Below are positions 1-64,000 of a stretch of 64,000 nucleotides of DNA, one piece after another. Both the position numbers and the translations under genes were made by a program. The notes beneath the pieces were generated by a model, which was given only the letters and a program-made list of their open reading frames with translations, was not told the origin of the DNA and did no database searches. Source of the stretch: Minisyncoccota bacterium (lineage in GTDB: Bacteria; Patescibacteriota; Minisyncoccia; Phycocordibacterales; UBA9973); contig JBAZYS010000002.1 of assembly GCA_041659205.1 (NCBI GenBank), forward strand, positions 87,806-151,805, read 5' to 3'. Positions within the stretch are counted from its first letter, which is position 1. Every line of letters begins with the position of its first letter.

Positions 1-24
1 TTATTTTATAAAAATAATTACAAT

Positions 25-312
25 ATGGGCACACTTTGGGAAAATGCTCTCTACAATGGTTATAAAATATATGGCGACGGAATAATAGAGGCTTCTCCAT
101 ACTTTATATCTCCGGGTGATATTAGGGTTCCTTTGCTTAATTGGACTTGGTCTATAAATGATTTTCAAATAGACATAACTGGCCCCAAAAAGAACGTGTT
201 TCCAGTACAAGTACAGCCAGGGGTGTCTGGAAGGTCTACAATAAAATTAAGCATTGAAAATATTTATAAAATTACGGGAGCCATTAGTAAGGAACTTGGT
301 GTAGAATTTTAA
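25..312 (+). CDS. hypothetical small protein (95 aa)
   Basis: ATG-initiated ORF directly upstream of the 318 gene. No recognisable motif. Confidence 0.3.
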   Translation: MGTLWENALYNGYKIYGDGIIEASPYFISPGDIRVPLLNWTWSINDFQIDITGPKKNVFPVQVQPGVSGRSTIKLSIENIYKITGAISKELGVEF

Positions 313-317
313 AATAA

Positions 318-1718
318 ATGAAAAAAATTTTATCATACATTTTAATACTCATTGGACTAATCGGACTGTTTAATCTGCCTGTTCGCGCAGAAGCAGCAGA
401 CCCAATGGGTTCTTGTAAAACTACTATATTTGGTGAAGTAAGAATTTTCCCTGACACACACCCAAACTGTACCGCCCGGGGAGGAGAGTGGAGTGAAACG
501 ACCCAAACATGTCCACCCCCTAAAGTATTAAGCACTACTAGCAACATTTGTGTTGACCCACCGCCAGCATCCGCAGAGCGTTGTTTTGTTAACGGGGTAC
601 AAAAGGAAGGGATATCCACAAAATCTGCTTGTGATGAAATAAATGGAATATGGGCGACCGTACCACCAACGCCAGATGGCCCCCGAGGGACTTGTATTGT
701 AGAAGGAGCTACTTTAAGCGGTTCATGGACAGAGGCAGCTTGTAGGCAACAGCCCAATTTTAAACAATGGTTACCCGAAGCCGCACCAAGAGGAACCTGT
801 ATAATAGGTTCTAGAACTGAACACGATTGGACGAAGGCTGCTTGTGACCTTAGTGGTGGCTCTTGGAGACCAAATCTTGCTGAAGACACAAAATATTATT
901 TTTTGTCTCCTCTGCCTTGTACTGGAACCCCTGAGAGCGGTTGCGTTGATGGAAAACTTAAATCTTTCGACCCTATTGGTGATAATAAATTAGGTGCCTA
1001 TTTAAACCTAATGATAAAGATATTCATCGGTATCTGTGCAGTCTTGGCGGTAATAATGATTGTTATGGGAGGCATTGAATACATGATGACTGAATTAGTC
1101 TCAGGCAAAGAAGCAGGAAGGGAGAGAATAAGAAATGCTTTACTTGGACTTCTTTTAGCTCTTGGTGCATACACTCTACTTAACACAATAAATCCAAATA
1201 TTCTAATAACTGATATACCACTACCAAACCAAGGAATAATAGTAACACTAGAGCCAGAACTTGAATCACCTCAGACAGCCGTTTTGACTGATGAGGGCGC
1301 CCCTTCTGGACCTACTCCTGGTTGTCCAGAAGGAATAGGAAGAACTGCGGGGGGTATATCTGTATGTAATAGTATTGTTGCAAAAGTTAATGATATGATT
1401 ACTGCTGCCAAAAATGCCAATCCTTCTTGTGTATTAACAGGAGGCGGATACAGATCACTCGCGAGACAAGTAGAACTAAGACAGAAAAATTGTCACGGTG
1501 ACACAACAAACAAAAATCCAAACCCTGCATGCAATCCTCCAACTGCACTTCCAGGAAACTCCAGACATCAACAAGGCCTCGCTATTGATTTTCAGAGTAG
1601 CGGACGCTTAATTGAAACAAGAGACAATGTTTGTTTTTTGTGGCTCTCGGCCCATGCAGGACCCACGTTAAAGAACCTGCCTTCGGAACCTTGGCATTGG
1701 TCAATTGATGGAAATTAA
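318..1718 (+). CDS. secreted Cys-rich protein with a central two-helix hydrophobic segment (VirB2/TrbC-pilin-like) and a C-terminal peptidase M15 (VanY-type D-Ala-D-Ala carboxypeptidase) domain
   Basis: N-terminal signal peptide (MKKILSYILILIGLIGLF...VRAEA). About 200 aa with many Cys. Two adjacent hydrophobic helices (IFIGICAVLAVIMIVMGG / LLGLLLALGAYTLL). C-terminal SRHQQGLAIDF matches the M15 SxHxxGxAxD zinc-peptidase motif. Confidence 0.55.
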   Translation: MKKILSYILILIGLIGLFNLPVRAEAADPMGSCKTTIFGEVRIFPDTHPNCTARGGEWSETTQTCPPPKVLSTTSNICVDPPPASAERCFVNGVQKEGISTKSACDEINGIWATVPPTPDGPRGTCIVEGATLSGSWTEAACRQQPNFKQWLPEAAPRGTCIIGSRTEHDWTKAACDLSGGSWRPNLAEDTKYYFLSPLPCTGTPESGCVDGKLKSFDPIGDNKLGAYLNLMIKIFIGICAVLAVIMIVMGGIEYMMTELVSGKEAGRERIRNALLGLLLALGAYTLLNTINPNILITDIPLPNQGIIVTLEPELESPQTAVLTDEGAPSGPTPGCPEGIGRTAGGISVCNSIVAKVNDMITAAKNANPSCVLTGGGYRSLARQVELRQKNCHGDTTNKNPNPACNPPTALPGNSRHQQGLAIDFQSSGRLIETRDNVCFLWLSAHAGPTLKNLPSEPWHWSIDGN

Positions 1719-1730
1719 TAATAATATTTT

Positions 1731-3113
1731 ATGTCAAAAAGAAACTTTATACTTTTAATAATCGTCTTAGTCATCCTCACTCTTGGGGTGTTGGGTTTTC
1801 TGTACCTTCAGCAACCAACTAGCCCGGGAGGGGATAGTACTGGCACAAACTTTGGTTCAAAATTTAATCCCTTTGGAACGAGTGACACAAATAAACCACC
1901 CACTCCACCTCCTCCTGTAGATGTTTCTGGATATGAACCAGCTCCTTCGACTCCAGATGCATTAGTAAAATTAAGAAAAATTTCTAGTATGCCCATAGCT
2001 GGTTTTACGGTATTTTCCAAAGAAAGATTAAAAGATGTAGTTGCCCCGGCAGTAACTCCACTAACAGATACTCCCGCATCCGCAGACGCCCCTGCAGTAA
2101 TTTCTGCCCCGAAGACACCAGCAAAGACAAATACAAAAATAACTAAGCCTACACCACCACTTACAGAATTCATGCCTGCTTTGAGATATGTAGCTCGAGC
2201 TGATGGAAACATTTATCAAACTTTTGCCGACAGGGTTCTTGAACAAAAGTTTTCTGTCACAATAATTCCTAAAATATATGAGGCTTTCTTCGGCAACAAT
2301 GGAAGCTCTGTAATTATGAGATATTTAAAGGGTGATGTTAAAACAGTTGCCACTTTTATCGGAACTCTTCCAAAGGAAATATTGGGCGCAGACACAACGG
2401 TCAGTAATGAAGTAAAGGGAACATTTTTGCCTGATAACATAAAAGACATAAGTCTGCTTCCTGACGGATCTAGCGCTTTTTACTTATTTAATGTCGGAGA
2501 CAATACAATAGGCACTACTCTCAACTTCGTCACAAATAAAAAGGCCCAAATTTTTGACTCATCTTTCAACGAATGGTTATCAGTTTTTTCAAATACCAAA
2601 ACGATTACTTTAACTACTAAACCTTCTTCGGAAGTCCTTGGATATATGTATACATTAAATACTGGTACTAAAAATTTTACTAAAACTCTCGGCGGCATAA
2701 ATGGACTCACGACACTCGCTAGTCCCAGTGGAAACTTGGTTCTTTTTAGTGATAATAATTTATTTCTCAATGTTTATCACACAGACACTAAAACAACAGA
2801 CCCACTCGGGGTGAAAACTCTACCAGAAAAATGTGTCTGGAATAAAACAAGTGACACTGCTTATTGCGGAGTCCCTAAATATATTGCAAGTGGTGGATAT
2901 CCAGACAGCTGGTACCAGGGAGAAGTTTCTTTCTCTGACCAAATCTGGAAAATAGATATCAAAACAGGAAATGCAACAATCATCGCAGATCCAGTAGCTG
3001 TACAGGGGGGAGAAGACACAGACAGCATAAAACTTGCATTAGATGACGGAGAAAATTACTTATTCTTTGTGAACAAAAAAGATTCCTACCTCTGGGAACT
3101 TGGGCTTAAATAA
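1731..3113 (+). CDS. membrane-anchored Pro/Thr-rich hypothetical protein
   Basis: N-terminal TM helix followed by a PPTPPPP-rich linker and a ~350 aa extracytoplasmic domain. No recognisable catalytic motif. Confidence 0.4.
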   Translation: MSKRNFILLIIVLVILTLGVLGFLYLQQPTSPGGDSTGTNFGSKFNPFGTSDTNKPPTPPPPVDVSGYEPAPSTPDALVKLRKISSMPIAGFTVFSKERLKDVVAPAVTPLTDTPASADAPAVISAPKTPAKTNTKITKPTPPLTEFMPALRYVARADGNIYQTFADRVLEQKFSVTIIPKIYEAFFGNNGSSVIMRYLKGDVKTVATFIGTLPKEILGADTTVSNEVKGTFLPDNIKDISLLPDGSSAFYLFNVGDNTIGTTLNFVTNKKAQIFDSSFNEWLSVFSNTKTITLTTKPSSEVLGYMYTLNTGTKNFTKTLGGINGLTTLASPSGNLVLFSDNNLFLNVYHTDTKTTDPLGVKTLPEKCVWNKTSDTAYCGVPKYIASGGYPDSWYQGEVSFSDQIWKIDIKTGNATIIADPVAVQGGEDTDSIKLALDDGENYLFFVNKKDSYLWELGLK

Positions 3114-3130
3114 ATAAATTAATTCATAAA

Positions 3131-3224
3131 AGAAATACTTTAAAAGGGTACAGATTTTTTGAAGCTTAAAAAATCCTGAAGTTTTCGTGTCGCCACACTC
3201 AAAACCCCCTTTTAAAGTATTTCT
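3131..3224 (+). repeat. intergenic palindromic repeat family 1, copy A: conserved core GGTACAGATTTTTTGAAGCTTAAAAAATCCTGAAG...AAAACCCC enclosed by an 18-bp perfect inverted repeat
   Basis: The core at 3149..3206 recurs at 15340, 28910 (reverse complement), 30838 and 31801. Flanks AGAAATACTTTAAAAGGG (3131..3148) and CCCTTTTAAAGTATTTCT (3207..3224) are perfect inverted repeats. It lies between the convergent 3' ends of CDS 1731..3113 and jag. Confidence 0.8.
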
Positions 3225-3235
3225 TTTATTTTCTT

Positions 3236-3724
3236 TTAAACAGAGCCAGTGTATTTAATTACTACTCGGCGGTCACGACCCATGCCAATAGATTCGGTTT
3301 TGAGGTCATTTGCTTCAGATAAAAATTCATGCACAATCCTACGTTCAAAAGCTGACATTGGGTCAACTTCTATATTTGATTTAAAATATCTTGCTCGCTC
3401 TGACATCATATGGGCAACCGCTCGAACACTTTCCACATGTTTCTTTTGAAAACCATTTATATCAATAATGATACCTAAGCCTGAATGATCTTTTTCCCCT
3501 ATCCCTGGGATAGGGGAAGATTTTGACTCAATAATTCTATGAACAAGGTGGCTTAAAGCTTGCAATCCCTCTCCCTCTCTTGAAATAAAGAAATGCGGTT
3601 CACTTACTTCCACTGAAACCCAAATATTTTTAGGACCGTCTTCTACAACAGAAATTCCATTTAACTTTACAGTTGTTTTTTCAATCAACTCTTTTATTAA
3701 ATTTTGAATTTCTTCTTGCTTCAT
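3236..3724 (-). CDS. jag: Jag/KhpB RNA-binding protein (KH + R3H domains)
   Basis: R3H motif FERRIVHEFL. Conserved position next to yidC in the rpmH-rnpA-yidD-yidC-jag cluster. Confidence 0.8.
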   Translation of the reverse strand: MKQEEIQNLIKELIEKTTVKLNGISVVEDGPKNIWVSVEVSEPHFFISREGEGLQALSHLVHRIIESKSSPIPGIGEKDHSGLGIIIDINGFQKKHVESVRAVAHMMSERARYFKSNIEVDPMSAFERRIVHEFLSEANDLKTESIGMGRDRRVVIKYTGSV

Positions 3725-3730
3725 ATTTTT

Positions 3731-4459
3731 TTACTTAATCACTATCTTAAAATTCTTTTCTCTTTTAACATAAATCTGTTGCCCAACCATAAATAAATTA
3801 CTGGTGATCCAATAAAGAGCAACTGCACCTGAAATACTATAAGCAATAAAAGCTATAACAAATGGAAAAATATACTTCATCTGCATACTCATACTCTTAG
3901 AAAAACTGTCTGCAAAAGAAGAAGTGGCTCCCGGGGTAGGGGTAGGAGCTTTCGGCATAAAGTGCGCTTGGAGATATTGAGATACTCCAGCTAATATTGC
4001 TAGAACTAGACTTTTTTGAGTGATATCAAGGAAGCCCAAGAAAAGCATATTCACATGGGCAGGAACGTGAACAAAAGAATAAAGTAACCCCCCATCGAAC
4101 TTTATGCCCTTTAAAAAGACGTAATATAAAGCAAAAATGACAGGAATTTGAATTAAGACGAGCAAGCACCCAGAAAATGGATTAGTATTGTGTTTTTTAT
4201 ATAGCTCAAAAGTGAGACGAGCTTGTTCTTCTTTAGAAGCGCCACTTGTTTTGATTTTATTAATCTCTGGGGTTAAAATATTCATTTCCGCCTGACTTTC
4301 TATGGATTTCTGAGATAATGGGAAAAGAATAATTTTAACAAGGATAGTGAGCACAATAACAGCAAGACCAACGTCTCCACCAGGGATAATAGATACTAAA
4401 AAGGCTAAAGCATTGAGAAGTGGCTGATATAAAATCGTATTCCAAATATTTGAAAGCAT
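3731..4459 (-). CDS. yidC: membrane protein insertase YidC (short form)
   Basis: Multi-TM protein with YidC/Oxa1 core similarity. Conserved position downstream of rnpA/yidD. Confidence 0.8.
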   Translation of the reverse strand: MLSNIWNTILYQPLLNALAFLVSIIPGGDVGLAVIVLTILVKIILFPLSQKSIESQAEMNILTPEINKIKTSGASKEEQARLTFELYKKHNTNPFSGCLLVLIQIPVIFALYYVFLKGIKFDGGLLYSFVHVPAHVNMLFLGFLDITQKSLVLAILAGVSQYLQAHFMPKAPTPTPGATSSFADSFSKSMSMQMKYIFPFVIAFIAYSISGAVALYWITSNLFMVGQQIYVKREKNFKIVIK

Positions 4460-4495
4460 TAGCCTATTCTATATGAAAACCTAAACAATTACAAA

Positions 4496-4711
4496 CTACT
4501 TAACAGGATCTATGTGGTTTTTCTGCCACGGATGACATCGTAAAATACGCAAAAAACCTAAATATATTCCTTTAAAAGGGCCATATTTTTCTATAGCTTG
4601 TTTCGTGTATTCTGAGCAAGTAGGATAAAAAACGCAACTTGGTTTTAAAAAAATTGATATATATTTCTGGTAAAAATTAACGAATTTTACTGAATATTGT
4701 TTTAACTTCAT
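4496..4711 (-). CDS. yidD: membrane protein insertion efficiency factor YidD
   Basis: VFYPTCSEYTKQAIEKYG matches the YidD CxFYPSCSEY motif. It overlaps the rnpA 3' end, as is typical. Confidence 0.85.
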   Translation of the reverse strand: MKLKQYSVKFVNFYQKYISIFLKPSCVFYPTCSEYTKQAIEKYGPFKGIYLGFLRILRCHPWQKNHIDPVK

Positions 4712-5051
4712 TTTCTAAAATAGACACATCTGTTTCGACTTTTTTAAAAATAAAAACACCGCTAAGGGGCGCCGGCAAACTTTCTACATACTTAATAAGT
4801 ATAGAATATAGAAGTCTCCTTAGGGAATTCCTTTTTACTGCGAGTTTAGCAATACTTTTAGGGACGATAACAGAAATACGTGGGGATAAAGAGTTTTGCG
4901 ATGAGCAGCTGGCTTCTGTGTTGCTCATAAAAAACTCTTTAGCCCCATGTATTATATATTTAAAAGTTAAATTGAGAGAATTAATAAACTTACCTTCTTT
5001 AAAGATTTTTTCTACTGCCTTTTTATCGGCCCTATTTTTTTTAGGAAGCAT
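4677..5051 (-). CDS. rnpA: ribonuclease P protein component
   Basis: Basic ~120-aa protein immediately downstream of rpmH. RnpA-like RRLLY/KR-rich signature. Confidence 0.8.
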   Translation of the reverse strand: MLPKKNRADKKAVEKIFKEGKFINSLNLTFKYIIHGAKEFFMSNTEASCSSQNSLSPRISVIVPKSIAKLAVKRNSLRRLLYSILIKYVESLPAPLSGVFIFKKVETDVSILENEVKTIFSKIR

Positions 5052-5070
5052 TTTGTGAACAAAGAGAGAA

Positions 5071-5205
5071 CTATACAGATAATTTCTTTCTACCTTTTTG
5101 GCGTCTTCTTTTTAAGACCTTTTTGCCAGTCTTTATTCTTGATCTAACCAAAAACCCATGGGCTCGGGCTCTTTTTCTCTTTTTAGGTTGGTATGTTTGT
5201 GACAT
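5071..5205 (-). CDS. rpmH: 50S ribosomal protein L34 (44 aa), absent from the ORF track
   Basis: Manual translation of the minus strand gives [44 protein letters not shown], the canonical L34 sequence. It is upstream of rnpA as in most bacteria. Confidence 0.9.
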
Positions 5206-5297
5206 ATAGTAGAGTCTATAATATTATAGGGAATAAATCAAATATAAAAATTTAATCTATAATAAAAAACAGAACCCGTTCTTTAATAGCTTTTCAG

Positions 5298-5317
5298 TTA
5301 TCCACAGCTTATCAACA
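5298..5317 (+). promoter_or_regulatory. DnaA boxes in the rpmH-dnaA intergenic region: consensus TTATCCACA (5298..5306) and TTATCAACA (5309..5317)
   Basis: Exact 9-mer DnaA box consensus followed 2 bp later by a one-mismatch box, about 60 bp upstream of the dnaA start. Classic oriC / dnaA autoregulation position. Confidence 0.7.
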
Positions 5318-5372
5318 GAGTTAGTAAGCTTTTAAAGTGTATTCTATTTACGAAATAGTATAATATGAAACT

Positions 5373-6713
5373 ATGAATACGAAACAGTTGTGGAAAAATT
5401 GTTTGATGAAAATTGAGTCTGGAATGTCTAAAGCAAACTTCAGTACTTGGTTTAAAAATACATCAATTATTAAAGAGGAAACTGGAATTATTTACATCGG
5501 AGTTCCAAATGAGTTTGTCCGCGATTGGTTAATGAATAAATATCACAAACTCATCACTAAAACTATTGCTGAAGCTTATGAGAGTATGCGAGCAGTAGAA
5601 TACACAATTACTAAAATAGAAACTCCGGCCCAAGAAGTAATAACGATCACGGAAAGTGCAGAAAAAGAGCTTCCTTTGAGAGATTTATATATAAACCCAG
5701 GAGACAATCTAAATCCCCGTTACCGTTTCAACTCTTTTATTGTTGGCGCCTTCAACGAGCTCGCTTATGCAGCGTCTCAAGCGATAATAGACTCACCTGG
5801 AACTAAATATAATCCATTTTTTATTTACGGAGGGACTGGTCTTGGAAAAACTCACTTAATCCAAGCAGTAGGTAACTCAATAAAAGACAAGTATCCTGAC
5901 AAAAAAGTGCATTATATGACCTTAGAAAAATTTGCAACTGATTTTATCAACTCCCTTCAGAGCAATAAAGCAAACTCTTTCAAAGAAAAGTATCGTAAAT
6001 ATGATTTATTGATCATCGATGATATCCAATTCATAGGAAAAATGGAAAAAATTCAAGAAGAACTTTTCCATACATTTAATACTTTCTATGAAAACAATAA
6101 ACAAATCATTTTTTCTTCTGATAAACATCCAAACTATATTCCTGAGCTCGCGGACCGTTTAAAGTCACGTTTTGCGGCAGGAATGATAGTAGATATCTCT
6201 GAACCAGAATATGAATCTCGTCTCGCAATCATAAAAGTAAAACTGCGAGAATTAAATATTGTATTAGACGAAGATTTAATAGAATACGTTGCAGGTGCAA
6301 TGCAGGGAAATATCCGAGAGTTGGAGGGGAGCTTAAACCTTATAGTTTGCCAATATCGCTTGAAAAATAAGGCTCCAACCCTTGTAGAAGTAAAAAATTT
6401 ACTTAAAAACAACATGAAGCCAAAGAAAAACATGGCAATAAAAGATGTTGTAAAAATAGTAGCTGAATATTATAAACTAGAAGAAGCTTCTGTTTATGAA
6501 AAAACTAGAAAAAAAGAAATTGTGAAAGCTAGACAAGTTATTATGTATCTACTACGAGAAGATTTTAGTGTTTCTTACCCTTTAATTGGTCAGAAATTGG
6601 GAGGAAAAGACCATACCACAGTCATGCATTCATGTGTAAAAATAAAAGCAGACTTAAAAAATGATTCTCAGTTAATCCAAGAGTTAGAGCAAATAAGAAT
6701 TATGTTTAAATAG
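5373..6713 (+). CDS. dnaA: chromosomal replication initiator DnaA
   Basis: AAA+ Walker A GGTGLGKTHL. C-terminal DNA-binding domain. Conserved rpmH-dnaA-dnaN synteny. Confidence 0.95.
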   Translation: MNTKQLWKNCLMKIESGMSKANFSTWFKNTSIIKEETGIIYIGVPNEFVRDWLMNKYHKLITKTIAEAYESMRAVEYTITKIETPAQEVITITESAEKELPLRDLYINPGDNLNPRYRFNSFIVGAFNELAYAASQAIIDSPGTKYNPFFIYGGTGLGKTHLIQAVGNSIKDKYPDKKVHYMTLEKFATDFINSLQSNKANSFKEKYRKYDLLIIDDIQFIGKMEKIQEELFHTFNTFYENNKQIIFSSDKHPNYIPELADRLKSRFAAGMIVDISEPEYESRLAIIKVKLRELNIVLDEDLIEYVAGAMQGNIRELEGSLNLIVCQYRLKNKAPTLVEVKNLLKNNMKPKKNMAIKDVVKIVAEYYKLEEASVYEKTRKKEIVKARQVIMYLLREDFSVSYPLIGQKLGGKDHTTVMHSCVKIKADLKNDSQLIQELEQIRIMFK

Positions 6714-6951
6714 TTGTTGATAAAGAGTTTAAAACAATACAATAAGTAGTGAAAAGATTGTTAATTAAAAATGATAAAAAATGGTTTTAAATTAAAAAAA
6801 TAATTATTAAAATATTTAAAATAAGTTATTAGTTTTTTAAAAAAAATTAAAACATAAAAAAACATTATAAAATAAGACTTTAAATGTTTATCCACTTATT
6901 AACAGAACTAATATTATTAATAAATTATATATAGAAGATATAAACAAATAC
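6714..6951 (+). promoter_or_regulatory. extremely AT-rich dnaA-dnaN spacer (candidate oriC DNA-unwinding element) with a DnaA box TTATCCACT at 6888..6896
   Basis: About 240 bp at >85% AT with A/T tracts, plus one near-consensus DnaA box. Confidence 0.5.
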
Positions 6952-8049
6952 ATGAAAATAGAATGCTCGACAGAAAAAATAAAAAATGTGATTTCTCAAG
7001 TGGAAAGAATTACTGGTAAAAATTTAACCCTTCCAATTCTAAATTCCATCTTATTAATTGCTTCCGGTAATTCTTTAAAATTTAGATCTACAAATTTAAG
7101 TCTTGGTATAGAGATTGAAATCCCGGCAAAAATTGAGAAAGAAGGGAATCTTGCAATATCTGGTTCTGTTTTAAACGCAGTTTTTTCAAACGTTTCCCAA
7201 AATGAAAATGTATTTCTAGAAGAAAAAGATGGAAATCTTTTGATTAAAACAAAAAAAAGCCAAATAAAGCTTAAAAGTCAGCCTTGTGAAGATTTTCCCA
7301 CAATACCAATGGTTACAGGAAATAGTTTTGAAATAGAATCAAGTAAGTTAATAGATGGGATAAAATCAGTTTATTATAGTTCTTCTGTTTCAGATATTAA
7401 ACCTGAAATATCAAGTGTTTTTCTTTATACAAATGACGAGAATCTTGTTTTTGTTTCCACTGATTCGTTTAGGCTTGCAGAAAAGAAGGTCAAAGTAAAA
7501 GGGTTTGAGGAGATTTTAGGAATTCTTATTCCATATAAAAACATAGGAGAAATATTGAAAGTTTTTGGAGAAGTTAAAGGTGTAATTAAAGTGTGTTTTA
7601 ATAAAAACCAAATTTCTTTTTCTTCTGAAAATACCTACCTTACATCCCGAATAATAGACGGAATATTTCCAGATTACAGACAAATTATTCCAAAAGAATC
7701 CTCAACCGATGTGGTGGTGCTCAAGCAAGATTTATTGAATGCTTTAAAACTTTCAAATATTTTTTCAGATAAGTTTAACCAAGTTAATCTTAAAATTAAC
7801 CCCAAAGAAAAAGTTTTTGAGCTCTCTTCATCAAATAATGATATTGGTGAAAATAAAACATATTTAGATGCTGTGTTGAGAGGGGAGGAAGTAGAACTTG
7901 GGTTTAATTATAAGTATTTTTTAGATTGTTTTCAGTCAATCAATACAGACAGTGTTAACATAAAGTTGTCCGGGGCTTCTCGTCCAATAGTTATCTCTCC
8001 TGTTTCTGATTCATCCTTTACTTATCTCATAATGCCAATGAATAGATAA
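6952..8049 (+). CDS. dnaN: DNA polymerase III beta subunit (sliding clamp)
   Basis: Three-domain ~365 aa protein directly after dnaA with a typical DnaN N-terminus. Confidence 0.9.
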   Translation: MKIECSTEKIKNVISQVERITGKNLTLPILNSILLIASGNSLKFRSTNLSLGIEIEIPAKIEKEGNLAISGSVLNAVFSNVSQNENVFLEEKDGNLLIKTKKSQIKLKSQPCEDFPTIPMVTGNSFEIESSKLIDGIKSVYYSSSVSDIKPEISSVFLYTNDENLVFVSTDSFRLAEKKVKVKGFEEILGILIPYKNIGEILKVFGEVKGVIKVCFNKNQISFSSENTYLTSRIIDGIFPDYRQIIPKESSTDVVVLKQDLLNALKLSNIFSDKFNQVNLKINPKEKVFELSSSNNDIGENKTYLDAVLRGEEVELGFNYKYFLDCFQSINTDSVNIKLSGASRPIVISPVSDSSFTYLIMPMNR

Positions 8050-8050
8050 T

Positions 8051-8308
8051 ATGATAGAAATAAAAGATTTACTTTCTAGGTTTACTAATCTTTTATTACC
8101 CGAGGAAAACAAAAGGGAAACCATTCGAATGGCCATTTCAAGTGTTATTGGGGTAGAAATATCGTCGAAGGATATAAAAATAAAAAATAATATAATATAT
8201 TTAAATATTAAACCTATTTATAAGAATGAAGTCTTCATAAAACAGGAGCAAATTTTTCTAAAATTGAAAGAAACCTTTGGTGAAAAAAGCCCAAAAGATA
8301 TTCGATAA
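8051..8308 (+). CDS. small hypothetical protein downstream of dnaN (possibly DUF721/DciA-like)
   Basis: 85 aa. Position after dnaN is where DUF721 proteins commonly sit. No motif verified. Confidence 0.3.
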   Translation: MIEIKDLLSRFTNLLLPEENKRETIRMAISSVIGVEISSKDIKIKNNIIYLNIKPIYKNEVFIKQEQIFLKLKETFGEKSPKDIR

Positions 8309-8310
8309 TT

Positions 8311-10860
8311 TTATTGTTGATTTATTGTAAAGTTTGTTTTTGTTTCACCTCGGTTAAAAACTGTGTCATAAGAAATTATTTTTAATTCATTAATGTTTTG
8401 TAAATTTTCTATTTCTCTTCCCGTGAAAGAGAAATTAAAAGGTGCTTCTTTTGTTTCTAAATATATATCATTTATAAATATGTCTATTTTTTGTAAAGGA
8501 TAAATTCCAGAATTAGAAATTTTTAAATTTATTTTCTGATCAAGGAAATAATTTGTTGTACTATTTGGTTCAATAATTGTGACCTTTGGTTGATTCGCAC
8601 TAGTATGAACATCATCCATTAAAACAGGCTTTTCGCTCCAGGTTGTTACTGGGTATTTTCCTTTGTTCTGTGCCCACCAATTTTGGACAGGTATTTCCCA
8701 GTGGTTAAATTGAGAATCATTTTCTGGATTAGTTGGTGTAGGTCCTGAAATATCATTTTTATTTACCCAATATAATATTGAGTGGACATTTGTTATTATT
8801 TTTTCTTGCAAGGTTTCTCTAGGAGTAAATTCTGTTGCTAGTTTCCCCGATATTTTATCTATGAAAAAATTTTCACTTCCCAACCACTGTCCGCGAAGGG
8901 ATGGTTTTATTTTTGTTATATCAGTTTCAGTGTCAGGCTTTTCAAAACTTTCATTTGGTAGAGTATTTAGTGCCTCACTAATAAATTTATTCCAAATTGG
9001 ACCTGCAACAGCAGCACCACCTTTCTTCATTGGAGTATTTTCATTATTTCCTGCCCAAACACCGACAACAATAGAAGGTGTGTACCCAATAGTCCAAGCA
9101 TCCTTACTGTTGTTTGTCGTTCCTGTTTTTACTGCAACATTTCTTCCAGCTATATGAAGAACTGAGTTTGCTCCGAAGGTAGGGATTCGCGCACTATTGT
9201 CTGACAAAATATCTGAAATAGTTAGGGCAGAATTTTTTGGCAAAACTTCTTCAGTCCTTGGTTGAAATTCTTCTAAAACTTTTCCGCTTAAATCTTCAAT
9301 TTTTAAAATTCCAGTATATGGATTTCTCGCACCACTATTTGCAAAGACCCCATAAGCGGAAGTCATATCCAAGAGAGATACTTCTCCACCTCCAATAACA
9401 AGAGTCAAACCATATTGCCCGATATTTTTTAAGGTGGTTATTCCCATATCTTCTGCTGTTTTTAAAGAAGCAGGAAGGCCAGCTAAATAGAAAAGTTTTA
9501 CAGCTGGAATATTTATTGATTGAGCGAGTGCATCCCTTAGATTCATTGGACCACGAAACTTTCCATCAAAGTTGTCAGGCATGTAGCAGTCCTTTTGATT
9601 GTGTCCAGGATATGCCTTACCATAAGCGTCGCAGGTGCTCTGAAATTCAGTCGGTAGGTCAAAGAGTACAGTCTCAGGAGTAAACCCCTTATTGAAGGCC
9701 GTAGCGTAAATAAAAGGCTTAAAAGAGGAGCCTGGTTGTCTTGCGGCAGTGGTTATATTGAAATTACCATCAATTGTTTTATCAAAATAATCTCTTGATC
9801 CAACCATTGTTAATATTTGCCCAGTTTTAGGGTCTATTGCAATCAATCCTGCATTTTTTCCATTCCAATCTTTTTCGTTTTTCAGTGCTCCTTCTTTTAC
9901 AATCTGTTCTCCTTTTGCCTGTAAATCTGCATCGATAGTTGTGATAACCTTAAGTCCACCATTGTCCACCATTCCTGTACCATATTTTTGTTCCAAATAA
10001 TCTTTTATAAAAAAAACAAAGTGTGCAGCTTTTATTCCCATCGTTGCTTGGGGAGTGAAAATGACTATTTCCTTTTTTGCTTTGTCGTGTTCTTCTTGGG
10101 TGATGAACTTAAGTTCCAACATTCTTGAAAGGACTAAATTTTTTCTGTTTTCTAGTTTATCTTTATTTTTTCCATACGGAGAAAGCATTGTAGGGGACTG
10201 GGGGATGGCCGCTAAATAGGCTGACTCTGCTAAACTTAGGTCCAGTGCATCTTTGTTAAAGTAAGTTTTACTAGCTGCTTCTATTCCATAAACGTTTCCC
10301 CCATAAGGAACTTCATTTAAATAAGCTTCTAAAATTTTTTCCTTTGACATTGCTCTGTCAATTTTTATTGCAAGAACCCATTCTTTTATTTTTCTGATAT
10401 ATTTAGCCAAACCACTGCTTTGAGTTAAAAGCGTATTTTTTACTAATTGTTGAGTAATTGTTGATCCCCCACCACCAATTCCAAAACCAAATATATTTGA
10501 AAGGAGGGCGCGGACAATAGAAGTTATTCTTATTCCACCATGAGTATAAAATTCAGAATCTTCAATTGCGACAGTGGCGTTTTTTATATTAAAACTCATT
10601 TGTTCAAAAGTAACGTCCGTTCTTTTTGTGTCTTGGTGTATATCATAAAGTAGAATTTTTCCCGTGCGGTCATAAATTTGGGTAGAGTTCACAACTTTTC
10701 TGTCTCCAAAAGAGTGAAAGTCAGGAATTTTTAAAGAAAATAAAAGAACTATAGTAATTCCAAGTGCAAAAATAAAAATACCACTACTTAGTAGTAGTAT
10801 GTTTTTCATCATTTTCTTATTTTTTGAAATATGTTTTAGTTTTTTAAAGGTGTTTCTCAT
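8311..10860 (-). CDS. class A penicillin-binding protein 1A (glycosyltransferase + transpeptidase)
   Basis: N-terminal TM helix. GT51 motifs (EDxxFYxHxG-like, GGSTITQQL). Transpeptidase SSFKPF (SxxK) and KTGTT motifs. Confidence 0.9.
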   Translation of the reverse strand: MRNTFKKLKHISKNKKMMKNILLLSSGIFIFALGITIVLLFSLKIPDFHSFGDRKVVNSTQIYDRTGKILLYDIHQDTKRTDVTFEQMSFNIKNATVAIEDSEFYTHGGIRITSIVRALLSNIFGFGIGGGGSTITQQLVKNTLLTQSSGLAKYIRKIKEWVLAIKIDRAMSKEKILEAYLNEVPYGGNVYGIEAASKTYFNKDALDLSLAESAYLAAIPQSPTMLSPYGKNKDKLENRKNLVLSRMLELKFITQEEHDKAKKEIVIFTPQATMGIKAAHFVFFIKDYLEQKYGTGMVDNGGLKVITTIDADLQAKGEQIVKEGALKNEKDWNGKNAGLIAIDPKTGQILTMVGSRDYFDKTIDGNFNITTAARQPGSSFKPFIYATAFNKGFTPETVLFDLPTEFQSTCDAYGKAYPGHNQKDCYMPDNFDGKFRGPMNLRDALAQSINIPAVKLFYLAGLPASLKTAEDMGITTLKNIGQYGLTLVIGGGEVSLLDMTSAYGVFANSGARNPYTGILKIEDLSGKVLEEFQPRTEEVLPKNSALTISDILSDNSARIPTFGANSVLHIAGRNVAVKTGTTNNSKDAWTIGYTPSIVVGVWAGNNENTPMKKGGAAVAGPIWNKFISEALNTLPNESFEKPDTETDITKIKPSLRGQWLGSENFFIDKISGKLATEFTPRETLQEKIITNVHSILYWVNKNDISGPTPTNPENDSQFNHWEIPVQNWWAQNKGKYPVTTWSEKPVLMDDVHTSANQPKVTIIEPNSTTNYFLDQKINLKISNSGIYPLQKIDIFINDIYLETKEAPFNFSFTGREIENLQNINELKIISYDTVFNRGETKTNFTINQQ

Positions 10861-10898
10861 GTCTCGAATTATAACAGAATATGTGTTATTATTCGAGG

Positions 10899-12095
10899 AT
10901 GAAAAAGCAAGTTGTTATGGATAAAAATAAAATTAAAAACTTACTTGAGAGAGGAGTTGAAAATATATTTGTTAAAGAGAGCCTAGAAAAAAAGCTTTTT
11001 TCTGGCAAAAAACTTAAAGTTTATTTAGGCATAGATCCCACTGGTCCAACTTTACACATGGGGCATGCCATTCCTCTTTTAAAATTAAAACAATTTCAAG
11101 AATTAGGGCACGAAGTGATTCTTTTGATGGGAGATTTTACTGCTATGATTGGAGACCCAACAGATAAAATGGCTGCGAGAAAACAACTTACTCGAAAAGA
11201 AGTTTTGGATAATTTAAAAAAATATAAAAGACAAGCCTCAGTTTTTTTGAATTTTACTGGTGTGAATAAAGCACAATTTAAATTTAATTCTAAATGGCTT
11301 TCAAAAATGAGCTTCGGAGAGGTTTTGAATTTAGCTTCAAATGTCACAGTGGATCAAATGCTAAAGCGTGATATGTTTGCTCGTAGAAATATAGAGGGAA
11401 AACCTATTTTTATTCATGAATTTATGTACCCCCTTATGCAGGGTTATGACAGCGTTGCGATGGATGTCGACGTAGAAGTTGGTGGAAACGATCAAACCTT
11501 TAATATGTTAATGGGAAGAGATTTAGTTTCTCAAATTTTAAAGAAAGATAAGTCTGTTTTAGCAATGAAACTGCTTGAGGACAATACAGGAAAAAAAATG
11601 GGTAAAACAGAAGGTAATATGGTTTCTTTTGAAGATAAACCAGACGAGATGTTCGGGAAAGTAATGAGCTGGGCAGACCCTTTAATATTTAAAGGCTTTG
11701 AGCTTTGTACCTATATAGAGCTTAGCGAAATAAAAGATTTTGAAAAACAAATACAAAATGGGGCTAATCCTAAAGACATAAAAATGAAACTTGCTTTTGA
11801 AATTGTAAAAATTTACCACGGAGAGAAAAAAGCGAAAGAAGCACAAGAAAATTTTGTGAATACTTTTCAAAAAAAAGAAATCCCAGAAGTGGTGGAAGAA
11901 ATAAAAGGGGAAGGGCTACTTACCACAATCCTTTTGGATGTTAAACTTTTTGAGTCAAAGGGAGAAGTACGTCGTTTGTTTGAAGCTGGGGCAATTAAAG
12001 ACATGACAGGTAATAAAAAAATATCAGGAACAGATGTGGTTATTAAAGGGCACGTTTATAAAATTGGAAAACATAAATTCATAAAAATAAAATAA
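10899..12095 (+). CDS. tyrS: tyrosyl-tRNA synthetase
   Basis: Class I HIGH motif (HMGH) and KMGKT (KMSKS) motif. C-terminal S4-like domain. Start set to the internal Met (MKKQVV); the ORF-track start 10881 is also possible. Confidence 0.9.
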   Translation: MKKQVVMDKNKIKNLLERGVENIFVKESLEKKLFSGKKLKVYLGIDPTGPTLHMGHAIPLLKLKQFQELGHEVILLMGDFTAMIGDPTDKMAARKQLTRKEVLDNLKKYKRQASVFLNFTGVNKAQFKFNSKWLSKMSFGEVLNLASNVTVDQMLKRDMFARRNIEGKPIFIHEFMYPLMQGYDSVAMDVDVEVGGNDQTFNMLMGRDLVSQILKKDKSVLAMKLLEDNTGKKMGKTEGNMVSFEDKPDEMFGKVMSWADPLIFKGFELCTYIELSEIKDFEKQIQNGANPKDIKMKLAFEIVKIYHGEKKAKEAQENFVNTFQKKEIPEVVEEIKGEGLLTTILLDVKLFESKGEVRRLFEAGAIKDMTGNKKISGTDVVIKGHVYKIGKHKFIKIK

Positions 12096-12104
12096 ATAAA
12101 AAAA

Positions 12105-12128
12105 CCCACCGATATGGTGGGTTTTTTT
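12105..12128 (+). terminator. rho-independent terminator after tyrS (CCCACC-GATAT-GGTGGG + T7)
   Basis: Perfect 6-bp GC stem, 5-nt loop, run of 7 T. Confidence 0.8.
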
Positions 12129-12129
12129 A

Positions 12130-12258
12130 TTAGCTGTCTTTGTCTGGATCTTCTTCATCGAGACCAAAATCAGTGATTCCTTCAGGAGGAAGATCGAGCT
12201 CGTCGTCGAGATCCATCTTAAAACTCCCTTCCTCTATGTCTTCATCCTCGTCGTGCAT
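12130..12258 (-). CDS. possible small acidic protein (42 aa, MHDEDEDIEEGSFKMDLDDELDLPPEGITDFGLDEEDPDKDS)
   Basis: ATG-initiated ORF not in the track, found by manual translation. Extremely acidic. It starts just after a terminator and has no supporting homology. Confidence 0.2.
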   Translation of the reverse strand: MHDEDEDIEEGSFKMDLDDELDLPPEGITDFGLDEEDPDKDS

Positions 12259-12374
12259 ATTTTTTTTAATTTAAATTTTTAATAAGCGACCAAAAACAAA
12301 CGCTATCTAATTTATTCTTTTGTAACAAAATCCAAAAGGATTGGCAATAGCAAATGTGGATAACCTAACTATAG

Positions 12375-12470
12375 AAATATAGTCTTTTAAAAAGCATTGC
12401 GACCAGCTACCGAGCGAGTATAGCAAATTTTCAGCAGAAAATTATGTGCGGTTTTTAAAAGACTATATTT
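12375..12470 (+). repeat. GC-rich miniature repeat family 2, copy 1, enclosed by a 19-bp perfect inverted repeat
   Basis: Core 12394..12451 (GCATTGCGACCAGCTACCGAGCGAGTATAGCAAATTTTCAGCAGAAAATTATGTGCGG) shares AATTTTTCAGCAGAAAAATAT and a GC-rich hairpin with the copies at 54148 and 62386. Flanks AAATATAGTCTTTTAAAAA and TTTTTAAAAGACTATATTT are perfect inverted repeats; the right one overlaps the ruvC stop. Confidence 0.7.
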
Positions 12471-12958
12471 TTATAGTTTTGCCCTTTTAAATGTGCAAAA
12501 GCTGTAATAGCGATGGCAATAGCATCCAATTCATCGTCTGACTTTTTAGAATTATCTATATCCACTAATATTTTTACCATTTTTATTATTTGTTCTTTAT
12601 TTGCTTTTCCATAACCCGTGGTAGCTATTTTTATTTGAGGGGGGGAGGCTTCAAATATTTTTAATCCAGCATTTGTGGCTTCATAAATTACTACCCCGCG
12701 TGCTTCGGCGACGTGCATGACTGTTTTATGATTAGTAGTTAAAAATAAAGTTTCTATCGAAAGAACATCAGGTTTGTATTTTTTTATTATTTTTTTTACT
12801 TCTTCACCGATTAAAAGTAATCGTTCATTAAATTCTAATTTGGCAGAAGTTTTAAAGCATTCTGAAAAAATTACAGCTTCTTTTTTATCACCTTGTTTTT
12901 TCTCTAAGACCGCGACACCGAGGCGTTCATATCCTGGATCTATTCCTAAAATTATCAT
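12455..12958 (-). CDS. ruvC: crossover junction endodeoxyribonuclease RuvC
   Basis: MIILGIDPGYERLGVAVLE with RNase-H-like fold catalytic Asp/Glu. 167 aa. Confidence 0.9.
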   Translation of the reverse strand: MIILGIDPGYERLGVAVLEKKQGDKKEAVIFSECFKTSAKLEFNERLLLIGEEVKKIIKKYKPDVLSIETLFLTTNHKTVMHVAEARGVVIYEATNAGLKIFEASPPQIKIATTGYGKANKEQIIKMVKILVDIDNSKKSDDELDAIAIAITAFAHLKGQNYKNIVF

Positions 12959-13125
12959 AACTAAAGTTTAACATAATATGTGGATATTTTAATTGACTTT
13001 AGAAATATTAGTGATATATTAAACGTAATTTCCTCTCTGGATGTTTTTCTTTGAGAGGGTGTTCCTTTCAAAGATTCTGGAGATCCACCACAACCAGGGC
13101 CTAAAAGCCCTAAGCAGGAGGATTC

Positions 13126-13275
13126 ATGAAGAAATTCACCGCGCTCATCCCGATCAGCTCGTTCCTGACCCCGGTCATGACGCTGACCTTCGAGCTCCAG
13201 CCCAACGCCCACGGCCAAAGCGGCGCCGTCGGCACGATCTCCATCGGCCACCCCGTCACCCGTAACGGCACTTGA
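13126..13275 (+). CDS. small ORF (49 aa) inside a GC-rich mini-island, preceded by a perfect Shine-Dalgarno
   Basis: AGGAGG at 13116..13121, 4 nt before the ATG. Product MKKFTALIPISSFLTPVMTLTFELQPNAHGQSGAVGTISIGHPVTRNGT. It is antisense to the ruvB-yebC-ruvC transcription direction. Confidence 0.3.
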   Translation: MKKFTALIPISSFLTPVMTLTFELQPNAHGQSGAVGTISIGHPVTRNGT

Positions 13276-13440
13276 ATTAGGGAAAGCATCACGTTGGTGC
13301 TTTCCCAAAAACTCAAACGCCTCCGAAGGAACGGGTTGTTGAAGAAAGGGGAGGCCTCTCACGAGGCCTCCCCCGACTATCAAAAGTCATTAAGATTTTT
13401 TATTTTAAAAAAACACTGGTGGCTTTTTTAATTTGTCTTT

Positions 13441-13977
13441 TTATTCAGCATTAGTATAAACATCCTGCACATCATCATTCTCCTCAATGTCTTCTATGAG
13501 TTTATCTAAAAGTTCTAAGTCTTCATCAGAAAGAGGAATGGAACTATTTGGAACCCAAATAAGTCCTTCTGGGCTTTTTTGTTTAGTAAATGCCCAAGAC
13601 GCAGAACCGATAGCTCCTAAAGTAAAACCATTTTTTGTAAGGATATGTTTTATATCTTGAGCTGTTCTGTTTTTACTATCCGTTAGAGTTTCAATAATAA
13701 TTCCTGCTCCACCCGGGCCATGTGCTTCATAAGTAATGGCATCCATATGGGCAGATGGTTCGCTAGCTTTTTTAACAGCTCTTTCTATAACATCCCCAGA
13801 CATATTTACCTTTTTTGCTTTTTCTATTGCAGCACGAAGTCCAGGAGATTCCTTGCCACCCGAGAGTTTCGCTTCGACAGAAATATAGCGTACAAGCTTA
13901 GAAAAGATTTTGCTTTTCTTCGAGTCAGTAATTGCTTTCTTGTGTTTTATTTGTGCCCATTTATTATGTCCTGACAT
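13441..13977 (-). CDS. yebC: YebC/PmpR-family DNA-binding regulator (short form)
   Basis: N-terminus MSGHNKWAQIKHKKA is the family hallmark. Located between ruvB and ruvC as in many bacteria. Confidence 0.85.
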   Translation of the reverse strand: MSGHNKWAQIKHKKAITDSKKSKIFSKLVRYISVEAKLSGGKESPGLRAAIEKAKKVNMSGDVIERAVKKASEPSAHMDAITYEAHGPGGAGIIIETLTDSKNRTAQDIKHILTKNGFTLGAIGSASWAFTKQKSPEGLIWVPNSSIPLSDEDLELLDKLIEDIEENDDVQDVYTNAE

Positions 13978-13982
13978 ATTTT

Positions 13983-15035
13983 TTATATTAATTTATTTTG
14001 CAAATTTTCTGGTAAGTCGAAATCTAGATGTTCATATGCTTTGCTTGTTGCTACTCTTCCACGCGCTGTACGCTCAAGGAGACCAAGCTGTATTAAATAT
14101 GGCTCTATTACTTCTTCTACGGTAGCTTCTTCTTCGGACATTGCAGCACCAATAGTTTTTAGCCCTACGGGGCCACCCTTGAATTTTTCAATTAATATTT
14201 CTAAGAATTTTCTATCGGAAGAGTTTAACCCAATATCATCAATTGCGAGCATATTTAAGGCTTCTTTTACTGTTTTTTTATCTAAATCTTTTTTGTGTAC
14301 TTGGGCAAAGTCTCGACAACGTTTCAAAAAGTAGTTTGCAGTACGTGGAGTGAAGCGACTTCGTTCCGCAATTTCTTTTAATGCTTCTTCTTCCAGTTTT
14401 ATTTTTAAAAGTTTACTGGACCTTTCGATAATTTTTGCAATTTCTTCATTGGAATAAAATTCTAAACGGAAAACTCCTCCCGAAAAACGAGAACGAAGAG
14501 GGGAGGAAACCATCGCGACACGAGTGGTGGCTGCAATTAATGTGAAGGGAGGTAAGTCGAGTTGAATGGTTCGTGCGGATGGGCCCTTGCCGATAATAAT
14601 ATCTAAAACGCCAGACTCCATCGCAGGGTAGAGAATTTCCTCAACCATTTTATTAAGTCGATGAATTTCATCTATAAAAAGAATATCTCCAGCAGCCAAG
14701 TTTGTGAGAATAGAAGCGAGGTCACCAACTTTTTCTATCGCTGGGCCAGAAGTAATTTTCATTTGTCTGCCAGTTTCTTTTGCAATCAAATGCGCGAGAG
14801 TTGTTTTCCCTAATCCTGGTGGTCCATAGAAAAGAATATGTTCCGGGATGTGTCCGCGCTCTTCGGCCGCTCGCAGTAAGACATTTAGGTTATCTTTTAT
14901 GTGTTTTTGACCGATATATTCGTCCCAGTGGGTAGGGCGGAGAGTTTGATCAAGAAAAGAGTCATCAATACCCCCTTTTTGTTCGATGCTTGAATTGACT
15001 ATTTCTTTAGCTTTTTTACTTGACATTGGTTTCAT
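13983..15035 (-). CDS. ruvB: Holliday junction branch migration helicase RuvB
   Basis: AAA+ Walker A GPPGLGKTTLA, sensor motifs and winged-helix C-terminus. Confidence 0.95.
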   Translation of the reverse strand: MKPMSSKKAKEIVNSSIEQKGGIDDSFLDQTLRPTHWDEYIGQKHIKDNLNVLLRAAEERGHIPEHILFYGPPGLGKTTLAHLIAKETGRQMKITSGPAIEKVGDLASILTNLAAGDILFIDEIHRLNKMVEEILYPAMESGVLDIIIGKGPSARTIQLDLPPFTLIAATTRVAMVSSPLRSRFSGGVFRLEFYSNEEIAKIIERSSKLLKIKLEEEALKEIAERSRFTPRTANYFLKRCRDFAQVHKKDLDKKTVKEALNMLAIDDIGLNSSDRKFLEILIEKFKGGPVGLKTIGAAMSEEEATVEEVIEPYLIQLGLLERTARGRVATSKAYEHLDFDLPENLQNKLI

Positions 15036-15064
15036 TATATGCTATATTGTAAAAGTTGTTCACT

Positions 15065-15095
15065 TATCAACAGGGTATCAACATAGCTATCAACA
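15065..15095 (+). promoter_or_regulatory. three direct TATCAACA repeats (DnaA-box-like) at ~11-bp spacing, 30-60 bp upstream of ruvB
   Basis: cTTATCAACAgg / gTATCAACAta / cTATCAACAtt at 15065, 15076 and 15088. The same TTATCAACA variant occurs next to the consensus DnaA box at oriC (5309). Confidence 0.45.
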
Positions 15096-15318
15096 TTATA
15101 GCATTTGTTGTTCGCCTTATATAGTATAATAGTTTTAAGAGATTAAGCAGAAGGCATTAATCTCTAAGCAATCAGCCACAGGTTATACGAATTTGCATAG
15201 GACGTTTTGGTTACTTTTATTAGTTCACTGGAACCATCCTATAATACTTTGTTACTTTTGGGGCCCAGCTCCGAAAGGATTGTTTAGAGATTAATGCTTT
15301 TTTTATTTGTAAAATTAA

Positions 15319-15420
15319 ACCAAGAATAAAGTTTTTGTCGGTACGGATTTTTTGAAGCTTAAAAAATCCTGAAATTCTCAGCTCGTCAGCTTCGAAACCC
15401 CTTAAAAACTTTTTCTTGGT
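15319..15420 (+). repeat. intergenic palindromic repeat family 1, copy B, enclosed by a 17/18-bp inverted repeat
   Basis: Core 15340..15403 (GGTACGGATTTTTTGAAGCTTAAAAAATCCTGAAATTCTCAGCTCGTCAGCTTCGAAACCCCTTAAAAAC). Flanks ACCAAGAATAAAGTTTTT and AAAAACTTTTTCTTGGT. It sits at the 3' end of pilB. ORF-track ORF 15220..15435 is a translation of this element. Confidence 0.8.
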
Positions 15421-15424
15421 TTTT

Positions 15425-17122
15425 TTACTCTTCATTTAAATCAACGACACTTTGTACTTCTTCGAAAGAAGTAATCCCATTTAGCATTTTTACGAGGCCA
15501 TCTTGGCGCATTGAAAGTATGCCTTGAGCACTCGCTACTTTTTTGATTTCTCTTTCGCTTGGATTTTCTGGCATTATTTTTTCTATAGACTCGTCAGTTT
15601 TTATTGCTTCAAAGATACCAATTCTGCCTTTAAAGCCTGTCATGTTACATTTTTCACAACCAACTGCTGAAAAAAGCTTAAAGGGCACATCTGGATTTAT
15701 ATTATAATTTGAAAGACTTTTTCCTTCAGCTTTAATACTAGCTAAAACACCTCTCATGGTTGCTTCTTCTTCTTTACTTGGAATTTTTTCTTTTTTACAA
15801 AATTGGCAAAGCTTACGGACCAAACGTTGAGCAATAGAAAGTGACAATGCGGAGACTAAAATTTTAGGATTTACACCAAGGTCAATCAGGCGGGGAATAA
15901 CTCCGGCTGCATTGTTTGTATGGAGGGTAGAGAAAACTATGTGACCCGTAAGTGCTGATTGCACCGCAATCTCGGCTGTTTCTTTGTCGCGGATTTCTCC
16001 GACCATTACCACATCTGGGTCCTGACGAAGAGCTGAACGCAAGCCCTCGACGAAAGTGTATCCTTTCTTCATGTCAGTTTGGGTTTGAGTGATACCTACT
16101 AAATGATATTCAACAGGGTCCTCAATCGTTATAATTTTTATTTCTGGGGAATATATTTTTTTCAAAAAGGCATAAAGAGTAGTGGTTTTTCCTGATCCAG
16201 TCGGACCAGTGACGAGAATTAATCCATTTGGTTTTGATATTTCTTGTTGGATAACCGAAAAAAGAAAAGGTTCAATTCCTATTTCTTCAAGTGGCACTTG
16301 GATTGATTTTGGGTCCAAGATTCTCATGACGATTGATTCACCATAAGATCCAGGAATAAGTGAACTACGAATACTTATTTCGTCTTTTCCTTCTGTGATA
16401 CTAAAACGTCCATCCTGTGCTATTTTGGATGTTAATTTCATTCCTGAAAGAAGTTTTATTCTTGAATTTAACAAATGATAAACATCTGAACCGAAAAATA
16501 AAACATCAATCAAAATTCCGTCCAAACGAAGTCTGAGCCTGCCTCTATCTTCCTCAGGTTCAATATGAATATCAGAAGCTTTAATAGCGATAGCCCCAGC
16601 AAGAATTATTTCTAACATCTTTGAAATTTTATGAATTTTATTTTCTTTCAAGGCTTCCGTAATCATTATTTCAATGTCTTTCATTTTGTGAATCTTCTGA
16701 GCTGTTTCTCTTAAAACTTCTCCAGAAATATCTAATCCTCCAATGGTTGAACTTTCTGCCATTGAAATTTCTTTATATCTTTCCCAGACCTTGTTTATAC
16801 TAGCGGAAGATGCCATATAAAAAGTTGGTACGAGGCTGAGCCTTTCCATGTCATCTTTTAGTCTTTTTATCAAATCGTCAGAAGGGGAACGCAAGGCAAT
16901 AAAAATATTTTTTCCGAAAAGTTTAAAAGGGGCAGCATTTAATTCTCTGCAGTCCTTTTCTGAAATTGCACGAAGAGCCTCATTGTCTATCCCTAAACGA
17001 TAGAGATCAATATAAGGGAGACCATATTTTGATTCTGCCAGGGTGGCTACCAGCTGCTCCTCTTCTTGTTTATGCAAATCTTCGAGTTGTCTATTTTGTT
17101 TTTCTTCATCAAATAAAGGCAT
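15425..17122 (-). CDS. pilB: type IV pilus assembly / type II secretion ATPase (PilB/GspE family)
   Basis: GspE N-terminal domain, Walker A LVTGPTGSGKTTTLYA, C-terminal tetracysteine CEKC... Confidence 0.85.
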   Translation of the reverse strand: MPLFDEEKQNRQLEDLHKQEEEQLVATLAESKYGLPYIDLYRLGIDNEALRAISEKDCRELNAAPFKLFGKNIFIALRSPSDDLIKRLKDDMERLSLVPTFYMASSASINKVWERYKEISMAESSTIGGLDISGEVLRETAQKIHKMKDIEIMITEALKENKIHKISKMLEIILAGAIAIKASDIHIEPEEDRGRLRLRLDGILIDVLFFGSDVYHLLNSRIKLLSGMKLTSKIAQDGRFSITEGKDEISIRSSLIPGSYGESIVMRILDPKSIQVPLEEIGIEPFLFSVIQQEISKPNGLILVTGPTGSGKTTTLYAFLKKIYSPEIKIITIEDPVEYHLVGITQTQTDMKKGYTFVEGLRSALRQDPDVVMVGEIRDKETAEIAVQSALTGHIVFSTLHTNNAAGVIPRLIDLGVNPKILVSALSLSIAQRLVRKLCQFCKKEKIPSKEEEATMRGVLASIKAEGKSLSNYNINPDVPFKLFSAVGCEKCNMTGFKGRIGIFEAIKTDESIEKIMPENPSEREIKKVASAQGILSMRQDGLVKMLNGITSFEEVQSVVDLNEE

Positions 17123-17159
17123 TATATTAAAGTATATCTTAAATGGTATAATTTATACA

Positions 17160-19619
17160 ATGCTTGAAGTAAAAAAAGAGAACAAAAAAACATTGGTATT
17201 ACTGGATGCCCATGCAATCATTCATCGTGCTTATCATGCTCTCCCTGAATTTATGTCTAGTAAGGGTGAACCGACTGGCGCACTTTATGGACTTTCTAGT
17301 ATGCTGATGAAAATAATTACTGAGTTGAAGCCCGATTATATTGTTGCTTGTTATGATTTACCCCACAAAACTTTTAGGCATGATGCTTATGAGGGGTACA
17401 AGGCTGGACGTGCAAAAACTGAGGATGCCCTAATTCTACAGCTAAAAAATTCTCGCCAGATTTTCGAGGGTTTTGGTATTCCAATGTATGATGCTATTGG
17501 TTTCGAGGCAGATGATGTTTTGGGAACAATTGTAGAAAAATATAAAAAAGATAAATATTTAAATATTATTATTGCCTCAGGAGATATGGACACGATGCAA
17601 TTAGTCGACGATAAAAAAGTTCAAGTTTATACTTTGAAAAAAGGAATTAACGATACCATTTTATATGACGAAGATGCGGTGGTAAACCGTTTTCATTTTA
17701 AACCTAAATTTTTACCAGACTATAAGGGCCTTCGTGGCGATCCATCGGACAATATTATCGGCATTAAGGGAATAGGGGAAAAGACGGCTGAAATACTAAT
17801 CACAAATTTTGGAACAATAGAAGAAATTTACAAAAAAATCAAAAAAGATGAGGAGGCTTTCAAAAAAGCAGGCATTAGTCCTCGAATGATTGAGTTGCTT
17901 AAAAACAATGAAGAAGAGGCTATGTTTTCAAAAACCCTAGCGACGATTCGAACTGATGCCCCAATTGGCTTTGAAATACCCACAAAGACTTTTTGGGAGA
18001 GTGCGGACTTAAAAAAAATAGAACAAGTTTTCACCACTTTTGAATTTAGGAGTTTGTTCGGACGTCTTAAAAATTTCTTTGGAAATAATACAGAAAAACT
18101 TGAGAAGAAAGATTCTTTGCCCTACGACGGGCTGCAAAATTCTTCTTCTCAAGTTTTTATGGGACCTCATGACGGGTTGCAGAATCTTTCTTCTCAGATT
18201 TCCCCTAAAAAGTTACAAGAAGCGAGTATTGCTTTGTGGTTAATAAATTCGGATATTTCAAATCCAAAATTGGAAGATGTGTTGATGTTTGCAAATACAG
18301 ATTCTTTTGAAGTAGCTTATGATTATATTTTTAAAAAATTAAAAGAAAACAATTTAGAAAAAGTATATGAAGAAATTGAAAAACCCATCATTCCTATAGT
18401 GAGAGAGATGGAAGACTATGGGATTTTGATAGATAAAAAGTATTTTGAAAAACTGTCAAAAGAATATCATACCGAGTTAGATATTTTAACTAAAAGAATA
18501 TACAAGGAGGCGGGCACAGAGTTTAATATTAATTCTCCTAAGCAGTTGGGTGAAGTTATTTTTGGTAAAATGGGGATACTTCCTCCTGGAAAAAGTAAAA
18601 CAAAAAAAAATGCGAGTGGGGGATTTTCTACGAAAGTTTCTGTTTTAGAAGATCTTGAAGAAGATAATCCAATTATAAAAGAAATATTAGCTTATCGAGA
18701 ATTACAAAAATTACTTTCCACCTATATAGATGTTATACCAAAGATGGTGGGAGATGATGGTCGCCTCCATGCTAAATTTTTGCAAAACGGGACAACAACA
18801 GGTAGATTTTCTTCCCAAGATCCCAATTTACAGAATTTACCAATTAAAACAGAGCTTGGTAAAAGAATTCGAGGCGGATTTATCGCTCAAAAGGGTTACA
18901 AGCTTGCTGCTTTTGATTATAGTCAGATTGAGTTGCGAGTGGCCGCAATGCTCTCCGGAGACAAAAAGATGACCCAAATATTTCGCGAGGGAAAAGACAT
19001 TCATGCTGGAGTAGCCTCTTTCGTTTTTAATGTTCCTCTTGAACAGGTTGATTATGAAATGCGTCGGAAAGCAAAAGTAATAAATTTTGGAATTATTTAT
19101 GGTATGGGAGTTTCTGCTTTGCGGAAAAATCTAGGGGGAGCACGTGAAGAAGCCCAAAAGTTTTATGATAATTATTTTAATCAATTTTCAGGTGTTCGGG
19201 ATTATTTAGAAAATGTTAAAAAATATGCGATGCAGCATCATTTTACAGAAACACTTTTTGGCCGAAAGAGATATTTTCCTAATATAAATTCTAGAATTCC
19301 TTTTTTGAAAAATATGGCGGAACGTACTGCCACAAATGCACCCGTTCAAGGTACGGCAACAGCAGATATAATCAAGTTAGCTATAAGGTATGGGGAAGAG
19401 GATTTAAAAAATGCCGGACTTCTGGAAAAGACTCATTTAGTGCTTCAAATTCATGATGAGCTTGTGTATGAAATTGAAGAAAAAGAATTAAAAAAAGCTG
19501 AAAAGATAATAAAAAATGCGATGAACGGAGTTCTAGAGAGGTCTTTTTTACACTACAAAACGGATATTCCGCTTGAAATCCACTCTGGTTCCGGGGACAA
19601 TTTTATGGAAGTTAAGTGA
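17160..19619 (+). CDS. polA: DNA polymerase I (5'-3' exonuclease + polymerase domains)
   Basis: N-terminal 5' nuclease (LLDAHAIIHRAYHAL) and C-terminal pol A family motifs (RRKAKVINFGIIYG, QIHDELV). Start moved to the ATG at 17160 (MLEVKK...); the ORF-track start at 17043 overlaps pilB. Confidence 0.9.
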   Translation: MLEVKKENKKTLVLLDAHAIIHRAYHALPEFMSSKGEPTGALYGLSSMLMKIITELKPDYIVACYDLPHKTFRHDAYEGYKAGRAKTEDALILQLKNSRQIFEGFGIPMYDAIGFEADDVLGTIVEKYKKDKYLNIIIASGDMDTMQLVDDKKVQVYTLKKGINDTILYDEDAVVNRFHFKPKFLPDYKGLRGDPSDNIIGIKGIGEKTAEILITNFGTIEEIYKKIKKDEEAFKKAGISPRMIELLKNNEEEAMFSKTLATIRTDAPIGFEIPTKTFWESADLKKIEQVFTTFEFRSLFGRLKNFFGNNTEKLEKKDSLPYDGLQNSSSQVFMGPHDGLQNLSSQISPKKLQEASIALWLINSDISNPKLEDVLMFANTDSFEVAYDYIFKKLKENNLEKVYEEIEKPIIPIVREMEDYGILIDKKYFEKLSKEYHTELDILTKRIYKEAGTEFNINSPKQLGEVIFGKMGILPPGKSKTKKNASGGFSTKVSVLEDLEEDNPIIKEILAYRELQKLLSTYIDVIPKMVGDDGRLHAKFLQNGTTTGRFSSQDPNLQNLPIKTELGKRIRGGFIAQKGYKLAAFDYSQIELRVAAMLSGDKKMTQIFREGKDIHAGVASFVFNVPLEQVDYEMRRKAKVINFGIIYGMGVSALRKNLGGAREEAQKFYDNYFNQFSGVRDYLENVKKYAMQHHFTETLFGRKRYFPNINSRIPFLKNMAERTATNAPVQGTATADIIKLAIRYGEEDLKNAGLLEKTHLVLQIHDELVYEIEEKELKKAEKIIKNAMNGVLERSFLHYKTDIPLEIHSGSGDNFMEVK
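18099..18197 (+). mobile_element. in-frame palindromic insertion element within the polA inter-domain linker (encodes ...EKKDSLPYDGLQNSSSQVFMGPHDGLQNLSSQ...)
   Basis: A perfect 16-bp inverted repeat TGAGAAGAAAGATTCT (18101..18116) pairs with AGAATCTTTCTTCTCA (18181..18196). The right half is internally duplicated (18117..18153 resembles 18160..18197). A 51-nt stretch (aligned without gaps) is 45/51 identical to uvrA 24768..24822. Confidence 0.7.
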
Positions 19620-20113
19620 GATATTTGTGCTACAATATAGGGATGGAAAGTAGTGACAAAAACAGTATCCCAAAGCATGCTATACATAAAGTTTTAGCTG
19701 ATTCTTATACTGTACATTTTATTTTATTTTTGATCGGGGTAGTTCTCGATTTGATTTTTAATTTTCAATTTTTTAGCAGCACACTAGTAACACCATTTGG
19801 TATTTTCTTTTTAATTTTAGGCACATTTTTGGTTTTTTGGGCACAGAAAACTTCCCGAAATATTAAAAAAGAAAACATAAGTAAAGAGACTTTTTGTAAA
19901 GGGCCTTATTGCTATACGAGAACCCCTACTAATTTTGGGCTTTTGTTTTTAGTATTAGGTTTTGGTTTAATTATTAATGCTTTTTTTGTAGTTTTATCTG
20001 CATTCATATCATTCATTGTTTCAAAGCTTATATTTTTAAAAAAACAAGAAAAAATGTTAGCTTCTAAATATGGTGCACCTTATCTCGAGTATAAAAAAAC
20101 GGTTAAATTTTAG
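19616..20113 (+). CDS. membrane methyltransferase-family protein (ICMT/PEMT-like)
   Basis: Multi-TM protein. KGPYCYTRTPTNFG resembles the isoprenylcysteine/phospholipid methyltransferase GPYxxVRHPxYxG motif. Confidence 0.45.
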   Translation: MRYLCYNIGMESSDKNSIPKHAIHKVLADSYTVHFILFLIGVVLDLIFNFQFFSSTLVTPFGIFFLILGTFLVFWAQKTSRNIKKENISKETFCKGPYCYTRTPTNFGLLFLVLGFGLIINAFFVVLSAFISFIVSKLIFLKKQEKMLASKYGAPYLEYKKTVKF

Positions 20114-20122
20114 TGATTATTT

Positions 20123-20788
20123 ATGTTGTATCTTTTTTCTGGAGACGATTCTAAAAACAAAATTTTAAATTATGAAAAATTTATGAAATCCCTGTCTGCG
20201 CAGGCAGGTATGCCTGCCGAGGCAGAGATTTTTTTTGTAAATCGAAACGATTTTAATCCAATGCAAATTGAGAGTTTTTATTCTGGGGCAAGCCTTTTTT
20301 CTATTTTATCTACAATAGTTTTTCAAAATATTCTTGATTATGAAGAAACAAGAGATTTTGTTTTAGATAGATTAAATCAAATGGGTGAATCTCAAAATTC
20401 TTTTATTTTTCTAGAAAGTAAATTAAATAAACCTATATTAGATGCTTTTAAAAAAGCACGTGCAGAGCTAAATGTTTTTGAAATACCAAAAGAAAAAAAA
20501 GAAAAATTTGATAATTTTTTACTGGCGAACGCTTTCGCAGATAAAAATAAGTTAAATACTTGGATTTATTTTCGTCAGGCAGTAGACCTTGGGGTAGGCA
20601 TGGAAGAGCTTGTGGGTGTTCTTTTCTGGAAAATTAAAGATATGCTTTTAAAGCATAATTTTAGCAAATTCAGCGAAGAACAATTAAAAGGCTTTGCTAC
20701 TAATATTTCTTACCTTTTGCCCGAGGCTCGTAAAAAAGGTCTTGATGCAGAGGCAGTTTTTGAAAAATTTTTACTTGACGCTTTTTAA
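20123..20788 (+). CDS. hypothetical protein (weakly DNA polymerase III delta-like N-terminus)
   Basis: MLYLFSGDD start resembles HolA. 221 aa. No verified motif. Confidence 0.25.
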   Translation: MLYLFSGDDSKNKILNYEKFMKSLSAQAGMPAEAEIFFVNRNDFNPMQIESFYSGASLFSILSTIVFQNILDYEETRDFVLDRLNQMGESQNSFIFLESKLNKPILDAFKKARAELNVFEIPKEKKEKFDNFLLANAFADKNKLNTWIYFRQAVDLGVGMEELVGVLFWKIKDMLLKHNFSKFSEEQLKGFATNISYLLPEARKKGLDAEAVFEKFLLDAF

Positions 20789-20791
20789 TAT

Positions 20792-21079
20792 ATGAAAAAA
20801 GAATTATTTTGCATAATTAGAGGTAGCGTTCAAGGGGTTATGTTTCGAGATTTTGTTCAAAGAAAAGCAGAAGGTTTGAACATTGTCGGCACCGTAAAAA
20901 ATAAGACAGATGGTTCCGTAGAAGTTGTCGCAATAGGGGAAGAGGAAAACTTACAAAAATTACTAAGCTTTCTTAAAAAAGGGCCACTTCTTACTAGAAT
21001 AAAATTAAAAGTCACTAATGTGGAAGTAAGGTTTAGTGAGCCAACAGAAAGTTTTTTAAATTTTAAAATAATATATTAA
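20792..21079 (+). CDS. acyP: acylphosphatase
   Basis: VQGVMFR motif and ~95 aa size typical of AcyP. Confidence 0.8.
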   Translation: MKKELFCIIRGSVQGVMFRDFVQRKAEGLNIVGTVKNKTDGSVEVVAIGEEENLQKLLSFLKKGPLLTRIKLKVTNVEVRFSEPTESFLNFKIIY

Positions 21080-21084
21080 AAGTA

Positions 21085-21783
21085 ATGATTAAAAAAATTG
21101 AGTGTATGGCGATGATAATGGACGGTAATCGTCGCTGGGCGAAAGAAAAAAACCTTCCGACTTTTGAAGGGCATCGTATCGGCTATAATAAAATGAAAGA
21201 AGTGGCAGATTGGTGTATAAAAGAAGAAATACCAAACTTAATTTTGTATGCTTTTTCAATTGAAAACTGGCAACGTACAGAGGAAGAGGTTTCTTATTTA
21301 ATGAATTTAATAAAACAATTAATTAGTAAAGAATTCTCTCTGCTTCAAGAAAAAGGTATAAAAGTAAGCTTTATTGGTGACCTGTCTTTGGTCCCAGAGG
21401 ATATAAAAAAATTAATTAAAAAAACAGAAAATGAGACTGTGCGGTTTCAAAAATTGCACCTTGTTGTGGCTTTTTCCTATGGAGGAAGAAGAGAAATCCT
21501 TAATGCATTAAAAGAAATTTCGAAAGTTAAAAATAAGGAAGAGATTGAAGATCTTACTGAAGAAGGATTTTCAAAATATTTATGGACAAATAAACTTAGG
21601 ATTCCAGATCCTGACTTAGTTCTTCGTACAAGCGGGGAGATGCGTTTGTCTAATTTTTTACCGTGGCAGTCTGTTTATAGTGAACTTTTTTTTATAAAGA
21701 CCTATTGGCCAGATTTTAAAAATGAAGAATTTAAGAAAATCCTCGAAGAGTTTTCTTTAAGGCAAAGGAGGTTGGGGAAGTAG
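21085..21783 (+). CDS. uppS: undecaprenyl diphosphate synthase
   Basis: DGNRRWA motif and cis-prenyltransferase fold signatures (RTSGE..LSNFLPWQ). Confidence 0.9.
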   Translation: MIKKIECMAMIMDGNRRWAKEKNLPTFEGHRIGYNKMKEVADWCIKEEIPNLILYAFSIENWQRTEEEVSYLMNLIKQLISKEFSLLQEKGIKVSFIGDLSLVPEDIKKLIKKTENETVRFQKLHLVVAFSYGGRREILNALKEISKVKNKEEIEDLTEEGFSKYLWTNKLRIPDPDLVLRTSGEMRLSNFLPWQSVYSELFFIKTYWPDFKNEEFKKILEEFSLRQRRLGK

Positions 21784-21788
21784 AATTG

Positions 21789-21861
21789 TGCGCCCGCTCG
21801 GGATCGAACCGAGGACCTTATCCTTAAAAGGGATCTGCTCTACCAGCTGAGCTACGGGCGC
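21789..21861 (-). tRNA. tRNA-Lys (anticodon TTT)
   Basis: 73-nt cloverleaf on the minus strand (GCGCCCGTAGCTCAGCTGGTAGAGCAGATCCCTTTTAAGGATAAGG...GGGCGCA). Anticodon loop CTTTTAA. Confidence 0.85.
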
Positions 21862-21907
21862 ATATTATTTAATTAAATTAAGAACATTCTTTTGTAGTCA
21901 GTTGAAT

Positions 21908-21932
21908 CTGCTACAGCTGAGCTATGGGCGCA
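21908..21932 (-). pseudogene. partial duplicate of the tRNA-Lys 5' region (about 25 nt plus the CATAT(T/A)AT flank)
   Basis: CTGCTACAGCTGAGCTATGGGCGCATATAAT versus tRNA CTGCTCTACCAGCTGAGCTACGGGCGCATATTAT, about 45 bp away. Confidence 0.5.
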
Positions 21933-21979
21933 TATAATCTAACGACTTACCAAAACAGCAACAGACGCTTCAAAAACAC

Positions 21980-24208
21980 ATGTCTTATGATAGTATAAGA
22001 AATATGCTCAAAAATCAAGGAAAACATGAGAATATATTTAAATTACACAACCCCTTTCAACCCGCAGGAGATCAACCCGCAGCTATTTTAGGGCTTGTGG
22101 AGGGACTTAAAAAGGGAATGAAAAAGCAGACATTGCTCGGTGCCACAGGCACAGGGAAGACTTTTACCATGGCAAATGTGATTACCCAATATAACAAACC
22201 GACTCTAGTGATAGCGCACAATAAAACACTTGCAGCTCAGCTTGCTCAAGAGTTCCGTGAATTTTTTCCCGAATCCGCAGTGCATTATTTTGTTTCATAT
22301 TATGATTATTACCAGCCAGAAGCCTACATGCCTGCATCAGATACTTATATTGAAAAAGATGCTTCGATAAACAAAGAGATAGATAGACTTCGACATGCTA
22401 CAACCCAAGCACTCTTAACCAGAAGAGACGTTATAATCGTCGCATCTGTTTCTTGTATTTATGGTTTGGGAAGTCCTGCAGAATATGAAAAAGTAAATCT
22501 TAAATTAGAGCTTGGAATGAAGCTCGATAGACTAACCTTAATGAAAAAGTTAATTGGAATTCATTTTGAACGTACAAATGCAGATTTGAATCCTGGGCAG
22601 TTTAGATCTATCGGTTCAAGGGTAGAATTTATGCCGGTTTCAGAAATTATTATGTATCAAGTGGAATTTTCGGGAACAAAAATTTCTCAAATAACAAAAA
22701 TTGACCCGATTTCTTCACAAATAATTAAACAGGAAGAAAATGTTTTTATTTTCCCTGCAAAACATTTTATTACCGAAGAAGGAAAGAAGAAAAAAGCTTT
22801 GGTGGAAATAAAAAAAGAATTAACAAAGCAATTAAAAAAATTTGAAAAAGAAGGAAAACTTTTAGAAGCTGAGAGAATAAAAAGGCGTACAAACTATGAC
22901 CTCGCAATGATAAAAGAGGTGGGGTATTGCAACGGTATCGAAAATTATTCTCGTCATTTGTCTGGCAAAAAAGAAGGTGAACCACCAGAAACATTATTTT
23001 CTTATTTTCCTCATACGAAAGAAGGAAAAGCAGATTTTTTAACTATCGTTGATGAGTCACACGTAACCTTGCCTCAACTTCAGGGTATGTATGCAGGCGA
23101 TGCTTCTCGTAAAAATACTCTTGTGGAATATGGTTTTCGTTTACCTTCAGCAAAAGATAATAGACCTTTAAAATACGAAGAATTTAGCAAAGTTATTGGT
23201 CCTATAATCTATACAAGTGCGACTCCGAGCGAGCAAGAACGCAGTCAGAGTGAACAAATTGTGGAGCAAATAATTCGTCCTACCGGACTCATTGATCCAG
23301 AGACGATAGTTCGACCAGTGAGTGCTGATAAGGCAAGTGATCAATCTTTTGCTCAGGATCCTGCTTTGCAACGTCACCATTCACAAAAGTCTGCCCCCTT
23401 GTCTTATCCTGGTCAAATTCAAGATTTTATTAAAGAAACAGAACTAACTATCAAAAAAGGTTTTCGAGTCCTTGCCACGACATTGACAAAAAAAATGGCC
23501 GAAGACCTTTCTGTGTATCTAAAAGATAAAAAAATAAAAGCAGAGTATCTACACAGTGATATTAAAACGATGGACCGGATTAAAATTCTTACTCAGTTTC
23601 GAAAAGGGGACTTTGATGTTTTAGTAGGGGTAAATTTACTTCGTGAAGGACTCGATTTGCCAGAGGTGGCATTGATAGGGATCCTCGATGCTGATAAGGC
23701 AGGATTTTTGCGTTCAGAAACGTCATTAATTCAGACCATAGGAAGAGCAGCCCGCAACAGCGAAGGCAAAGTGATTCTTTATGCAGACATCATGACCGAT
23801 GCAATGGAATATGCTTTAAGTGAGACGGCACGTCGCAGAAACATACAAATTGCTTATAATAAAAAAAATGGAATCACTCCGAAAACAATTATCAAAAAAA
23901 TTAAAGACATTACAGAAGAGCTGGAGAGCGAACATGGAAAAGTTGTGAATGCAGAGCTTGCATTAGACGTCGAATTGTTTAAAAAAGCATTTGCTAAAGA
24001 TAAAAGTAATAAAGGAAAAAATGAATCAGACTCAATAAAGAATTTATTATTGTCAGATGAGGAACGCAACCTCGTTGTTTATAAAAAAATAATAACCATC
24101 AAGGAAAAAGAAATGAACAAAGCGGTAAAAGAGTTAGATTTTGAAACTGCTGCAATTCTCCGTGACGAGATAGTAGTACTTAAAACAAGATTGGAAATTA
24201 AAGAATAA
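21980..24208 (+). CDS. uvrB: excinuclease ABC subunit B
   Basis: Walker A GATGTGKTFT. Helicase motifs. C-terminal UVR domain. Contains an extra ~30-aa segment at 23320..23410. Confidence 0.95.
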   Translation: MSYDSIRNMLKNQGKHENIFKLHNPFQPAGDQPAAILGLVEGLKKGMKKQTLLGATGTGKTFTMANVITQYNKPTLVIAHNKTLAAQLAQEFREFFPESAVHYFVSYYDYYQPEAYMPASDTYIEKDASINKEIDRLRHATTQALLTRRDVIIVASVSCIYGLGSPAEYEKVNLKLELGMKLDRLTLMKKLIGIHFERTNADLNPGQFRSIGSRVEFMPVSEIIMYQVEFSGTKISQITKIDPISSQIIKQEENVFIFPAKHFITEEGKKKKALVEIKKELTKQLKKFEKEGKLLEAERIKRRTNYDLAMIKEVGYCNGIENYSRHLSGKKEGEPPETLFSYFPHTKEGKADFLTIVDESHVTLPQLQGMYAGDASRKNTLVEYGFRLPSAKDNRPLKYEEFSKVIGPIIYTSATPSEQERSQSEQIVEQIIRPTGLIDPETIVRPVSADKASDQSFAQDPALQRHHSQKSAPLSYPGQIQDFIKETELTIKKGFRVLATTLTKKMAEDLSVYLKDKKIKAEYLHSDIKTMDRIKILTQFRKGDFDVLVGVNLLREGLDLPEVALIGILDADKAGFLRSETSLIQTIGRAARNSEGKVILYADIMTDAMEYALSETARRRNIQIAYNKKNGITPKTIIKKIKDITEELESEHGKVVNAELALDVELFKKAFAKDKSNKGKNESDSIKNLLLSDEERNLVVYKKIITIKEKEMNKAVKELDFETAAILRDEIVVLKTRLEIKE

Positions 24209-24314
24209 TACAAGACTTTTTAGAGTTTTTGTGGTATAGTGTTGGTAGTTGAATATAGATACACACCCCCTATGAACACGGCGGGGTGTAGTTGTGTTAT
24301 ATAGCTTAATTTTT

Positions 24315-26981
24315 ATGAAAACAGAGAAAAATATAGAAAAAATAACAGTAAAAGGGGCACGGACTCATAACCTAAAGAATATAAACGTCGAAATGCCAAG
24401 GAATAAAATGGTAGTTATTACTGGTGTTTCGGGATCTGGAAAGTCATCCCTTGCTTTCGATACTATTTTTGCGGAGGGACAGCGCAGGTATATAGAGTCT
24501 CTCTCTTCTTATGCGCGACAATTTTTAAACCAAATGCCGAAACCAGACGTGGATGAGATTACGGGGCTTTCGCCAGCAATTTCTATTGACCAAAAATCAC
24601 GTTCCAATAATCCTCGTTCAACAGTAGCAACGATTACAGAGATTTATGATTACCTCCGAGTGATGTATGCCCGTATCGGGCATCCGCATTGCCCCGAGTG
24701 TGGAGAAGAAATTAAAAAACTTTCAAATGAAGAAATTTTAAATTTTGTTTTAGAAAAAATAAAGAATTTAGAGAAGAAGAATTTTTTGCCCTACGACGAT
24801 CTGCAGAATTCCTCTTCTCAAGGTCTTAAGAATGGTAAAAGAAAAATTATGGGGGTGGAGTTTGATGAAACCCAAATTAGTATTTTTTCTCCTATTGTTC
24901 GTGGGCGGAAAGGGGAATATTATCAATTACTTTATGATTTACTTGGAAAAGGTTTTGCGGAAATCCGTCTCGATGGAGTGATAAAGAAACTTCGCGAGCA
25001 AATTACCCTTTCTAAAAACAAAAAACATAATATAGATATAATGGTGGATACTTTTGCGGTACATGAATTTAAGGATAGTCCTGAAGTAAGTCGGATGAGA
25101 CTTTCCGAAGCCTTAGAGCATGCTTTAATTGAGTCCGATGGTTTGGTGACGATTAAAATTGCAGATGATGAATTTATTATGTCCGCAAAGTTTGCTTGTA
25201 AGAATGATGGATTTTCTTTTCCAGAAGTTGAGCCTAGACTTTTTTCTTTCAACTCTCCTTATGGAGCATGTCCGACTTGTAATGGGCTCGGGTCAAAATA
25301 TTTTATGGGTGATGAGCCTTGCGATACTTGTCATGGAGCACGCTTGCGTCCTGAAGCTTTAAATGTTTTTCTGGAGGCAGATGTCGTGGGGGAGAAGGGC
25401 AAAGTCAAAAAGAGTAAAGTAAATATTTTAGACCTTGCTTCACTTTCAATAAAAGACGCACATGATTTCTTCAAGAATTTAAAACTTACAGATCAAGAAA
25501 AAGAAATATCTGTTCCCGTGGTGCGAGAGATTGAAGCTCGGTTACAATTTATGTTAGATGTTGGACTTGATTATTTGCAACTTTCACGCAAAGCCAACAC
25601 TCTCTCTGGAGGAGAAGCGCAGCGTATTCGCCTCGCCTCCCAGCTCGGCTCAAGGCTTGTGGGAGCACTTTACGTGCTTGATGAGCCGACGATAGGGCTT
25701 CATCAGCGAGACAATGATAGACTCATAAAAACCTTACAAAACCTTCGTGATTTAGGGAATACAATATTAATTGTGGAGCATGACGAAGACACGATTTATG
25801 CCTCAGATTATATTGTAGATATTGGACACAAAGCCGGAGTACACGGCGGAGAAGTTATTGTTTCTGGCTACCTTGAAGATTTATTAACGGCAAAAAAGAA
25901 TACAAATAATTCTCGAACGCTTGCCTATTTAAGAGAAGAAGCGAAAATTGAAATTCCTAAAAAGCGACGAGAGGCAAAAGGAGTTCTACGGATTGCTGGT
26001 GGAAATATTTTTAACATAAATAATTTAAATGTAGAAATACCTCTTGGGGTGATGACATCTATCACCGGAGTATCCGGTTCTGGGAAAAGTTCTTTTATGT
26101 ATGAAATTCTTTATAAAAATCTTCAAGCTCGTTATGAAAGAAAATACCGCACTGCCAAAGTTTTTAATTGTTCTTCATTTTCTGGAACCGAATATTTATC
26201 TCGCGCTATTTTAATTGATCAATCACCGATCGGCCGGACTCCTCGTTCCAACGTGGCTACTTATACTGGCGCGTTTACCCATATTCGAGATATCTTTGCT
26301 ACGACCGAGGAAGCAAGACTCCGTGGATGGAAAGCAAATCGTTTTTCTTTTAACGTAAAAGGTGGACGTTGTGAAGCTTGCGAAGGAAATGGAGAAATAG
26401 CGGTAGAGATGCATTTCTTGCCGACCGTTTATGTTACTTGTGATGTTTGTGATGGTAAACGTTTTAATAAAGATACCCTCACTGTAAAATATAAAAAGAA
26501 AAATATTTATGAAGTGCTTCGCATGACCGTAGAAAATGGATTAATCTTTTTTAAAGATATTCCTTCTATTTCAGACAGACTTCAAACACTTATGGATGTA
26601 GGCCTTGGTTATCTTGAGCTTGGACAATCCGCAACCACGCTTTCAGGGGGAGAAGCTCAGAGAGTAAAAATATCTAGTGAACTTTATCGTCCACACTTAG
26701 AGAAAACCATTTACCTTTTGGATGAACCGACGGTTGGTTTACATTATGATGATGTTCATAAACTTTTAGAAGTCTTAAATAAATTAGTTTCTAAAGGGAA
26801 TACCGTTGTACTCATTGAACACAATTTGGACATTGTGAAAAGCTCAGATTATATAATAGATATTGGTCCTGAGGGAGGAGTAAATGGTGGTAATATAGTA
26901 GCTAAGGGGACACCAGAAGAGGTGGCTAATAATGCTAAAAGTTATACTGGAAAATATCTCAAAAAGGTTTTACGCAAATAG
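24315..26981 (+). CDS. uvrA: excinuclease ABC subunit A
   Basis: [12 protein letters not shown]-terminus. Two ABC ATPase modules ([20 protein letters not shown]) and zinc fingers. Start set at ATG 24315 ([19 protein letters not shown]); the ORF track gives 24294. Confidence 0.95.
24768..24822 (+). mobile_element. in-frame palindromic insertion element within uvrA (encodes ...[17 protein letters not shown]...), homologous to the polA insertion
   Basis: GAGAAGAAGAATT (24771..24783) and AATTCCTCTTCTC (24807..24819) form a 12/13-bp inverted repeat around TTTTGCCCTACGACGATCTGCAG. It is near-identical at the nucleotide level to polA 18099..18153. Confidence 0.7.
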
Positions 26982-26985
26982 AAAT

Positions 26986-28329
26986 ATGTCAAATCCATTA
27001 AATATACAATCATATAAAATCGCCTCATCGGCGATCCGCCGTAGAGGCGGAAATTTAAAACTTCCTGACAAGCCCGGTGTGTACTTTTTCTTAAAAAATG
27101 GAGAAATTTTATATATTGGTAAAGCAACATCACTCAAAGATAGAGTAAAAAGTTATCTTGGTAAAGATCTAATAGAAACAAGAGGTCCAATTCTTGTGGA
27201 TATGGTTTTCAAGGCGGATAAAATTGATTGGCAGGAGACTGACAGCGTACTTGAAGCATTGATACTTGAGGCAAATTTAATTAAAAAATATCAGCCTAAA
27301 TACAATACAAAAGAAAAATCAGATAAAAGTTTTAATTATGTTTGCATAACGAAGGAAAAATTACCTAAAGTAATCATTAAGAGAGGGAAAGAGATAAAAA
27401 ACTTTACCAAACAAAAATTTTCTCAGGTCCTCGGAAAAAATCCCCAGACCATTCAAAAATCTTTGTTTGGCAAAGTCTTTGGTCCATACCCTAATAGTTC
27501 TCAACTTCGAGAAGCTTTAAAAATAGTAAGAAGAATTTTCCCGTTCTTGGACGACAAGAGTAAAAATTATCTTGAATTTTACAAACAAATAAATTTAGTA
27601 CCAGATTTGGATGATAAAAAATTGTATTTGCAAAATATTCAAAACATTAAATTGTTTTTTGAAGGTAAAAAGAAAAAAGTTTTAAAAAATTTACAGAAAG
27701 AAATGAATGCATATTCTAAATTGCATGAATTTGAAAAGGCAGGAGAAGTAAAAAGACAAATTTTTGCACTTAAACATATTAATGACGTAGCTTTAATAAA
27801 AAACAGCCCCGCTTCTCATAATTCTTTCTCACTACGTACTGCCAAGCAGAATTCCTCGCTTGAAAAAATTACAAGAAGTGGGGTCTTCCGAATTGAAGCT
27901 TATGACATAGCCCACATGGGTGGTAAAAACATGGTTGGGGTTATGACTGTGGTGGAAGATGGGGAAGTGGCAAAAAGTGAATACAAAAAATTTAAGATAA
28001 GAACCCAAAGTGATGCAAATGATACAGGTGCGTTAAAAGAAGTGTTAGAAAGGCGTCTAACACATACAGAATGGCCTTATCCTAGTTTAATCGTTGTGGA
28101 TGGTGGGATAGCTCAAATAAATGCCACAAAAAAGGTATTGGCTAATTTGAAAATAAATATTCCCATAGTATCAGTCTTAAAAGATGAACGACATAAACCA
28201 AAAGCTATTATGGGAGAGAAGAATTTTGGTTTAAAATATGAGAGAGAGATTTTACTTGCAAATAGTGAAGCGCACAGGTTTGCTATTGCTTATCATAAAA
28301 ATATGCGTAACAGAAACTTTTTAAAATAA
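26986..28329 (+). CDS. uvrC: excinuclease ABC subunit C (short form lacking the C-terminal HhH region)
   Basis: GIY-YIG N-terminus (GVYFFLKNGEILYIGKATSLKDRVKSY). UVR-like helix. RNase-H-like endonuclease region (RIEAYDIAHMGG). Start set to ATG 26986, not the overlapping 26932. Confidence 0.85.
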   Translation: MSNPLNIQSYKIASSAIRRRGGNLKLPDKPGVYFFLKNGEILYIGKATSLKDRVKSYLGKDLIETRGPILVDMVFKADKIDWQETDSVLEALILEANLIKKYQPKYNTKEKSDKSFNYVCITKEKLPKVIIKRGKEIKNFTKQKFSQVLGKNPQTIQKSLFGKVFGPYPNSSQLREALKIVRRIFPFLDDKSKNYLEFYKQINLVPDLDDKKLYLQNIQNIKLFFEGKKKKVLKNLQKEMNAYSKLHEFEKAGEVKRQIFALKHINDVALIKNSPASHNSFSLRTAKQNSSLEKITRSGVFRIEAYDIAHMGGKNMVGVMTVVEDGEVAKSEYKKFKIRTQSDANDTGALKEVLERRLTHTEWPYPSLIVVDGGIAQINATKKVLANLKINIPIVSVLKDERHKPKAIMGEKNFGLKYEREILLANSEAHRFAIAYHKNMRNRNFLK

Positions 28330-28802
28330 TGAAAAAAGAAAACGTTTTAATCTTACATAATATACGAAGCGTCTCCAACGTCGGTGCGATGTTTCGTACG
28401 GCAGACGCAGCCGGAATAAATAAAATTTATTTGACTGGTTACACCCCAGCACCGCTTGATCGTTTCGGTAGGAAAAGAGGAGACTTGGCAAAGTCAGCAC
28501 TCGGTGCTGAAGAATTTGTGCCCTGGGAACAAAAGAAAAGTATTTCTGCACTACTTACTAAATTAAAGAAGGAAAATTTTTTAATTATTGGCATAGAGCA
28601 AGACAAAAAGTCTATTGATTATAAAAAGGTAAAAATTAAACAAAAGAATGCATTCTTGGTGGGTGAAGAGGTGGCTGGAATTTCTAAAGAAAATCTAAAA
28701 AAGTGCGATGTTATTGCTGAAATACCAATGCGTGGGAAAAAAGAATCCTTAAATGTATCTGTGGCGCTGGGGATCGCTTTATTTAGAATATGTAACTTAT
28801 AA
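28329..28802 (+). CDS. SPOUT-superfamily RNA 2'-O-methyltransferase (TrmH/SpoU family)
   Basis: SpoU motifs: LVGEEVAGIS, AEIPMRGKKESLNVSVALGIALF. Confidence 0.8.
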   Translation: MKKENVLILHNIRSVSNVGAMFRTADAAGINKIYLTGYTPAPLDRFGRKRGDLAKSALGAEEFVPWEQKKSISALLTKLKKENFLIIGIEQDKKSIDYKKVKIKQKNAFLVGEEVAGISKENLKKCDVIAEIPMRGKKESLNVSVALGIALFRICNL

Positions 28803-28895
28803 TGTCCGCATAAAATTTTGCTGAATTTTTGCTCAAGACTCGGCCCGTCGGCCTCCGTAGCTATTATAAATTTCATATTCTAAATTATTGGATAA

Positions 28896-28999
28896 GATAA
28901 AGAATAAAGTTTTTAAGGGGTTTCAAAGCTGACGAGCTGAGAATTTCAGGATTTTTTAAGCTTCAAAAAATCCGTACCGACAAAAATTTTATTTTTTAT
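28896..28999 (-). repeat. intergenic palindromic repeat family 1, copy C (reverse-complement orientation)
   Basis: The reverse complement of 28910..28978 reads GGTACGGATTTTTTGAAGCTTAAAAAATCCTGAAATTCTCAGCTCGTCAGCTTTGAAACCCCTTAAAAAC. Imperfect AT-rich inverted flanks. It lies between the convergent 3' ends of trmH-like and mutM. Confidence 0.8.
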
Positions 29000-29001
29000 C
29001 T

Positions 29002-29874
29002 TTACTTCTGATGCACTGAGCAAAAGTGGGCACTACGGCCGTTTACTACTATTCTTTTTATGATGCCCCTACAGCCTATTTTTCTACATTTTTCTCCTGT
29101 GCGTCTGTAGGCTTCGTGGTGCATTTGGAATTTACCTGGCAGGCCATAAATATTTTTATAATCTGACATTGAGTCTCCCCCGAAATCTATACCTTTTTTC
29201 AGTGTTTCTTTTATTGCTTTGAATATTAGTTCTAGCTCCTTTTTGTTGATTTTTGAAACTTTTCGTTCTGGGTGCACACTAGCTCGCCAGAGTATTTCGT
29301 CGGAATAAATATTTCCAATACCAGCGATGATACTCTGATTTATCAGAACTGTTTTTATCTTTCCGTTTGGTTTTTTATTTAATTGCTCATTTAGTTTTTC
29401 TAAAGTGAAATTTTTTTCTAGGGGCTCTGGACCGATATTATTTAGATGTCTTGTGTTATGTGCAGTTTTTGTATCAAGAAGAGTAATCTTTCCAAATTTT
29501 CTTAAATCAGAAAATACTAAATATTTTTTATTAGAAAGGGAAAAAACAACATGGGCAAATTTAATTTTGGGATCCTTCCCATAAAAAAGGTACCCTGTCA
29601 TTTTTAAATGTACGAGTATCGTTTTACTTGCCCCGATATGGCGTGGGCCCCCAGAAAGATTTATCAAAATATTTTTTGCTCGTCTTTCTATAGACAAAAC
29701 TTTTTTCCCTATAATTTCTTTCCTGAATACAGTAAAAAACTTAGGATTAGCAATTGATTCCTTTTGGCGTTTGTCTTTAGTGGACAAATCTGTCCAAACA
29801 TTTGTTATTTTTAGACCTAAAATTGTCTTTTCCAGGCCTCGTTTTGTTGTTTCTACTTCTGGTAATTCTGGCAT
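29002..29874 (-). CDS. mutM: formamidopyrimidine-DNA glycosylase (Fpg/MutM family)
   Basis: N-terminal MPELPEVE catalytic Pro2/Glu3. C-terminal zinc finger CRKIGCRG...C..H. Confidence 0.9.
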   Translation of the reverse strand: MPELPEVETTKRGLEKTILGLKITNVWTDLSTKDKRQKESIANPKFFTVFRKEIIGKKVLSIERRAKNILINLSGGPRHIGASKTILVHLKMTGYLFYGKDPKIKFAHVVFSLSNKKYLVFSDLRKFGKITLLDTKTAHNTRHLNNIGPEPLEKNFTLEKLNEQLNKKPNGKIKTVLINQSIIAGIGNIYSDEILWRASVHPERKVSKINKKELELIFKAIKETLKKGIDFGGDSMSDYKNIYGLPGKFQMHHEAYRRTGEKCRKIGCRGIIKRIVVNGRSAHFCSVHQK

Positions 29875-29956
29875 TCTGTTAATAAATTAAAAATAATAAC
29901 ATTATCTTAGCACGAGTTTGCAGATTTTTTAACGGGACACGTGTTATAATCATTCA

Positions 29957-30817
29957 ATGTTAATGAAAAGATTACGATTTATATTATTTATTTTTTCAAT
30001 ATTTTTCCTGGTGCCTCTTTCAAAGAGCCAAGCTAGTGTTGCCGCGCCTATTAAAATTTTATTAGTTCCAGGGCATGATGATGAAGTTTGGGGAGCAAAA
30101 TATAGGAATGTAAAAGAGGCAGATATGAATTTGGCAGTAGCTACCCAGATTTATAATCTCTTAAAGAAAGATAAAAGATTTGATGTCTATGTTACTCGTG
30201 ACAATAATGGTTATACAAAAGATTTTGCAGATTATTTCCCTGCACAAAGAGATAAAATTTTAGCTTTTGAACAAAATGCTAAAAAAATAATGAATAGTAA
30301 TATTTCTAGTGGTAATTTTGTTCAGAAAGAGAACGCACCACATCACACCGTGAGTGAAGACATTGCCTTACGTTTGTATGGTTTTAATAAATGGGCGAAT
30401 GAAAATAAAATAGATGCAGTAGTTCATTTTCATTTTAATGATTATCCGCGTTCCAATAGCCAAAAAATTGGCAAGTACAAAGGATTTGCCATCTATATGC
30501 CAGATGGGCAATTTGTAAATTCTAGGGAAAGTGGACAGCTCGCCGCTAATATTTTTACCCAGTTGCATAAAAAATATGCATCCAGTGACTGGAAACCAGA
30601 AGCAGGAGGACTTGTACCAGACCAAAAGCTCATTGCTATTGGTGCGAATAATACATTGAATGCTTCCGTGCGCTCTGTTCTAATAGAATATGGATATGTT
30701 TATGAAAAGAAATTTAGAACAAAGGCTGCGCGTCTTTCCGCTTATAAAAACATGGCAAGTCTTACCTCAACAGGAATAAAAAATTATTTTTTCCCCAAAA
30801 AAGTTAGCACAAAATAA
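29957..30817 (+). CDS. secreted N-acetylmuramoyl-L-alanine amidase (Amidase_3 family)
   Basis: Signal peptide. LLVPGHDDEVWGAKY...YVTRDNN matches the amidase_3 zinc-binding core. Confidence 0.8.
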   Translation: MLMKRLRFILFIFSIFFLVPLSKSQASVAAPIKILLVPGHDDEVWGAKYRNVKEADMNLAVATQIYNLLKKDKRFDVYVTRDNNGYTKDFADYFPAQRDKILAFEQNAKKIMNSNISSGNFVQKENAPHHTVSEDIALRLYGFNKWANENKIDAVVHFHFNDYPRSNSQKIGKYKGFAIYMPDGQFVNSRESGQLAANIFTQLHKKYASSDWKPEAGGLVPDQKLIAIGANNTLNASVRSVLIEYGYVYEKKFRTKAARLSAYKNMASLTSTGIKNYFFPKKVSTK

Positions 30818-30923
30818 ATAAAAAGATTTTTGCCGGTACGAATTTTTTGAAGCTTAAAAAATTCTGAAATTCTCGGCTCGTCAGCCTCGAAACCCCTTAA
30901 AAACCTTTTTATTTATTTTGTAC
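30807..30923 (+). repeat. intergenic palindromic repeat family 1, copy D, enclosed by a 19-bp inverted repeat that overlaps both convergent stop codons
   Basis: Core 30838..30904 (GGTACGAATTTTTTGAAGCTTAAAAAATTCTGAAATTCTCGGCTCGTCAGCCTCGAAACCCCTTAAAAAC). Flanks GCACAAAATAAATAAAAAG and CTTTTTATTTATTTTGTAC. The left flank contains the amidase stop and the right flank the ruvA stop. Confidence 0.8.
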
Positions 30924-31479
30924 TTAATATTTTTAGTGCCTCACGGATTCTGGTGTTCATGGTTGCGTCAGGGGAGCACTTCTTTAATGCCTCCCGTGCT
31001 TCGTTTTGAGAATAACCTAGTGATTTTAAAGCCTCGAGTGCATCCAATTCTTCTTTAAGGGAACTTTCTCCTTTATCTTCTCCTATCTTGTCTCGCAACT
31101 CTATCACAATTTTTTCTGCCGTTTTTTTACCTATACCAGATATTTTTGTAAGGTATGAGACGTCTCCAGTCCCAATAGCTTTTTTGAGTGTTTCGATTGA
31201 AGCAATTCCAAGGATTGCGAGAGCCGAGCGTGGCCCAATGCCAGATACATTTATGAGCATTTCAAAGAATTCTAATTCTTCTCGGTCTAGAAAGCCGTAT
31301 AGGTCGAGTGCATCTTCCCGCACTCGGGTATGAATGGAGAGCATTATTTCATCACCGACTTTTTTTACTTTAGATAAAGTGTCTGGAGAGGCACTTATTT
31401 TATAACCAACTCCGCCCGTCTCCACTATTAAGAATTTATCTGTTTTTAATATAATTTTTCCTTTTATGCTTCCGATCAT
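30913..31479 (-). CDS. ruvA: Holliday junction DNA helicase RuvA
   Basis: MIGSIKGKI N-terminal OB domain. Two HhH motifs (GIGPRSALAIL, GIGKKTAEKI). C-terminal RuvB-binding domain. Confidence 0.9.
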   Translation of the reverse strand: MIGSIKGKIILKTDKFLIVETGGVGYKISASPDTLSKVKKVGDEIMLSIHTRVREDALDLYGFLDREELEFFEMLINVSGIGPRSALAILGIASIETLKKAIGTGDVSYLTKISGIGKKTAEKIVIELRDKIGEDKGESSLKEELDALEALKSLGYSQNEAREALKKCSPDATMNTRIREALKILSTK

Positions 31480-31532
31480 CCATTAAGCATAGCATAATTG
31501 CATTTTTTTGGGTTTTTTGCTATATTACATAT

Positions 31533-31784
31533 ATGCCAATAACACAATCAGCTAAAAAAGCAATCCGAAGTTCCCTTCGCAAGAAGGCCTTTAATGATGG
31601 ACGTAAGAAAATAATGAAGGAGGTAATCAAAAAGATTGAGAAAATTGCTAAAACCGACAAGGCTGAAGCTGCAAAAATGCTTTCTTCTGCTTTCCAAGCT
31701 ATAGATAAATCTGCACAAAAAGGTGTTATTAAGAAAAATAACGCTGCTCGTAAGAAATCTCGTTTATCAAAGTTGGTCAAATAA
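31533..31784 (+). CDS. rpsT: 30S ribosomal protein S20
   Basis: MPITQSAKKAIRSSLRKKAFN... Lys/Ala-rich 83 aa typical of S20. Confidence 0.9.
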   Translation: MPITQSAKKAIRSSLRKKAFNDGRKKIMKEVIKKIEKIAKTDKAEAAKMLSSAFQAIDKSAQKGVIKKNNAARKKSRLSKLVK

Positions 31785-31885
31785 AGAATAATATTTTTTT
31801 GGTACAGATTTTTTGAAGCTTAAAAAATCTTGAAGTTTGCTCGCCGTCGCTCGCAAAACCCCTTCAAAATAATATTCTTTATTTT
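31780..31885 (+). repeat. intergenic palindromic repeat family 1, copy E
   Basis: Core 31801..31866 (GGTACAGATTTTTTGAAGCTTAAAAAATCTTGAAGTTTGCTCGCCGTCGCTCGCAAAACCCCTTCAAAAT). Near-perfect inverted flanks AAATAAAGAATAATATTTT and AAAATAATATTCTTTATTTT. The left flank overlaps the rpsT stop. Confidence 0.8.
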
Positions 31886-31894
31886 TATAAATTT

Positions 31895-32158
31895 ATGAAT
31901 CATTTACTTGAATTTTATGGAACTGAGTGCCCACATTGCGTGGATATGCATCAACTCGTGGAGAAGTTAGAAAAAGAAGAAGGAATTAAAGTTGAAGCGA
32001 TAGAAGTTTGGCATAATAAAGAAAATGAAAAGCGTTTACTTGAATTAGACAAGGACCTTTGTGGGGGAGTACCTTTTTTCTATAATACAAAAACAACTAA
32101 ATGGATTTGTGGAGGAGATAGTTACGAAAATCTAAAAGCTTGGGCGCAGGGAAAATAA
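31895..32158 (+). CDS. thioredoxin-fold protein with CPHC active site (glutaredoxin-like)
   Basis: 87 aa. CxxC motif (CPHC) near the N-terminus, typical of small thioredoxin/glutaredoxin-like proteins. Confidence 0.6.
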   Translation: MNHLLEFYGTECPHCVDMHQLVEKLEKEEGIKVEAIEVWHNKENEKRLLELDKDLCGGVPFFYNTKTTKWICGGDSYENLKAWAQGK

Positions 32159-32203
32159 TGCCTTCGGTATTGCTCAGAAAAAAATAAATATACAAAATAA
32201 AAA

Positions 32204-32226
32204 AGCCCCCAGAAGGGGCTTTTTTA
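32204..32226. terminator. bidirectional rho-independent terminator (AGCCCC-CAGAA-GGGGCT flanked by A and T runs) shared by the thioredoxin-like gene and cspA
   Basis: GC stem with A-tract upstream and T-tract downstream, between convergent genes. Confidence 0.8.
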
Positions 32227-32238
32227 TTTGAGTGAATA

Positions 32239-32436
32239 TTACGCGCGTTGTACGTTTGTAGCATTCAATCCTTTTGGTGATTCTTCAGTTTCGAAAGAAA
32301 CAGTATCACCTTCCTTTAACTCGTCAAAAGTTACGCCAACAAGAGAGTTACTGTGGAAGAATAAATCCTTCTGTAGTCCTTCTGCTGTTATAAAGCCGAA
32401 ACCTTTATCAGTGAGTCTTTTTATTGTACCAGTCAT
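32239..32436 (-). CDS. cspA: cold-shock protein (CspA family)
   Basis: GTIKRLTDKGFGFI RNP1 motif and FFH RNP2. 65 aa. Confidence 0.9.
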   Translation of the reverse strand: MTGTIKRLTDKGFGFITAEGLQKDLFFHSNSLVGVTFDELKEGDTVSFETEESPKGLNATNVQRA

Positions 32437-32688
32437 TGATTTTTTTGTTTAAATTATTAAATTACAAATAAAGGATAAATCCTTTAATGCAACATCGTTC
32501 GGACATTATAAATACAATTTGTTTTTATACGCTCCTCACTTGTCGCAGCAAGATTACTTTAGAAATCGACTCTTTTCGCACCTACTTTGTACATAGAGTA
32601 TATACGAATAAAGTCATTTTGTCAACCCCCTGGGTGAATATATCGGAAAAACCTTTCTATTTTGGCTTAAATAGGCTAGTCTGTATAA

Positions 32689-34185
32689 ATGTCTAAAGAA
32701 GTGAAAGAAACAGTAAAAACAGGAGAAACTATAGGTAGATTTGATAATGTCTCATTTGAGTGGGGGGTCAATAAGCCTATTTTAGATGAGGTAAGTTTTA
32801 CCATTAGGCGAGGAGCGAAACTTGCTTTAATGGGGCAAAATGGCGCTGGGAAAAGCACTATTTTTGGACTTATCTCTGGCACCTGTCGTCCAGAGTCTGG
32901 GATTGTTAATATTGTGAAAGGAGTGAGTATCGCTTCTGCTCTACAGGTGATTCCGCGTGACCAACTTGATTTAACTGTTCGAGAATTTTTTGAAAAGTGT
33001 TTTAAGGATAAAGTTTATGATATTGATCCTAAGATTGATGATGTTTTAGAAGTTGTAAATCTAAAAGGTCATACAAAAGTGCACGATAGAATTATTCGCA
33101 CTTTTTCTGGGGGACAGCAAGCACGTTTACTCCTCGCTTCGGGGATTATTCAAAATGCGGATTTACTTTTACTTGATGAACCGACAAATAATTTAGATAG
33201 AGCTGGAATTGAGCACTTAACAAAATTTCTAGTTAATTATCCAAAAACAGTTTTAGTTATTTCCCATGATGCTGAATTTTTAAATGCTTTTACCCACGGA
33301 GTGCTTTATTTAGATGTTTACACAAAAAAAATTGAGCAATATACAGGAAACTATTTTGATGTAGTGAAAGACATTGCTGCGAGAGTAGAAAAAGAAAATA
33401 TGAAGAATGCTCAGTTGCAAAAAGAGATTCAAGCAAAGAAGGAGCAAGCAAATGTCTTCGCATATAAAGGGGGACGACTTCGCTTGGTTGCTAAAAGAAT
33501 GCGAGAAAAAGCAGAAGAACTCGAAGAAGAGATAGTGGATGTCCGAAAAGAAGATAAAGCTATCAGGCCTTTCATCATTCCTTCTCAACCGGACCTCATC
33601 GGCGAGATTTTAAATATTTCTTCTTTCACGACGATGAAAAATGGAAAAATAATAAAACATAAAGCGCATGTTTCTTTAAATAAAAATAAACATTTACTTT
33701 TGCAAGGGCCCAATGGTATTGGCAAGACAACCCTCCTCGAGAGGCTCGCGAGTGGTCATGCAGACGGAGAAAAAGTAAAAGAGGGCATACGTATTGGGTA
33801 TTATAGACAAGATTTTTCTACACTAGATTTTAATGACACTGTTTATAATTCCTTAGCAGATGCTATGCGTGAAGGAGGAGAAAGATTGGATGAAGAGCGT
33901 ATGCGTTCTATCGCGTCTGGTTTTCAAATTACTGGGGAGTTTATTCGGACAAAAATTGGAGACCTGTCTGAGGGACAGAAGGGACTCGTAGCTTTCGCTA
34001 GGTTAGTCCTTCAGAAACCCGGCCTGCTTATATTAGATGAACCTACAAACCACATAAATTTCCGCCATATACCAGTTATTGCAGAGGCACTTCACAAATA
34101 CGCGGGAGCGATGGTTATCGTTTCTCACGTACCTGAATTTATAAAACAAATTAGGATTGACGAAGTATTGGATCTAGAAAAGTAG
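32689..34185 (+). CDS. ABC-F family ATPase (tandem ABC domains, no TM domain; translation-factor type)
   Basis: Two Walker A sites (GQNGAGKST, GPNGIGKTT) and two ABC signatures (FSGGQQARLLLA, LSEGQKGLVAFARL), with a charged inter-domain linker. Confidence 0.85.
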   Translation: MSKEVKETVKTGETIGRFDNVSFEWGVNKPILDEVSFTIRRGAKLALMGQNGAGKSTIFGLISGTCRPESGIVNIVKGVSIASALQVIPRDQLDLTVREFFEKCFKDKVYDIDPKIDDVLEVVNLKGHTKVHDRIIRTFSGGQQARLLLASGIIQNADLLLLDEPTNNLDRAGIEHLTKFLVNYPKTVLVISHDAEFLNAFTHGVLYLDVYTKKIEQYTGNYFDVVKDIAARVEKENMKNAQLQKEIQAKKEQANVFAYKGGRLRLVAKRMREKAEELEEEIVDVRKEDKAIRPFIIPSQPDLIGEILNISSFTTMKNGKIIKHKAHVSLNKNKHLLLQGPNGIGKTTLLERLASGHADGEKVKEGIRIGYYRQDFSTLDFNDTVYNSLADAMREGGERLDEERMRSIASGFQITGEFIRTKIGDLSEGQKGLVAFARLVLQKPGLLILDEPTNHINFRHIPVIAEALHKYAGAMVIVSHVPEFIKQIRIDEVLDLEK

Positions 34186-34879
34186 ATAATTCTTTGCCTA
34201 TAATAGGGCGAAAAGTATTAGGCTTTAGATTACCCAATGTTATATTCATAAATCTCTCACGTTTAAGGTCTGCAACTTCTTGAAAGAGGGCTGAACACAT
34301 TCGGCGGATTTGATGTTTTTTACCTTCGGTTAAGATTATTTTAAAAGTAGAGGGACCCAAGATTTTAACCTTACAAGGTTTGGTTTTATATCCCTCAATA
34401 TTTACTCCTGCTTCCATTTTTTCTTTAAAGTTTGAGCGTAGTTTTTCTTTTGTCCGCACTACGTATTCCTTCTCATGAAAATATTTTGGATTTAAAAGTG
34501 GGTCAGTGATACGTCCATCGTTTGTTAGGATAAGTAGTCCATGAGAATTTTTATCCAGTCTGCCGATAGGGAATACATCCTTGGGAATATTTTTGTTTTT
34601 TATTTCTTCCTTAATGTCTGTCTCATCTCCTTGGGGTGAGTGGGTGATGACATCTATAGGTTTATTGTAAGCGAAATATATATATTCTTTTGCTTTTGCA
34701 CCCTTTACTTCAACGACATCTTTTTCATTTACTTTGCTACCGAGGACGGCTAATTTTTTATTGATGAATACCTTTTTGTTAGCCACGAGCTCATCCGCCC
34801 CTCGTCTGGTAGAGATTTTTTTAAGGGCCAGATATTTGTTTATCCGCATGGGGTATAGGTTTTTTGTTGTTTCCTTCAT
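34151..34879 (-). CDS. pseudouridine synthase, RsuA/RluB family (S4 domain + catalytic domain)
   Basis: S4 RNA-binding N-terminus (RINKYLALKKISTRRGADELV). Catalytic GRLDKNSHGLLILTNDG. The real start may be the internal Met (MRINKY, 34849). Confidence 0.8.
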   Translation of the reverse strand: MKETTKNLYPMRINKYLALKKISTRRGADELVANKKVFINKKLAVLGSKVNEKDVVEVKGAKAKEYIYFAYNKPIDVITHSPQGDETDIKEEIKNKNIPKDVFPIGRLDKNSHGLLILTNDGRITDPLLNPKYFHEKEYVVRTKEKLRSNFKEKMEAGVNIEGYKTKPCKVKILGPSTFKIILTEGKKHQIRRMCSALFQEVADLKRERFMNITLGNLKPNTFRPIIGKELSTFLDPILRQS

Positions 34880-34959
34880 AAATATTAGTTTACCACACTT
34901 GCTAAGCGTATGTGGGGGAGAGTATCATTAGAAGAATTATAAATTAATCATCTTATTAT

Positions 34960-36009
34960 ATGCTAAAACAAAAATTTTATATTGTAATCGTTCTAGTTTT
35001 AACTTTAGCCTTTAGCACAAAAGCTCTTGCATCTTTAACTTTCAGTTCGGCTGCTATCACAGGTACAACAGCTTCTACAATTGATGTGGGTTCTGGGAAT
35101 GCTTTGTCATTACAAACAACAAATGGGGGCAATATTATTACAGGAAGTGGAAATGTTGGTATTGGAATTACTCCAACAAACAAACTAACTGTTTCAGGAA
35201 CTTCAAATTTTACAGGACACATGGCGATTGGGCCGACAGCGCTTGTGGATTCTGGTGGAATATATCCAAATATGTTGGACATAGAAGATACTCTTTCTAT
35301 ATCATCTAACGGTGCGGCGATAGCTATTTATACGATTTACGATCCAACAATAAATGGTTTGGATTATTTTGGTACTGATTCTAATGTTACTATACCTATT
35401 ACAAACAATAAAAATATTTCACAAGTAATAGGAAATAATAATAATGTAATTAGCAATGGAAGCGGGAATATAACAGTATCGATGGAGGGGGGTGATTTTG
35501 CTGCCTATCAATCCGGCACTGGTTCGGTAACTAGTCTTAGGGGTATTAATGCCGAAGCAGTAAATGAAGGATCTTTATCCATTGCAGAGCAATCTTCTAT
35601 AGTTGCACGTGTTTATAATACTAAGGTAGGTAGTACTATTACGAATATTTATGGATTGAGAATTCGTGATATTGTATCAAATGCTGGTACTTTTACAAAT
35701 ACATATGGAATATATATTGGTGACGTTTCTATTGGCACGCAAACGAATTATCCATTTTCCCTATATTCTTCGGACGCAAATTCCTATAACTATTTTGCAG
35801 GGAATGTCGGAGTTGGAGTTACTGCACCCTCACAAAAACTTGAAGTGAATGGTGGAGTTCGTTTGAATACAGTTACTGCTAAGCCTACTTGTGATGTGAC
35901 AGTGCGTGGCACACTATGGACAGCGCAGGGTGGAGCAGGAGTAGCCGATACGGCTGAAATTTGTCGCAAAGGTGCTGCAGATACTTATTCCTGGGTTACG
36001 ATTTACTAA
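34960..36009 (+). CDS. secreted Gly/Thr/Asn-rich protein with tail-fibre-like GNVG(I/V)G(I/V)T..(K)L.V.G repeats
   Basis: Signal peptide. Two copies of GNVGIGITPTNKLTVSG / GNVGVGVTAPSQKLEVNG. Low-complexity beta-rich composition. Confidence 0.5.
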   Translation: MLKQKFYIVIVLVLTLAFSTKALASLTFSSAAITGTTASTIDVGSGNALSLQTTNGGNIITGSGNVGIGITPTNKLTVSGTSNFTGHMAIGPTALVDSGGIYPNMLDIEDTLSISSNGAAIAIYTIYDPTINGLDYFGTDSNVTIPITNNKNISQVIGNNNNVISNGSGNITVSMEGGDFAAYQSGTGSVTSLRGINAEAVNEGSLSIAEQSSIVARVYNTKVGSTITNIYGLRIRDIVSNAGTFTNTYGIYIGDVSIGTQTNYPFSLYSSDANSYNYFAGNVGVGVTAPSQKLEVNGGVRLNTVTAKPTCDVTVRGTLWTAQGGAGVADTAEICRKGAADTYSWVTIY

Positions 36010-36092
36010 TTTTATTTAATAGTAGTTTGAGGTCTAATCTGTACAGACTGCACATTTTCGCTACCAGCTACGTTTAGCTATTTTAATAATAA

Positions 36093-37301
36093 TTATTCGT
36101 ACCTTAAGGCATCGATCGGATTAAGCATTCCTGCTCGACGTGCGGGATAGTATCCAAAAATAATTCCAATACCCGCGGATACACCGAAAGCAAGTAAAAC
36201 AGAAGAGAGCGTCACTGAAGTAGCGAGTATTCCTGTCGAAGTCACGATAAAGGAGATGAGCCAGCCCAAAACAATTCCAAAAAACCCACCGATAAATGTT
36301 AGCATGATTGCTTCAGAAAGAAATTGAATATTTATATCCCCCCTCTTTGCACCGATTGCTTTTCGAAGTCCGATTTCTTTTGTGCGTTCTGTTACAGTAG
36401 TGAGCATCATATTCATAATGCCTATTCCTCCAACTAAGAGTGAGATGGAAGCAATAGCCGCGAGGAAAAGAGTGAAAGTGTCTATCACCGTAGTAAGTGT
36501 TCCTAAAATGTCTTCTTGGGAAATTATTGAAAAATCTGCTTCCGCAATGTGATGTTTATCTAGGAGGGTATTGGTAGCTAATTCTTTGACCAAGGTCATA
36601 TCGTTTTTATCAGCGACAGATACAGCCATCATTGAAAGATAATCCATTCCAGAGAGAATTTTTTGCATTGTAGAAAGGGGAACAAAAATCATATTATCAG
36701 GTCCAGAAAAACCAACTCCACCCTTCGAGACGAGTACCCCAACAACGTTAAAGTTAACCTTATTAATACGAATAGTTTTACCGACGGGGTCAGCATCTTG
36801 GAATAAGTCAGTAGCGACAGTTGCTCCGAGGACTGCTTGTCTACCTATACTTCTATCGTTCGCATCAGAAATAAAGCTTCCGTTTGCAAGGGAAAGGTTG
36901 TGCACATTTAAGTAATCAGAAACTACTCCCGTGATGGTGGTATTAGTATTGTTTCCAGTTGCGACAACTTGAAATCTACTTGAAACTTCTGGAGAAACAG
37001 CAGTGACACCATCAATAGCTTTTATAACAGCGATGTCCTCATTCTTTAATGTTTGAGCTGCTCCACGACCTGAGGAAACTATTCCTCGGCCTGGCTGAAC
37101 GATTCCTGGGATAATGGTCAGAAGATTTGAACCGAGACCTTCAATGCTGGATTGAATAGATTGTTTTGCTCCATTACCAATGGAAACCATTGCAATAACA
37201 GAAGCAATACCGATGACGATACCGAGCATCGTTAAAAGAGAGCGTGCTTTGTTTGCAGTGAGGGAACTATATGTTTCATTTAAGATATCTTTTATTTTCA
37301 T
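36093..37301 (-). CDS. ABC transporter permease, FtsX/MacB family (4 TM + large extracytoplasmic domain)
   Basis: N-terminal TM, ~220-aa periplasmic domain, C-terminal three TM helices with FtsX-like signature. Confidence 0.85.
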   Translation of the reverse strand: MKIKDILNETYSSLTANKARSLLTMLGIVIGIASVIAMVSIGNGAKQSIQSSIEGLGSNLLTIIPGIVQPGRGIVSSGRGAAQTLKNEDIAVIKAIDGVTAVSPEVSSRFQVVATGNNTNTTITGVVSDYLNVHNLSLANGSFISDANDRSIGRQAVLGATVATDLFQDADPVGKTIRINKVNFNVVGVLVSKGGVGFSGPDNMIFVPLSTMQKILSGMDYLSMMAVSVADKNDMTLVKELATNTLLDKHHIAEADFSIISQEDILGTLTTVIDTFTLFLAAIASISLLVGGIGIMNMMLTTVTERTKEIGLRKAIGAKRGDINIQFLSEAIMLTFIGGFFGIVLGWLISFIVTSTGILATSVTLSSVLLAFGVSAGIGIIFGYYPARRAGMLNPIDALRYE

Positions 37302-38002
37302 AGATTTATAATTCTTTTGGTGTGGGTGTTTTGGTCCAAGATCAGTTTTCCGTCTTTGATAAAAAGAATTCTATCTGCATGTTCTGCTATTTCTTGTTCA
37401 TGAGTAATGACGATTATTGTGCGCCCTAATTCTTTATTTAATTTTTGAAAAGTTCCCATCACGATTTCTCCAGTTTTTGAATCCAGGTTTCCCGTAGGTT
37501 CATCCGCTAAGATAAGAGATGGATTGTTCACGAGCGCGCGAGCAATTGCCACGCGCTGAATTTGACCACCAGAGATTTGATTGGAGCGGTGTAAGAAGTG
37601 ACCTTCATCTAGACCTGCAGAGAGCAGGGCTGCTTTTGCTCTTTCTTCTCTCTCAGCACCGTGTATACCTGCGTAAACTAAAGGTAACATTACATTACGC
37701 AAGACAGTAGTTCTTGGTAGGAGATTAAATGCTTGGAAAACGAAACCGATTTTATCTCTACGGATATCTGCCAACTGGTCATCAGATAAAGAAGAAACGT
37801 CTTTATCGTCGAGGAAATATGTTCCATTTGTTGGACTATCGAGAGCACCCAAGATATGCATTAAGGTAGATTTCCCACTTCCTGAAGGTCCCATGATAGC
37901 GACGAATTCTCCGTCAGTAATTGTAAAAGAAACATCATTTAATGCTTGAAATTCTACATCACCAGTCTTGTATGTTTTTGTAATATTTTTAATTTCAATC
38001 AT
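37298..38002 (-). CDS. ABC transporter ATP-binding protein (MacB/LolD-like)
   Basis: Walker A GPSGSGKST, signature ISGGQIQRVAIARAL, Walker B ILADEPTGNLD. Start set to the internal ATG (MIEIKNITKTYK), not the 38071 extension. Confidence 0.85.
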   Translation of the reverse strand: MIEIKNITKTYKTGDVEFQALNDVSFTITDGEFVAIMGPSGSGKSTLMHILGALDSPTNGTYFLDDKDVSSLSDDQLADIRRDKIGFVFQAFNLLPRTTVLRNVMLPLVYAGIHGAEREERAKAALLSAGLDEGHFLHRSNQISGGQIQRVAIARALVNNPSLILADEPTGNLDSKTGEIVMGTFQKLNKELGRTIIVITHEQEIAEHADRILFIKDGKLILDQNTHTKRIINL

Positions 38003-38015
38003 AAAATATGGAAAA

Positions 38016-39707
38016 CTATCTTCCCAACCCTCCTCCACCACCTCCTCTAGTTCCAGTTGAAGGAGAACCAAATAGGCTCGGTGCAGCAGCAGCGGTTTTG
38101 GTGGCTGATGGTAAGATTGTTCTCGTTACAATTTCATCACCTTCCTTAATACCAGAAATAATTTCAGTTTGCGAATCGTTCGAGAGACCAACTTCTATGG
38201 GGATTTTATTTGGAGGAATTTTGGAAATGGAGCCTAGCAGCCCATCAGTTGGTGCAATTGGTGGAGTAGTAAAAATTTCAACATAACTCGTTCCTGACTG
38301 TGATTTTATTGCGCCATTGGGAACTGTTAAAACATCTTGTTTGATGTCTGTAATGATTGCCGCACCAACGCTCATTCCTGGTTTTACTCTTTCATCTTGT
38401 GTATCGAAACTTATTTTTACAATATAGGTCACGACTCCTTGTGAAACCGCACCAATGGTATCGATGTCAGCTACGATTCCTGAAATACTTAAATTAGGAA
38501 TAGCGTCGAAAGTCAGAGTTGTTTTTTGGCCAAGTTTTATTTTTGCTACATCAACTTCGTTGAGAGAGATTTCAGCGAGCTGTTGTTTTGTGACAATAGA
38601 ACCGAGGGCGGCAGAAGATGTCTCTCCTAGTTTTGCATCGACAGTTGCGATGACGCCATCAAAAGGAGCAAAAATATAATAATCAGATAAATCAGATTGA
38701 GCATTTAGTAGATTATCCTGCGCTTGTTTTACGGCAAGTTGTTTTGCTCGTAAATCAAATTCGTCTGGTTGATATAAATCGCGAAGCTTTTTATTGTTTT
38801 GGGCAATCGTAAGGTTCGCAGTATCATTTATTTTTTTCTGATCATCAATTGAGTTTTGATAAGCAGTATTGTTTGCATTGTAAGTAGTAGCAGATTTATT
38901 AGGCAGGGTAATAGTCCAAGTAGGCTGGCTTGAAGAAGTAGTTGCAAATTTTATATATAGTCCAGAGTCACCGATAGGCTGAGGGAGAACAGTAGAAACA
39001 GTCCCAGCCCCATTTACTATTCCAGCCGGTACACTATCGGCACTAAAATATGATCCGCTTCCTGTTGCATATATTTTTATAGAAATAACAACTTCTTGGT
39101 CTTTTATATAGGTTCCAGTAATTGTAGGTGGAGTTTGGGCTTCGGATATATTAATAGATGATGCTGAAATAGAAGTATTTAATAAAACACGATAACTATC
39201 TTTAATTGCTTTTTCTGCGTCGAGTTTTGATGTTTCTGCATCGGCTATCGCTTTTTTTATTTCCAATACTGCCACATCGTCTGGCACACGCTGGAATTTT
39301 TCTAAAGCGAGTTTCACTGTTTCTAAATTTGTCTCGGCATCTCGGACAGCCTTCTTTGCATTTTTTGCATTTAAGCCAAAAAGTGTTTTACCTTTTTTTA
39401 CTATGTCTCCAGGCTTTACTCCAATATAAGTAACTTCTCCTGTGGCTCGAGCTTTTAAGTCGACTTGGTTTGAGGCTGACACTTGACCACTTCCAGAGAT
39501 AGAAGCCACGATTGTGCCTTTTCCTACCTTGGCTGTTAGGTAGCGAGTGTCACCAGCAGTACTGGTAATTTTTCCGTAAACAAAATTTCCAAGAAGTAGC
39601 ATTATTGCGAGTGTAATTATACTAATAATCTTGTGTGCGATGATGTAGGTTTTAATTTTTGTTAAATGTTCTTTCATTTTATTGTATTGGTGTTGGTGCT
39701 TGTTCAA
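38016..39707 (-). CDS. membrane-fusion / periplasmic adaptor protein (HlyD/MacA-like) with an inserted Thr/Ser-rich region and Gly-rich C-terminus
   Basis: N-terminal TM, biotinyl-lipoyl-like segments, long coiled coil (KAVRDAETNLETVKLALEKFQ...), C-terminal GTRGGGGGGLGR. Confidence 0.7.
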   Translation of the reverse strand: MNKHQHQYNKMKEHLTKIKTYIIAHKIISIITLAIMLLLGNFVYGKITSTAGDTRYLTAKVGKGTIVASISGSGQVSASNQVDLKARATGEVTYIGVKPGDIVKKGKTLFGLNAKNAKKAVRDAETNLETVKLALEKFQRVPDDVAVLEIKKAIADAETSKLDAEKAIKDSYRVLLNTSISASSINISEAQTPPTITGTYIKDQEVVISIKIYATGSGSYFSADSVPAGIVNGAGTVSTVLPQPIGDSGLYIKFATTSSSQPTWTITLPNKSATTYNANNTAYQNSIDDQKKINDTANLTIAQNNKKLRDLYQPDEFDLRAKQLAVKQAQDNLLNAQSDLSDYYIFAPFDGVIATVDAKLGETSSAALGSIVTKQQLAEISLNEVDVAKIKLGQKTTLTFDAIPNLSISGIVADIDTIGAVSQGVVTYIVKISFDTQDERVKPGMSVGAAIITDIKQDVLTVPNGAIKSQSGTSYVEIFTTPPIAPTDGLLGSISKIPPNKIPIEVGLSNDSQTEIISGIKEGDEIVTRTILPSATKTAAAAPSLFGSPSTGTRGGGGGGLGR

Positions 39708-40182
39708 AAGGAGGAGGAACAGGCATGCCGAGTGGCATTATTCTGATAAATTTTGCTTCTATCTGTCCTTGTGCGTTGGGGGATCCAATTATTACAACAA
39801 AATCATTGACTGAAAGGTCGCTAGTTTTAACAAGAGACATCATTTCTTGTATTCTTGTGTCATCTTTTATTAAAATTACTTTTTCAGTATTGTCTTTATC
39901 TTGAACGATTATTGTCGGTAATTCTATTTTTATTATTTTACCTATTGCACCACCTGCATTTGGGAAATTATCATTACCAAACATCATTCGATTTGGTTTC
40001 ATTCCAAAATTGCGCTCATAATTGTCACCCCAAGCTCGTCCAAAAGAGGCTTTATGAAAACCTACTTTTACTCCTGCAGAAAATATTAATAATGCGATTA
40101 TTGCTATCCCAATTGTGTACAAAACTCTTGAGGCAGTTTTTGACTCAAAAACCTTTTTTACGTCCTCATATATTTTTTTCAT
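39679..40182 (-). CDS. membrane-anchored hypothetical protein
   Basis: Single N-terminal TM helix. Located between the putative anti-sigma gene and the efflux adaptor. Confidence 0.4.
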   Translation of the reverse strand: MKKIYEDVKKVFESKTASRVLYTIGIAIIALLIFSAGVKVGFHKASFGRAWGDNYERNFGMKPNRMMFGNDNFPNAGGAIGKIIKIELPTIIVQDKDNTEKVILIKDDTRIQEMMSLVKTSDLSVNDFVVIIGSPNAQGQIEAKFIRIMPLGMPVPPPFEQAPTPIQ

Positions 40183-40197
40183 TGATTTTTTAATTAT

Positions 40198-40614
40198 TTA
40201 AAATGATAAGGTTCTTAAACTTACTAATTGACCTTTAGTAAGCTGTCTAGCTACATATTTAATTGATAAAAATAAAGTAAAAATAAGAGAAAGAGATAAA
40301 ATTATGCTCATTGTGGGCAGTGATTCAGTAATAGAAAAAATGAATTCTTTCCAGTAAGACAGGACTGTTGTGCCATCAGAAAATACTAAAGAAAAATATT
40401 CATAAAAACCTGATTGTGCTAAGTCTCCCAATAATATTTTAAAAGCAGGTATTAACCCTGCGATAGAAATTATTCCCAAAAAAGCAGAAGACCATAATTT
40501 AATGTTATTTTTATGATTTTCGCGGATAGTAATTGTTTGCCAAATATTTTCAGCCAAAATGGAGCTACCATCGTACTTAGCTTTTTTAAATACATTTGCT
40601 AATTTATTTTGCAT
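40198..40614 (-). CDS. putative membrane anti-sigma factor (by position)
   Basis: Small protein with C-terminal TM helices immediately downstream of an ECF sigma gene. No sequence motif verified. Confidence 0.35.
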   Translation of the reverse strand: MQNKLANVFKKAKYDGSSILAENIWQTITIRENHKNNIKLWSSAFLGIISIAGLIPAFKILLGDLAQSGFYEYFSLVFSDGTTVLSYWKEFIFSITESLPTMSIILSLSLIFTLFLSIKYVARQLTKGQLVSLRTLSF

Positions 40615-40655
40615 ATAAAGTGTATACGTAACAGAAAGTCATTTGGGTGCAAAAA

Positions 40656-41249
40656 TTAGCTAAGTATTTTTCGTAGTTCGAGGATAGCTCTCCGATGATT
40701 ACTTTTTATTGTGTTTAGTGGTTTATCTAAAATTTTCCCTATTTCTTCAAAAGTCATTTCTTCTTGATAATGAAGAATTAAAACTTCTGCATAGCCCGAC
40801 CTAAGTTCCTTTAATTTCTTATTTAATAGTTCACTGTCTTCTAATTTTTGCACGATTTCTTCAGGTAACAAATTTTCATCTGGGATATTTTCCGCAAAAG
40901 AATCTACATCTTCATCATTTTCTTTCTGAATATCAGAAAACAAAATACTTTTCTTTTTTCTCAAAAAGTCTGTTATTGTATTTTTTGCAATAATAAAAAT
41001 CCAAGTTTTAAAACTTGCCTTACTGGGGTCATATTTTTTTATATTTTTCCAGGCTTTTATAAAAATCTCTTGAACGATATCCGGGGCACTGTTTTTACTA
41101 GCTAGGCGTGCAGAAAAATTATAAAGTGGCGTTATGTAACGATTTATTAGAGTTTTAAACGCTTCTTCATTATCATTTTTGTATAAAACAATGAGTTCTT
41201 CGTCAGTTTCATCAGATAACATATTGTAAATATAACACAAAAACAGCAC
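40656..41249 (-). CDS. RNA polymerase ECF-type sigma-70 factor
   Basis: Sigma-70 region 2 (LINRYITPLYNFSARL...DIVQEIFIKAWK) and region 4 HTH (MTFEEIGKILDKPLNTIKSNHRRAILELRK). Confidence 0.85.
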   Translation of the reverse strand: MLFLCYIYNMLSDETDEELIVLYKNDNEEAFKTLINRYITPLYNFSARLASKNSAPDIVQEIFIKAWKNIKKYDPSKASFKTWIFIIAKNTITDFLRKKKSILFSDIQKENDEDVDSFAENIPDENLLPEEIVQKLEDSELLNKKLKELRSGYAEVLILHYQEEMTFEEIGKILDKPLNTIKSNHRRAILELRKILS

Positions 41250-41294
41250 ATTTTTGTGTGCTGTTTTTGTAATGTTCTTATTTTTTATTACTTT

Positions 41295-44200
41295 TTATTG
41301 TAATGTAGTAGTCGTAGTTTTTTTGCCAGATGGTTGATCAATGACAGTCGTAGTTTTTTTACGGAAAGATTGATCATAGGTGTACTTAGTTAAATATACA
41401 AGTATAAGTACAAGAAGGAGAAGAAGGAGCCATCCGAATAAGTTTGTAGGGAAGAAACCAGCTCCGAAGACATTTGCGCCAAGGAAGTTAAGATTTGTTC
41501 CATCATTCCAAACTTGGGCTGAGACATTTGCACTTACTGATTGAGGCTGACCAGAAGGATCAATATAACTCAAAGTTGCAGGGAAGTTCAAATTTGTTCC
41601 AGCTTTTATGTTATCACGTACTCGTACTCTTACAGTGACTACTCCTTTACCATTTGCTCGAAGAGTTCCGAGGTTGAAGTATAGGGTATTACCAGAGATT
41701 GAGGGATTGCTTGGGTTTGAGAATAGATAATCTACTTCAAGAGGAAGATTCATTTGAAGAGTAAGGTTCGTGATTGAAGCATTCCCGATGTTTTGATAAC
41801 TCACTGTGTAATTTATTTCATCACCCGGTTTTGGCATGGTGTTATCAATCGTAGGAACGATTGGTTGGTTGCGGTCAACAGAAGAGGTGATTAAGACGAG
41901 GGAAGATGGGATAATAGGAGTTCTATTTGTTTGACCACCGACAGTTATTGTCTCAGTATCACTTGCAGAACCGAAAGCATTACTACAAGTTATTTCGTAA
42001 GTCTTACTTGAAGTTAAACTTCCAGTATAGAAGGAGCCTGGACCAATACTTTTTACTCCGGCCCAGCCGACAGATCCGCCTGACGCATTACATGAGGTTG
42101 CATTTGTGGTAATCCAGCGAACAGTTGCAGAACCATTGTAAGCTAGATTTGTTTGATCTGAATAAACTACTACAGTTGGCTGATTACTTATGATTTGTTG
42201 ATTATCTACATTAACAGTTGTAGTAGCATTTGCTTGCTGGCCACTACTGTTTGTACAAGTAATACCGAAGTTTGTTGCATTGGTTAAGTTACCTGTGTAG
42301 AAACTTCCAGAAGTACTTCTGTTTCCAGACCATCCGTTAGTACCATTATTGGCGGAACATGATGTCGCATTTGTAGAATTCCAAATTATTAATGAAGTTC
42401 CATTGTAAGGGACAGAAACTGGATTTGCATACATGGTAACAGTTGGGTATTGAGTTTGGTTGTTTACATATACTGAAGTAGAAGCATTTGCTTGCTGACC
42501 ACTACTATTTGTACAAACGATATCAAAGTTTGTTGTATAGGTTAAGTTTCCAGTATAGAAACTACCGGAAGTACTTTTACTTCCTGCCCATCCGTTTAAT
42601 CCATTTGTACCAGTACAGTAACTTGCGTTTGTAGAATTCCAAGTAACTAAAGAAGTTCCATTATAAGAAATAGAAGCTGGACTTGCGTACATGGTAACAG
42701 TTGGGTTTTGATTTTGATTATTTACATAAACAGTGGCATTGGCACTTGCTGATTGACCAGTGTTGTTTACGCAATTAATAACATATGTAGTTGTACCTTG
42801 TGGTACTACCACTCCTGATCCACTAATTGAGTTACTTCCTGTCCAATAAGCATTACATGAGGTTGCATTTTGGGAAGTCCAAGTAAGAGTAGAGTTACTA
42901 CCTTGCTGAATGCTTGCTGGGTTGGCAGTTAGTTGTACTGTTGGAGCTTGAGTTTGGTTTACGTAAACAGTTGCATTAGCACTTCCTTGCTGGCCAGCAC
43001 TGTTTACACAGTTAATAACATAAGTAGTTGTACCTTGTGGTACTACCACTCCTGATCCAGTAGTGTTTGTATTTGTAGTCCAGTAAGCATTACATGAGGT
43101 TGCATTTTGGGAAGTCCAAGTAAGAGTAGAGTTACTACCTTGCTGAATATTTGTTGGATTAGCAGTTAGTTGAACTGTTGGAGCTTGAGGATTGTAATTG
43201 AAACTAGCATTAACCGTACAATTTGAAGTAATTGCACCTGTGGTAAATGTGTTTCCATTTAAATATCCATTACAACCAGAAACATTATTTATTGAGTATC
43301 CTTGATTTGCAGTTATGTAAAAGGTTGCAGTATTTCCAGAATTAATTTGCTGAGAAGTAGGAGCGATTGATCCACCTGTTCCAGCATTTGTGGAGACGGT
43401 GAAAGTAGTAGGGGCGTTTGGCGCACAGATTGAACCGTTCCAAGAAGAACCATTTGCACATGACGAAGTAGCTGATTTTGTATCTAGAACCGTAGATCCA
43501 TTTCTAAGATTATATATTGTATATGGGTATCCAACATATACTAAAAGAGGGTATGTGTTATTTGCAGCAGTAGAAAGAGTCGCACCTGTGTTTCCATCTA
43601 TCAACATTGGATTTGTAGTATTTGCTGTCGTCCAAGTAGCGCCGGTAACAGTACAAGTGCTTGCACCGGAAGCGATGATACAGCTTGAAGGGGAAATAGT
43701 TAAATTTCCAGTTGCTGGGTTAGGAGGATTTTGTACAAAACTAGCATATACAGTACAAGCAGAATATATCGCGCCAGTATTGTATGTAGTAGCAGTAGTA
43801 ATGTTGTTCAACTGACTACCATTACAACCATAAACTGACCCAGTGTATCCAGAATTTGGAGTTACTGTGAAGTTTGTGGTGTTTCCTGAAACGACTTGCT
43901 GATTTGGGGGAGTAATGTTTCCACCTACGCCTGATCCTGTGGAGGTAACGGTGTAGGTAGAAGGGGCGTTAGGTGTAAAACTAGCATTTACAGTACAGAC
44001 AGCATTTATTGCACCAGTAGTGTATGTCGTAGGAGCTGTAATATTATTTAATGCAATACCATTACATCCAGAAACTGAACCAGTGTATCCGTAGTTTGGA
44101 GTTACTGTGAAGCTTGTAGTACTTCCTGCATTAACGTTCTGAGTTCCTAGGGGAGAGATAGTTCCGTTGTTGCCTGCGTTTGAAGTGACTGCGTAGGTAG

Positions 44201-44567
44201 TAGCCTGACACGTAGGAGTCATAATGCTTCTGATATTTAATGGATTGGTTCCGTAAGCATTTACAATTACCATTCTGAAATAGTAAACAGTGTTTTCGGA
44301 TAGTCCAGTAACAAGCTGTTCAACATGAGATAGAGAATTAAAATGTTGTACGGCTGTATGTATTCCTAATCCTTGTTCGACATTATTATAAGTAGTGTCG
44401 TATTCGAAATGGACATCGAATGGCGGAGTGCCGCTTGTGATGTCACCAGTGAAATAAGCACTATTACAAGTGAGTGCAGATGCGGGAGTCGCAAATGCAA
44501 AAGACCCGAAGAGTGTTACCACACTCAACATTAATCCGACCGACAATAATTTTATTTTGTTATTCAT
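41295..44567 (-). CDS. giant cell-surface protein (1090 aa): signal peptide, tandem Ig/PKD-like Thr/Ser/Asn-rich domains, C-terminal TM anchor
   Basis: Signal peptide. At least two ~95-aa near-identical repeats (APTVQLTANP..IQQGSNSTLTWTSQNATSCNAYWT...TTYVINCVN) and 2-3 repeats of PTVTMYA.P.S..YNGTSL..WNSTNA. C-terminal LLLLLLVLILVYL. Near-identical DNA repeats are present. Confidence 0.7.
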   Translation of the reverse strand: MNNKIKLLSVGLMLSVVTLFGSFAFATPASALTCNSAYFTGDITSGTPPFDVHFEYDTTYNNVEQGLGIHTAVQHFNSLSHVEQLVTGLSENTVYYFRMVIVNAYGTNPLNIRSIMTPTCQATTYAVTSNAGNNGTISPLGTQNVNAGSTTSFTVTPNYGYTGSVSGCNGIALNNITAPTTYTTGAINAVCTVNASFTPNAPSTYTVTSTGSGVGGNITPPNQQVVSGNTTNFTVTPNSGYTGSVYGCNGSQLNNITTATTYNTGAIYSACTVYASFVQNPPNPATGNLTISPSSCIIASGASTCTVTGATWTTANTTNPMLIDGNTGATLSTAANNTYPLLVYVGYPYTIYNLRNGSTVLDTKSATSSCANGSSWNGSICAPNAPTTFTVSTNAGTGGSIAPTSQQINSGNTATFYITANQGYSINNVSGCNGYLNGNTFTTGAITSNCTVNASFNYNPQAPTVQLTANPTNIQQGSNSTLTWTSQNATSCNAYWTTNTNTTGSGVVVPQGTTTYVINCVNSAGQQGSANATVYVNQTQAPTVQLTANPASIQQGSNSTLTWTSQNATSCNAYWTGSNSISGSGVVVPQGTTTYVINCVNNTGQSASANATVYVNNQNQNPTVTMYASPASISYNGTSLVTWNSTNASYCTGTNGLNGWAGSKSTSGSFYTGNLTYTTNFDIVCTNSSGQQANASTSVYVNNQTQYPTVTMYANPVSVPYNGTSLIIWNSTNATSCSANNGTNGWSGNRSTSGSFYTGNLTNATNFGITCTNSSGQQANATTTVNVDNQQIISNQPTVVVYSDQTNLAYNGSATVRWITTNATSCNASGGSVGWAGVKSIGPGSFYTGSLTSSKTYEITCSNAFGSASDTETITVGGQTNRTPIIPSSLVLITSSVDRNQPIVPTIDNTMPKPGDEINYTVSYQNIGNASITNLTLQMNLPLEVDYLFSNPSNPSISGNTLYFNLGTLRANGKGVVTVRVRVRDNIKAGTNLNFPATLSYIDPSGQPQSVSANVSAQVWNDGTNLNFLGANVFGAGFFPTNLFGWLLLLLLVLILVYLTKYTYDQSFRKKTTTVIDQPSGKKTTTTTLQ

Positions 44568-44736
44568 AATTTTTTATACCTCTCTCGAGGTTTATTAATA
44601 ATTAAAAGTAAAAACGACTTCTTACTTTCCGGAATCATGAATCTAAGATATTAATCTATATTCATAACTTTGGAAAGTAGAGGAGGTAAGCGTAAAAAAA
44701 ATACGCGAACCTCCTCCGATTGTGTGGACACGATGT

Positions 44737-45471
44737 TCAGTGCCCGTTGCCGGTGGTTCCTCCACCGATTTGGCCGGAAGGAGCACTGTCTCCTCCACCG
44801 AATGCACGTCCCCCGATGTACGCTGCCGCGAGATGCACGAAGAACGTCTTCCAGGGATGATCCCTCCAGCAGTGGGTGTACCAGTTGCCCTTCGGGGGGA
44901 CAACGGTATTTTCCTTCGGCGGGGGGTTCTTCTTGACGTAAGCCGCGAACGCGGCGTCTAGATCTTCTTTGGTCAGCTGTTGTCTCCCAACGAGGACGTC
45001 CAACTTGCTGTCCATGGAGTCTAGCTTGGCTAATACCAGCTGCATTTCGTTGCAGCTCTTTTCGTACGCCTCCGGGTAGGAGACGATTTTTCCCTTCGGT
45101 TGCCACCCGGTGGTGACAACTTCGTTGCCGCAGACGGCAATCCAGAGGGCGACTTTGGTTTCCTCGTCCACCATGACGAGAACACCAGCGGGAAGAATGC
45201 CCGACGATTCAGTGTTGTTTTCACCCCTGAGGGTGATGATCGGGGAGTCGTGTTCCAAGACGATCCCGATTTCTCTCCGCCAGTTGGGCTTGCGGGGAGA
45301 CAGGTCAATCGGCTTGCCCGCATTTTGCGGGTGCGTATTGAGCCTGAAGTACCTCGCCCCTGACTGTACCTGCGTCGCATGCGTCGGTGTCTGCGCGTTG
45401 GCGATTGAGGCACCAGCGACGAGAAACATTGCCACGGTAATCGTGGCCACTCCTGACAGAATACTTTTCAT
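44737..45471 (-). CDS. GC-rich (~58% GC) putative horizontally acquired secreted protein (244 aa) of unknown function
   Basis: ATG start. Signal peptide MKSILSGVATITVAMFLVAGASIANA. Gly-rich C-terminus. Codon usage (GGC, CCG, AAG) is foreign to the surrounding ~33% GC DNA. A hairpin terminator follows at about 44688..44716. Confidence 0.6.
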   Translation of the reverse strand: MKSILSGVATITVAMFLVAGASIANAQTPTHATQVQSGARYFRLNTHPQNAGKPIDLSPRKPNWRREIGIVLEHDSPIITLRGENNTESSGILPAGVLVMVDEETKVALWIAVCGNEVVTTGWQPKGKIVSYPEAYEKSCNEMQLVLAKLDSMDSKLDVLVGRQQLTKEDLDAAFAAYVKKNPPPKENTVVPPKGNWYTHCWRDHPWKTFFVHLAAAYIGGRAFGGGDSAPSGQIGGGTTGNGH

Positions 45472-45703
45472 GACTGCTCCTATGTGTGATAAAATGAACG
45501 GATTTTTTGGGGAAACCCCCGTTTATGGGGAGCGTCCTCATAAACTTATTTCACCTAGCATTGTATCATACCGGTGTGAAAATGTCAAATACATTATAAA
45601 GGGAGTGAGGTGCTAACTTTTTGAAGTTATTTTTATATTTTTTATTTAATTTGAATTTTCAGAGAAAAACTGTTACTCTAAAATAGTAAAAGAAACATAT
45701 GAG

Positions 45704-45775
45704 GCCCTCATAGTTTAATGGATAGAATGCGAGCTTGCGGAGTTTGCGATGTAGGTTCGATTCCTACTGAGGGCA
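45704..45775 (+). tRNA. tRNA-Arg-like (anticodon loop TTGCGGA, anticodon GCG), close paralogue of tRNA-Arg(TCT) at 52505
   Basis: 72-nt cloverleaf. Acceptor GCCCTCA/TGAGGGC. T-arm GTAGGTTCGATTCCTAC. Anticodon stem has 3 Watson-Crick + 2 G-U pairs, so it may be divergent or a pseudogene. Confidence 0.55.
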
Positions 45776-45811
45776 CTAGCACGAAAGAAGCCAACTGCTT
45801 GGCTTTACGTA

Positions 45812-45900
45812 GGAAGCGAAAAGCTTTTACCTATTTTTTTATAAAAAATGTAAAAGGTATACTGTTCTCGTAGAGAAAGATTTCCTACTGAGGGCACAAA
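45812..45900 (+). repeat. conserved ~85-bp module downstream of tRNA-Arg, ending in a direct repeat of the tRNA 3' end (CCTACTGAGGGCAC)
   Basis: About 85% identical to 52636..52725. Contains AAAAGGTATACTGTTC (-10-like TATACT). The final 14 nt exactly repeat the 3' end of this locus's tRNA. Confidence 0.6.
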
Positions 45901-46407
45901 CTAAAATCCTAGGACTTCCATGATTTTTTCGGAAGCGTGTTCTTTCATCTCTTCTTCTTTAATATTTTTTGAAGTCATCACTGAATGAATATCCCCTGCA
46001 AGTGTTTCATTTATTGGAATGGAGATTATTGGCATGAAAGCTCTTTCCGTATGGATAAAAAATAATGGTTTTAGATAAGCTGGATTGTTTACTTCATTGG
46101 TATTATCCAACTGAACGTAAAAAGATTTAATATTTTCATAAGGATACACCCGGTCATGGATTTTAAACCCAGTTTCATTTAATTCATAGGTGACCATCTC
46201 TGGCTTTTTCATTGCGAAAAATCCGAGGAGCACTCCAGAGAGCAAAAGCAGAGCCGCGAAAAAATAATTTTCAAAAATGATTGAAGCGATGGAGCTCGTC
46301 ACGACAATTATGCCGAGGGCCCAGAACCAATCTTGGCTTCTGTCTTTTTCTTCATATTCCAAAGCGGACCAAACTAGTCTTTCATTTGATCTTTCTATTA
46401 TTTCCAT
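45901..46407 (-). CDS. hypothetical membrane protein (two TM helices, PH-like C-terminal region)
   Basis: Two adjacent TM helices after an acidic N-terminus. No catalytic motif. Confidence 0.4.
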   Translation of the reverse strand: MEIIERSNERLVWSALEYEEKDRSQDWFWALGIIVVTSSIASIIFENYFFAALLLLSGVLLGFFAMKKPEMVTYELNETGFKIHDRVYPYENIKSFYVQLDNTNEVNNPAYLKPLFFIHTERAFMPIISIPINETLAGDIHSVMTSKNIKEEEMKEHASEKIMEVLGF

Positions 46408-46427
46408 GATTTTATTATATCACGTTT

Positions 46428-48056
46428 TTAGTTTTTTCCATGGATAGGAACACCTAGAAATCTCAGTGCATCTTCTGATTTTTTAAAAATTAAACCTTTT
46501 TGTTTCAAGTTTTTATACTTATGAGACAATTCTTCTATTAAGGGAAGATTGCTTGGATTTATTCCTGTTAAAATTGCCTGTTGTCCTCCTTTTTCTATGA
46601 TATCGATGATTTCATCGAGGGCTTCAACTCCATCGGTATCAATAAAATGAACCCTGCGAAGCCTCAGTATAATGTACTTGTATTTTTTTGTATTTGTTTC
46701 AAAGCGTTCCACATGAGCGCGGCTATTTATATAACATAATTCACCCTTAAAAGAATAAAGCAAAACGTCGCCTTCTTTTATGTCATTTAATTTTGTATCT
46801 GAAACAGAATGAATTAATCCTTCGTCAAATTTATTTACTTTTAAGTTAAAATGTCCATGAGAAATCCTATCGACGAAAATAAGAAGAGATATAGAGACAC
46901 CGAGAAGGATGCCTACGATTGGGTCCTTTACGATTGTCACAAGAGCGACAAATAAAGAAACAAAAAATCCAGATTTTTGGTAAGACCACAATTTTTCATA
47001 ATGTTCTTTTTCTACCATTTGAATAGCTACAAAGACTAAAATAGCAGCAATGACTGCGAGAGGAATGTATTTAAAATATCCCAAAAGGAGAAGTGAAATG
47101 AGGGCCACACTAAGGACACTGATGATTGCAGAATATCTACTTGTGGCACCAGTTTTAATATTTAGAGAAGTCCTCGCTAGGGCAGCTGTCGCTGGCATGC
47201 CCCCAACCAGGCCAGAAAAAATATTTGCTAGCCCAAGGCCGAACATTTCTTTTCTTCCGTTGTGTTTTGTGTGAGTCATTCCGTCTGCTATTTTTGCTGA
47301 AAGCATTGTTTCTAAAATGGCGACGAGGGCGACGACCATAGCTGTCTCCAGCATGAATGAAGAAAATTCTAAATGGGGCATTCTAAAAAATTGGAAACTT
47401 ATATCTCCAAACTTGCTACCGAGCGTCTGAAGTGTAAAGGGGATAGTATGCGTTTCACTTAAATAACCAAGCAATATACCTAGGGGAGCAAGTGCAATCG
47501 CACCAGGTATTTTTTGTGTAATTTTTCTAAATAAAATAAGTCCTAGGAGAAAAATTATAAAAACAGCAAAAGTAATCCAAGAAATACTGGAGAAGTGTTT
47601 GATGGACTCTAGTGTGTTGGAAAAGAGATTTTCATGCTGGGGAATGTTTTGTAAACCGAGTGCAAAGTTCATTTGACCAAGTCCAATGATGAAAGCCACT
47701 CCCAGGGTAAAGCCGTGAATGACGCTAGAGGGGATGAGGACGAGGTACCTTTCAAGTTTTAGAACATAAGCAATGAGGATAAAAATTCCAGCGATAAAAG
47801 TGAGCATTGGTAGGCCACTTAGTCCATGTAGTAAAACATAAGTAGCGACTATTCCAGAGAGTGCTCCTGTGGGTCCGACAATATTAAAATTACTTCCACC
47901 GAATATGGCAGCGATGAGTCCCGCCCAAATGGCCGTGATAATGCCGATGACTGGAGTCGCCCCAGAAGCTACAGCTAGGGAGACTGATAAGGGTATTGAA
48001 ATAAGGGAAACTGTAAGGCCAGACTTCAAGTTTTTTTTAATATTTTCTAAAATCAT
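46428..48056 (-). CDS. SulP-family anion permease with C-terminal STAS domain
   Basis: N-terminal SulP signature (SLISIPLSVSLAVASGATPVIGIITAIWAGLIAAIFGGSNFNIVGPTGALS). About 11 TM helices. C-terminal STAS fold. Confidence 0.85.
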   Translation of the reverse strand: MILENIKKNLKSGLTVSLISIPLSVSLAVASGATPVIGIITAIWAGLIAAIFGGSNFNIVGPTGALSGIVATYVLLHGLSGLPMLTFIAGIFILIAYVLKLERYLVLIPSSVIHGFTLGVAFIIGLGQMNFALGLQNIPQHENLFSNTLESIKHFSSISWITFAVFIIFLLGLILFRKITQKIPGAIALAPLGILLGYLSETHTIPFTLQTLGSKFGDISFQFFRMPHLEFSSFMLETAMVVALVAILETMLSAKIADGMTHTKHNGRKEMFGLGLANIFSGLVGGMPATAALARTSLNIKTGATSRYSAIISVLSVALISLLLLGYFKYIPLAVIAAILVFVAIQMVEKEHYEKLWSYQKSGFFVSLFVALVTIVKDPIVGILLGVSISLLIFVDRISHGHFNLKVNKFDEGLIHSVSDTKLNDIKEGDVLLYSFKGELCYINSRAHVERFETNTKKYKYIILRLRRVHFIDTDGVEALDEIIDIIEKGGQQAILTGINPSNLPLIEELSHKYKNLKQKGLIFKKSEDALRFLGVPIHGKN

Positions 48057-48228
48057 AATTTTTTATTTAAACTAGTAATTTATACACGAAAAAAAAGTTC
48101 GGTATTGCTACCGGACAGATACTACTCAACTAGGTGAACAGATCTGCTCTTTATAGTTCTTAGAGAGATAAAATAATCTCGCTTGTTTTCATAATAGCGA
48201 AAATTTAAAAAACAGGCAAATATTTTGT

Positions 48229-48453
48229 TTAGAATTTTAGAAACTCAAGGAGTTTGTATACTAAAAATGCTGGCCAGACGAAAGCTTTAAGAACACCAAG
48301 CACTCCCATCCAGAAAGTATCTGCGTGTTGTATAAAATAAATAAGTGCACCGATTAAACCTAAACCATATGCGGCACTAGACGGCCCGCCCATGTTTTTA
48401 TTTCCACACTTTTTATTGCTAATTGAATCAACTTTTATAGTTTCTTGTTCCAT
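48229..48453 (-). CDS. small membrane protein with a glycine-zipper helix
   Basis: 74 aa. GGPSSAAYGLGLIGALIYF followed by a second TM helix. Confidence 0.35.
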   Translation of the reverse strand: MEQETIKVDSISNKKCGNKNMGGPSSAAYGLGLIGALIYFIQHADTFWMGVLGVLKAFVWPAFLVYKLLEFLKF

Positions 48454-48488
48454 GGTCTAATTTTATCAAACGAGATAAAACAATCAAG

Positions 48489-48573
48489 CGGAGGCGGTGA
48501 GATTCGAACTCACGGTGGGTTGCCCCACTCCTGTTTTCAAGACAGGTGCACTAAGCCTCTATGCGACGCCTCC
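48489..48573 (-). tRNA. tRNA-Ser (anticodon TGA), type II with long variable arm
   Basis: 85-nt cloverleaf: acceptor GGAGGCG, anticodon stem-loop CCTGT-CTTGAAA-ACAGG, variable arm GTGGGGCAACCCAC, T-arm GTGAGTTCGAATCTCAC. Confidence 0.85.
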
Positions 48574-48684
48574 AATATTTAATTACTGACGAACCTATTT
48601 GTAACCTTACTTTATTTTAAGGCTTTTCTCAAGTCAGATTATCTTTTGAATATTAAAATACCCCTTTCGGGGTATTTTAGATTT

Positions 48685-48948
48685 TTATTTAACTGGTAGT
48701 TCTGGTTGCTTTTCTCTTTTTAGAATTTCCTCTATATCAGCCCATTTCTTTTTTGCTACATAGAAAATATATACAAGCTCTAAGATTCCAGCGGTGTTAA
48801 GCACAAGGAGTGCTAAGAACCATCCTTTTTTGTCATTTTTTGACGCTATCCACAATGCACAACCTTTCCAAAACAAAGACCATATTGCTATTAATAAAAA
48901 AGTCAAACCCCAGCTACTACTCATAAACAATGGATTAAATTGGTTCAT
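48685..48948 (-). CDS. small two-TM membrane protein, hypothetical
   Basis: 87 aa with two hydrophobic helices and a Lys-rich C-terminus. Confidence 0.35.
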   Translation of the reverse strand: MNQFNPLFMSSSWGLTFLLIAIWSLFWKGCALWIASKNDKKGWFLALLVLNTAGILELVYIFYVAKKKWADIEEILKREKQPELPVK

Positions 48949-48993
48949 ACTTATATTATACTATAGATAAATTTCTATGCTAGTATTCTATAT

Positions 48994-49443
48994 ATGAGAT
49001 TTTTAGGTATAGATTATGGGACGAAAAGGATTGGGATAGCTATTTCAGACGAGAATGGCACCCTTGCTTTCCCTAAAGAGATTGTTTTAAACGATGCAAG
49101 TACCTTCAAAAGGATTGGTGATCTTCTTAAAAAAGAAAATATAAAAGAAATCATAGTCGGAGAGTCAGTAGATTTTTCAGGTAAGTTAAACGTCCTCTCT
49201 GGCAGGATTGAAGTCTTTATTCTAGAATTGAAAGAGAAGTTTAAATTGCCAGTCCATAAACAAAAAGAATTTCTAACTTCAGTCGAAGCCCGCAAGATGG
49301 GAAGTAGTAAAAAAGATTTCAACCAAGGTCAGTCGCACAGTAAAGTAAAACAGATAAAATCTGGCCGAGTAGACGCATCAGCCGCCGCACTTATTTTGCA
49401 AAGATATTTAGACAAAATAAATAAAAATGACTTGTCCCGTTAG
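48994..49443 (+). CDS. ruvX: Holliday-junction-resolvase-like / pre-16S rRNA nuclease YqgF (RuvX)
   Basis: MRFLGIDYGTKRIGIAISD N-terminus with RNase-H-like fold. Confidence 0.85.
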   Translation: MRFLGIDYGTKRIGIAISDENGTLAFPKEIVLNDASTFKRIGDLLKKENIKEIIVGESVDFSGKLNVLSGRIEVFILELKEKFKLPVHKQKEFLTSVEARKMGSSKKDFNQGQSHSKVKQIKSGRVDASAAALILQRYLDKINKNDLSR

Positions 49444-49473
49444 ATTTTTTACTAATTTTTAATAAAAATAATT

Positions 49474-49854
49474 ATGCAAGAAGAAGATAAAAATAAAGAA
49501 GAGGTTAGTATCAAAAAATCTAATGGGATTAACATAGAAGATTTTAAAAAAGTTAATATCGTCGTTGGGCAGATACTGTCTGCAGAAAAAGTTCCTGAGA
49601 CGGACAAATTATTGAAACTCTCTGTTGATTTAGGAGAGGTGATTCCCAGACAAATTGTTTCTGGCATTTCACTTTATTTCCCAGACTGCTCAGTGCTAGT
49701 GGGGAAAAAATGTATGTTTGTCGCTAATTTAGAGCCAAGGATGATCCGAGGTATTGAAAGTAACGGAATGATATTGGCAGTCTCTACCGAAGATGGAAAA
49801 TTCTCTTTACTCTCACCCAATGACGAAATTCCCGTAGGGGCCACTGCAAAATAA
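49474..49854 (+). CDS. tRNA-binding (Myf/EMAP/CsaA-like) domain protein
   Basis: DFKKVNIVVGQILSAEKVPETDKLLKLSVDLGE...IVSGI matches the OB-fold tRNA-binding domain found at MetRS/PheT C-termini and in CsaA. Confidence 0.75.
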   Translation: MQEEDKNKEEVSIKKSNGINIEDFKKVNIVVGQILSAEKVPETDKLLKLSVDLGEVIPRQIVSGISLYFPDCSVLVGKKCMFVANLEPRMIRGIESNGMILAVSTEDGKFSLLSPNDEIPVGATAK

Positions 49855-49891
49855 TGGCGATAAAAAGATGAATATCGTATAATATTGTTAT

Positions 49892-50986
49892 ATGTTTGGT
49901 AATTCATTTAATAAACTTTTTCTCAAACTTTTTCCTACACCTAAATTTTTATCAGAACCTTTTTTTGGTTTGGATATTTCTGACGAATCATTGAAATATG
50001 TAGAACTTATTACGACGAAGGACGGCATTAAGACTGGACGATATGGAGAACGAAGTATTCCACCAGGGGTTATTGAGTCTGGAAAAATTAAAGATTCAAA
50101 GAAGATGGAGGAAATTTTACTGAAGTTGAAAAAAGAAGAAGGAGTGAAGTTTGTGCGTGTTTCTTTGCCGGAAGAGCAAGTTTATCTTTTTGCTTTAAAA
50201 TTAGAAAAATTAGGTTTGAAAAATATTCGTGAAGGGATTGAGCTTGCTCTCGAGGACCATATCCCAATAGCAGCCCAAGATACTATTTTTGACTATGAGT
50301 TAGTCAGCGAAAGTACTCAAAATTTGGAGGTGCAAGTCACCGCTATCCCCAAAAATATAATTGAGAATTATTTATTGATTTTTCAACATTCTGAAATAAC
50401 TGTTAAAGCTTTTGAGCTGGAAGCACAAGCAGTTTCTCGAGCTGTTATAGAAAAAGGAGATATGGATACTTATATGGTTGTGGATTTTGGTAAAAAAAGG
50501 ACTGGTATTTTTATTGTTTCAAAAGGGATTGTTGTTTTCACCTTCACTCTAGATTTGGGGGGAATAATGTTGACCAAAATGATTCAAAAAAACTTCAATA
50601 CAACTTTTGAGGAAGCAGAAAAAATGAAAGAAGAGTATGGGCTAGAAAGAAATACTGACAATAAAGAAATCTTTGCTGTGCTTTTAAATAGTGTTTCAGT
50701 ATTGCGCGACGAGATTGTTAAACATTTTATGTTTTGGCAAACACATAAAGATGAAGATGGTAAAAATAATCCTCCGATAAAAAAGATAATTCTTTGCGGA
50801 GGGGATTCAAACTTAATAGGACTTGCTGATTATATTTCAGTTAGCATGAAAAGTACGGTGGAGATGGGGAATGTTTGGACTAATATATTAAATAGAGAGG
50901 ATTCTGTTCCAGATATGACTTTCCGAAAATCACTTGCATTCGCGACAGCCGTGGGCTTAGCTTTAGGGGATTTAAATAATAGATAA
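49892..50986 (+). CDS. pilM: type IV pilus assembly protein PilM (actin-like ATPase fold)
   Basis: FFGLDISDESLKYVEL N-terminal motif. Followed by pilN/pilO-like genes. Confidence 0.8.
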   Translation: MFGNSFNKLFLKLFPTPKFLSEPFFGLDISDESLKYVELITTKDGIKTGRYGERSIPPGVIESGKIKDSKKMEEILLKLKKEEGVKFVRVSLPEEQVYLFALKLEKLGLKNIREGIELALEDHIPIAAQDTIFDYELVSESTQNLEVQVTAIPKNIIENYLLIFQHSEITVKAFELEAQAVSRAVIEKGDMDTYMVVDFGKKRTGIFIVSKGIVVFTFTLDLGGIMLTKMIQKNFNTTFEEAEKMKEEYGLERNTDNKEIFAVLLNSVSVLRDEIVKHFMFWQTHKDEDGKNNPPIKKIILCGGDSNLIGLADYISVSMKSTVEMGNVWTNILNREDSVPDMTFRKSLAFATAVGLALGDLNNR

Positions 50987-50987
50987 T

Positions 50988-51530
50988 ATGATAAATTTAA
51001 TACCAAAAGAAGAGAAGAAAAAGATGACCATGGGTTTTTATTTTAAACTCGGTATATTGTTCTTTTTTATGGTAGATTTCTGTATTTTAGTTGCATTCTT
51101 TTCTTTTCTTCCATCATATTTTATTTCCTCAGTGAAATATTCTCTTATTGGTGAAAAGCTCGAAGCCCAAAAACTTGAACCATTGCCACCACTTGGTGAA
51201 CAATCCCTTGCTCTTGTTAAAGATATAAATTCTAAGCTTGATCTAATTGAAAAATTTGAAAAGAATAGATTTCTTGTCTCTGGTAAAGTTATTAACTCAA
51301 TACTTTTAAAGAAAAGGTCTGATATTAAAATTACTCAAATTTTATATGAAAACAGTGAGGCAAAAGGTAAAAAAATTAGCATTACTGGCTCAGCTCCTTC
51401 TCGTGAAGTTTTGCTTTTATTTCGCCAGGCCCTAGAAGATAGCCCAAATTTTAAAAATATTGATTTACCCGTTTCAAATTTTGTGAAAGGAAGTAATATT
51501 AGTTTTTATTTAACCTTAATTCCTTCCTAG
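50988..51530 (+). CDS. pilN: type IV pilus assembly protein PilN-like (N-terminal TM + coiled coil)
   Basis: Bitopic protein downstream of pilM, with coupled start/stop. Confidence 0.6.
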   Translation: MINLIPKEEKKKMTMGFYFKLGILFFFMVDFCILVAFFSFLPSYFISSVKYSLIGEKLEAQKLEPLPPLGEQSLALVKDINSKLDLIEKFEKNRFLVSGKVINSILLKKRSDIKITQILYENSEAKGKKISITGSAPSREVLLLFRQALEDSPNFKNIDLPVSNFVKGSNISFYLTLIPS

Positions 51531-51531
51531 T

Positions 51532-52071
51532 ATGAAAAATAACTTTCAAAAAATATTACTGGCTATCTCCGCAATGCTTTTATTAGTTTGTTCTTTTGCT
51601 TTCATTTTTTTATTTAATAAAATAAATGACAATAATCAAAAAATTGAGCAGGATACTATAAATTTACAAACGGAAGCACGTAGGCGTGAAGACATGTTGT
51701 CTCTCAACAGATCATTACAGAAGATTGTTGACGACAGAGCCTTGCTGGAAAGTCACTTTATAAAAAGTTCCGATGTTGTTCCATTTTTAAACATGATTGA
51801 AAAATTAGCACAAGATGCTGGCGTCTCGGCGCAAATTGATTCTGTTAATTCAAAAACAAATAACCAGGAATTAACAGTGGAGCTAAGAGCTTCAGGTGTA
51901 TTTGAAACAGTCTATAAATTTTTAATCCTTTTAGAAAATTCTCCTTATGAAATTGATTTTTTATTAACAGACATACATAGGACTTCATCTTCAGTCGTTG
52001 TTGGTAAAATTCCCGAGGTTTCAAAGTGGGAGGCAATTTTTAAAATACAACTAATAAGCTACATACCATAA
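51532..52071 (+). CDS. pilO: type IV pilus assembly protein PilO-like
   Basis: N-terminal TM, coiled coil, C-terminal ferredoxin-like region. Operon position after pilN. Confidence 0.55.
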   Translation: MKNNFQKILLAISAMLLLVCSFAFIFLFNKINDNNQKIEQDTINLQTEARRREDMLSLNRSLQKIVDDRALLESHFIKSSDVVPFLNMIEKLAQDAGVSAQIDSVNSKTNNQELTVELRASGVFETVYKFLILLENSPYEIDFLLTDIHRTSSSVVVGKIPEVSKWEAIFKIQLISYIP

Positions 52072-52072
52072 T

Positions 52073-52381
52073 ATGAAAATAGAATTCTTTAAAAAAGAAA
52101 ATAATTTTAAGAAAAAAGATTTTAATCTCAACCCCAATTTTTATTGGAAAATAGCTGTTATTTTTACATTTTTATGCATGGCTCTCATTTTCTTTTTTGC
52201 TTATCGTCTTTTTAGTCAAATAGAGGGAGAATCTGTTTTGCCAATTGCGAGTATCAATGGACAGATTCCAATGGTAAAGGAAAGTCGTATGCATAACGCA
52301 CTTTTTTACTTTACAGAGAAAGAACAAAAATCAGCAGAAATTTTAATTGCTCCATTTGCCATCGTTGACCCTTCTCTTTAA
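52073..52381 (+). CDS. small membrane protein, last gene of the pilMNO operon (PilP-like position)
   Basis: Single TM. Translationally coupled to pilO. Confidence 0.35.
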   Translation: MKIEFFKKENNFKKKDFNLNPNFYWKIAVIFTFLCMALIFFFAYRLFSQIEGESVLPIASINGQIPMVKESRMHNALFYFTEKEQKSAEILIAPFAIVDPSL

Positions 52382-52418
52382 AAATGCTAATTTGAATATG
52401 TTCTACGTTATATATTTT

Positions 52419-52494
52419 GCGCGGTTAGCTCAGTTGGTAGAGCAACCCGTTTACACCGGGAAGGTCGCAGGTTCGAGTCCTGCACCGCGCACCA
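52419..52494 (+). tRNA. tRNA-Val (anticodon TAC), CCA encoded
   Basis: GCGCGGTTAGCTCAGTTGGTAGAGCAACCCGTTTACACCGGGAAGGTCGCAGGTTCGAGTCCTGCACCGCGCACCA. Confidence 0.9.
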
Positions 52495-52504
52495 GTCTTC
52501 CATT

Positions 52505-52576
52505 GCCCTTGTAGTTCAATGGATAGAACGAAGCTCTTCTAAGGCTTTGATGTAGGTTCGATTCCTACCAAGGGCA
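52505..52576 (+). tRNA. tRNA-Arg (anticodon TCT)
   Basis: GCCCTTGTAGTTCAATGGATAGAACGAAGCTCTTCTAAGGCTTTGATGTAGGTTCGATTCCTACCAAGGGCA. Anticodon loop CTTCTAA. Confidence 0.85.
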
Positions 52577-52635
52577 CAAAATAAACGAAGTGTATTTCGG
52601 GCCCGAGAACAAGCAAATTTATTTGCTTGTGTGTA

Positions 52636-52725
52636 GAAATCGAAAAGCTTTTCCTTATTTTTTTTAAAAAAATGGAAAAGGTATACTGTTCCTGTAAGGA
52701 AAGATTACCCTACCAAGGGCACAAA
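52636..52725 (+). repeat. conserved ~85-bp module downstream of tRNA-Arg(TCT), ending in a 19-nt exact repeat of the tRNA 3' end (CCTACCAAGGGCACAAAAT)
   Basis: Homologous to 45812..45900. Contains AAAAGGTATACTGTTC. It is followed by two mutually exclusive hairpins (GTAAAGCA-AGTAAAC-TGCTTTAC or GCAAGTAA-ACTGCT-TTACTTGC) before the rluA-family gene. Confidence 0.6.
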
Positions 52726-52768
52726 ATGCGTAAAGCAAGTAAACTGCTTTACTTGCGACCTAAAATTT

Positions 52769-53497
52769 ATGACAACTAAAATAAAAATTTTATTTGAAGA
52801 TTCTAATATTCTAGCTATTGATAAGCCAGCGGGTATTTCTGTGCACGGGGATGGTAGGAGTAAAGATAAAACAATTGCTGATTGGGTACTAAAAAATTAC
52901 CCAAAAATGAAAAATGTTGGCGAGCCAATGTTTTTTGACAACAAAGGCGAAAGACTTGAAATAAAAAGGCCGGGCATTGTTCATAGACTAGACCGAGATA
53001 CTTCTGGTGTTCTGCTTTTGGCAAAAAACAAGAAAGCTTATGAATTTCTGAAGAGTCAATTTCAAAATAGAGAAATTAAAAAAACCTATGTCACAATTGT
53101 TTCTGGTTTTATAAAAGACGATAGGGGAGTAATAAATAAGCCAATTGGCCGAAGTCCTGCAGATTTTCGTCGATATCTCTCTGGCCGGGGAGTTCGTGGG
53201 GAAACAAGAGAAGCCGTTACTCAGTATAAAGTCTTAAAGAGATTCGAGGCCCCAACCAAGTTTACATATTTAGAAGTCTATCCTAAGACTGGTCGGACGC
53301 ACCAGATTCGAGTTCATATGAAATACTTAAATCATCCAGTTGTTTGTGATGAGCTCTATAACCCTGGCGCCCCTTGTCCCAAAGAGATAAAACGCATGGC
53401 CCTCCATGCTAAATCTATTGAATTTAAAGATTTGAAAGGAAAGACCATAAAAGTGGAATCACCTTTGCCTTTAATGTTTAGAAAAGTAATAGCTTAG
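52769..53497 (+). CDS. RluA-family pseudouridine synthase
   Basis: ILAIDKPAGISVHG and HRLDRDTSGVLLLAKN catalytic Asp motif. Confidence 0.85.
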   Translation: MTTKIKILFEDSNILAIDKPAGISVHGDGRSKDKTIADWVLKNYPKMKNVGEPMFFDNKGERLEIKRPGIVHRLDRDTSGVLLLAKNKKAYEFLKSQFQNREIKKTYVTIVSGFIKDDRGVINKPIGRSPADFRRYLSGRGVRGETREAVTQYKVLKRFEAPTKFTYLEVYPKTGRTHQIRVHMKYLNHPVVCDELYNPGAPCPKEIKRMALHAKSIEFKDLKGKTIKVESPLPLMFRKVIA

Positions 53498-53552
53498 TAT
53501 TTTTTGTTTATTGATTGCCTTTAAAAATCTTTTGTGTTAAAGTGCCTTTACT

Positions 53553-53975
53553 ATGGCAGGAAATAAAATTAATAAAATAAAATTTAGTCCAGTAGATATT
53601 GAAGAGCGAAAAAAGCTTGATTTCAAGGCTGGAGACACAGTTTCTGTATCATCAAAGATTATTGATGAAAAGGGCAAGTCTCGTTTTCAGGTTTTCGAAG
53701 GTATTGTCCTTGCTCGCAAGCATGGAGGAGAGGCAGGAGCTACTTTTACCGTTAGGAAAATCGCTTCCGGTGTTGGAGTTGAAAGAATCTTCCCTTTATA
53801 TTCTCCAATGATAGGAGAAATTAAAATAACCAAAAGAGCTCGTGCCCGCAGAAGTAAACTCTACTATATCCGTACAAAAGCTGTAAAAGATGTCCGCCGC
53901 AAGATGCGTTCTGTCGCAAACCAAATAGAAGGAGAGCCGGATGTTGCAGAAGTAGTAGAAAAGGCAGCAGAATAA
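53553..53975 (+). CDS. rplS: 50S ribosomal protein L19
   Basis: FKAGDTVSV...FQVFEGIV...ERIFPLYSP matches L19. Confidence 0.9.
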   Translation: MAGNKINKIKFSPVDIEERKKLDFKAGDTVSVSSKIIDEKGKSRFQVFEGIVLARKHGGEAGATFTVRKIASGVGVERIFPLYSPMIGEIKITKRARARRSKLYYIRTKAVKDVRRKMRSVANQIEGEPDVAEVVEKAAE

Positions 53976-53993
53976 AAATAAACAAACAAAAAA

Positions 53994-54020
53994 ATCCATT
54001 TCACAAAAGTGGATTTTTTT
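53994..54020 (+). terminator. rho-independent terminator after rplS (ATCCA-TTTCACAAAAG-TGGAT + T7)
   Basis: Stem-loop followed by TTTTTTT. Confidence 0.7.
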
Positions 54021-54046
54021 GTTAGAGTTTGTTTGGTGTTGTTTTT

Positions 54047-54128
54047 GCCCAGGTGGAGAAACTGGTAGACTTACTACCTTGAGGTGGTAGCGCCGAAAGG
54101 CATGGGGGTTCGAGTCCCCCCCTGGGCA
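54047..54128 (+). tRNA. tRNA-Leu (anticodon GAG), long variable arm
   Basis: GCCCAGGTGGAGAAACTGGTAGACTTACTACCTTGAGGTGGTAGCGCCGAAAGGCATGGGGGTTCGAGTCCCCCCTGGGCA. Confidence 0.85.
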
Positions 54129-54147
54129 CAAAAGCGAAGCTTTTGTG

Positions 54148-54213
54148 AGTCCGCAGCGCGACGGCGCGAGGAGCGGGCCGCGAAATTTTTCAGCAGAAAA
54201 ATATTTGCGACCC
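54148..54213 (+). repeat. GC-rich miniature repeat family 2, copy 2
   Basis: AGTCCGCAGCGCGACGGCGCGAGGAGCGGGCCGCGAAATTTTTCAGCAGAAAAATATTTGCGACCC. The hairpin GCGC-GACG-GCGC covaries with GCCC-GACG-GGGC in copy 3. It sits between tRNA-Leu and tRNA-His. Confidence 0.7.
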
Positions 54214-54260
54214 AAATGATTAGCATTTTTATGCTTTTTTTGTTATAACTATTCATACAT

Positions 54261-54336
54261 GGTGCCTATGGTGTAATGGTTAGCACTAGAGCTTGTGGAG
54301 CTCTTAGTCAGGGTTCGAATCCCTGTAGGCACCCCA
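54261..54336 (+). tRNA. tRNA-His (anticodon GTG) with encoded G-1 and CCA
   Basis: G-GTGCCTATGGTGTAATGGTTAGCACTAGAGCTTGTGGAGCTCTTAGTCAGGGTTCGAATCCCTGTAGGCACCCCA. Anticodon loop TTGTGGA. Confidence 0.85.
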
Positions 54337-55283
54337 TGAAAAAGGTCAAAAAAGAAAAAGTTCCTAAATACGACACTCGCAAAGTACTTTTTGTATGTAA
54401 CGGAAATATTTTTAGAAGTTTTTCAGCAGAGACTTTGTTAAAACACTATCTTAGTAAACATAAAATAAAAGGATGGGAAGTTTTTTCGGCGGGGGTGATA
54501 GCAAAAAAAGAGGCAGTTGATAAAGAAGTCATCGCTGATCTTAAAAGTTTCGGGGTGAAAGATTTAAGACACAAACAACATAAATTAAATAAAAAAATGT
54601 TAAAGGATTTTGATTTGGTTATTGCGGTAGCGCAAGACCAAGTCGATTTTATTAAAAATAAATTTAATTATAACCACACAGTTTTATTTAATGAGCTTGT
54701 AAAAGATGAAAGAAGTTCAATTTTAGATACTGATACAGTAAAAAATTATGAAACTAATCGAAAAGGAGTTGAACGTAAAATAGATGAAACTGTAAAATAT
54801 ATACATGACAGTATACCAAAACTTGTGGATGGAATTAACGAACGAGTGTACCTTTTTTCTGATTTTGCTAAAGGTTTACAAACAAGAAAACATTTTAATG
54901 GTTTTCCTTTTATAAAATTGCACGAAACTCCCAATACCCTCGCTTTCATGTCAGTAAGTATTCCTTCTAAAGAAGATGGCCATATTCTTATTATTCCCAA
55001 GAAGAGATATGTATTTTTCCATGAAATACCGTCAAAAATTTTAAATGAGCTTTTCTTATCACTCCAAAAAATTGGAGGAGTTTTAGAACGAGACCATGGG
55101 GGATACAATGTACTTCTGAATAACGGTAGGGCGGCAGGGCAATATATTTTTCATGCGCATTTTCATCTCTTACCTCGGGATAATAATGATCAGATAAATC
55201 TTAATGGTTGGATAAATAAAAAAATGACTTCCGCACAGTTTGTGGACTTTAATATGAAGCTTAAAGATAAAATAAACTCCTAA
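54336..55283 (+). CDS. fusion protein: N-terminal low-molecular-weight phosphotyrosine phosphatase (CX5R) + C-terminal HIT-family (histidine triad) hydrolase
   Basis: VLFVCNGNIFRS P-loop (C-X5-R) at the N-terminus. HAHFHLLPR histidine triad near the C-terminus. Start moved to ATG 54336 because the ORF-track N-terminal extension overlaps tRNA-His. Confidence 0.7.
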   Translation: MKKVKKEKVPKYDTRKVLFVCNGNIFRSFSAETLLKHYLSKHKIKGWEVFSAGVIAKKEAVDKEVIADLKSFGVKDLRHKQHKLNKKMLKDFDLVIAVAQDQVDFIKNKFNYNHTVLFNELVKDERSSILDTDTVKNYETNRKGVERKIDETVKYIHDSIPKLVDGINERVYLFSDFAKGLQTRKHFNGFPFIKLHETPNTLAFMSVSIPSKEDGHILIIPKKRYVFFHEIPSKILNELFLSLQKIGGVLERDHGGYNVLLNNGRAAGQYIFHAHFHLLPRDNNDQINLNGWINKKMTSAQFVDFNMKLKDKINS

Positions 55284-55288
55284 AATAT

Positions 55289-55696
55289 TTATTGGAGATT
55301 TGTGTTTGGGTGGTTTTCTTCTACCTCTTTATCTATGTGTTCTAGTTTTTTCTCTAGTCTGTTTAGGGTACTCTGTAAGCTCTTGAGCTGCATTTCTTCT
55401 GTCTGGAGTTCCTCCTCTTCTTTTTCTGCTATTTTTTTCTCCCCGACAAGTCCAGAGATAATAAGTTGGTTTCCGATGAAAGAAGATACAAATACACCTG
55501 TGATTATAAGTATTACTACTCCGATGATTACTGAGATGGTTGAACCCATATTCATTTCATCTGCTGTATGCCAAACTCCACGCCAAAATAGAACAACACC
55601 AATACCCCCTATGAATGCATAAAGAATGGGGTAGTGGCTTAATTTCCCTCTTATTTTTCTTTCTAATCTATCAAAAAATTTTAGAATATTTTGCAT
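55289..55696 (-). CDS. hypothetical membrane protein with C-terminal coiled coil
   Basis: Two TM helices followed by EEEEL..LKSLQSTLNRLEKKLEHIDKEVEE heptad-like region. Confidence 0.4.
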   Translation of the reverse strand: MQNILKFFDRLERKIRGKLSHYPILYAFIGGIGVVLFWRGVWHTADEMNMGSTISVIIGVVILIITGVFVSSFIGNQLIISGLVGEKKIAEKEEEELQTEEMQLKSLQSTLNRLEKKLEHIDKEVEENHPNTNLQ

Positions 55697-55750
55697 TTTT
55701 TTATTTTATTATACTTGTCGTAATAATACACTAAGAGTACAATAATTTCC

Positions 55751-56329
55751 ATGATAAGGAATGATCTAAACTTGATTAGAGTTTTGGAAGAAAATGGGGT
55801 CGTGGTGATGCCTACAGATACTTTGTATGGAATAGTGGGTAGGGCACAAGAGGCCTCAGTTGTTAATCGTATTTATGATCTTAAAAAAAGAACATCTCTT
55901 AAGCCTTGTATAATATTAATTGGTGATATAAGTGAGCTTGAAAAATTTTCCATTACTCTTAACAGAGAGCAAAGAAAAATTATAGAAAAATATTGGTCTT
56001 TTAATTTTACTCAAGATAAGACAGAGCCTGTGTCTATCGTCTTAGATTGCCCCAATGATTCATTTGCTTATCTTCACCGGGGAACAAGGACACTCGCTTT
56101 TCGAGTCCCTACGTTTAAACCATTTAGAGAATTCCTATTAAATGTTGGCCCACTCTTAGCGCCTTCAGCAAATCCAGAAGGATTACCTCCAGCCAAGGAT
56201 ATTTTTGAAGCAAAAGACTATTTCGGAGATAAGGTTGATTTATATGTAGATGGGGGGATTATCACAGGCAAGGCTTCAAGGTTAGTTAAATTATATAGAG
56301 ATGGCTCCGAGGCTATTTTGAGGATATAG
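55751..56329 (+). CDS. tsaC: L-threonylcarbamoyladenylate synthase (YrdC/TsaC family, tRNA t6A)
   Basis: VVMPTDTLYGIVG and KPCIILIGD motifs of the YrdC fold. Confidence 0.85.
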   Translation: MIRNDLNLIRVLEENGVVVMPTDTLYGIVGRAQEASVVNRIYDLKKRTSLKPCIILIGDISELEKFSITLNREQRKIIEKYWSFNFTQDKTEPVSIVLDCPNDSFAYLHRGTRTLAFRVPTFKPFREFLLNVGPLLAPSANPEGLPPAKDIFEAKDYFGDKVDLYVDGGIITGKASRLVKLYRDGSEAILRI

Positions 56330-56333
56330 ACTA

Positions 56334-56362
56334 TTGACAATAATGCTTGCTAGGTGTATAAT
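56334..56362 (+). promoter_or_regulatory. perfect sigma-70 consensus promoter TTGACA-17 bp-TATAAT upstream of the GC-rich ORF
   Basis: TTGACA at 56334..56339, 17-nt spacer, TATAAT at 56357..56362. A 7-bp GC hairpin TGACGGC-ACTC-GCCGTCA abuts the ATG at 56418. Confidence 0.7.
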
Positions 56363-56417
56363 ACAGAAGGTATAAATACTAAGTTCCTCAAATCTTTGAC
56401 GGCACTCGCCGTCATCA

Positions 56418-56993
56418 ATGTGGCCAAAAGGCCCAAAAGGAGACCTCGTGTCCGAAAATACTAAGCCGGAAGAACTCGAAGTGATCGAGGAGATCGAAGA
56501 TCTTCTCGTTATCGTGGACAGAAGCAAGGTCAAGCTTCTTCCAGCGACAAAGGGTGTTGAGAAGTTTCACACCCTCGTTGAAGGCGGGCAGATTTGCCTC
56601 AACCCGTCGCAAGTGTGGCCGGAGGAATTTCCGGTCTCGGTGGAGTTCCTGGAAGAGAGCGAAGGGAAAGAAACTCCCGAAGTCCTGATTATCGGCCACC
56701 GGATTGCCGCCGGGTCGGGGACCCTTCCGGAAGTTTTCTCCTTCCAAAAGGAGGTATTCGAGAAGGGCACTCTGGTGGACGAACAGATCATCATGTTCTG
56801 CCGGAAGTTTCCGGATGAGCTGAGGTCGAAGAACCTCTTCCCCATGAAGGAGGGGGAAGAAGAGTTCGTCGTCGTTCTGTATCGGAATGAACAAAACCTG
56901 GTCGTCAAAGAGAAGTATTCACTGAAGGCCCCAAGGTTGTTCACGCCGCAGGATTGCCTGTTGGTTTGGATTTCCTACAAGATCACGACCTAG
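56418..56993 (+). CDS. GC-rich (~52% GC) putative horizontally acquired acidic protein (191 aa), function unknown
   Basis: Long ATG ORF in a compositionally foreign ~650-bp island. Own consensus promoter upstream and two hairpins downstream (ACGACCTAG-TCTC-CTAGGTCGT overlapping the stop, then a terminator). Confidence 0.55.
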   Translation: MWPKGPKGDLVSENTKPEELEVIEEIEDLLVIVDRSKVKLLPATKGVEKFHTLVEGGQICLNPSQVWPEEFPVSVEFLEESEGKETPEVLIIGHRIAAGSGTLPEVFSFQKEVFEKGTLVDEQIIMFCRKFPDELRSKNLFPMKEGEEEFVVVLYRNEQNLVVKEKYSLKAPRLFTPQDCLLVWISYKITT

Positions 56994-57030
56994 TCTCTAG
57001 GTCGTTTCATCAAAAACCGTTTTCTCAAGG

Positions 57031-57059
57031 AAAAAACCACCCTGAGGAGGCGGTTTTTT
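57031..57059 (+). terminator. rho-independent terminator (A6-CCACC-CTGAGGAG-GCGG-T6)
   Basis: Stem-loop flanked by A6 and T6. Confidence 0.6.
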
Positions 57060-57092
57060 CTTTTTATATTAAAACTTTTATACTCCTCCTTC

Positions 57093-58481
57093 TTGTGTCA
57101 TACTAAAAGGATGAAAAAAGGGATTTTAGAAAAACTTTTTAGCGCTCCTGCAGAAATACTAGAAAAGAGTGTAGAAGTCGGGCGCGGGATAGAAACAGGT
57201 ATCGCAAATGAAAAACCAGTAAAAGCTGCTATAGACTATTGGAAGAAATTGGGCCCAGGGCTAATCACAGGGGCGGCAGATGATGATCCTTCTGGGATTG
57301 CTACTTATTCTCAAATGGGTGCATCTCAAGGTTTCGGACTTATTTGGTTGTCACTTTTTTCTTTTCCTCTCATGGCGACGATTCAGGAAATGTGTGCTCG
57401 CATCGGACTCGCTACTGGAGTCGGACTCGCTGCAAACATTAGAAAATATTATTCCAAAAAACTTCTTTATTTATGTACAGCACTTTTGCTTTTCGCAAAT
57501 GTTTTCAACATTGGAGCAGACTTGGGTGCGATGGCGAAAGGAACTCAACTCATATTTCCGGCCTTAAATTTTATTTTTCTAATTTTTATTTTTGCAATAG
57601 TTTCTTTATTTCTCCAGATTTTTATTTCTTATAAGAAATATGCCAAATATTTAAAGTATCTTACTTTTGTTCTTTTTGCTTATGTTATTTCTGCTTTTTC
57701 AGTGAAAATAAATTGGGGGGAAGTTTTTCAAAACACCGTCATTCCTAGTTTTCATTTTTCTAAGGACATAATCATACTTATCACTGCGGCCCTCGGGACT
57801 ACCATCAGTCCATATTTATTTTTCTGGCAATCTTCCCAAGAAGTCGAGGAGCAAATTTTACATGGAGAAAAAACGGAGGCTATTCGTCGGGCGAGTACTA
57901 CCGGGGTAGATATAAAAAATATGCGAATTGATGTCTGGTCAGGGATGTTTGTTTCGAATATGATAATGTTTTTTATTATCGCAGCTTGTGCTGCGACGCT
58001 GTTTTCAAATGGAATTACGAACATTGCGACTGCTTCTGATGCCGCCCTGGCCCTTCGTCCTTTTGCTGGGAATTTTGCTTTTGTTCTTTTCGCTTTAGGT
58101 ATTTTGGGTACTGGACTGCTCGCTATACCTGTACTCGCTGGTTCGGCATCATATGCGATCTCAGAATCTTTCGGTTGGAAGACGGGGCTTTATCGAAAAC
58201 TAAAACAGGCTACGAGCTTTTATGGGATTATAATCATTGCAATGGCCCTCGGAATAATATTAAATTTTGTCGGTCTAGACCCAATCAAAGCACTTATTTA
58301 TTCAGCTGTTTTGAACGGTATTATCTCTCCATTTATGATTTTTTTCATTGTTCATTTAAGTGGAGATGAAAGTGTTATGGGTAATTTTAAAAACAAGAAA
58401 ACGGGTAATATTTTTGGGTGGATAACTTTCGTTTTGATTTCACTTGTTAGTATTGGGGCACTTATCTCTATCTTTTTATAA
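57093..58481 (+). CDS. NRAMP-family divalent metal cation transporter (MntH-like)
   Basis: GPGLITGAADDDPSGIATYSQ matches the NRAMP GPG...DPGN consensus region. About 11 TM helices. The true start may be the internal Met (MKKGILEKLF). Confidence 0.75.
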   Translation: MCHTKRMKKGILEKLFSAPAEILEKSVEVGRGIETGIANEKPVKAAIDYWKKLGPGLITGAADDDPSGIATYSQMGASQGFGLIWLSLFSFPLMATIQEMCARIGLATGVGLAANIRKYYSKKLLYLCTALLLFANVFNIGADLGAMAKGTQLIFPALNFIFLIFIFAIVSLFLQIFISYKKYAKYLKYLTFVLFAYVISAFSVKINWGEVFQNTVIPSFHFSKDIIILITAALGTTISPYLFFWQSSQEVEEQILHGEKTEAIRRASTTGVDIKNMRIDVWSGMFVSNMIMFFIIAACAATLFSNGITNIATASDAALALRPFAGNFAFVLFALGILGTGLLAIPVLAGSASYAISESFGWKTGLYRKLKQATSFYGIIIIAMALGIILNFVGLDPIKALIYSAVLNGIISPFMIFFIVHLSGDESVMGNFKNKKTGNIFGWITFVLISLVSIGALISIFL

Positions 58482-58482
58482 A

Positions 58483-59562
58483 ATGCAGATACAAGAAAAT
58501 TACAATTTAGCTAAATTAAATACTTTCGGCATAAATGCAGTTTCTAAATTTTTTGCAGAGATAAATTCCGAAGAGGAATTAAAAGAACTTTTTACTAATT
58601 CTGTGTTTGTAGAAAATAAGAAATTTTTCTTAGGAGGTGGAAGTAACATTCTATTCGTTAAAGATTTTGATGGGATTGTTGTTAAAATTTCAATGCGTGG
58701 GAAGAAAGTTTTAGAAGAAAATGAAAAAAGTGTTTTGCTTGAGGTTTGCGCAGGAGAGAACTGGCATGATTTAGTCACCTATGCTGTCGACAACAACTGG
58801 GGCGGTATAGAAAATCTTGCTTTTATCCCTGGGACCATGGGAGCAGCCCCCGTACAGAACATTGCCGCTTATGGAGAAAATTTTTCAGATGTTTTTGAAT
58901 ATCTTGAGGCATTTAATATTGAAACAGGGAAGATTGAAAAATTTAATAAAATAGAATGTAATTTTGGTTATCGGGATAGTATTTTTAAAAAGGAATTGAA
59001 GGGTAAATATATAATATTAAAAGTTGTAATTCGACTTTCAAAAAATCCTCAAATTGAAACTTCTTATTATCAGATTGGTATAGTTCGTGATTCTATAAAA
59101 GAAGAATTACAAAAAATAGCAACACCACCTTTTACTATTAAAGACGTGTATCAAGCAGTAGTAAATATTCGAAAAAGAAAACTTCCAGACCCAGCAAAGA
59201 TGCCTACCGTCGGTAGTTTTTTCTTAAATTCAGTTGTGAGTAAAGAAAAATATGAAGAATTAAAAAGAGAAGTAACAGAATTGCAGTGTTATCCTGTTGA
59301 CCATTTACACTATGAAAATCTAAGCAGCCCTGAGTTGCAAAAAGAAGATTTTGTAAAAGTTGCTACGGGGAGGCTTTTGCAAGAGTTGGGATGGCTCGGA
59401 AAATGGATAGGAAACGTGGGGATACACGACAAGCACGCATTAATAATTGTAACCAATGGTAAAGCTACAGGGGAGGAAGTAGTAGATTTTGCAGAAACAG
59501 TTAAAAAAAGCTATTTCGATCGTTATGGAATAAAACTAGAAACTGAAGTGAATTTGATTTAG
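58483..59562 (+). CDS. murB: UDP-N-acetylenolpyruvoylglucosamine reductase
   Basis: NTFGINAVSKFFAEINSEEEL...FLGGGSNILF FAD-binding N-terminus typical of MurB. Start set to ATG 58483 (MQIQENY). Confidence 0.8.
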   Translation: MQIQENYNLAKLNTFGINAVSKFFAEINSEEELKELFTNSVFVENKKFFLGGGSNILFVKDFDGIVVKISMRGKKVLEENEKSVLLEVCAGENWHDLVTYAVDNNWGGIENLAFIPGTMGAAPVQNIAAYGENFSDVFEYLEAFNIETGKIEKFNKIECNFGYRDSIFKKELKGKYIILKVVIRLSKNPQIETSYYQIGIVRDSIKEELQKIATPPFTIKDVYQAVVNIRKRKLPDPAKMPTVGSFFLNSVVSKEKYEELKREVTELQCYPVDHLHYENLSSPELQKEDFVKVATGRLLQELGWLGKWIGNVGIHDKHALIIVTNGKATGEEVVDFAETVKKSYFDRYGIKLETEVNLI

Positions 59563-59660
59563 AGCTTTTTATTGCTATAATGAGTTTATTATAAGTATTA
59601 AATAACCAAGCACCGCGCCACAACGGACGGTCGCACGGCGTGATTTTGTAAAATCAAATT

Positions 59661-60152
59661 ATGGAAAATAAAAAAAGTATGAATATAGTTTTAGCAGTTG
59701 TAATAGTCTTAGCACTGGTGGGAGTTTTAGTTTTTATTAGCATAAAGAATAAAGCAAATATGGCTTCAAATAATGTAGTAAACAATGTTCCTAGTGATAC
59801 AGTAGGAGGAGAAAACGTAGCACCAAGTGACAACAATGTTGTTGCCCCTTCAGCAAAAGTTGCTAAGGTGGGAGATACTGTTGCGATGAATTACACTGGG
59901 CGATTAGAAAATGGCACGGTTTTTGATTCAAACGTAGATCCTAAATTCAAACACGTAGAACCTTTCGTCTTTAATTTGGGAGCTGGTCAAGTAATTGCTG
60001 GCTGGGATAAAGGAATCGTGGGGATGAAAGTCGGGGAAAAGAAAACTCTTACAATATTACCAGCTGATGGTTATGGAGCAGCTGGAGCTGGTGGAGTTAT
60101 CCCTCCTAATGCGACATTAATATTTGAGGTTCAATTATTAGGAATTAAATAA
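59661..60152 (+). CDS. FKBP-type peptidyl-prolyl cis-trans isomerase (membrane-anchored)
   Basis: N-terminal TM. FKBP domain GDTVAMNYTGRLENGTVFDSN...GAGQVIAGWDKGIVGMKVGEKKTLTILPADGYG. Confidence 0.85.
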   Translation: MENKKSMNIVLAVVIVLALVGVLVFISIKNKANMASNNVVNNVPSDTVGGENVAPSDNNVVAPSAKVAKVGDTVAMNYTGRLENGTVFDSNVDPKFKHVEPFVFNLGAGQVIAGWDKGIVGMKVGEKKTLTILPADGYGAAGAGGVIPPNATLIFEVQLLGIK

Positions 60153-60194
60153 TCCCAGTAGTAGAGCGAAGCTCACTACAGGACAAGCAATATT

Positions 60195-60998
60195 ATGATT
60201 GAAATATCAACAAATGAAAAATCTAAGTTAGTGAAATTGATCTTCGGGTTTTTGGTTATAGTGTCTTTATACTTTCTAGTAAAGACATTTTCTGAAGTTA
60301 AAAATTATAACAATATGCCAGGTGGTTCTATTGCTTTAAACACCATTTCTTTTGAAGGAAAGGGTGAAGTAAGTGCAGCCCCTGACCTCGCGACTGTAAG
60401 TTTTACAATTCGTGAAAATACTAAAGAAGTAAAAGATGCTCAAGATAAAGTAACCGCAAAGGAGTCTGTCGTATTAGCTTTTCTAGATAAATCTGGGATT
60501 GCAAAGAAAGACATAAAAACAGAAAGCTATAACACTTATCCAAAATATGATTACGGAAGACCTTGTTATGGAGGGTATGGAATGCCTTGCCCACAAGCAG
60601 AACCAAAAATAATTGGTTACGAAGTTTCAGAATATATTTCTGTAAAAATTCATGACCTTACTAAAGCTGGGGAAGTAGTGAAGGGAATTACTGCTGTTGG
60701 AATTACTGAAATGAGTGGTCCTTCTTTTTCAATTGAAAAAGAAGATGATTTAAAGAATCAGGCCCGTAAGATAGCCATAGATGAGGCAAAAGCAAAAGCG
60801 GAAGCCCTTTCTAAAGATCTCGGTGTGCATTTAGTTAGAATTGTAAATTTCTCTGAAAATGGAAATTATCCAATGCCTATGTATGCAAAGGGGATGATGG
60901 CGGACAGTGTATCAAGTGCTCCTTCTCCTACACCAGAACTTCCTACTGGAGAAAACAAAATCACTTCAAATGTCACAATAACCTACGAAATAAGGTAA
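60195..60998 (+). CDS. SIMPL-domain (DUF541) protein, membrane-anchored
   Basis: N-terminal TM. SIMPL fold signature regions (VSFTIRENTKEVKDAQDKV..., KIAIDEAKAKAEALSKDLGV). Confidence 0.7.
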   Translation: MIEISTNEKSKLVKLIFGFLVIVSLYFLVKTFSEVKNYNNMPGGSIALNTISFEGKGEVSAAPDLATVSFTIRENTKEVKDAQDKVTAKESVVLAFLDKSGIAKKDIKTESYNTYPKYDYGRPCYGGYGMPCPQAEPKIIGYEVSEYISVKIHDLTKAGEVVKGITAVGITEMSGPSFSIEKEDDLKNQARKIAIDEAKAKAEALSKDLGVHLVRIVNFSENGNYPMPMYAKGMMADSVSSAPSPTPELPTGENKITSNVTITYEIR

Positions 60999-61032
60999 AT
61001 TGACTTTTTAGAAAAAAAGAGTACTATTAAAA

Positions 61033-61056
61033 GAGCCCTTGAAAGGGGGCTTTTTT
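61033..61056 (+). terminator. rho-independent terminator after the SIMPL gene (AGCCC-TTGAAAG-GGGGCT + T6)
   Basis: GC stem followed by TTTTTT. Confidence 0.7.
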
Positions 61057-61125
61057 AAAAGGTTTAATAAAAAGTGTCGCATTTTAGTGAAGGGTTGTGC
61101 GATGTCTTTCGCAAAATAAAAAATT

Positions 61126-61311
61126 ATGTCAAAAATTACCCAATATTTCGAAGAAACAAAGACGGAATTGAAGCATGTTATTTGGCCATCAAGGAGCCAG
61201 ACTTTGTACTATACGGCAATAGTTATTCTTTTATCTATTGTAATATCATATTATTTAGGTATTTTTGATTTTATTTTTTCTTTGGTCTTACAGAAAATAA
61301 TTCATATCTAA
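61126..61311 (+). CDS. secE: preprotein translocase subunit SecE
   Basis: 61 aa. KTELKHVIWPSRSQTLYYTAIVILLSIV single TM. Upstream of nusG-rplK as in the conserved operon. Confidence 0.85.
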   Translation: MSKITQYFEETKTELKHVIWPSRSQTLYYTAIVILLSIVISYYLGIFDFIFSLVLQKIIHI

Positions 61312-61324
61312 AGTTTTAAAATTT

Positions 61325-61870
61325 ATGTCAAAACAAGAAACACAAGGGGTAAGAAATTGGTATGCGATACACACTTATGCAGGATATGAGAACGTTGTTC
61401 TTCGTAATTTGAAACAGCGCATAGACTCTCTTGGAATGAACGATAAGATTTTTAATGTTATTGTTCCTGTTGAAAAGAAAATAAAAATTAAAGCTGGAAA
61501 AAGAGCAGAAGTAGAAGAAAAGATTTATCCAGGTTATGTATTGGTAGATATGATTGTGACAGACGATTCCTGGTATGTTGTCCGTAATACTCCACGTGTG
61601 ACTGGATTCGTTGGTGCTGGAGTAAATCCTGTTCCACTTAAAAAAGAAGAAGTAGACTTCCTCTTCAAGAAGATGGACTCTGGAACCCTTAAACATAATA
61701 TTGATATGACCGTCGGAGAGACAGTTCGGATCAATGATGGTCCATTTAAAGACTTAGAAGGTAAAGTAAGTTCAGTAGATCAGGATCGTGGTAAGGTAAA
61801 AGTTCTAGTTTCAATGTTCGGTCGTGAAACTCCAGTTGAACTCGATTTCTTGCAAATTAAGAAAATTTAA
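61325..61870 (+). CDS. nusG: transcription termination/antitermination factor NusG
   Basis: NGN domain (WYAIHTYAGYENVV) and C-terminal KOW (GETVRINDGPFKDLEGKV). Confidence 0.9.
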   Translation: MSKQETQGVRNWYAIHTYAGYENVVLRNLKQRIDSLGMNDKIFNVIVPVEKKIKIKAGKRAEVEEKIYPGYVLVDMIVTDDSWYVVRNTPRVTGFVGAGVNPVPLKKEEVDFLFKKMDSGTLKHNIDMTVGETVRINDGPFKDLEGKVSSVDQDRGKVKVLVSMFGRETPVELDFLQIKKI

Positions 61871-61958
61871 GGAGCAGAGCGACTATAAATTTCTGTATGC
61901 TGACTCGTCGGCGAAGAAAATTGCAATTATAAGTATTCTATAGTAATCTAAAAAAAGT

Positions 61959-62381
61959 ATGGCAAAGAAAATAACTAAAAAAATTAAATTACAAATCCAG
62001 GCCGCAAAGGCAACCCCTGCGCCCCCTTTAGGGCCCGCACTCGGTCAAGCTGGTATTAACATTGGTGATTTCGTTACTAAGTTTAACGCTGCAACAGCTA
62101 AGATGGCTGGAGACAAAGTTGGAGTTTCTATCACTGTTTACGAAGACCGAAGTTATGATTTCGTTATTAAGACTCCTCCCGTTACAGGACTTATCCTTAA
62201 AGCAGCTGGTATAGAGAAAGGTTCAGGTAAAAACGCTTCTACAAAAGTTGGTAAAATAACTAAAGCTCAGGCTCTAGAAATTGCTAACAAGAAACGCGCA
62301 GACTTGAATGCCAAGGACGACCAAGGTGCGATCAACATCGTCGCCGGCTCCGCTCGAAGCATGGGGGTAGAAGTAATATAA
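61959..62381 (+). CDS. rplK: 50S ribosomal protein L11
   Basis: [35 protein letters not shown] is the canonical L11 N-terminus. Confidence 0.95.
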
Positions 62382-62473
62382 ATTACTTATACCGGCCGGA
62401 GCCCGACGGGGCGAGGCGTGCCCAGACAATTTTTCAGTAGAAAAATATGTGTGGGTAGAAGTAATATAAATTA
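62366..62473 (+). mobile_element. GC-rich miniature repeat family 2, copy 3: a 68-bp insert flanked by 20-bp direct repeats GGTAGAAGTAATATAAATTA (target-site-duplication-like) that include the rplK stop
   Basis: DR1 at 62366..62385 covers rplK codons GVEVI*. The insert 62386..62453 is CTTATACCGGCCGGAGCCCGACGGGGCGAGGCGTGCCCAGACAATTTTTCAGTAGAAAAATATGTGTG. DR2 is at 62454..62473. Confidence 0.7.
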
Positions 62474-62501
62474 GTAATATAAATTAATTTTTACACTAAA
62501 A

Positions 62502-62529
62502 AGCCAACGGTCCGACCGTTGGCTTTTTT
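62502..62529 (+). terminator. rho-independent terminator after rplK (AGCCAACGG-TCCGA-CCGTTGGCT + T6)
   Basis: Perfect 9-bp stem followed by TTTTTT. Confidence 0.85.
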
Positions 62530-62554
62530 CGTTTTCAGGGAGTATATTTAAGAG

Positions 62555-63061
62555 GTGAAAAAATTTAAAGATAAAAATATTAAACACAAAAGACCCAGCT
62601 GGGACGAGTATTTTATTGGAATGGCGGACTATGTGGGGACTAGGGGGACTTGTGATAGAGGGAAGAGTGGCTGCATAATCGTTAAAGACAAAAGAGTCAT
62701 TTCTACTGGTTACGTCGGTTCACCTCCTGGGTTACCTCATTGTGACGATGTAGGCCACGAAATGCATACTGTCGTAAATGAAGATGGGTCAAAGTCGCAA
62801 CACTGCATTAGAACTGCGCACGCAGAACAAAATGCTATTTCTCAAGCAGCTAGATTTGGAATTGCTGTAGACGGAAGTATTTTATATTGTCGTATGACAC
62901 CTTGTTATTCTTGTGCAAAAAGTATAATCACTGCAGGGATAAAAAGAGTAGTAGCCGAGAGAGATTATCATGCATCCAAGAGAAGTAAAGAAATTTTTAA
63001 AAAAGCCGGACTAAAATTAGAAATTATAAATAAAGAAGTGCAAAAATATTCTAAGCAATAA
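62555..63061 (+). CDS. dCMP deaminase (ComEB/cytidine-deaminase-like zinc enzyme)
   Basis: HAEQNAI (zinc His and catalytic Glu) and PCYSCAKSI (zinc Cys pair). 168 aa. Confidence 0.85.
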   Translation: MKKFKDKNIKHKRPSWDEYFIGMADYVGTRGTCDRGKSGCIIVKDKRVISTGYVGSPPGLPHCDDVGHEMHTVVNEDGSKSQHCIRTAHAEQNAISQAARFGIAVDGSILYCRMTPCYSCAKSIITAGIKRVVAERDYHASKRSKEIFKKAGLKLEIINKEVQKYSKQ

Positions 63062-63065
63062 TTTT

Positions 63066-63395
63066 ATGATTGACCTTAAGGAATTACAAAAAGAGGTGAT
63101 GAGAAATAAGATAGAGAAGGGTTTCAATGTAAGCGACACTGCGCTAGAATTTTGCCGTGCTCATGAGGAGCTATCTGAGGCTTTTTCTAAATATAATAGA
63201 AATCAATCTGGGGTAGCAGAGGAATTTGCAGATGTAATGATATTTATTTTAGGGATGTGTGAAAATATGGGTTTCGATTTGGAAAAAGAATTACTTCGAA
63301 AAATTGAGATAAATAAAAAAAGAGTTTATAAAAAATCTAAATCCCCAGAAGGGAAAGATGTCTTTACAAGAGTGAAGACAGATGAGGATCCTTAA
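63066..63395 (+). CDS. MazG-like nucleoside triphosphate pyrophosphohydrolase (all-alpha NTP-PPase)
   Basis: EExxExxE-type acidic metal-binding helices (ELSEAFSKY...VAEEFADVMIFIL) and ~110 aa size typical of small MazG-family proteins. Confidence 0.6.
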   Translation: MIDLKELQKEVMRNKIEKGFNVSDTALEFCRAHEELSEAFSKYNRNQSGVAEEFADVMIFILGMCENMGFDLEKELLRKIEINKKRVYKKSKSPEGKDVFTRVKTDEDP

Positions 63396-63396
63396 T

Positions 63397-64000
63397 TTAT
63401 TTCATCACAATATCATGCTCTCCGCGTTTGATATCAAATCTATCTATTTCGCTGTCTAAGTGCATCACTAAGCCGAATTTACTGAAAAGGTCTGAAAGAG
63501 TTTCAGCTAGCATCTTTGCCTTTCTGCGTAATGTTGGGTGCACGAAACGAGTAGCTCGTAATTCTGCCAAGTAAACTAAGGCCGGAATGTTCCCCGTTAG
63601 TCTATTTGAGGTATTATATCCCATTGCTAAATAGTACTGTTTCTCTTCCTTTGAAATATTTAATTTATTTATTTTTTCTTCTTGTTCTTTAATAAAAGAT
63701 TTTGCTCTTGCTCTGTGTTCTTCGGGCAGTTCATTTATATACCATTTTTCGAACCCTATCTCAGTTGTAATTAGTGGCATTCTTTGAGTCACTGCGCGAT
63801 GTCTCTGTAAGTCACGGAAAGAACCAAAATCAAGAATAAATTCTAATTGCAAAGTTCCAGCTTCCGCAATGTGTTTAGGTACTTCTGTTTTTGGTGGTCT
63901 TTTTTCTAAGACTTCTTTTGGTAAAAGTTTTGTATTTATAGAATTATTTACAACTTTAAAGTCTGGGCAATTTTTGTCATGATAGTAATAATCATTTTTC
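63397..64000 (-). CDS. thyX: flavin-dependent thymidylate synthase ThyX (5' end truncated by the window edge)
   Basis: ThyX RHR motif (LQRHRAVTQRM). The reading frame stays open upstream of the ORF-track TTG start to the end of the window. Confidence 0.75.
   Translation of the reverse strand, partial: KNDYYYHDKNCPDFKVVNNSINTKLLPKEVLEKRPPKTEVPKHIAEAGTLQLEFILDFGSFRDLQRHRAVTQRMPLITTEIGFEKWYINELPEEHRARAKSFIKEQEEKINKLNISKEEKQYYLAMGYNTSNRLTGNIPALVYLAELRATRFVHPTLRRKAKMLAETLSDLFSKFGLVMHLDSEIDRFDIKRGEHDIVMK

Follow-up and report, generated by a model that had tools for sequence, protein, structure and literature searches.

The open reading frame at positions 318 to 1718 of the window (the whole 64-kb stretch of DNA analysed here) probably codes for the VirB2-like pilin in the chromosomal, origin-proximal type IV secretion system (T4SS) cluster of a Paceibacteria (CPR) bacterium, with additional domains grafted onto both of its extracellular ends. 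The grafts are a Cys-repeat domain at the N-terminus and a zinc peptidase of the VanY type at the C-terminus. Across related genomes these two cassettes are exchanged rapidly and independently of each other, and the pilin core between them is conserved. The features discussed below are the following, all on the plus strand.

25 to 312, plus strand: C-terminal end of up328, the gene upstream (328 aa in full, with a signal peptide and no Pfam match)
318 to 1718, plus strand: pilin-VanY fusion, whole gene (466 aa and stop, ATG start)
318 to 392, plus strand: Sec-type signal peptide, aa 1–25, MKKILSYILILIGLIGLFNLPVRAE (hydropathy, AF2 helix at aa 2–18, conservation)
393 to 893, plus strand: variable extracellular N-domain, aa 26–192 (repeat alignment, AF2)
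894 to 1217, plus strand: pilin core module, aa 193–300 (PF18895, NF045849, module identity, AF2)
1218 to 1352, plus strand: Pro/Glu/Thr-rich linker, aa 301–345 (AF2 pLDDT, alignment, swap boundary)
1353 to 1715, plus strand: VanY-type LAS (M15) zinc peptidase domain, aa 346–466 (PF02557, residues, fold)
1731 to 3113, plus strand: down460, the gene downstream, starting 12 nt after the pilin gene stop

The original prediction had described a composite secreted protein at 318 to 1718; the exact ORF was found, and it comprises a signal peptide, the Cys-repeat N-domain, a two-helix hairpin, the linker and the VanY-type peptidase. Hydropathy of the 466-aa product gives three hydrophobic segments, at aa 1–27 (the signal peptide), ~224–262 and ~273–292. 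An identical protein (P0001) is held by NCBI under the name 'MAG: M15 family metallopeptidase [Candidatus Paceibacterota bacterium]'.

The gene lies in a conserved cluster with the order PrgI/VirB3, TrsD/TraC-like, VirB4, up328, slot gene, down460, jag/yidC/rnpA and dnaA, the slot being the position held here by the pilin-VanY gene. This order was found in all the relatives examined and in the syntenic loci of 80 species-representative genomes, from which 81 slot proteins entered the Pfam scan, and it agrees with the published dnaA-proximal T4SS of Patescibacteria (PMC12102498). VirB4 is located two genes upstream of the pilin-VanY gene, beyond the window edge, and locus L001, which extends the window, contains the full 328-aa ORF together with a C-terminal fragment of VirB4 (P-loop_TraG, 63 bits). 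Spacing is tight, the up328 stop codon standing 5 nt ahead of the pilin gene start, and both flanking genes are widely retained (up328 in 79 of the 80 loci, down460 in 75). The neighbour at 1731 to 3113 had been described as membrane-anchored and Pro-rich, which is borne out by a TM helix at aa 3–26 and a disordered Pro-rich linker at aa 31–77; in addition, it has a seven-bladed beta-propeller at aa ~145–458 (AF2 pLDDT 81, pTM 0.72; Foldseek matches to WD40/TolB-type propellers, E ~1e-9 to 1e-10). About a dozen down460 homologues carry PG_binding_1 (PF01471). Elsewhere in the 64-kb window no further T4SS components were found, its large ORFs encoding PBP1, a TyrRS/TrpRS-type synthetase, a PilB-like ATPase, PolA, UvrABC, an HlyD-like protein, SulP and a DUF11 surface protein.

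The pilin core itself consists of a pre-helix segment (YxLLxPLPC...GC...FDP), helix 1 (aa 224–257), helix 2 (aa 261–291) and a boundary motif, TINPxLL. The pilin-like hairpin predicted at the outset (IFIGICAVLAVIMIVMGG, IEYMMTELVSGKEAGRERIRN and ALLGLLLALGAYTLL) was located at aa 235–287, and both of its helices have an AF2 pLDDT of ~90. In the short basic loop between them K264 is invariant, and positions 268, 270 and 272 hold K or R (here R268, R270 and R272); by the positive-inside rule the loop would lie in the cytoplasm and both termini outside. The Pfam profile T4SS_pilin (PF18895) covers the hairpin of this protein almost end to end (aa 232–290, profile positions 12–70 of 71) at a score under its cutoff (19.3 bits against 26.6, E = 1.2e-3), and the orthologue P0022 scores above it (35.9 bits). 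The same profile is matched at E < 1e-3 by 79 of the 81 slot proteins (best 2.4e-14) and by 38 of 41 proteins in a smaller module-bearing set (best 5.9e-11). The TrbC/VirB2 profile (PF04956) is matched at that threshold by 15 of the 81 (best 1.1e-6), with P0022 at E = 6.4e-3, and NF045849 (Mbov_0395 pilin-like) matches the module with E = 6e-4. In all of the first 120 matches the module is 50–80% identical, the hairpin being the most conserved part, above the enzyme. Stand-alone proteins, named 'pilin' by NCBI, have 58–68% identity (~65%) over the full module. Bare pilins of this kind, 147–151 aa long, fill the very same slot in some relatives (5 of the 80 genomes), and therefore the gene at 318 to 1718 appears to be the cluster's VirB2-like pilin with grafts.

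Several more distant comparisons of the hairpin gave no significant pilin match. A search of all PDB chain sequences with the module profile found no pilin (best E = 7.4, to the unrelated MacB). When the module alignment was compared by hhalign with VirB2 of the Agrobacterium type, the sequence of which was verified in a pTi record, the probability was a non-significant 1.9%. In the Foldseek search of the full model against the PDB, the hairpin part matched only helical hairpins of a generic kind, for example those of ATP synthase c and NDH subunits. A module-specific HMM built here scores its own module at 147 bits and detected no second copy in the 64-kb window or in loci L002 and L003; an 18-bit match within a polytopic membrane ORF (36096 to 37370) was judged to reflect hydrophobic bias. 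The original prediction had likened the hairpin to conjugative pilins, with an ordinary TM anchor devoid of TrbC similarity as the alternative. The PF18895 and PF04956 matches of the slot family, the bare pilins in the slot and the VirB4 gene two genes away support the view that the hairpin is more than a generic membrane anchor.

The survey of the slot also bears on how the protein is built. Of the 80 slot proteins, 63 are extended at the C-terminus by 148 aa or more, and the extensions are of the VanY, M15_4, NlpC/P60, SLT_2, SLT_3-like, YkuD or amidase type, or unassigned, representing at least nine families of peptidoglycan (PG) enzymes. The fusion of a pilin-like hairpin with a peptidoglycan hydrolase, which had been called unusual, is thus the rule in this clade, with the enzyme as an exchangeable cassette. 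Enzyme type is without phylogenetic signal: only in 5 of 69 cases is the enzyme class shared with the nearest VirB4 neighbour. As an example, loci L075 (VanY) and L083 (YkuD) have VirB4 proteins that are 99.8% identical, and their nucleotide sequences remain 93% identical until ~19 nt past the module, are then unrelated, and resume similarity ~15 nt after the stop codon. The boundary of this swap is the linker start, just past the TINPxLL edge of the module. L022, which is closest to the window genome (98% identity in the VirB4 fragment, 96% in DnaA), likewise has SLT_2 in place of VanY, and an unrelated N-domain. No immunity-like or partner gene co-varying with the enzyme was found at the slot loci, where the gene downstream is the conserved down460. 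We also considered whether up328 might provide immunity to the enzyme or act as its cognate chaperone; this was rejected, as up328 shows no co-variation with the enzyme and stays 93% identical in nucleotides across the VanY/YkuD swap. Since the slot contains a bare pilin in 5 of 80 genomes, the enzyme must be dispensable for the machine as such. A cluster of ten unassigned C-terminal extensions was tried as a further group of LAS peptidases and not accepted, the assignment being tentative: the motif SHxxGxxTIDL...HWH fits, hhalign to VanY gave a probability of only 18.7%, and there was no Pfam match.

The N-terminal part shows the same pattern of a constant leader followed by variable sequence. 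The signal peptide is conserved across the slot proteins (consensus MKKxxxYILILIxLxGxF; 78% identity to L022) and is likely cleaved around VRA/EA. It is followed by four two-Cys repeats of ~35 aa (aa 29–63, 85–120, 121–156 and 156–192 in the repeat alignment) with the pattern C-x2-4-G-x10-12-C-x3-6-G-x-W, and by one CPPP...C loop (aa 65–78) lying among them. The Cys-rich N-terminus of ~200 aa in the original prediction was confirmed as such; its count of at least 14 Cys was too high, for out of 19 in the whole protein 12 lie here, ten in the N-domain proper and two (C201 and C209) in the pilin core. AF2 models the N-domain as beta-rich, with pLDDT of ~80 at aa 120–220 and ~50 at aa 26–120. It gave zero matches in Pfam and matched nothing in the Foldseek search of the full AF2 model against the PDB, and similarity to the N-domain of L022 is absent. 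An exhaustive phmmer search of 1.84e9 representatives gave only three other matches, distant repeat proteins whose own Pfam matches are repeat or low-complexity artefacts, except for InlB B-repeats in one of them. A foreign origin of the cassettes, considered on the basis of composition, was rejected: GC is 0.475 in the N-domain, but GC3 is 0.305, the same as in the rest of the genome. MdbA-like disulfide oxidoreductases are enriched in CPR genomes (PMC6744442).

At the other end, the linker begins with a flexible segment (pLDDT 57 at aa 301–310), has a Cys at 336 that is invariant in the VanY group, and from G339 onwards is conserved together with the peptidase domain. The assignment of the C-terminus to the M15 family on the strength of SRHQQGLAIDF was correct. 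This motif is at aa 415–425, and the Pfam VanY profile (PF02557) matches aa 350–447 with 41.2 bits (cutoff 25) and an E value (1.8e-10) beyond chance. What did not stand was the length, since the domain takes up ~120 aa (346–466) after a linker of ~45 aa and not the last ~150. The LAS residues are all kept, namely R379 (in GGYRS), Q384, H417 and D424 (in SRHQQGLAID), and E457 and H460 (in EPWHW); R379, H417, D424, E457 and H460, corresponding to the zinc ligands (H-x6-D...H), the catalytic Glu and the substrate Arg, are invariant across 79 homologues, as are four Cys of the domain (350, 392, 405 and 439). The zinc-ligand region lines up with SxHxxGxAxD, the motif found in VanY carboxypeptidases of solved structure, and sequence matches in the PDB are to VanY/LdcB D-Ala-D-Ala carboxypeptidases (E = 1.4e-4). 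AF2 predicts a LAS fold with pLDDT of 96–98 over aa 320–466, for which VanXYc is the top Foldseek match in the PDB (E = 2e-4, probability 1.00) and the sole significant match of the full model. NCBIfam models of LdcB, VanY and VanXY match weakly, far under their equivalog cutoffs, which makes the protein a member of the VanY family but no named VanY or LdcB orthologue. From its residues, the domain is predicted to be a catalytically intact LAS zinc peptidase acting on PG stem peptides, with D,D-carboxypeptidase, L,D-carboxypeptidase and endopeptidase as its candidate activities. Enzymes of the VanY/LdcB type usually act as carboxypeptidases, which shorten stem peptides and do not open the wall.

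Taken together, these features suggest how the protein might work. After Sec export and removal of the signal peptide, the two-helix hairpin would lie in the membrane, its basic loop facing the cytoplasm and both termini outside; if the core polymerises in the manner of VirB2, both termini would be exposed on the surface of the filament. A disulfide-stabilised Cys-repeat domain would then be displayed at the mature N-terminus, and the C-terminus would bear, on a flexible linker of ~45 aa, the VanY/LAS zinc peptidase, cutting PG stem peptides. Tethering to the pilin would place a PG-active enzyme where the T4SS crosses or contacts a cell wall, and we consider a role at such a T4SS or cell-contact site rather probable. 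Polymerisation into a pilus is a presumption here: with ~20 kDa on each end, a VirB2-like helical filament may be sterically barred, and the protein may be an anchor only or a minor subunit. No T4SS of Patescibacteria has a demonstrated pilus (PMC12857230), and Table S3 of PMC12102498 lists extra weak matches to VirB2 profiles elsewhere in comparable genomes.

The two roles guessed in the original prediction, a wall remodeller fixed at the pilus or the site of secretion and an effector directed at the host wall, are the two readings that survive, and they differ in which wall would be the substrate. The exchange of cassettes, together with the lack of a co-varying partner gene, agrees better with action on a variable target outside the cell than with a housekeeping role, and for this reason we favour the wall of a partner or host at the contact site, or else both walls. 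One elaboration, which we put forward tentatively and at somewhat worse than even chances, is that the pilin is a polymorphic scaffold: its VirB2-like core would polymerise and show a Cys-repeat head, possibly target-binding, and a PG-cleaving warhead of the VanY, M15_4, NlpC/P60, SLT, amidase or YkuD type, with which episymbionts would open or remodel the host wall, and recombination at the module edges would shuffle the cassettes so as to track host wall chemistry. Rather unlikely, in our estimate, is that the hairpin tethers a self-directed analogue of VirB1, remodelling the bearer's own wall locally for passage of the channel or pilus. PrgK, TraG (pIP501), CwlT and TcpG serve in this way in monoderm conjugation systems, monoderm T4SSs require membrane-anchored PG hydrolases (PMC12102498), and VirB1 homologues are absent from most Patescibacteria genomes with VirB2, for which substitutes have been suggested (PMC12102498). 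The slot enzymes include SLT and NlpC/P60-CHAP-like domains, which are classical VirB1-type activities, down460 has PG_binding_1 in some lineages, and the absence of an immunity-like gene is what would be expected of a spatially restricted self-directed enzyme. However, turnover of the enzyme even at 99.8% VirB4 identity fits badly with a conserved self substrate, the variable Cys-repeat head is exchanged independently, neither carboxypeptidases of the VanY type nor YkuD transpeptidases punch holes, and the five genomes with a bare pilin have a cluster without any other hydrolase.

Improbable, though it would remove the steric objection to pilus assembly, is that the module is a carrier that exports and targets its passengers, cleavage near TINPxLL taking off the enzyme and/or the N-domain; a soluble peptidase would then be secreted and a short pilin able to polymerise would be left. 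Pilins of the VirB2/TrbC type (RP4 TrbC, Ti VirB2) undergo C-terminal processing and cyclisation, and in our case the bare pilins stop 3–10 residues past TINPxLL, at the start of a linker that is flexible by its low pLDDT at aa 301–310. Yet the conserved cluster has no protease gene, TraF-like or other, and no conserved cleavage motif was found beyond TINPxLL. As for an ordinary housekeeping enzyme, a D,D- or L,D-carboxypeptidase anchored by two helices and placed only by chance beside T4SS genes near the origin, its NCBI name ('M15 family metallopeptidase'), the sub-threshold PF18895 score and a PBP1-type synthase ~7 kb off would all suit it, but we regard it as very improbable, given that in 75–79 of 80 genomes the slot has the same two neighbours, up328 and down460, the same hairpin occurs elsewhere bare or with unrelated enzymes and is conserved more strongly than the enzyme, and the closest relative has a lytic transglycosylase instead.

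The T4SS of Patescibacteria is the sole T4SS reported to be essential for the growth of its bearer; it lacks a relaxase and often a coupling protein, yet includes VirB2-like pilins although its bearer is a monoderm (PMC10633639, PMC12102498, PMC12857230). Swappable wall enzymes on the pilin of a large Paceibacteria clade tie this system to cell-wall processing, and a different wall enzyme at the same spot in related species suggests that the T4SS works on a cell wall. They may also explain why most of these genomes apparently lack VirB1 homologues, and they carry the idea of a modular pilin from type IV pili to T4SS pilins. Annotation is affected as well, such proteins being named either 'M15 metallopeptidase' or 'D-alanyl-D-alanine carboxypeptidase', or else 'pilin', never both. 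Predictions follow concerning specificity for the own or the host wall, a domain-decorated pilus and a correlation of cassette type with host type. The polymorphic scaffold, if true, would amount to a new class of polymorphic effectors and to the first functional clue to the essential T4SS of Patescibacteria.

The nearest known relatives are the VirB2-like pilins of other Patescibacteria, which share the family (PF18895), the topology and the setting near VirB4/PrgI/TrsD and dnaA (PMC10633639; Quinonero-Coronel et al. 2025, PMC12102498). Southlakia requires its T4SS, pilins included, in order to grow as an epibiont (Wang et al. 2023, PMC10633639), and for Paceibacteria a few strains are available in co-culture (PMC12102498). 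The published pilins are short and often encoded in arrays of 2–11 genes (Saccharimonadia, Microgenomatia), whereas here there is a single slot gene, with an N-terminal Cys-repeat domain of ~170 aa and a C-terminal linker and peptidase of ~165 aa. In the main texts of the literature searched we found no description of pilin-enzyme fusions or of cassette exchange; a 'VirB2' bearing NlpC/P60 stands uncommented in Table S3 of PMC12102498. Classical VirB2/TrbC pilins (PF04956; Agrobacterium VirB2, RP4 TrbC) have in common with our protein the two-helix hairpin and the VirB3/VirB4 neighbourhood, but direct similarity is insignificant, and the protein described here belongs to a monoderm and has large globular extensions. 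We know of no classical VirB2 pilin with extensions of this kind.

Among PG enzymes of secretion systems, the VirB1-like hydrolases of monoderms (PrgK of pCF10, TraG of pIP501, CwlT of ICEBs1, TcpG) are also encoded in the cluster, tethered to the membrane and placed outside, as the present enzyme would be by its predicted topology. Their anchor is a single N-terminal TM helix, in contrast to a pilin hairpin, and their domains are SLT/muramidase or CHAP/NlpC-P60, in place of which there is here a VanY cassette that is exchangeable and, in some genomes, absent. Within the VanY/LdcB/VanXY group of LAS peptidases (M15B), the domain shares an HMM match above cutoff, the Zn ligands, the catalytic Glu and Arg and the fold, but has only ~16–18% identity to solved members in structural alignments, extra invariant Cys pairs and the fusion to a pilin. 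Polymorphic toxins (CdiA-CT after VENN, Rhs, LXG) have a conserved delivery part and a replaceable C-terminal domain. The wholesale replacement of the C-terminus after a short motif, here TINPxLL, is comparable; unlike in those systems, there is no adjacent immunity gene, the locus is free of orphan cassettes, every payload is a cell-wall enzyme and none a nuclease or pore former, and the N-terminal cassette varies too. X-Tfes of Xanthomonadales (PMC6536674) come close in that a T4SS employs varied PG-degrading domains (NlpC/P60, lysozyme-like) against the walls of other bacteria. They are, however, substrates in their own right, which VirD4 selects in the cytoplasm by their C-terminal XVIPCD, and each has a cognate immunity gene (PMC6536674), whereas the enzyme described here would be Sec-exported and is covalently fused to the pilin, in a cluster without VirD4 or a co-varying immunity gene. 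Finally, modular type IV pilins such as PilB of Streptococcus sanguinis (PMC8179133) belong to another filament superfamily, with a single N-terminal helix, processing by a prepilin peptidase and adhesive grafts, but they share with the protein described here the idea of a functional module grafted on a pilin.

A T4SS-pilin core exported by the Sec route, predicted to lie between an extracellular Cys-repeat domain and an extracellular, apparently catalytically intact LAS peptidase, makes up the product of the pilin-VanY gene. The original prediction of a composite protein was borne out, and its interpretation is supported and could be extended. The identical NCBI entry, on a 163-kb contig, is named 'MAG: M15 family metallopeptidase [Candidatus Paceibacterota bacterium]'.

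Features of the pilin-VanY gene (aa, positions in its product) and its neighbours
318..1718, + strand: pilin-VanY ORF, ATG start, 466 aa
aa 1-25, +: Sec-type signal peptide (n-region KK, hydrophobic core, VRA-EA)
aa 26-192, +: N-domain, four ~35-aa repeats with two Cys each, plus a CPPP...C loop
aa 193-300, +: pilin core (the module): YxLLxPLPC..GC..FDP, helix 224-257, basic loop, helix 261-291, TINPxLL
aa 301-345, +: Pro/Glu/Thr-rich linker, pLDDT 57 at its start
aa 346-466, +: VanY-type LAS peptidase, AF2 pLDDT 96-98
25..312, +: C-terminus of up328 (whole gene at 797-1783 of L001, the Logan contig extending the window upstream), 328 aa, signal peptide, no Pfam match
1731..3113, +: down460, TM helix aa 3-26, disordered Pro-rich linker, confident seven-bladed beta-propeller

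Hydropathy gave three hydrophobic segments (aa 1-27, ~224-262 and ~273-292), and the two hydrophobic stretches claimed earlier are present at aa 235-287. By the positive-inside rule, the cleaved signal peptide, which is kept among relatives, together with two membrane helices and a basic loop would leave N-domain and peptidase alike on the extracellular side. The N-terminal part is indeed Cys-rich, with 12 rather than the claimed 14 or more residues in the first ~215 aa (33, 51, 65, 78, 89, 105, 126, 142, 161, 176, 201 and 209); the total of 19 is completed by C240 in helix 1 and by six in the C-terminal portion. Disulfide bonds between the paired cysteines are plausible, given the enrichment of MdbA-like oxidoreductases in CPR genomes (PMC6744442).

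The SRHQQGLAIDF motif lies at aa 415-425, and assignment of the C-terminus to the M15 family held in Pfam, where VanY (PF02557) scored 41.2 bits (gathering score 25; E = 1.8e-10, aa 350-447); the LdcB, VanY and VanXY models of NCBIfam matched weakly. Among solved proteins, sequence comparison places VanY-/LdcB-type carboxypeptidases nearest (E = 1.4e-4), and structure comparison with Foldseek places VanXYc nearest (E = 2e-4). In 79 homologues that bear VanY, the catalytic residues R379, H417, D424, E457 and H460 are invariant, as are Cys 336, 350, 392, 405 and 439.

The hairpin module is the most conserved part of the protein, at 50–80% identity in all 120 matches listed by the first protein search, among which VanY was common to only 79 and the N-domain was mostly unrelated. 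In its basic loop K264 is invariant and positions 268, 270 and 272 are K or R. The VirB2/TrbC-like character claimed for it found support at the level of the family, T4SS_pilin (PF18895) matching 79 of 81 slot proteins (those encoded between up328 and down460) and 38 of 41 non-VanY relatives at E < 1e-3, and TrbC/VirB2 (PF04956) 15 of the 81 (best E = 1.1e-6), but the protein itself stayed below the PF18895 gathering score (19.3 bits against 26.6; E = 1.2e-3, aa 232-290, profile positions 12-70 of 71). Its syntenic orthologue P0022 exceeded that cutoff with 35.9 bits, and NF045849, the NCBIfam model of a pilin-like conjugal transfer protein of mycoplasma ICEs, matched the protein weakly. Searching the module profile against PDB sequences found no characterised pilin, and hhalign against the Agrobacterium-type VirB2 of an annotated pTi record gave a probability of 1.9%. 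A module-only search recovered stand-alone proteins of 111–188 aa, 58–68% identical across the whole module, some named 'pilin' by NCBI; they stop 3–10 residues past TINPxLL, where the linker starts in our protein. Two such bare pilins, P0124 (147 aa) and P0131 (151 aa), occupy the slot between up328 and down460, which makes our protein the T4SS pilin's positional orthologue, extended at both ends. We hold with high confidence that it is the pilin of the cluster's T4SS and carries an active-looking LAS peptidase. Our own module HMM found no second copy in the window or the 20-kb syntenic loci; further paralogues are possible, since Table S3 of PMC12102498 has additional weak VirB2-profile matches elsewhere in comparable genomes.

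The window starts just inside this cluster, and L001, which adds ~1.5 kb upstream, supplies the last 246 aa of a VirB4 ATPase (P-loop_TraG, 63 bits) before up328. Homologous clusters begin with two large proteins without Pfam match and two small ones, continue with PrgI (VirB3-like, 34.8 bits), TraC-like/TrsD, VirB4, up328 (~328 aa), the slot gene and down460 (~450 aa), and are followed by convergent jag, yidC, (yidD) and rnpA and then divergent dnaA, dnaN, PBP1 and a class I tRNA synthetase, an order matched downstream in the window. Gaps of 5 and 12 nt flank the slot gene and point to an operon. This is the dnaA-proximal MPF-FATA-like T4SS described across Patescibacteria (Quinonero-Coronel et al., PMC12102498), whose counterpart in Southlakia epibionticum, with its pilin genes, is essential for epibiotic growth (PMC10633639; PMC12857230). 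The other 60 kb of the window contained no further T4SS genes.

Scanning GTDB at one genome per species yielded 264 relatives; the 80 best (L010-L089) each represent a different assembly, assigned to Nomurabacteria, Paceibacterota or Minisyncoccia. Among these 80 loci gene order is identical wherever the contig reaches, with up328 in 79, VirB4 in 75, down460 in 75, jag in 70 and dnaA in 59; within a conserved T4SS operon, the slot gene is the one that encodes the pilin. Slot proteins are 156 to 690 aa long. The C-terminal extension measures at least 148 aa in 63 loci, 49–107 aa in 12, and less than 40 aa (bare pilins) in five, one of these ended by a contig edge; the part before the module has a median of 90 aa and exceeds 100 aa in 38. 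Fusion is the rule in the slot, and the enzyme is a cassette.

Pfam families among slot proteins (VanY includes the window's protein)
VanY: 14
NlpC/P60: 10
Peptidase_M15_4: 6
SLT_2: 5
YkuD: 4
Amidase_5: 3
Extensin-like_C: 2
Amidase_2: 1
SLT_3: 1

An eight-member C-terminal cluster resembles SLT_3/lysozyme at weak scores and has an ES...GLFQIN motif. A ten-member cluster (C-terminal ~150–170 aa of L016, L018, L019, L025, L034, L039, L063, L067, L073 and L076) had no Pfam match; its pattern GGTEFW.HGG...SHxxGxxTIDL...EGxHWH contains an H-x6-D...HWH arrangement reminiscent of LAS zinc peptidases and aligns weakly with the VanY catalytic region (hhalign probability 18.7%). We tentatively regard it as LAS-like, and it may represent an undescribed LAS subfamily.

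Enzyme class is without phylogenetic signal: the nearest neighbour by VirB4 identity agreed in class at only 5 of 69 loci, and sharing was 0–10% in every VirB4-identity bin. The same hairpin is fused in the slot to NlpC/P60 (P0108), YkuD (P0103) and SLT_2 (P0079). L075 (VanY) and L083 (YkuD), with VirB4 99.8% identical, share 93% nucleotide identity from the locus start through virB4, up328 and the slot gene's signal peptide, N-domain and module; identity ends ~19 nt past the module, the enzyme part is unrelated, and 94% identity resumes ~15 nt after the stop. The slot genes of L010 (SLT_3-like) and L015 (NlpC/P60), with VirB4 99.2% identical, have only the module in common. The closest relative of the window genome among the best 80 of 264, L022 (VirB4 fragment 98% identical, DnaA 96%, YidC 93%, Jag 88%, down460 76%, up328 68%), has a slot protein sharing the signal peptide and a 63% identical module with ours, but its N-domain is unrelated and SLT_2 replaces VanY. 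Both flanking domains have been exchanged as cassettes at the module edges. Repeats like those of our N-domain also occur with SLT_2, NlpC/P60 and YkuD, and the N-domain and enzyme cassettes therefore assort independently.

The N-domain repeats follow the pattern C-x2-4-G-x10-12-C-x3-6-G-x-W. AF2 modelled the first half poorly and the second as beta-rich (pLDDT ~80), with no Pfam or Foldseek fold match for the domain. Searched exhaustively with phmmer, 1.84 billion cluster representatives yielded only three other proteins, all large repeat proteins matched in 7–13 stretches, one of which (P0291, 2509 aa) bears InlB B-repeats. Elsewhere in the window (41295-44567, - strand) lies a 1090-aa product, probably a large surface protein, in which DUF11 and a divergent InlB B-repeat were recognised. 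The N-domain's GC content (0.475) is in the 98th percentile of 500-nt windows, and its GC3 (0.305) matches the rest of the genome; foreign origin of the cassettes is not marked by composition. This amino-acid-driven high GC explains a 201-aa antisense ORF (284..889, -) over the N-domain coding region, which we rejected as a shadow ORF.

The neighbours also vary. VirB4 amino acid identity across L010-L089 reaches 99.8% and is mostly 90–96% against nucleotide identity of only 84–93% for the region, indicating strong purifying selection beside hypervariable exported neighbours. Among genomes with VirB4 83–94% identical, up328 is only 35–68% identical; it is a fast-evolving exported protein of the cluster, showing no co-variation with the enzyme cassette. 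The membrane anchor and Pro-rich linker predicted for down460 are present; it has >1,100 homologues and no Pfam family, and about a dozen of the best 120 homologues bear PG_binding_1 (PF01471). It is a possible clade-specific T4SS component that interacts with the wall. Just upstream of prgI, small accessory genes differ by genome (L003 5620-5874; L005 5482-5850; L006 5490-5852; L009 3573-3932; L008 3380-3962): GIY-YIG, a 23S_rRNA_IVP/bAvd-like four-helix protein in three loci, and the toxin-antitoxin pair BrnT/CopG. The site looks like an insertion hot spot, and the bAvd-like matches prompt the question whether diversity-generating retroelements are involved, but the 20-kb loci showed no reverse transcriptase. 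Separately, a PilB-like T2SSE/MshEN assembly ATPase (15425-17122, -; 378 bits), followed on the same strand by several small-to-medium ORFs (12455-15035), probably marks a type IV pilus cluster and with it a second system of surface filaments, ~14 kb away from the T4SS pilin.

Synteny and swaps effectively exclude a plain housekeeping carboxypeptidase. The hairpin would place the enzyme at the T4SS, in a membrane pool or, should the pilin polymerise, along a filament or at its end, where it could act on peptidoglycan at the point at which the T4SS meets a wall; we think it fairly probable that the protein works at the T4SS or the site of contact as a pilin-tethered peptidoglycan enzyme. A further possibility is that the protein is cut at the TINPxLL boundary, which would free the enzyme and leave an ordinary pilin. 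As to whose wall would be acted on, some points favour a self-directed substitute for VirB1: an immunity gene is absent, monoderm T4SSs are known to need a dedicated hydrolase, and VirB1 is reported to be scarce in Patescibacteria genomes. A variable external target, the wall of a host or partner, is favoured by the rapid, phylogeny-independent turnover of enzyme chemistry, the independently variable head, the two extracellular neighbours diverging faster than VirB4, the presence of activities that are not lytic (carboxypeptidase, L,D-transpeptidase) and the fact that some genomes have a bare pilin. The host wall as main target is a tentative reading, which we put somewhat short of an even chance.

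Within the incomplete journal coverage of our literature search we found no published description of a T4SS pilin fused to a peptidoglycan enzyme, of the clade-wide prevalence of such fusions, or of cassette exchange on a T4SS pilin. Peptidoglycan hydrolases associated with T4SSs are known (VirB1, PrgK, TraG, CwlT). The Patescibacteria T4SS, its location near dnaA and its VirB2-like pilins have been published (PMC10633639, PMC12102498, PMC12857230), and one such fusion, a VirB2 match with PF00877, stands uncommented in Table S3 of PMC12102498. X-Tfes are peptidoglycan-degrading effectors delivered by a T4SS and accompanied by immunity proteins (PMC6536674), and pilins with grafted modules are known from type IV pili (PMC8179133).

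Follow-up and report, generated by a model that had tools for sequence, protein, structure and literature searches.

Correia elements (CREE/NEMIS) reside in Neisseria, and their transcripts fold into long hairpins which terminate transcription and are targeted by RNase III. Correia elements are non-coding palindromic repeats of ~100–150 bp, found in many copies by genes, present or absent according to the strain, and with no transposase of their own known. They feature conserved 26-bp terminal inverted repeats and duplicate a TA target. ERIC/IRU sequences are imperfect palindromes of ~127 bp which reside in transcribed intergenic regions of a wide group of hosts, the enterobacteria, fold as a single long hairpin, are present or absent at the same site, and have been reported to evolve by compensatory change. 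REPs are single palindromes of 20–40 nt marked by a 5' GTAG, and are clustered. REP/BIME sequences mobilized by RAYT transposases, as the PATEs of IS200/IS605, reside at gene 3' ends or in gaps within operons.

The ultra-small bacteria of the CPR (Patescibacteria) account for a large share of bacterial diversity, and their expression signals and mobile DNA are almost unstudied. The repeats described here mark gene ends in these microorganisms, and five copies of one family reside in the window, as the whole 64-kb stretch of DNA analyzed is called in the text. They share with Correia elements the size, the non-coding palindromic nature, the many copies by genes, the presence or absence in related genomes and the lack of a known transposase; unlike Correia elements, they have variable ends and a conserved branched centre of 62 nt, and no target duplication was seen, the comparison concerning architecture only. 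They resemble ERIC/IRU sequences in size, palindromic nature, location, width of the host group and presence or absence at the same site, but differ, again as to architecture only, in residing in unrelated hosts and in having a conserved three-way-junction core. The location at gene 3' ends or in within-operon gaps is that of REP/BIME-RAYT and PATEs, recognition would similarly use folded hairpins, and a strand bias is possible; in contrast to REPs, the core is branched, measures 62 nt, and occurs as dispersed single copies, and a search for RAYT and TnpA matches in 1.55 Mb of element-bearing DNA, though a weak test, found none. The features which define REP/BIME repeats with RAYT are not those of the element.

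Other small sequences found next to genes are comparable in part. Intrinsic terminators also form a hairpin directly after the stop codon, A- or T-tracts flank a subset of the elements, and ordinary terminators occupy the same sites in relatives. Their short G+C-rich stem and small loop contrast with the A/T-rich stem of the elements (~24 pairs, median), which is capped by 62 branched nucleotides and accompanied by a T-tract in about one third of the copies. Integron attC sites are likewise imperfect palindromes at gene 3' ends, defined more by structure than by sequence; they have conserved outer R''/R' sites (GTTRRRY) and a variable centre, whereas the outer arms of the element lack a motif and its centre is conserved, and no cassette array is present in the window. 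As MITEs, the elements are small, non-coding and multi-copy, and show insertion polymorphism at orthologous sites; unlike classical MITEs, they are least conserved at the ends, with no conserved terminal repeats, and most conserved at the centre. A conserved branched 62-nt centre with free complementary arms sets them apart from Correia, ERIC, REP/BIME and PATE sequences. The element provides an entry point to transcription termination or transcript protection, and to DNA mobilization, in minimal cells.

Copies in the window and structure of the core

A 35-nt core pattern, searched allowing up to 2 mismatches, matches the window at 3147, 15340, 30835 and 31801 on the forward strand and at 28978 on the reverse strand, and has no matches in dinucleotide shuffles of the window. 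A covariance model run over the whole window with filters off identified the same five copies at 87–98 bits, the next match scoring 24.7 bits. Five Family 1 copies in the window are far beyond chance. The number of copies given by the initial annotation is thus confirmed; its coordinates are off by 2–3 nt for two copies. Coordinates, arms and neighboring genes are reported in Table 1.

Table 1. Family 1 copies and sister elements in the window.
Element	Unit	Strand	Left arm	Right arm	Core	Arm length, complementarity	Score with Family 1 model (bits)	Context
Family 1 copy A	3126..3229	+	3126-3148	3207-3229	3147-3209	23 nt, 100%	98.3	between convergent genes, 460-aa ORF (end 3113) and Jag/EloR-like gene (end 3236)
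Family 1 copy B	15317..15422	+	15317-15335	15404-15422	15340-15401	19 nt, 84%	90.8	stop of pilB (- strand) 3 nt from start of unit; core antisense to pilB transcript
Family 1 copy C	28896..29000	-			28917-28978	~20 nt	91.5	between convergent SpoU-type methylase gene and fpg, ends 1 nt before fpg stop codon (29002); in tandem with a Family 2 element
Family 1 copy D	30797..30933	+	30797-30831	30899-30933	30835-30896	35 nt, 86%	88.9	between convergent amidase gene and ruvA
Family 1 copy E	31779..31884	+	31779-31797	31866-31884	31801-31862	19 nt, 95%	87.5	last codon and stop codon of S20 form start of left arm; next gene starts 10 nt beyond right arm
Family 2 element	28781..28885	+					24.7	hairpin CTC-GGCC-CGTC-GGCC-TC; left arm is last 7 codons plus stop of SpoU-type methylase gene, right arm its inverted copy (21/23 nt)
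Family 2 element	12367..12478	-				27 nt, 96%		ruvC reading frame extends 8 codons into one arm
Family 2-like core	62365..62473	-			~62391-62452		21.7	direct 21-nt gene-end copies (62365-62385, 62453-62473) as flanks, no inverted arms

All five copies lie at a gene 3' end or between convergent genes, as initially annotated. Inverted repeats specific to the locus surround each core; they measure 19–35 nt. Copy D occupies the entire space between the stop codons of the amidase gene and ruvA, each of which lies inside an arm, a detail already noticed. Whole units of the window (arms plus core) fold as one long hairpin of 105–137 nt on either strand, with z-scores of -3.9 to -9.5.

Elements measure ~115–130 bp and are made of three layers, a 62–63-nt asymmetric core, an inner inverted repeat and the outer arms. 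The consensus of 114 clean copies from other genomes features, in this order, GGTAC, hairpin 1, TGAAR, hairpin 2 and A(A)CCCC, and the core is predicted to fold as a three-way junction (Y shape). In the same 114 copies hairpin 1 is RGATTTTTT-GAAGCTT-AAAAAATCY, with an A/T-rich stem of 9–11 bp. Hairpin 2, the module sequence of which is CUCGGCUCGUCAGCCUCG, is made by a 3–5-bp stem, a conserved TC/TC internal loop, a 2–4-bp stem and a C-G-N-C loop. The inner inverted repeat (T5 ... A5 plus a 2–3-nt junction) is conserved family-wide. Little or no variation affects the unpaired TAC, TGAA, single A and C-run in the 114 copies. Additional hairpins occur at a fixed position of the junction in L050 and L104 (these and similar labels denote loci from other genomes), and inside hairpin 2 in L056.

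Stem residues change in a compensatory manner. Among the 114 copies, alternative pairs were found at positions 69-77 (GC 57, CG 48, TA 8), 70-76 (TA 56, CG 54), 64-83 (CG 62, TA 33, GC 13), 63-84 (TA 98, GC 15) and 33-55 (GC 105, AT 9). In a 41-sequence alignment with the structure specified by hand, two-sided changes occur at 23 of 30 pairs, and the covariation score is 0.304 vs 0.110 in shuffles, none of 500 shuffles reaching 0.304; sliding the partners by 1–3 columns gave at most 0.121. Both hairpins and the closing stem covary strongly. Hairpin 1 covaries also beyond the sample collected with its 21-mer, in L124 (TTTTTC/GAAAAA), L168 (a different A/T stem), L137 and L071. The two hairpins with compensatory changes seen in the window are therefore found again in the copies from other genomes, and the claim that structure is conserved, rather than decaying at random, survives in the larger alignment.

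Elements of the same architecture reside next to Family 1. The sister elements of the window have the CTC-stem-CGTC-stem-TC hairpin of Family 1, and another hairpin 1. Copies of Family 2 and Family 4 score 25–43 bits, and sister elements as a whole 22–43 bits, with the Family 1 model, which detects Family 1 and sister copies both in the window and in relatives, the search of relatives having been suggested with the initial annotation. Sister elements can be aligned with Family 1 position by position (G-Y-A-C, A/T-rich hairpin 1, hairpin 2), and at least three sister families have hairpin 2 in common with it. Since they score and align with the Family 1 model, Family 1 is viewed as one branch of a superfamily, and all these families are, judging from scores and alignments, homologous. 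The rare AGCT/AGCT version of hairpin 2 is common to copies B and C and to the copy found in L124 at the site of copy C, which has the opposite orientation.

The invariant hairpin 1 21-mer was scanned against one genome per species. More than 116 stretches were found among the matches listed, nearly all in Patescibacteria MAGs, labeled as Nomurabacteria, Paceibacterota, Parcubacteria, Vogel-, Yanofsky- and Yonathbacteria, Minisyncoccia, and "Saccharibacteria". Three of the matches are due to chance, as the rest of the core is missing. The window, too, comes from a Candidatus Paceibacterota MAG, in which an identical S20 protein is encoded. As far as sampled, the superfamily seems confined to Patescibacteria/CPR genomes, mostly of Paceibacteria-type lineages. 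Spread over many candidate phyla, a superfamily made by multiple families is also unlike the known repeats mentioned above. Loci chosen independently, 582 kb in all, contain about one element per 29 kb, and the 64-kb window five Family 1 copies; overall abundance is ~1 copy per 13–30 kb in genomes smaller than 1 Mb. The 21-mer is absent from viral contigs, and blastn of copy D, arms included, against plasmid and phage collections found no match.

Comparison with all families of Rfam 15 (hammerhead, twister, pistol, hatchet and riboswitches among them), also proposed earlier, identified only 7 tRNAs in the whole window at gathering thresholds, and no relevant match at E<=10 on both strands of the region 28700-31950, which includes three copies and a Family 2 element. 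Searches of the full-text literature found nothing on the element, which is apparently undescribed. As a new structured motif that covaries strongly, it is a candidate addition to RNA family databases.

Gain and loss at orthologous gene ends

Empty sites were searched for in neighborhoods of S20 homologs 83–93% identical, in which the gene order fpg-amidase-ruvA-S20-small ORF is kept. At the amidase/ruvA junction no element is present in L117, where the stop codons abut (AAATAA followed by TTATTT), nor in L121, where the genes overlap. The spacer between S20 and the next gene measures 1 nt in L117, L121 and L174. The S20 site is filled in L130 and empty in L137 and L185, the flanks being 93–95% identical. 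Arms and core are thus gained and lost as one unit at orthologous gene ends. As relatives empty at the sites of copies D and E lack both the core and the arms, the arms are not pre-existing terminators, and the hypothesis that the element targets terminator hairpins is not supported: empty sites carry no hairpin, stop codons abut or genes overlap. No target-site duplication is visible when L130 is compared to L137 and L185; one atypical copy has 21-nt direct repeats.

The contents of the S20 junction were surveyed in 86 loci, retrieved from metagenomes by scanning with the conserved start of the gene after S20. Relatives carry nothing, an ordinary terminator (A-tract, GC stem, T-tract), elements of Families 1–4, or remnants. 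Family 1 is found in forward orientation in at least 10 distinct versions, and in reverse orientation in L178. L168 hosts an element similar to Family 1 but differing in hairpin 1, and with hairpin 2 paired throughout. The same junction hosts Family 2, Family 4, and Family 3, hairpin 2 of which may contain an insert of ~45 nt, and truncated remnants in L119. The SpoU/fpg junction shows the same turnover. In L139 and L154 six bases (AGATTG) of a Family 3 arm are retained. These bases had been considered as an inverted target duplication; as the start codon turned into GTG at the point of deletion, they are now taken for what a deletion left behind. Deletions that eliminate elements can leave arm remnants or remove neighboring codons.

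Whole units are gained and lost, the same sites are occupied repeatedly, and multiple families exist, all of which points to mobile or recently mobile DNA. The explanation we favor, with moderate confidence, is that they form a superfamily of palindromic interspersed elements at gene ends, mobile or recently mobile, of the MITE/ERIC/Correia kind, which would act as 3'-end hairpins. Among the options considered in the initial annotation, three in number, the MITE-like element comes nearest, without the targeting of terminator hairpins. Copying machinery would recognize the conserved structured core rather than terminal repeats. In compact genomes, elements may survive only exactly between stop codons, or just past a stop codon. 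For CPR bacteria the element is a ready marker of gene ends and of recent genome change.

Orientation of the core and competing explanations

Where a gene ends next to the core, on one side or on both, its stop codon mostly lies 15–42 nt away, leaving no room for a promoter at those copies. In the window, convergent genes are separated by an element or by a gap of 0–2 nt, or else overlap, with one exception, an 83-nt gap without notable fold. Only one strong ordinary intergenic terminator was found in the 12–32 kb interval of the window. At least 4 T follow the stem, at its distal end, in 33–42% of the copies, regardless of gene direction. Between tandem genes, the start codon of the next gene lies 17 nt (median) beyond the element, and a leaderless-type -10 box is rarely present after the elements at the S20 site, so that transcripts of many downstream genes may run through the element. 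In the transcript, a hairpin with a closing stem of ~24 paired bases (median) would act at the 3' end, by termination, insulation or protection of the mRNA 3' end. The most plausible role would be to terminate transcription in part, to insulate, or to protect 3' ends, roles which have been proposed for REP, ERIC and Correia sequences.

Among the 114 copies, 41 lie between tandem genes with the core in sense orientation and 19 with the core antisense, 36 between convergent genes, and 13 between apparently divergent genes (partly calling artefacts); 5 have one flank uncalled. The structured small RNA initially proposed stands as to the structure, and is weakened as a discrete RNA with its own promoter by the distances from stop codons and by the presence of sense (41) and antisense (19) copies. 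Orthologous sites host cores in opposite orientation at the SpoU/fpg (window vs L124), Jag (window and L013 vs L041) and amidase/ruvA (window vs L088) junctions, which suggests independent insertions or flipping of the core between the arms.

Wobble pairs provide a further strand signal. A.C is present and G.T never found at pairs 32-56 (20 vs 0) and 61-87 (47 vs 0), which favors the reverse strand as the one that acts. Arm mismatches are compatible with G.U on the reverse strand in 80 cases and on the forward strand in 37, in part because of one inherited position. In hairpin 2 there is no preference (G.T 6, A.C 7). These signals conflict: wobble counts point to the reverse strand, yet the sense orientation is 2:1 commoner.

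Other readings of the data were considered. The core might be the recognition module of a system specific to CPR bacteria, either a new type of DNA movement or a lineage-wide RNA-protein apparatus for the formation or protection of mRNA 3' ends; this is unlikely. In the former version the core would be copied, and the closing stem built or repaired from neighboring sequence, which would explain both the arms that copy gene ends and the flipped cores.

It is rather improbable that the elements move, as REPs and PATEs, in the form of single-stranded DNA, the core hairpins being recognized by a Y1 transposase of the HUH class, akin to those of IS200/IS605 or to RAYT, and used on one strand at replication, with the arms as a secondary feature. 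This would fit the core, which has two imperfect hairpins, both conserved, as are their unpaired bases, and lacks conserved terminal repeats; mismatch types are asymmetric according to core orientation, whichever way transcription runs. As to the G-rich strand, it carries the forward core in 70 loci, the opposite strand doing so in 20; this bias is confounded with gene strand, and the counts at convergent junctions are 14 vs 7. Outer palindromic arms of 20–30 bp, however, are not a feature of REPs or PATEs, and the G.T-tolerant strand is not the one expected to be exposed on the lagging-strand template. IS200/IS605 TnpA and RAYT were searched for by tblastn in 1.55 Mb of element-bearing DNA, with IS608 TnpA and an E. 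coli RAYT as queries, a weak test, and nothing significant, hence no Y1/RAYT homolog, was found. The two best regions correspond to a dehydrogenase/epimerase-like ORF, identified by reading the sequence, and to an HNH protein. No transposase or other ORF was found adjoining the copies.

A similarly low probability is given to a host cis-acting RNA module, a structured terminator or 3'-UTR element to which a conserved protein binds, inherited vertically and rarely duplicated, which does not move. Conservation of the core across many candidate phyla while the stems covary, precise packing between stop codons, and extra hairpins whose position is fixed (L050, L104 and L056), a trait of functional RNAs, would fit such a module. 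So would the preference for the sense orientation at the S20 site (26 sense, 2 antisense), where events are not independent. Presence or absence in genomes with flanks 93–95% identical speaks against it, as do the occurrence of at least 4 core families and of both orientations at one site among close relatives, and the antisense orientation of 19 of the 60 copies in tandem contexts.

We regard as very unlikely that the core is a double-stranded DNA site bound by a nucleoid, partition or uptake protein, or an extruded cruciform, RNA being irrelevant. In favor of this, AAGCTT lies within a near-perfect palindrome of 25 bp formed by hairpin 1, the covariation of hairpin 2 is strictly of the Watson-Crick type, G.T being no commoner than A.C, and both orientations occur. 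But free covariation of both half-sites is unexpected at a sequence-specific double-stranded site, and only a folded single strand accounts for the conserved TC/TC mismatch and for the extra hairpins; DNA uptake sequences, for their part, are short and occur in far greater numbers.

A catalytic or ligand-binding RNA, be it a new self-cleaving ribozyme or an aptamer in a terminator, is highly improbable. Many small ribozymes are multi-copy and associated with mobile-looking DNA. The elements share this trait, and their stems vary around a three-way junction whose nucleotides (TAC, TGAA, A, CCC) are invariant; against this stand the lack of Rfam matches on either strand at E<=10 and the occurrence of both core orientations relative to transcription. 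The stretch CUGA...GAAAC was also read as a hammerhead, and the reading was discarded, the G8-equivalent residue being G in 67 and A in 47 copies, and the G12-equivalent often A.

Scarcely credible is the insertion of a mobile core of 60 nt alone into the loops of pre-existing locus-specific terminator hairpins: arms differ between loci, ordinary terminators are here made by A-tract, stem and T-tract, and one arm is ancestral coding sequence in two sister-family elements, but the hypothesis is contradicted at the sites of copies D and E, where relatives devoid of the element lack a hairpin and nearly any spacer, the stems of the ordinary terminators found at the same sites are short and G+C-rich and bear no relation to the arms, and the inner arms are conserved family-wide.

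Arms and coding ends

Arms are A/T-rich and feature a median of 24 matched pairs. The outer arms measure ~15–25 nt and are free in sequence, complementarity being kept. They have no conserved motif, and copies residing in one genome have different arms; sub-families can be recognized when genomes or orthologous sites are compared, and their members diverge and yet remain complementary. The outer arms are a part of the element that evolves fast while remaining complementary. The statement that the flanks are not terminal inverted repeats is too strong, given the conservation of the inner T5/A5 and junction and the existence of arm sub-families. Complementarity may be maintained by compensatory change, or by correction of one arm templated by the other, and the process may occasionally extend the palindrome into the adjoining gene end.

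Family 1 arms were compared to the local flanks, and neither an excess of similarity nor a general direct repeat of flank and arm was found. That Family 1 arms form when the element inserts, by tandem or inverted copying of the flank, was rejected as a general rule, because of the lack of such an excess and the absence of the arms from the flanks of empty sites.

In two sister-family elements, the 3' end of the SpoU gene forms one arm, and its inverted copy the other. The copy matches at 21/23 nt in the window and at 16/17 nt in L071, which has a different gene-end sequence; the C-terminus of SpoU is conserved in ~35 orthologs. The inverted arm probably derives from extension of the palindrome or from arm-to-arm templated correction. 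Alternatively, the non-coding arm may track the coding arm by long-term compensatory change.

RuvC has in the window an 8-aa tail (QNYKNIVF) absent from ~120 homologs: the TAA stop changed to CAA, and the frame enters the arm of a Family 2 element. That this arm is ancestral coding sequence was ruled out, the 8 codons being read through after the TAA to CAA change. RuvA and amidase both terminate in STK followed by the stop codon inside the arms of copy D, while RuvA of relatives terminates in GGK, GNK or, in L121, SSS. The element alters the C-termini of proteins, those of RuvC and probably those of RuvA and amidase, which is relevant to annotation.

Effects of the elements on adjoining genes

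RuvC measures 167 aa in the window versus 158–160 aa in most of the about 120 listed homologs. Its extra residues, QNYKNIVF, are a read-through product, because the TAA stop is changed to CAA and the frame continues into the arm of an element of Family 2 (Families 2 to 4 are sisters of the palindromic Family 1, with hairpin 2 in common). RuvA and the amidase share the C-terminal end S-T-K-stop, encoded in both cases within the arms of the Family 1 copy D, which lies between the two genes. The RuvA of relatives ends in GGK, GNK, or SSS (the last in L121, one of the loci from other genomes or metagenomes, denoted by L-numbers). Both C-termini appear to have been rewritten by copy D. Repeats which reproduce the end sequence of the gene at 61959–62381 lie on both sides of a Family 2-like core, and an ordinary terminator follows.

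Coordinates of the features (window positions, except L124)
Feature	Position	Strand	Remarks
ruvC	12455–12958	-	
ruvB	13983–15035		
Structured region, ~150 nt	15151–15300	+	23-bp closing stem, 91% complementary, then T7
SpoU/fpg copy, window	28917–28978		
SpoU/fpg copy, L124	7564–7643		
STK-stop coding segments	30806–30817, 30913–30924		in the arms of copy D, which are complementary to each other
ruvA	30913–31479		
Gene ending in direct repeat	61959–62381		
Family 2-like core and flanks	62365–62473	-	21-nt flanking repeats direct, not inverted
Ordinary terminator	62500–62526		

Deletion derivatives were also found. An arm remnant is kept at the junction between the S20 gene and the next gene in L139 and L154, where the start codon ATG is changed to GTG; the Family 3 element of L119 is truncated; at the SpoU site of L130, SpoU and fpg overlap with fused ends, apparently through an imprecise loss that took terminal codons along.

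Possible core inversion and additional structural layers

The orthologous copies at the junction of the SpoU-type methylase and fpg genes, in the window and L124, both feature the rare AGCT/AGCT hairpin 2 and resemble each other in their arms, yet their cores are oppositely oriented, suggesting that the core was flipped in place between the arms.

In a Family 1 sub-family (L090, L091, L107; also L001, L022, L023, L025, L068, L070, L074, L084, L098, L108), a second conserved stem layer is formed by the internal loop CTYTTWCTYGG / CCTSMRCGA, to which three loci add a conserved outer helix, TACGAAACTC / GAGTTTCGTA; hairpins with the second layer measure ~150–160 nt. An additional hairpin occurs at a fixed position in a number of copies, either following CCTG (Family 1) or as a ~45-nt insert in the loop of hairpin 2 (Family 3; L050, L104, L056; L133, L155, L175, L197, L126, L141, L203 for the two families together), much as structured RNAs have variable expansion segments.

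Junctions and ruv genes

In the genomes represented by the loci examined, TATAAT is found 6–7 nt upstream of the start codon of many genes, often directly after the terminator T-tract (TGnTATAAT; L146, L173, L194, L198, L209 at the S20 site; L011, L037, L040, L057), suggesting that terminator and leaderless promoter are joined in very compact junctions.

The structured region located between the ruvB start and copy B, the Family 1 element after pilB, matched no Rfam family at E<=1, and appears to be a structured RNA gene of its own. Each of ruvA, ruvB and ruvC has a cruciform-capable element at or near one end, which may be a coincidence, given ~8 elements per 64 kb.

What the first reader, a model, noticed from the sequence alone, without database searches (positions are those of the whole stretch)
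13075..13385. Third GC-rich mini-island between yebC and ruvC: Shine-Dalgarno-led 49-aa ORF antisense to the ruv operon, plus two stable hairpins sharing a TCACG loop
Seen in sequence.

About 300 bp of 60% or higher GC lies inside the ruvB-yebC-ruvC gene string, all of which are on the minus strand.

On the plus strand, AGGAGG-4nt-ATG starts a 49-aa ORF (MKKFTALIPISSFLTPVMTLTFELQPNAHGQSGAVGTISIGHPVTRNGT). It is followed by GGGAAAGCA-TCACGTTGG-TGCTTTCCC and GGAGGCCTC-TCACG-AGGCCTCC.

The perfect Shine-Dalgarno is notable because most genes in this window lack strong Shine-Dalgarno sequences.

Candidate explanations: an acquired small-protein or leader-peptide gene; a cis-antisense RNA to the ruv operon; or a structured RNA with an incidental ORF.
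Basis: seen in the sequence. Interest (0 to 1): 0.5.

Follow-up and report, generated by a model that had tools for sequence, protein, structure and literature searches.

The report
Fast-evolving GC-rich minigene beside ruvC
The GC-rich island is a real, self-contained small gene (promoter, ribosome-binding site, 49-codon reading frame, terminator) that sits in a slot shared by many related ultra-small groundwater bacteria, where its expression signals are kept but its peptide changes beyond recognition from species to species.

Summary
In a 36% GC Paceibacterota (Nomurabacteria-like) genome, 13075-13385 is 58% GC and carries an AGGAGG-led 49-aa ORF followed by two strong hairpins.

The ORF has GC3 = 0.92, against 0.21-0.32 for host genes (p = 2e-7). 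It is one of very few Shine-Dalgarno-led genes in a genome that otherwise looks leaderless or SD-less.

It is not a private, recent import and not a known RNA. About a third of 76 related genomes carry a homologous unit at the same place, between ruvB/yebC and ruvC on the opposite strand. That unit has a DnaA-box-like 9-mer, a sigma-70-type promoter, a structured leader, a start signal, a GC3-rich ORF of 4-163 aa, a GC-rich hairpin, and an AT-rich terminator hairpin with compensatory changes and U-G pairs on the ORF strand.

The flanks are as conserved as neighbouring genes. The ORF bodies are unalignable, and all tested products are orphans. ORF bodies are no more structured than codon shuffles.

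Best reading: an independent, translated mini-mRNA of about 400 nt from an undescribed, hypervariable small-ORF locus. What the peptide does is unknown. A DGR, an integron cassette, an attenuator, a type I toxin and a ruv antisense RNA were tested and not supported.

The parts
12979..12987 (.). DnaA-box-like 9-mer TGTGGATAT (reverse complement ATATCCACA, 8 of 9 matches to TTATCCACA). It lies 5 nt upstream of the minigene -35 and just upstream of the divergent ruvC extended -10.
   Evidence: One search gives the coordinates. A box with at most 1 mismatch is present in 21 of 31 family members, against about 0.07 expected per member by my own estimate. In nine members where both were scored it lies 4-8 nt from the -35. 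Binding by DnaA is inferred, not tested.
12993..13020 (+). Sigma-70-type promoter: TTGACT, 16-nt spacer, TG-n-TATATT (extended -10). The predicted transcription start is near 13027.
   Evidence: scores it 10 of 12 with the TG. Equivalent promoters (TTGACA/TTGACG, 16-18 nt, TATCAT/TATAAT) occur upstream of family members: 14 of 31 reach at least 9 of 12 under a strict regex. The transcription start is inferred.
13027..13125 (+). 5' leader of about 99 nt. UCCUCU (13031-13036) pairs with the SD (13117-13122). There is an inner hairpin 13048-13058 / 13064-13074, which contains the CTTTGA motif, and a small hairpin 13096-13111.
   Evidence: MFE -34.6 kcal/mol, z = -2.3. CTTTGA occurs in the leader of 8 of 31 family members against about 4% expected, mostly at -58 to -77. 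Stem-loop leaders were seen in relatives.
13116..13121 (+). Shine-Dalgarno sequence AGGAGG, 4 nt before the ATG.
   Evidence: It is exceptional in this genome: 6 of 60 starts have any SD-like tetramer.
13126..13275 (+). 49-aa ORF MKKFTALIPISSFLTPVMTLTFELQPNAHGQSGAVGTISIGHPVTRNGT. GC3 is 0.92 and C/G is 1.8.
   Evidence: It is an orphan apart from its own MAG record WC847_01555. The N-terminus is shared with L021 (KxFTAL.P). AF2 single-sequence prediction gives mean pLDDT 68 and three beta-strands.
13280..13306 (+). GC-rich hairpin 1 (GGGAAAGCA...TGCTTTCCC), starting 4 nt after the stop codon.
   Evidence: It has no U-tract on either strand and its sequence is not conserved in relatives.
13348..13373 (.). 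GC-rich hairpin 2 (11-bp stem, loop TCAC), the family's conserved GC hairpin. Read on the minus strand it is followed by TTTCTTC, so it probably also terminates yebC.
   Evidence: A GC hairpin at the equivalent position occurs in nearly all family members, often with a GNRA loop and G-U pairs on the ORF strand (by reading the sequences).
13382..13431 (+). AT-rich intrinsic terminator hairpin: 11-bp stem AAAAGUCAUUA / UGGUGGCUUUU with three U-G pairs, then a U-tract.
   Evidence: it forms on the plus strand only. The HMM and covariance model hit this element, on the ORF strand, essentially only at the ruv locus in 1.2 Mb of related DNA. 84% of cells are paired, 8 of 11 pairs show compensatory changes, 0 of 500 shuffles reach the observed values, and U-G pairs are abundant.

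Best explanation
The island is the body of an independent, monocistronic small-ORF gene on the plus strand.

How it is built:
- A strong sigma-70-type promoter (12993-13020), with a DnaA-box-like site beside it, starts an RNA of about 400 nt.
- The leader is structured and can mask the Shine-Dalgarno sequence.
- A 49-codon, C-rich ORF with almost only G/C-ending codons is translated.
- Two GC-rich hairpins and an AT-rich terminator (ending about 13431) close the transcript.
- The transcript ends back-to-back with yebC, and the promoter is divergent from that of ruvC.

Where it belongs: it is one member of a previously undescribed locus of Nomurabacteria-like Paceibacterota. In that locus the expression signals (promoter, start signal, 3' hairpins, terminator) are inherited and conserved, while the coding payload turns over extremely fast in sequence and length.

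What is shown: the anatomy, the coding periodicity, the homologous slot, the conserved flanks against the hypervariable ORF, the strand-specific terminator, and the orphan status.

What is inferred:
- That it is transcribed and translated.
- That the product is a lineage-specific small peptide under relaxed or diversifying selection, rather than a conserved enzyme partner.
- That the GC-rich, SD-dependent make-up marks a separate expression class, shared with the genes at 44737-45471 and 56418-56993. This class may favour a stable mRNA with few AU-rich sites, in a genome that otherwise uses leaderless or SD-less starts.
For: Anatomy in the window:
- Promoter, 10 of 12 with an extended -10.
- SD plus ATG.
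- GC1/2/3 = 0.51/0.49/0.92 against host GC3 of 0.21-0.32, p = 2e-7.
- Hairpins, z = -6.6, and a terminator that forms on the plus strand only.

Homologous slot:
- In 125 related loci the same architecture recurs between ruvB/yebC and ruvC on the opposite strand, with 31 distinct ORFs of 9-163 aa and GC3 of 0.48-1.0. A few shorter ORFs of 4-6 aa were read by eye.
- The terminator element is found, on the ORF strand, essentially only at this locus. Its stem covaries and carries U-G pairs.

Conserved flanks against a variable ORF:
- L008 versus L112: yebC is 83.5% identical, the 3' UTR 86% over 123 nt, the promoter 100% over 25 nt, and the SD/ATGAA is shared, yet the ORFs (28 and 38 aa) are unalignable.
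- L023 versus L047: 87-89% identity over most of 11 kb, but the cassette interior is non-homologous.
- Pairwise peptide similarity is about null: mean z = 0.13, with only N-terminal matches such as window-L021.
- As a control, the 42-aa acidic sORF next to ruvC is conserved in 61 loci.

Not a structured RNA: ORF bodies are no more structured than codon shuffles, and there is no Rfam hit.

The composition is maintained: homologues of the other GC3-rich gene keep GC3 of 0.72 and the same promoter at 50% amino-acid identity, in an AT-rich genome.

The SD is exceptional in this genome.
Against: - There is no expression data of any kind.
- The peptide has no homologue, no domain and only a modest structure prediction.
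- Across the family the product is not conserved in sequence or length (4-163 aa). The length distribution is close to what random stops in GC-rich DNA would give (my own estimate, not computed). This argues against a conserved peptide function and fits translation without a functional product.
- Some relatives have an ORF-less or nearly ORF-less unit (L001, L014, L041, L022).
- The window's closest relatives by RuvB (L030, L033, L052) have no unit at all.
- Why GC3 stays near 0.9 is unexplained.
- An AGGAGG-ATG pair alone is not beyond chance.
Confidence: 0.55

Rival explanations
1. RNA-centred unit. What is selected is the transcript, or transcription itself: a stable, strongly expressed RNA, or a convergent/divergent transcription unit that insulates ruvB/yebC from ruvC and may be DnaA-controlled. 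The ORF is translated only incidentally, or to protect a C-rich, unstructured RNA, for example from Rho or RNases.
For: - Only expression signals and 3' structures are conserved. The payload is free in sequence and length.
- ORF-less versions exist (L001, L014, L041).
- The mRNA is C-rich and G-poor: C/G is 1.8 here and 1.22 at the family median, against 0.6-1.0 in host genes. It has no excess structure.
- A DnaA-box-like site is conserved beside the promoter.
Against: - No conserved RNA domain other than generic hairpins, and no Rfam match.
- The strong frame-specific GC3 periodicity is hard to explain if the frame does not matter.
- So are the start signals kept in each clade, whether an SD or a CA-rich leader.
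- So is the way ORFs fill the space up to 6-41 nt before the hairpin (read from the sequences).
Confidence: 0.2
2. Decaying remnant. The slot once held a longer GC-rich gene for a secreted protein, as L013 (110 aa) and L083 (163 aa) still do. The 49-aa ORF would then be a truncated, no longer functional leftover whose promoter and terminator persist because ruvC and yebC use the same control regions.
For: - The long versions have signal-peptide-like N-termini (MKRFWGLFAVL..., MRKAFWGLGVL...) that loosely resemble MKKFTALIPISSFL.
- ORF lengths are scattered.
- There are empty or AT-rich versions (L001, L047).
Against: - GC3 of 0.92-0.96 in the short ORFs (window, L007, L008) is higher than in the long ones (0.87-0.88). 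A decaying sequence in a genome with GC3 of about 0.25 should drift to AT.
- The SD is perfect, and the ORF ends exactly at hairpin 1.
- The similarity to the long proteins is not significant.
Confidence: 0.12
3. Recent horizontal acquisition. The 300-bp island would be a fragment or minigene imported from a high-GC, SD-using organism or mobile element into an insertion hot spot.
For: - Composition, codon usage, SD and a consensus promoter are all foreign-looking for this genome.
- The closest relatives lack the unit.
- The same spacer hosts other insertions in relatives.
Against: - No homologue of the peptide or of the long family members outside these bacteria, in 5.8 billion clusters or 1.84 billion representatives.
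- No DNA match in phage or plasmid collections or viral contigs.
- No integrase, tRNA or repeats at the borders.
- The untranslated regions are homologous with those of many relatives.
- GC3-richness persists in a native gene family at 50% identity.
- In L008/L112 the conserved flank includes the SD and the start codon.
Confidence: 0.08
4. Targeted hypermutation. The ORF would be a variable region rewritten by a diversity-generating retroelement or a similar frame-aware mechanism. NNC/NNG codons and a GC hairpin downstream would be its marks.
For: - A hypervariable coding segment lies between conserved flanks.
- 65% of codons end in C, and GC1 and GC2 are both about 0.5.
- A GC-rich hairpin follows, as in DGR targets (this last point is from my own knowledge).
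Against: - No template-repeat-like copy in the 64-kb window, even when any mismatch at template adenines is allowed.
- No reverse-transcriptase-like motif in any long ORF.
- No second copy within 5 kb on either side in any relative.
- Length varies as well as sequence, which DGRs do not do.
Confidence: 0.04

Closest known systems
Bacterial small-ORF (sORF) genes with their own promoter and terminator, for example B. subtilis sda, a 46-aa protein whose promoter carries DnaA boxes (from my own knowledge)
   Same: A stand-alone unit of about 400 nt in an intergenic spacer, with an ORF of roughly 50 codons and a DnaA-box-like site next to the promoter.
   Different: Sda and most characterised sORF proteins are conserved in sequence. 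Here the product is unalignable between close relatives, and the gene has a codon composition opposite to that of its genome.
Type I toxin-antitoxin loci (hok/sok, tisB/istR-1, fst)
   Same: A small ORF, a structured leader that can mask the SD, a stable hairpin-rich mRNA, and an intergenic position.
   Different: Family peptides are mostly hydrophilic and weakly basic, with no transmembrane helix. No convincing antisense promoter was found. The sequences are hypervariable.
Transcription attenuators with leader peptides (thrL, hisL)
   Same: An SD-led tiny ORF followed by GC-rich hairpins and a U-tract terminator. Some peptides are rich in Thr, His and Ile.
   Different: There is no gene downstream on the same strand, because the unit runs into the 3' end of yebC. 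No consistent regulatory codon run exists across the family.
Integron gene cassettes and other hypervariable cassette loci
   Same: An orphan, compositionally deviant, variable payload between conserved flanks at a fixed chromosomal site.
   Different: No attC-like site was seen by eye and no integrase was seen nearby. The conserved flank includes the promoter, the SD and the start codon, so the payload does not bring its own start.
Variable regions of diversity-generating retroelements
   Same: A hypervariable coding stretch rich in NNC codons, followed by a GC hairpin.
   Different: No template repeat and no reverse transcriptase. The whole ORF varies, including its length.

Membership tests
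Any Rfam RNA family | Covariance-model match at or near the gathering score | tested here: not met
   The window at the gathering threshold gives only 7 tRNAs. An E-value scan of 12900-13500 gives a best hit of E = 0.12 at 24.7 bits against a 229-bit cutoff. Thirteen related loci give no match.
Protein-coding small ORF | Start codon with a ribosome-binding signal and frame-specific codon periodicity | tested here: met
   AGGAGG-4 nt-ATG. GC1/2/3 = 0.51/0.49/0.92, p = 2e-7. The same pattern occurs in most family members, where GC3 ranges 0.48-1.0.
Protein-coding small ORF | Amino-acid sequence conserved among orthologues | tested here: not met
   Mean pairwise z = 0.13, with only short N-terminal matches. 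The control sORF at 12130-12258 is conserved in 61 loci.
Protein-coding small ORF | Evidence of translation (Ribo-seq or peptide detection) | not testable with these tools
   No expression data are available.
Intrinsic (Rho-independent) terminator | Stable hairpin followed by a U-tract on the transcribed strand, conserved as a structure | tested here: met
   At 13382-13431, an 11-bp stem plus UUUUUU forms on the plus strand only. 8 of 11 pairs show compensatory changes, 0 of 500 shuffles reach the observed values, and U-G pairs are present.
Cis-antisense RNA to the ruv genes | Transcript overlaps ruv coding sequence on the opposite strand | tested here: not met
   The predicted transcript (about 13027-13431) lies between the ruvC start (12958) and the yebC stop (13441). 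Only an overlap with the yebC 3' UTR is possible, and that is inferred.
Leader-peptide attenuator | Regulated gene downstream on the same strand | tested here: not met
   The next genes, yebC and ruvB, are convergent. This holds in all relatives.
Type I toxin | Hydrophobic, membrane-spanning small peptide | tested here: not met
   The window peptide's best 19-mer scores 1.53 on the Kyte-Doolittle scale. Most family peptides have a negative GRAVY value.
Type I toxin | Overlapping antisense RNA antitoxin | tested here: inconclusive
   The only minus-strand match in the unit is a weak 9-of-12 promoter-like site in AT-rich DNA at 13431-13402. The scan as a whole is not above the shuffle expectation: 7 found against 5.2.
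Diversity-generating retroelement target | Template repeat that differs from the variable region at adenines | tested here: not met
   The adenine-tolerant scan of the window finds only self matches. No paralogous copies occur in related loci. The rest of the genome was not available.
Diversity-generating retroelement target | Reverse transcriptase nearby | tested here: not met
   There are two [YF]xDD matches in ORFs of at least 200 aa, neither in an RT-like sequence context. This was a motif scan only, not an HMM search.
Integron cassette | attC recombination site at the 3' end and an integrase or cassette array | tested here: not met
   No RYYYAAC...GTTRRRY-bounded site was seen by inspection. 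The unit is single or at most double. The conserved flank includes the SD and the ATG. An integrase was not searched for by HMM.
Recently acquired genomic islet | Homologue in a donor lineage or mobile element | tested here: not met
   Only self hits for the peptide. The long family members are orphans. No phage, plasmid or viral-contig match.
Recently acquired genomic islet | Atypical composition relative to the host | tested here: met
   GC3 of 0.92 against 0.21-0.32. However, the same regime persists in a native family at 50% identity.

The most novel reading that the evidence does not exclude
The ruvB/yebC-ruvC spacer of these bacteria could be a dedicated expression slot. A conserved promoter associated with a DnaA-box-like site, a ribosome-binding site, a start codon and a double-hairpin terminator would drive a payload that is continually replaced or hyper-evolved. 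This would happen under a frame-aware process that enriches G/C-ending codons. That would be a new kind of hypervariable small-peptide system with no retroelement or integrase. It would belong to a distinct class of SD-dependent, GC-rich genes in a genome that is otherwise leaderless and AT-rich. One extreme version is that these genes are tuned to a different translation regime or cellular context.
Probability: 0.15. Interest if true: 0.8.

Novelty: new variant of a known kind. Interest (0 to 1): 0.55.

Why it matters
These bacteria, from the Candidate Phyla Radiation (CPR), are uncultured, tiny and full of genes of unknown function. Their small genes and regulatory RNAs are almost unexplored.

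This locus shows an unusual evolutionary pattern. Expression signals are kept as well as neighbouring essential genes, while the coding part turns over completely. It still keeps a codon composition (GC3 of about 0.9) opposite to the genome's (about 0.25), and a Shine-Dalgarno start in a genome that hardly uses one.

If the peptide is real, this is a compact example of very fast small-protein evolution, possibly tied to interaction with hosts or competitors. If only the RNA matters, it is an undescribed RNA locus.

Either way it flags a second gene-expression class in these genomes: leadered, SD-led and GC-rich. Gene finders and codon-usage analyses would mistake that class for foreign DNA.

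Tried and rejected
- Known RNA families. Three Rfam searches found nothing. ARAGORN found no tmRNA and only tRNAs.
- Protein homology for the 49-aa peptide. Only its own MAG record, plus one marginal hit (E = 2e-4) to a repeat protein, judged compositional. No Pfam, PHROG or NCBIfam match.
- Exact-protein look-ups of the peptide, RuvC and YebC. None on record.
- A repeat elsewhere in the window. No copy of the island.
- A DGR. No template repeat, no reverse-transcriptase-like motif, no paralogues.
- Phage or plasmid origin. No DNA or protein match.
- Structured RNA in the ORF body. Rejected by codon-shuffle z-scores.
- GC-biased gene conversion spreading from a recombination hot spot. Considered unlikely, because the adjacent ruvC and yebC have GC3 of 0.21 and 0.24.
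- A leader CTTTGA motif pairing with TCAAAG in the terminator as an antiterminator. Dropped: the leader motif is enriched (8 of 31), but the 3' partner is not (5 of 31 against about 2 expected).
- Resemblance of MKKFTAL... to type IV prepilin leaders, and of the terminator to RNase P P4. Judged coincidental by eye.
- The metagenome scan with RuvC found no near-identical strain, so no within-species comparison of the ORF was possible.
- Literature searches found nothing on such loci.
Full report
**Observation**

The window is a 36% GC genome. The 49-aa peptide's only database match is its own record, 'MAG: hypothetical protein WC847_01555 [Candidatus Paceibacterota bacterium]'. The nearest RuvB relatives are Nomurabacteria/Paceibacterota MAGs at up to 92% identity in the best aligned segment.

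ruvC (12455-12958), yebC (13441-13977) and ruvB (13983-15035) lie on the minus strand and have the expected Pfam domains. The 482-bp yebC-ruvC spacer holds a block at 13075-13385 that is 57.6% GC. The ORF within it is 63% GC and windows peak at 0.63-0.70. The spacers on either side are 27% and 22% GC.

AGGAGG-ATTC-ATG (13116-13128) opens the quoted 49-aa ORF (13126-13275). Hairpins follow at 13280-13306 and 13348-13373.

An AGGAGG-N3-9-ATG by itself is not beyond chance: 2 found in the window against 2.4 expected. The ORF's codon periodicity is. GC1/2/3 = 0.51/0.49/0.92, Fisher p = 2e-7, while every ordinary gene in the window has GC3 of 0.21-0.32.

Only 6 of 60 starts have any SD-like tetramer. 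Many genes have a TATAAT-like hexamer a few bases before the ATG, which suggests leaderless mRNAs.

**Anatomy on the plus strand**

- An extended -10 promoter, TTGACT-16-TGaTATATT, lies at 12993-13020.
- The leader is about 99 nt. In it UCCUCU (13031-13036) can pair with the SD, and there are two inner hairpins (z = -2.3).
- The ORF follows, and then the two GC hairpins (z = -6.6 for the 3' region).
- An AT-rich hairpin at 13382-13431 has an 11-bp stem with three U-G pairs and a U-tract. It forms only on the plus strand.
- Read on the minus strand, hairpin 2 is followed by TTTCTTC, so it probably terminates yebC.

The predicted RNA (about 13027-13431) overlaps no ruv coding sequence.

**Relatives**

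Eighty genome loci were fetched with RuvB and 45 metagenome loci with RuvC.

In about 32 of the 76 genomes that have both genes, ruvB-(yebC)-ruvC are packed with spacers of 0-110 bp. In about a third there is instead a spacer of 200-750 bp. It lies after ruvB, after yebC, or between ruvB and ruvC where yebC is absent.

Read on the strand opposite the ruv genes, that spacer has the same lay-out as the window:
- a TGTGGATAA/TTATCCACA 9-mer, with at most 1 mismatch in 21 of 31 units, lying 4-8 nt from the -35 in nine units where both were scored;
- a TTGAC-N16-18-TATCAT/TATAAT promoter;
- a stem-loop leader;
- an SD, or in one clade a CA-rich stretch, before the ATG;
- a GC3-rich ORF;
- a GC-rich hairpin, often with a GNRA loop and G-U pairs on this strand;
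- an AT-rich hairpin with a U-tract.

An HMM and a covariance model of the AT hairpin hit this locus, on the ORF strand, and essentially nowhere else in about 1.2 Mb. The three extra covariance-model hits are weak, with E-values of 0.008-0.018.

On the model-based alignment, an 11-pair stem is 84% paired. Eight pairs show changes on both sides, 0 of 500 shuffles reach the observed values, the slid controls are much lower, and many pairs are U-G. On the other strand those U-G pairs would be C-A mismatches. The terminator therefore belongs to the plus-strand transcript, and the slot is one homologous locus rather than a generic repeat.

**What varies**

The curated ORFs run from 9 to 163 aa, and a few shorter ones of 4-6 aa were read by eye. 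GC3 is 0.48-1.0, and about 0.7 or more in most.

Their peptides are essentially unrelated: mean pairwise z = 0.13. The only matches are short N-terminal ones:
- window and L021 share KxFTAL.P;
- L070, L102, L076 and L042 share MKxHxGAH;
- L013 and L083 are alike.

This is not simply phylogenetic depth. L008 and L112 have yebC at 83.5% nucleotide identity. The unit's promoter is 100% identical over 25 nt, the SD and ATGAA are shared, and the 3' UTR is 86% identical over 123 nt. Yet the ORFs (28 and 38 aa) cannot be aligned.

L023 and L047 align at 87-89% over most of 11 kb, but the unit's interior is non-homologous.

As an internal control, the 42-aa acidic sORF just downstream of ruvC (12130-12258) is recognisable in 61 of the 125 loci, with a near-invariant DFGLDEEDPDKD tail.

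Some relatives have nearly empty units, with promoter, hairpin and terminator but no real ORF (L001, L014, L041). The window's closest relatives have none.

**What it is not**

- Not a known RNA: there is no Rfam family.
- Not a structured RNA in its body: 21 ORF bodies fold no better than codon-shuffled versions, mean z = +0.3.
- No donor is detectable. The peptide and the long family members (L083, L013) are orphans in 5.8 billion clusters and 1.84 billion representatives. They have no Pfam, PHROG or NCBIfam hit. There is no DNA or protein match in phage, plasmid or viral collections.
- Not a DGR target, as far as can be seen. There is no adenine-tolerant template copy in 64 kb, no reverse-transcriptase-like motif, and no second copy near any relative.
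- Not an attenuator, because nothing lies downstream on the same strand.
- Not a typical type I toxin, because the peptides are mostly hydrophilic.

**The odd composition**

Two other genes in the window share the regime:
- 44737-45471 (244 aa, signal peptide, GC3 0.70, SD TAGGAG, TTGACA/TG-n-ATACAAT promoter);
- 56418-56993 (191 aa, GC3 0.69, perfect TTGACA-17-TATAAT promoter, and a leader with the same TCTTTGACG motif as many units).

The first has two homologues at about 50% identity. One is in another AT-rich genome, where the neighbouring gene has GC3 of 0.21. That homologue keeps GC3 of 0.72 and an almost identical promoter. The other homologue has GC3 of 0.41.

At that divergence synonymous sites are saturated. 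The G/C-ending codon usage is therefore maintained in a native gene class, not left over from a recent import.

The class is also C-rich and G-poor on the mRNA. C/G is 1.8 in the window ORF and 1.22 at the family median, against 0.6-1.0 in host genes. Adjacent ruvC and yebC have normal GC3, which argues against a local recombination-driven GC bias. The cause remains unexplained.

My inference is selection at the mRNA level, for few AU-rich sites and a stable message. The SD would then be needed because such an mRNA cannot use the AT-rich or leaderless start mode of the rest of the genome.

**Interpretation**

The best-supported reading is an independent, translated mini-mRNA from an undescribed, lineage-specific small-ORF locus with conserved expression signals and a hypervariable payload (confidence about 0.55). 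The peptide (49 aa, weakly basic, modestly predicted as three beta-strands at pLDDT 68) has no assignable function. Its family-wide lack of conservation means any function is lineage-specific or depends on composition.

The main rival (about 0.2) is that the transcript or transcription itself is what matters, and translation is incidental or protective. Lesser rivals are a decaying remnant of a secreted-protein gene (0.12), recent acquisition (0.08) and targeted hypermutation (0.04).

Of its interpretations, only 'small-protein gene' survives, without the 'acquired' qualifier.

Noticed in passing
window 12130-12258 (-), with box 12355-12364 and terminator about 12090-12125: A 42-aa, very acidic small ORF (MHDEDEDIEEGSFKMDLDDELDLPPEGITDFGLDEEDPDKDS) lies just downstream of ruvC. 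It is conserved in 61 of 125 related loci, with a near-invariant C-terminal DFGLDEEDPDKD. It has its own GTTATCCACA box and a strong terminator. Its function is unknown.
   Followed up: partly
whole window (60 gene starts): The genome hardly uses Shine-Dalgarno sequences: 6 of 60 starts have any SD-like tetramer. Many genes, among them dnaA, ruvC and the PBP gene, have a TATAAT-like or TGnTAAACT hexamer ending 6-8 nt before the ATG. This suggests a largely leaderless transcriptome.
   Followed up: partly
window 44737-45471 (-) and 56418-56993 (+): Two further orphan genes have GC3 of about 0.70, in a genome at about 0.25, and near-consensus sigma-70-type promoters. The first has an SD and a signal peptide. 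Its homologue in another AT-rich genome keeps GC3 of 0.72 and the same promoter. They appear to form a distinct GC-rich gene class together with the minigene.
   Followed up: partly
window 5297-5317, 5373-6713, 6952-8049: dnaA and dnaN are here (NCBIfam), with tandem DnaA boxes TTATCCACAGCTTATCAACA just upstream of dnaA. The ruv locus and the minigene therefore lie about 7 kb from the likely replication origin. The same 9-mer recurs beside the minigene promoter in most relatives.
   Followed up: partly
window 54130-54232, 62380-62450 and 12428-12450: Short GC-rich stretches after tRNA-Leu and after the gene ending at 62381 share a motif that ends in the palindrome AATTTTTCAG(C/T)AGAAAAATAT. 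A third copy of the palindrome lies just downstream of ruvC. It could be a repeated terminator or promoter element.
   Followed up: no
related loci, e.g. L013 6712-6850, L036 6440-6538, L045, L102, L017, L056, L064, L008 (locus coordinates approximate): Families of GC-rich multi-hairpin palindromic elements (for example CTCCCCTTATCAAGGGAGG...TCCCCCTGATAAGGGGGA, CTCCTCCTTATGGAGGAGGAG) are inserted next to the ruvC promoter or at the ruvB end in many relatives. They look like REP- or MITE-like repeats.
   Followed up: no
L009 3489-4236 and L096 924-2500: In some relatives the same ruvB-ruvC spacer holds a pair of small AT-rich genes under a TTGAC...TATACT promoter. From their size and arrangement they could be a toxin-antitoxin module, but this was not checked. 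Other relatives hold larger insertions. The spacer is a general insertion hot spot.
   Followed up: no
window 45704-45776: ARAGORN calls a tRNA-Arg with anticodon GCG. From my own knowledge, that anticodon is uncommon in bacteria. It would read the CGC/CGU codons.
   Followed up: no
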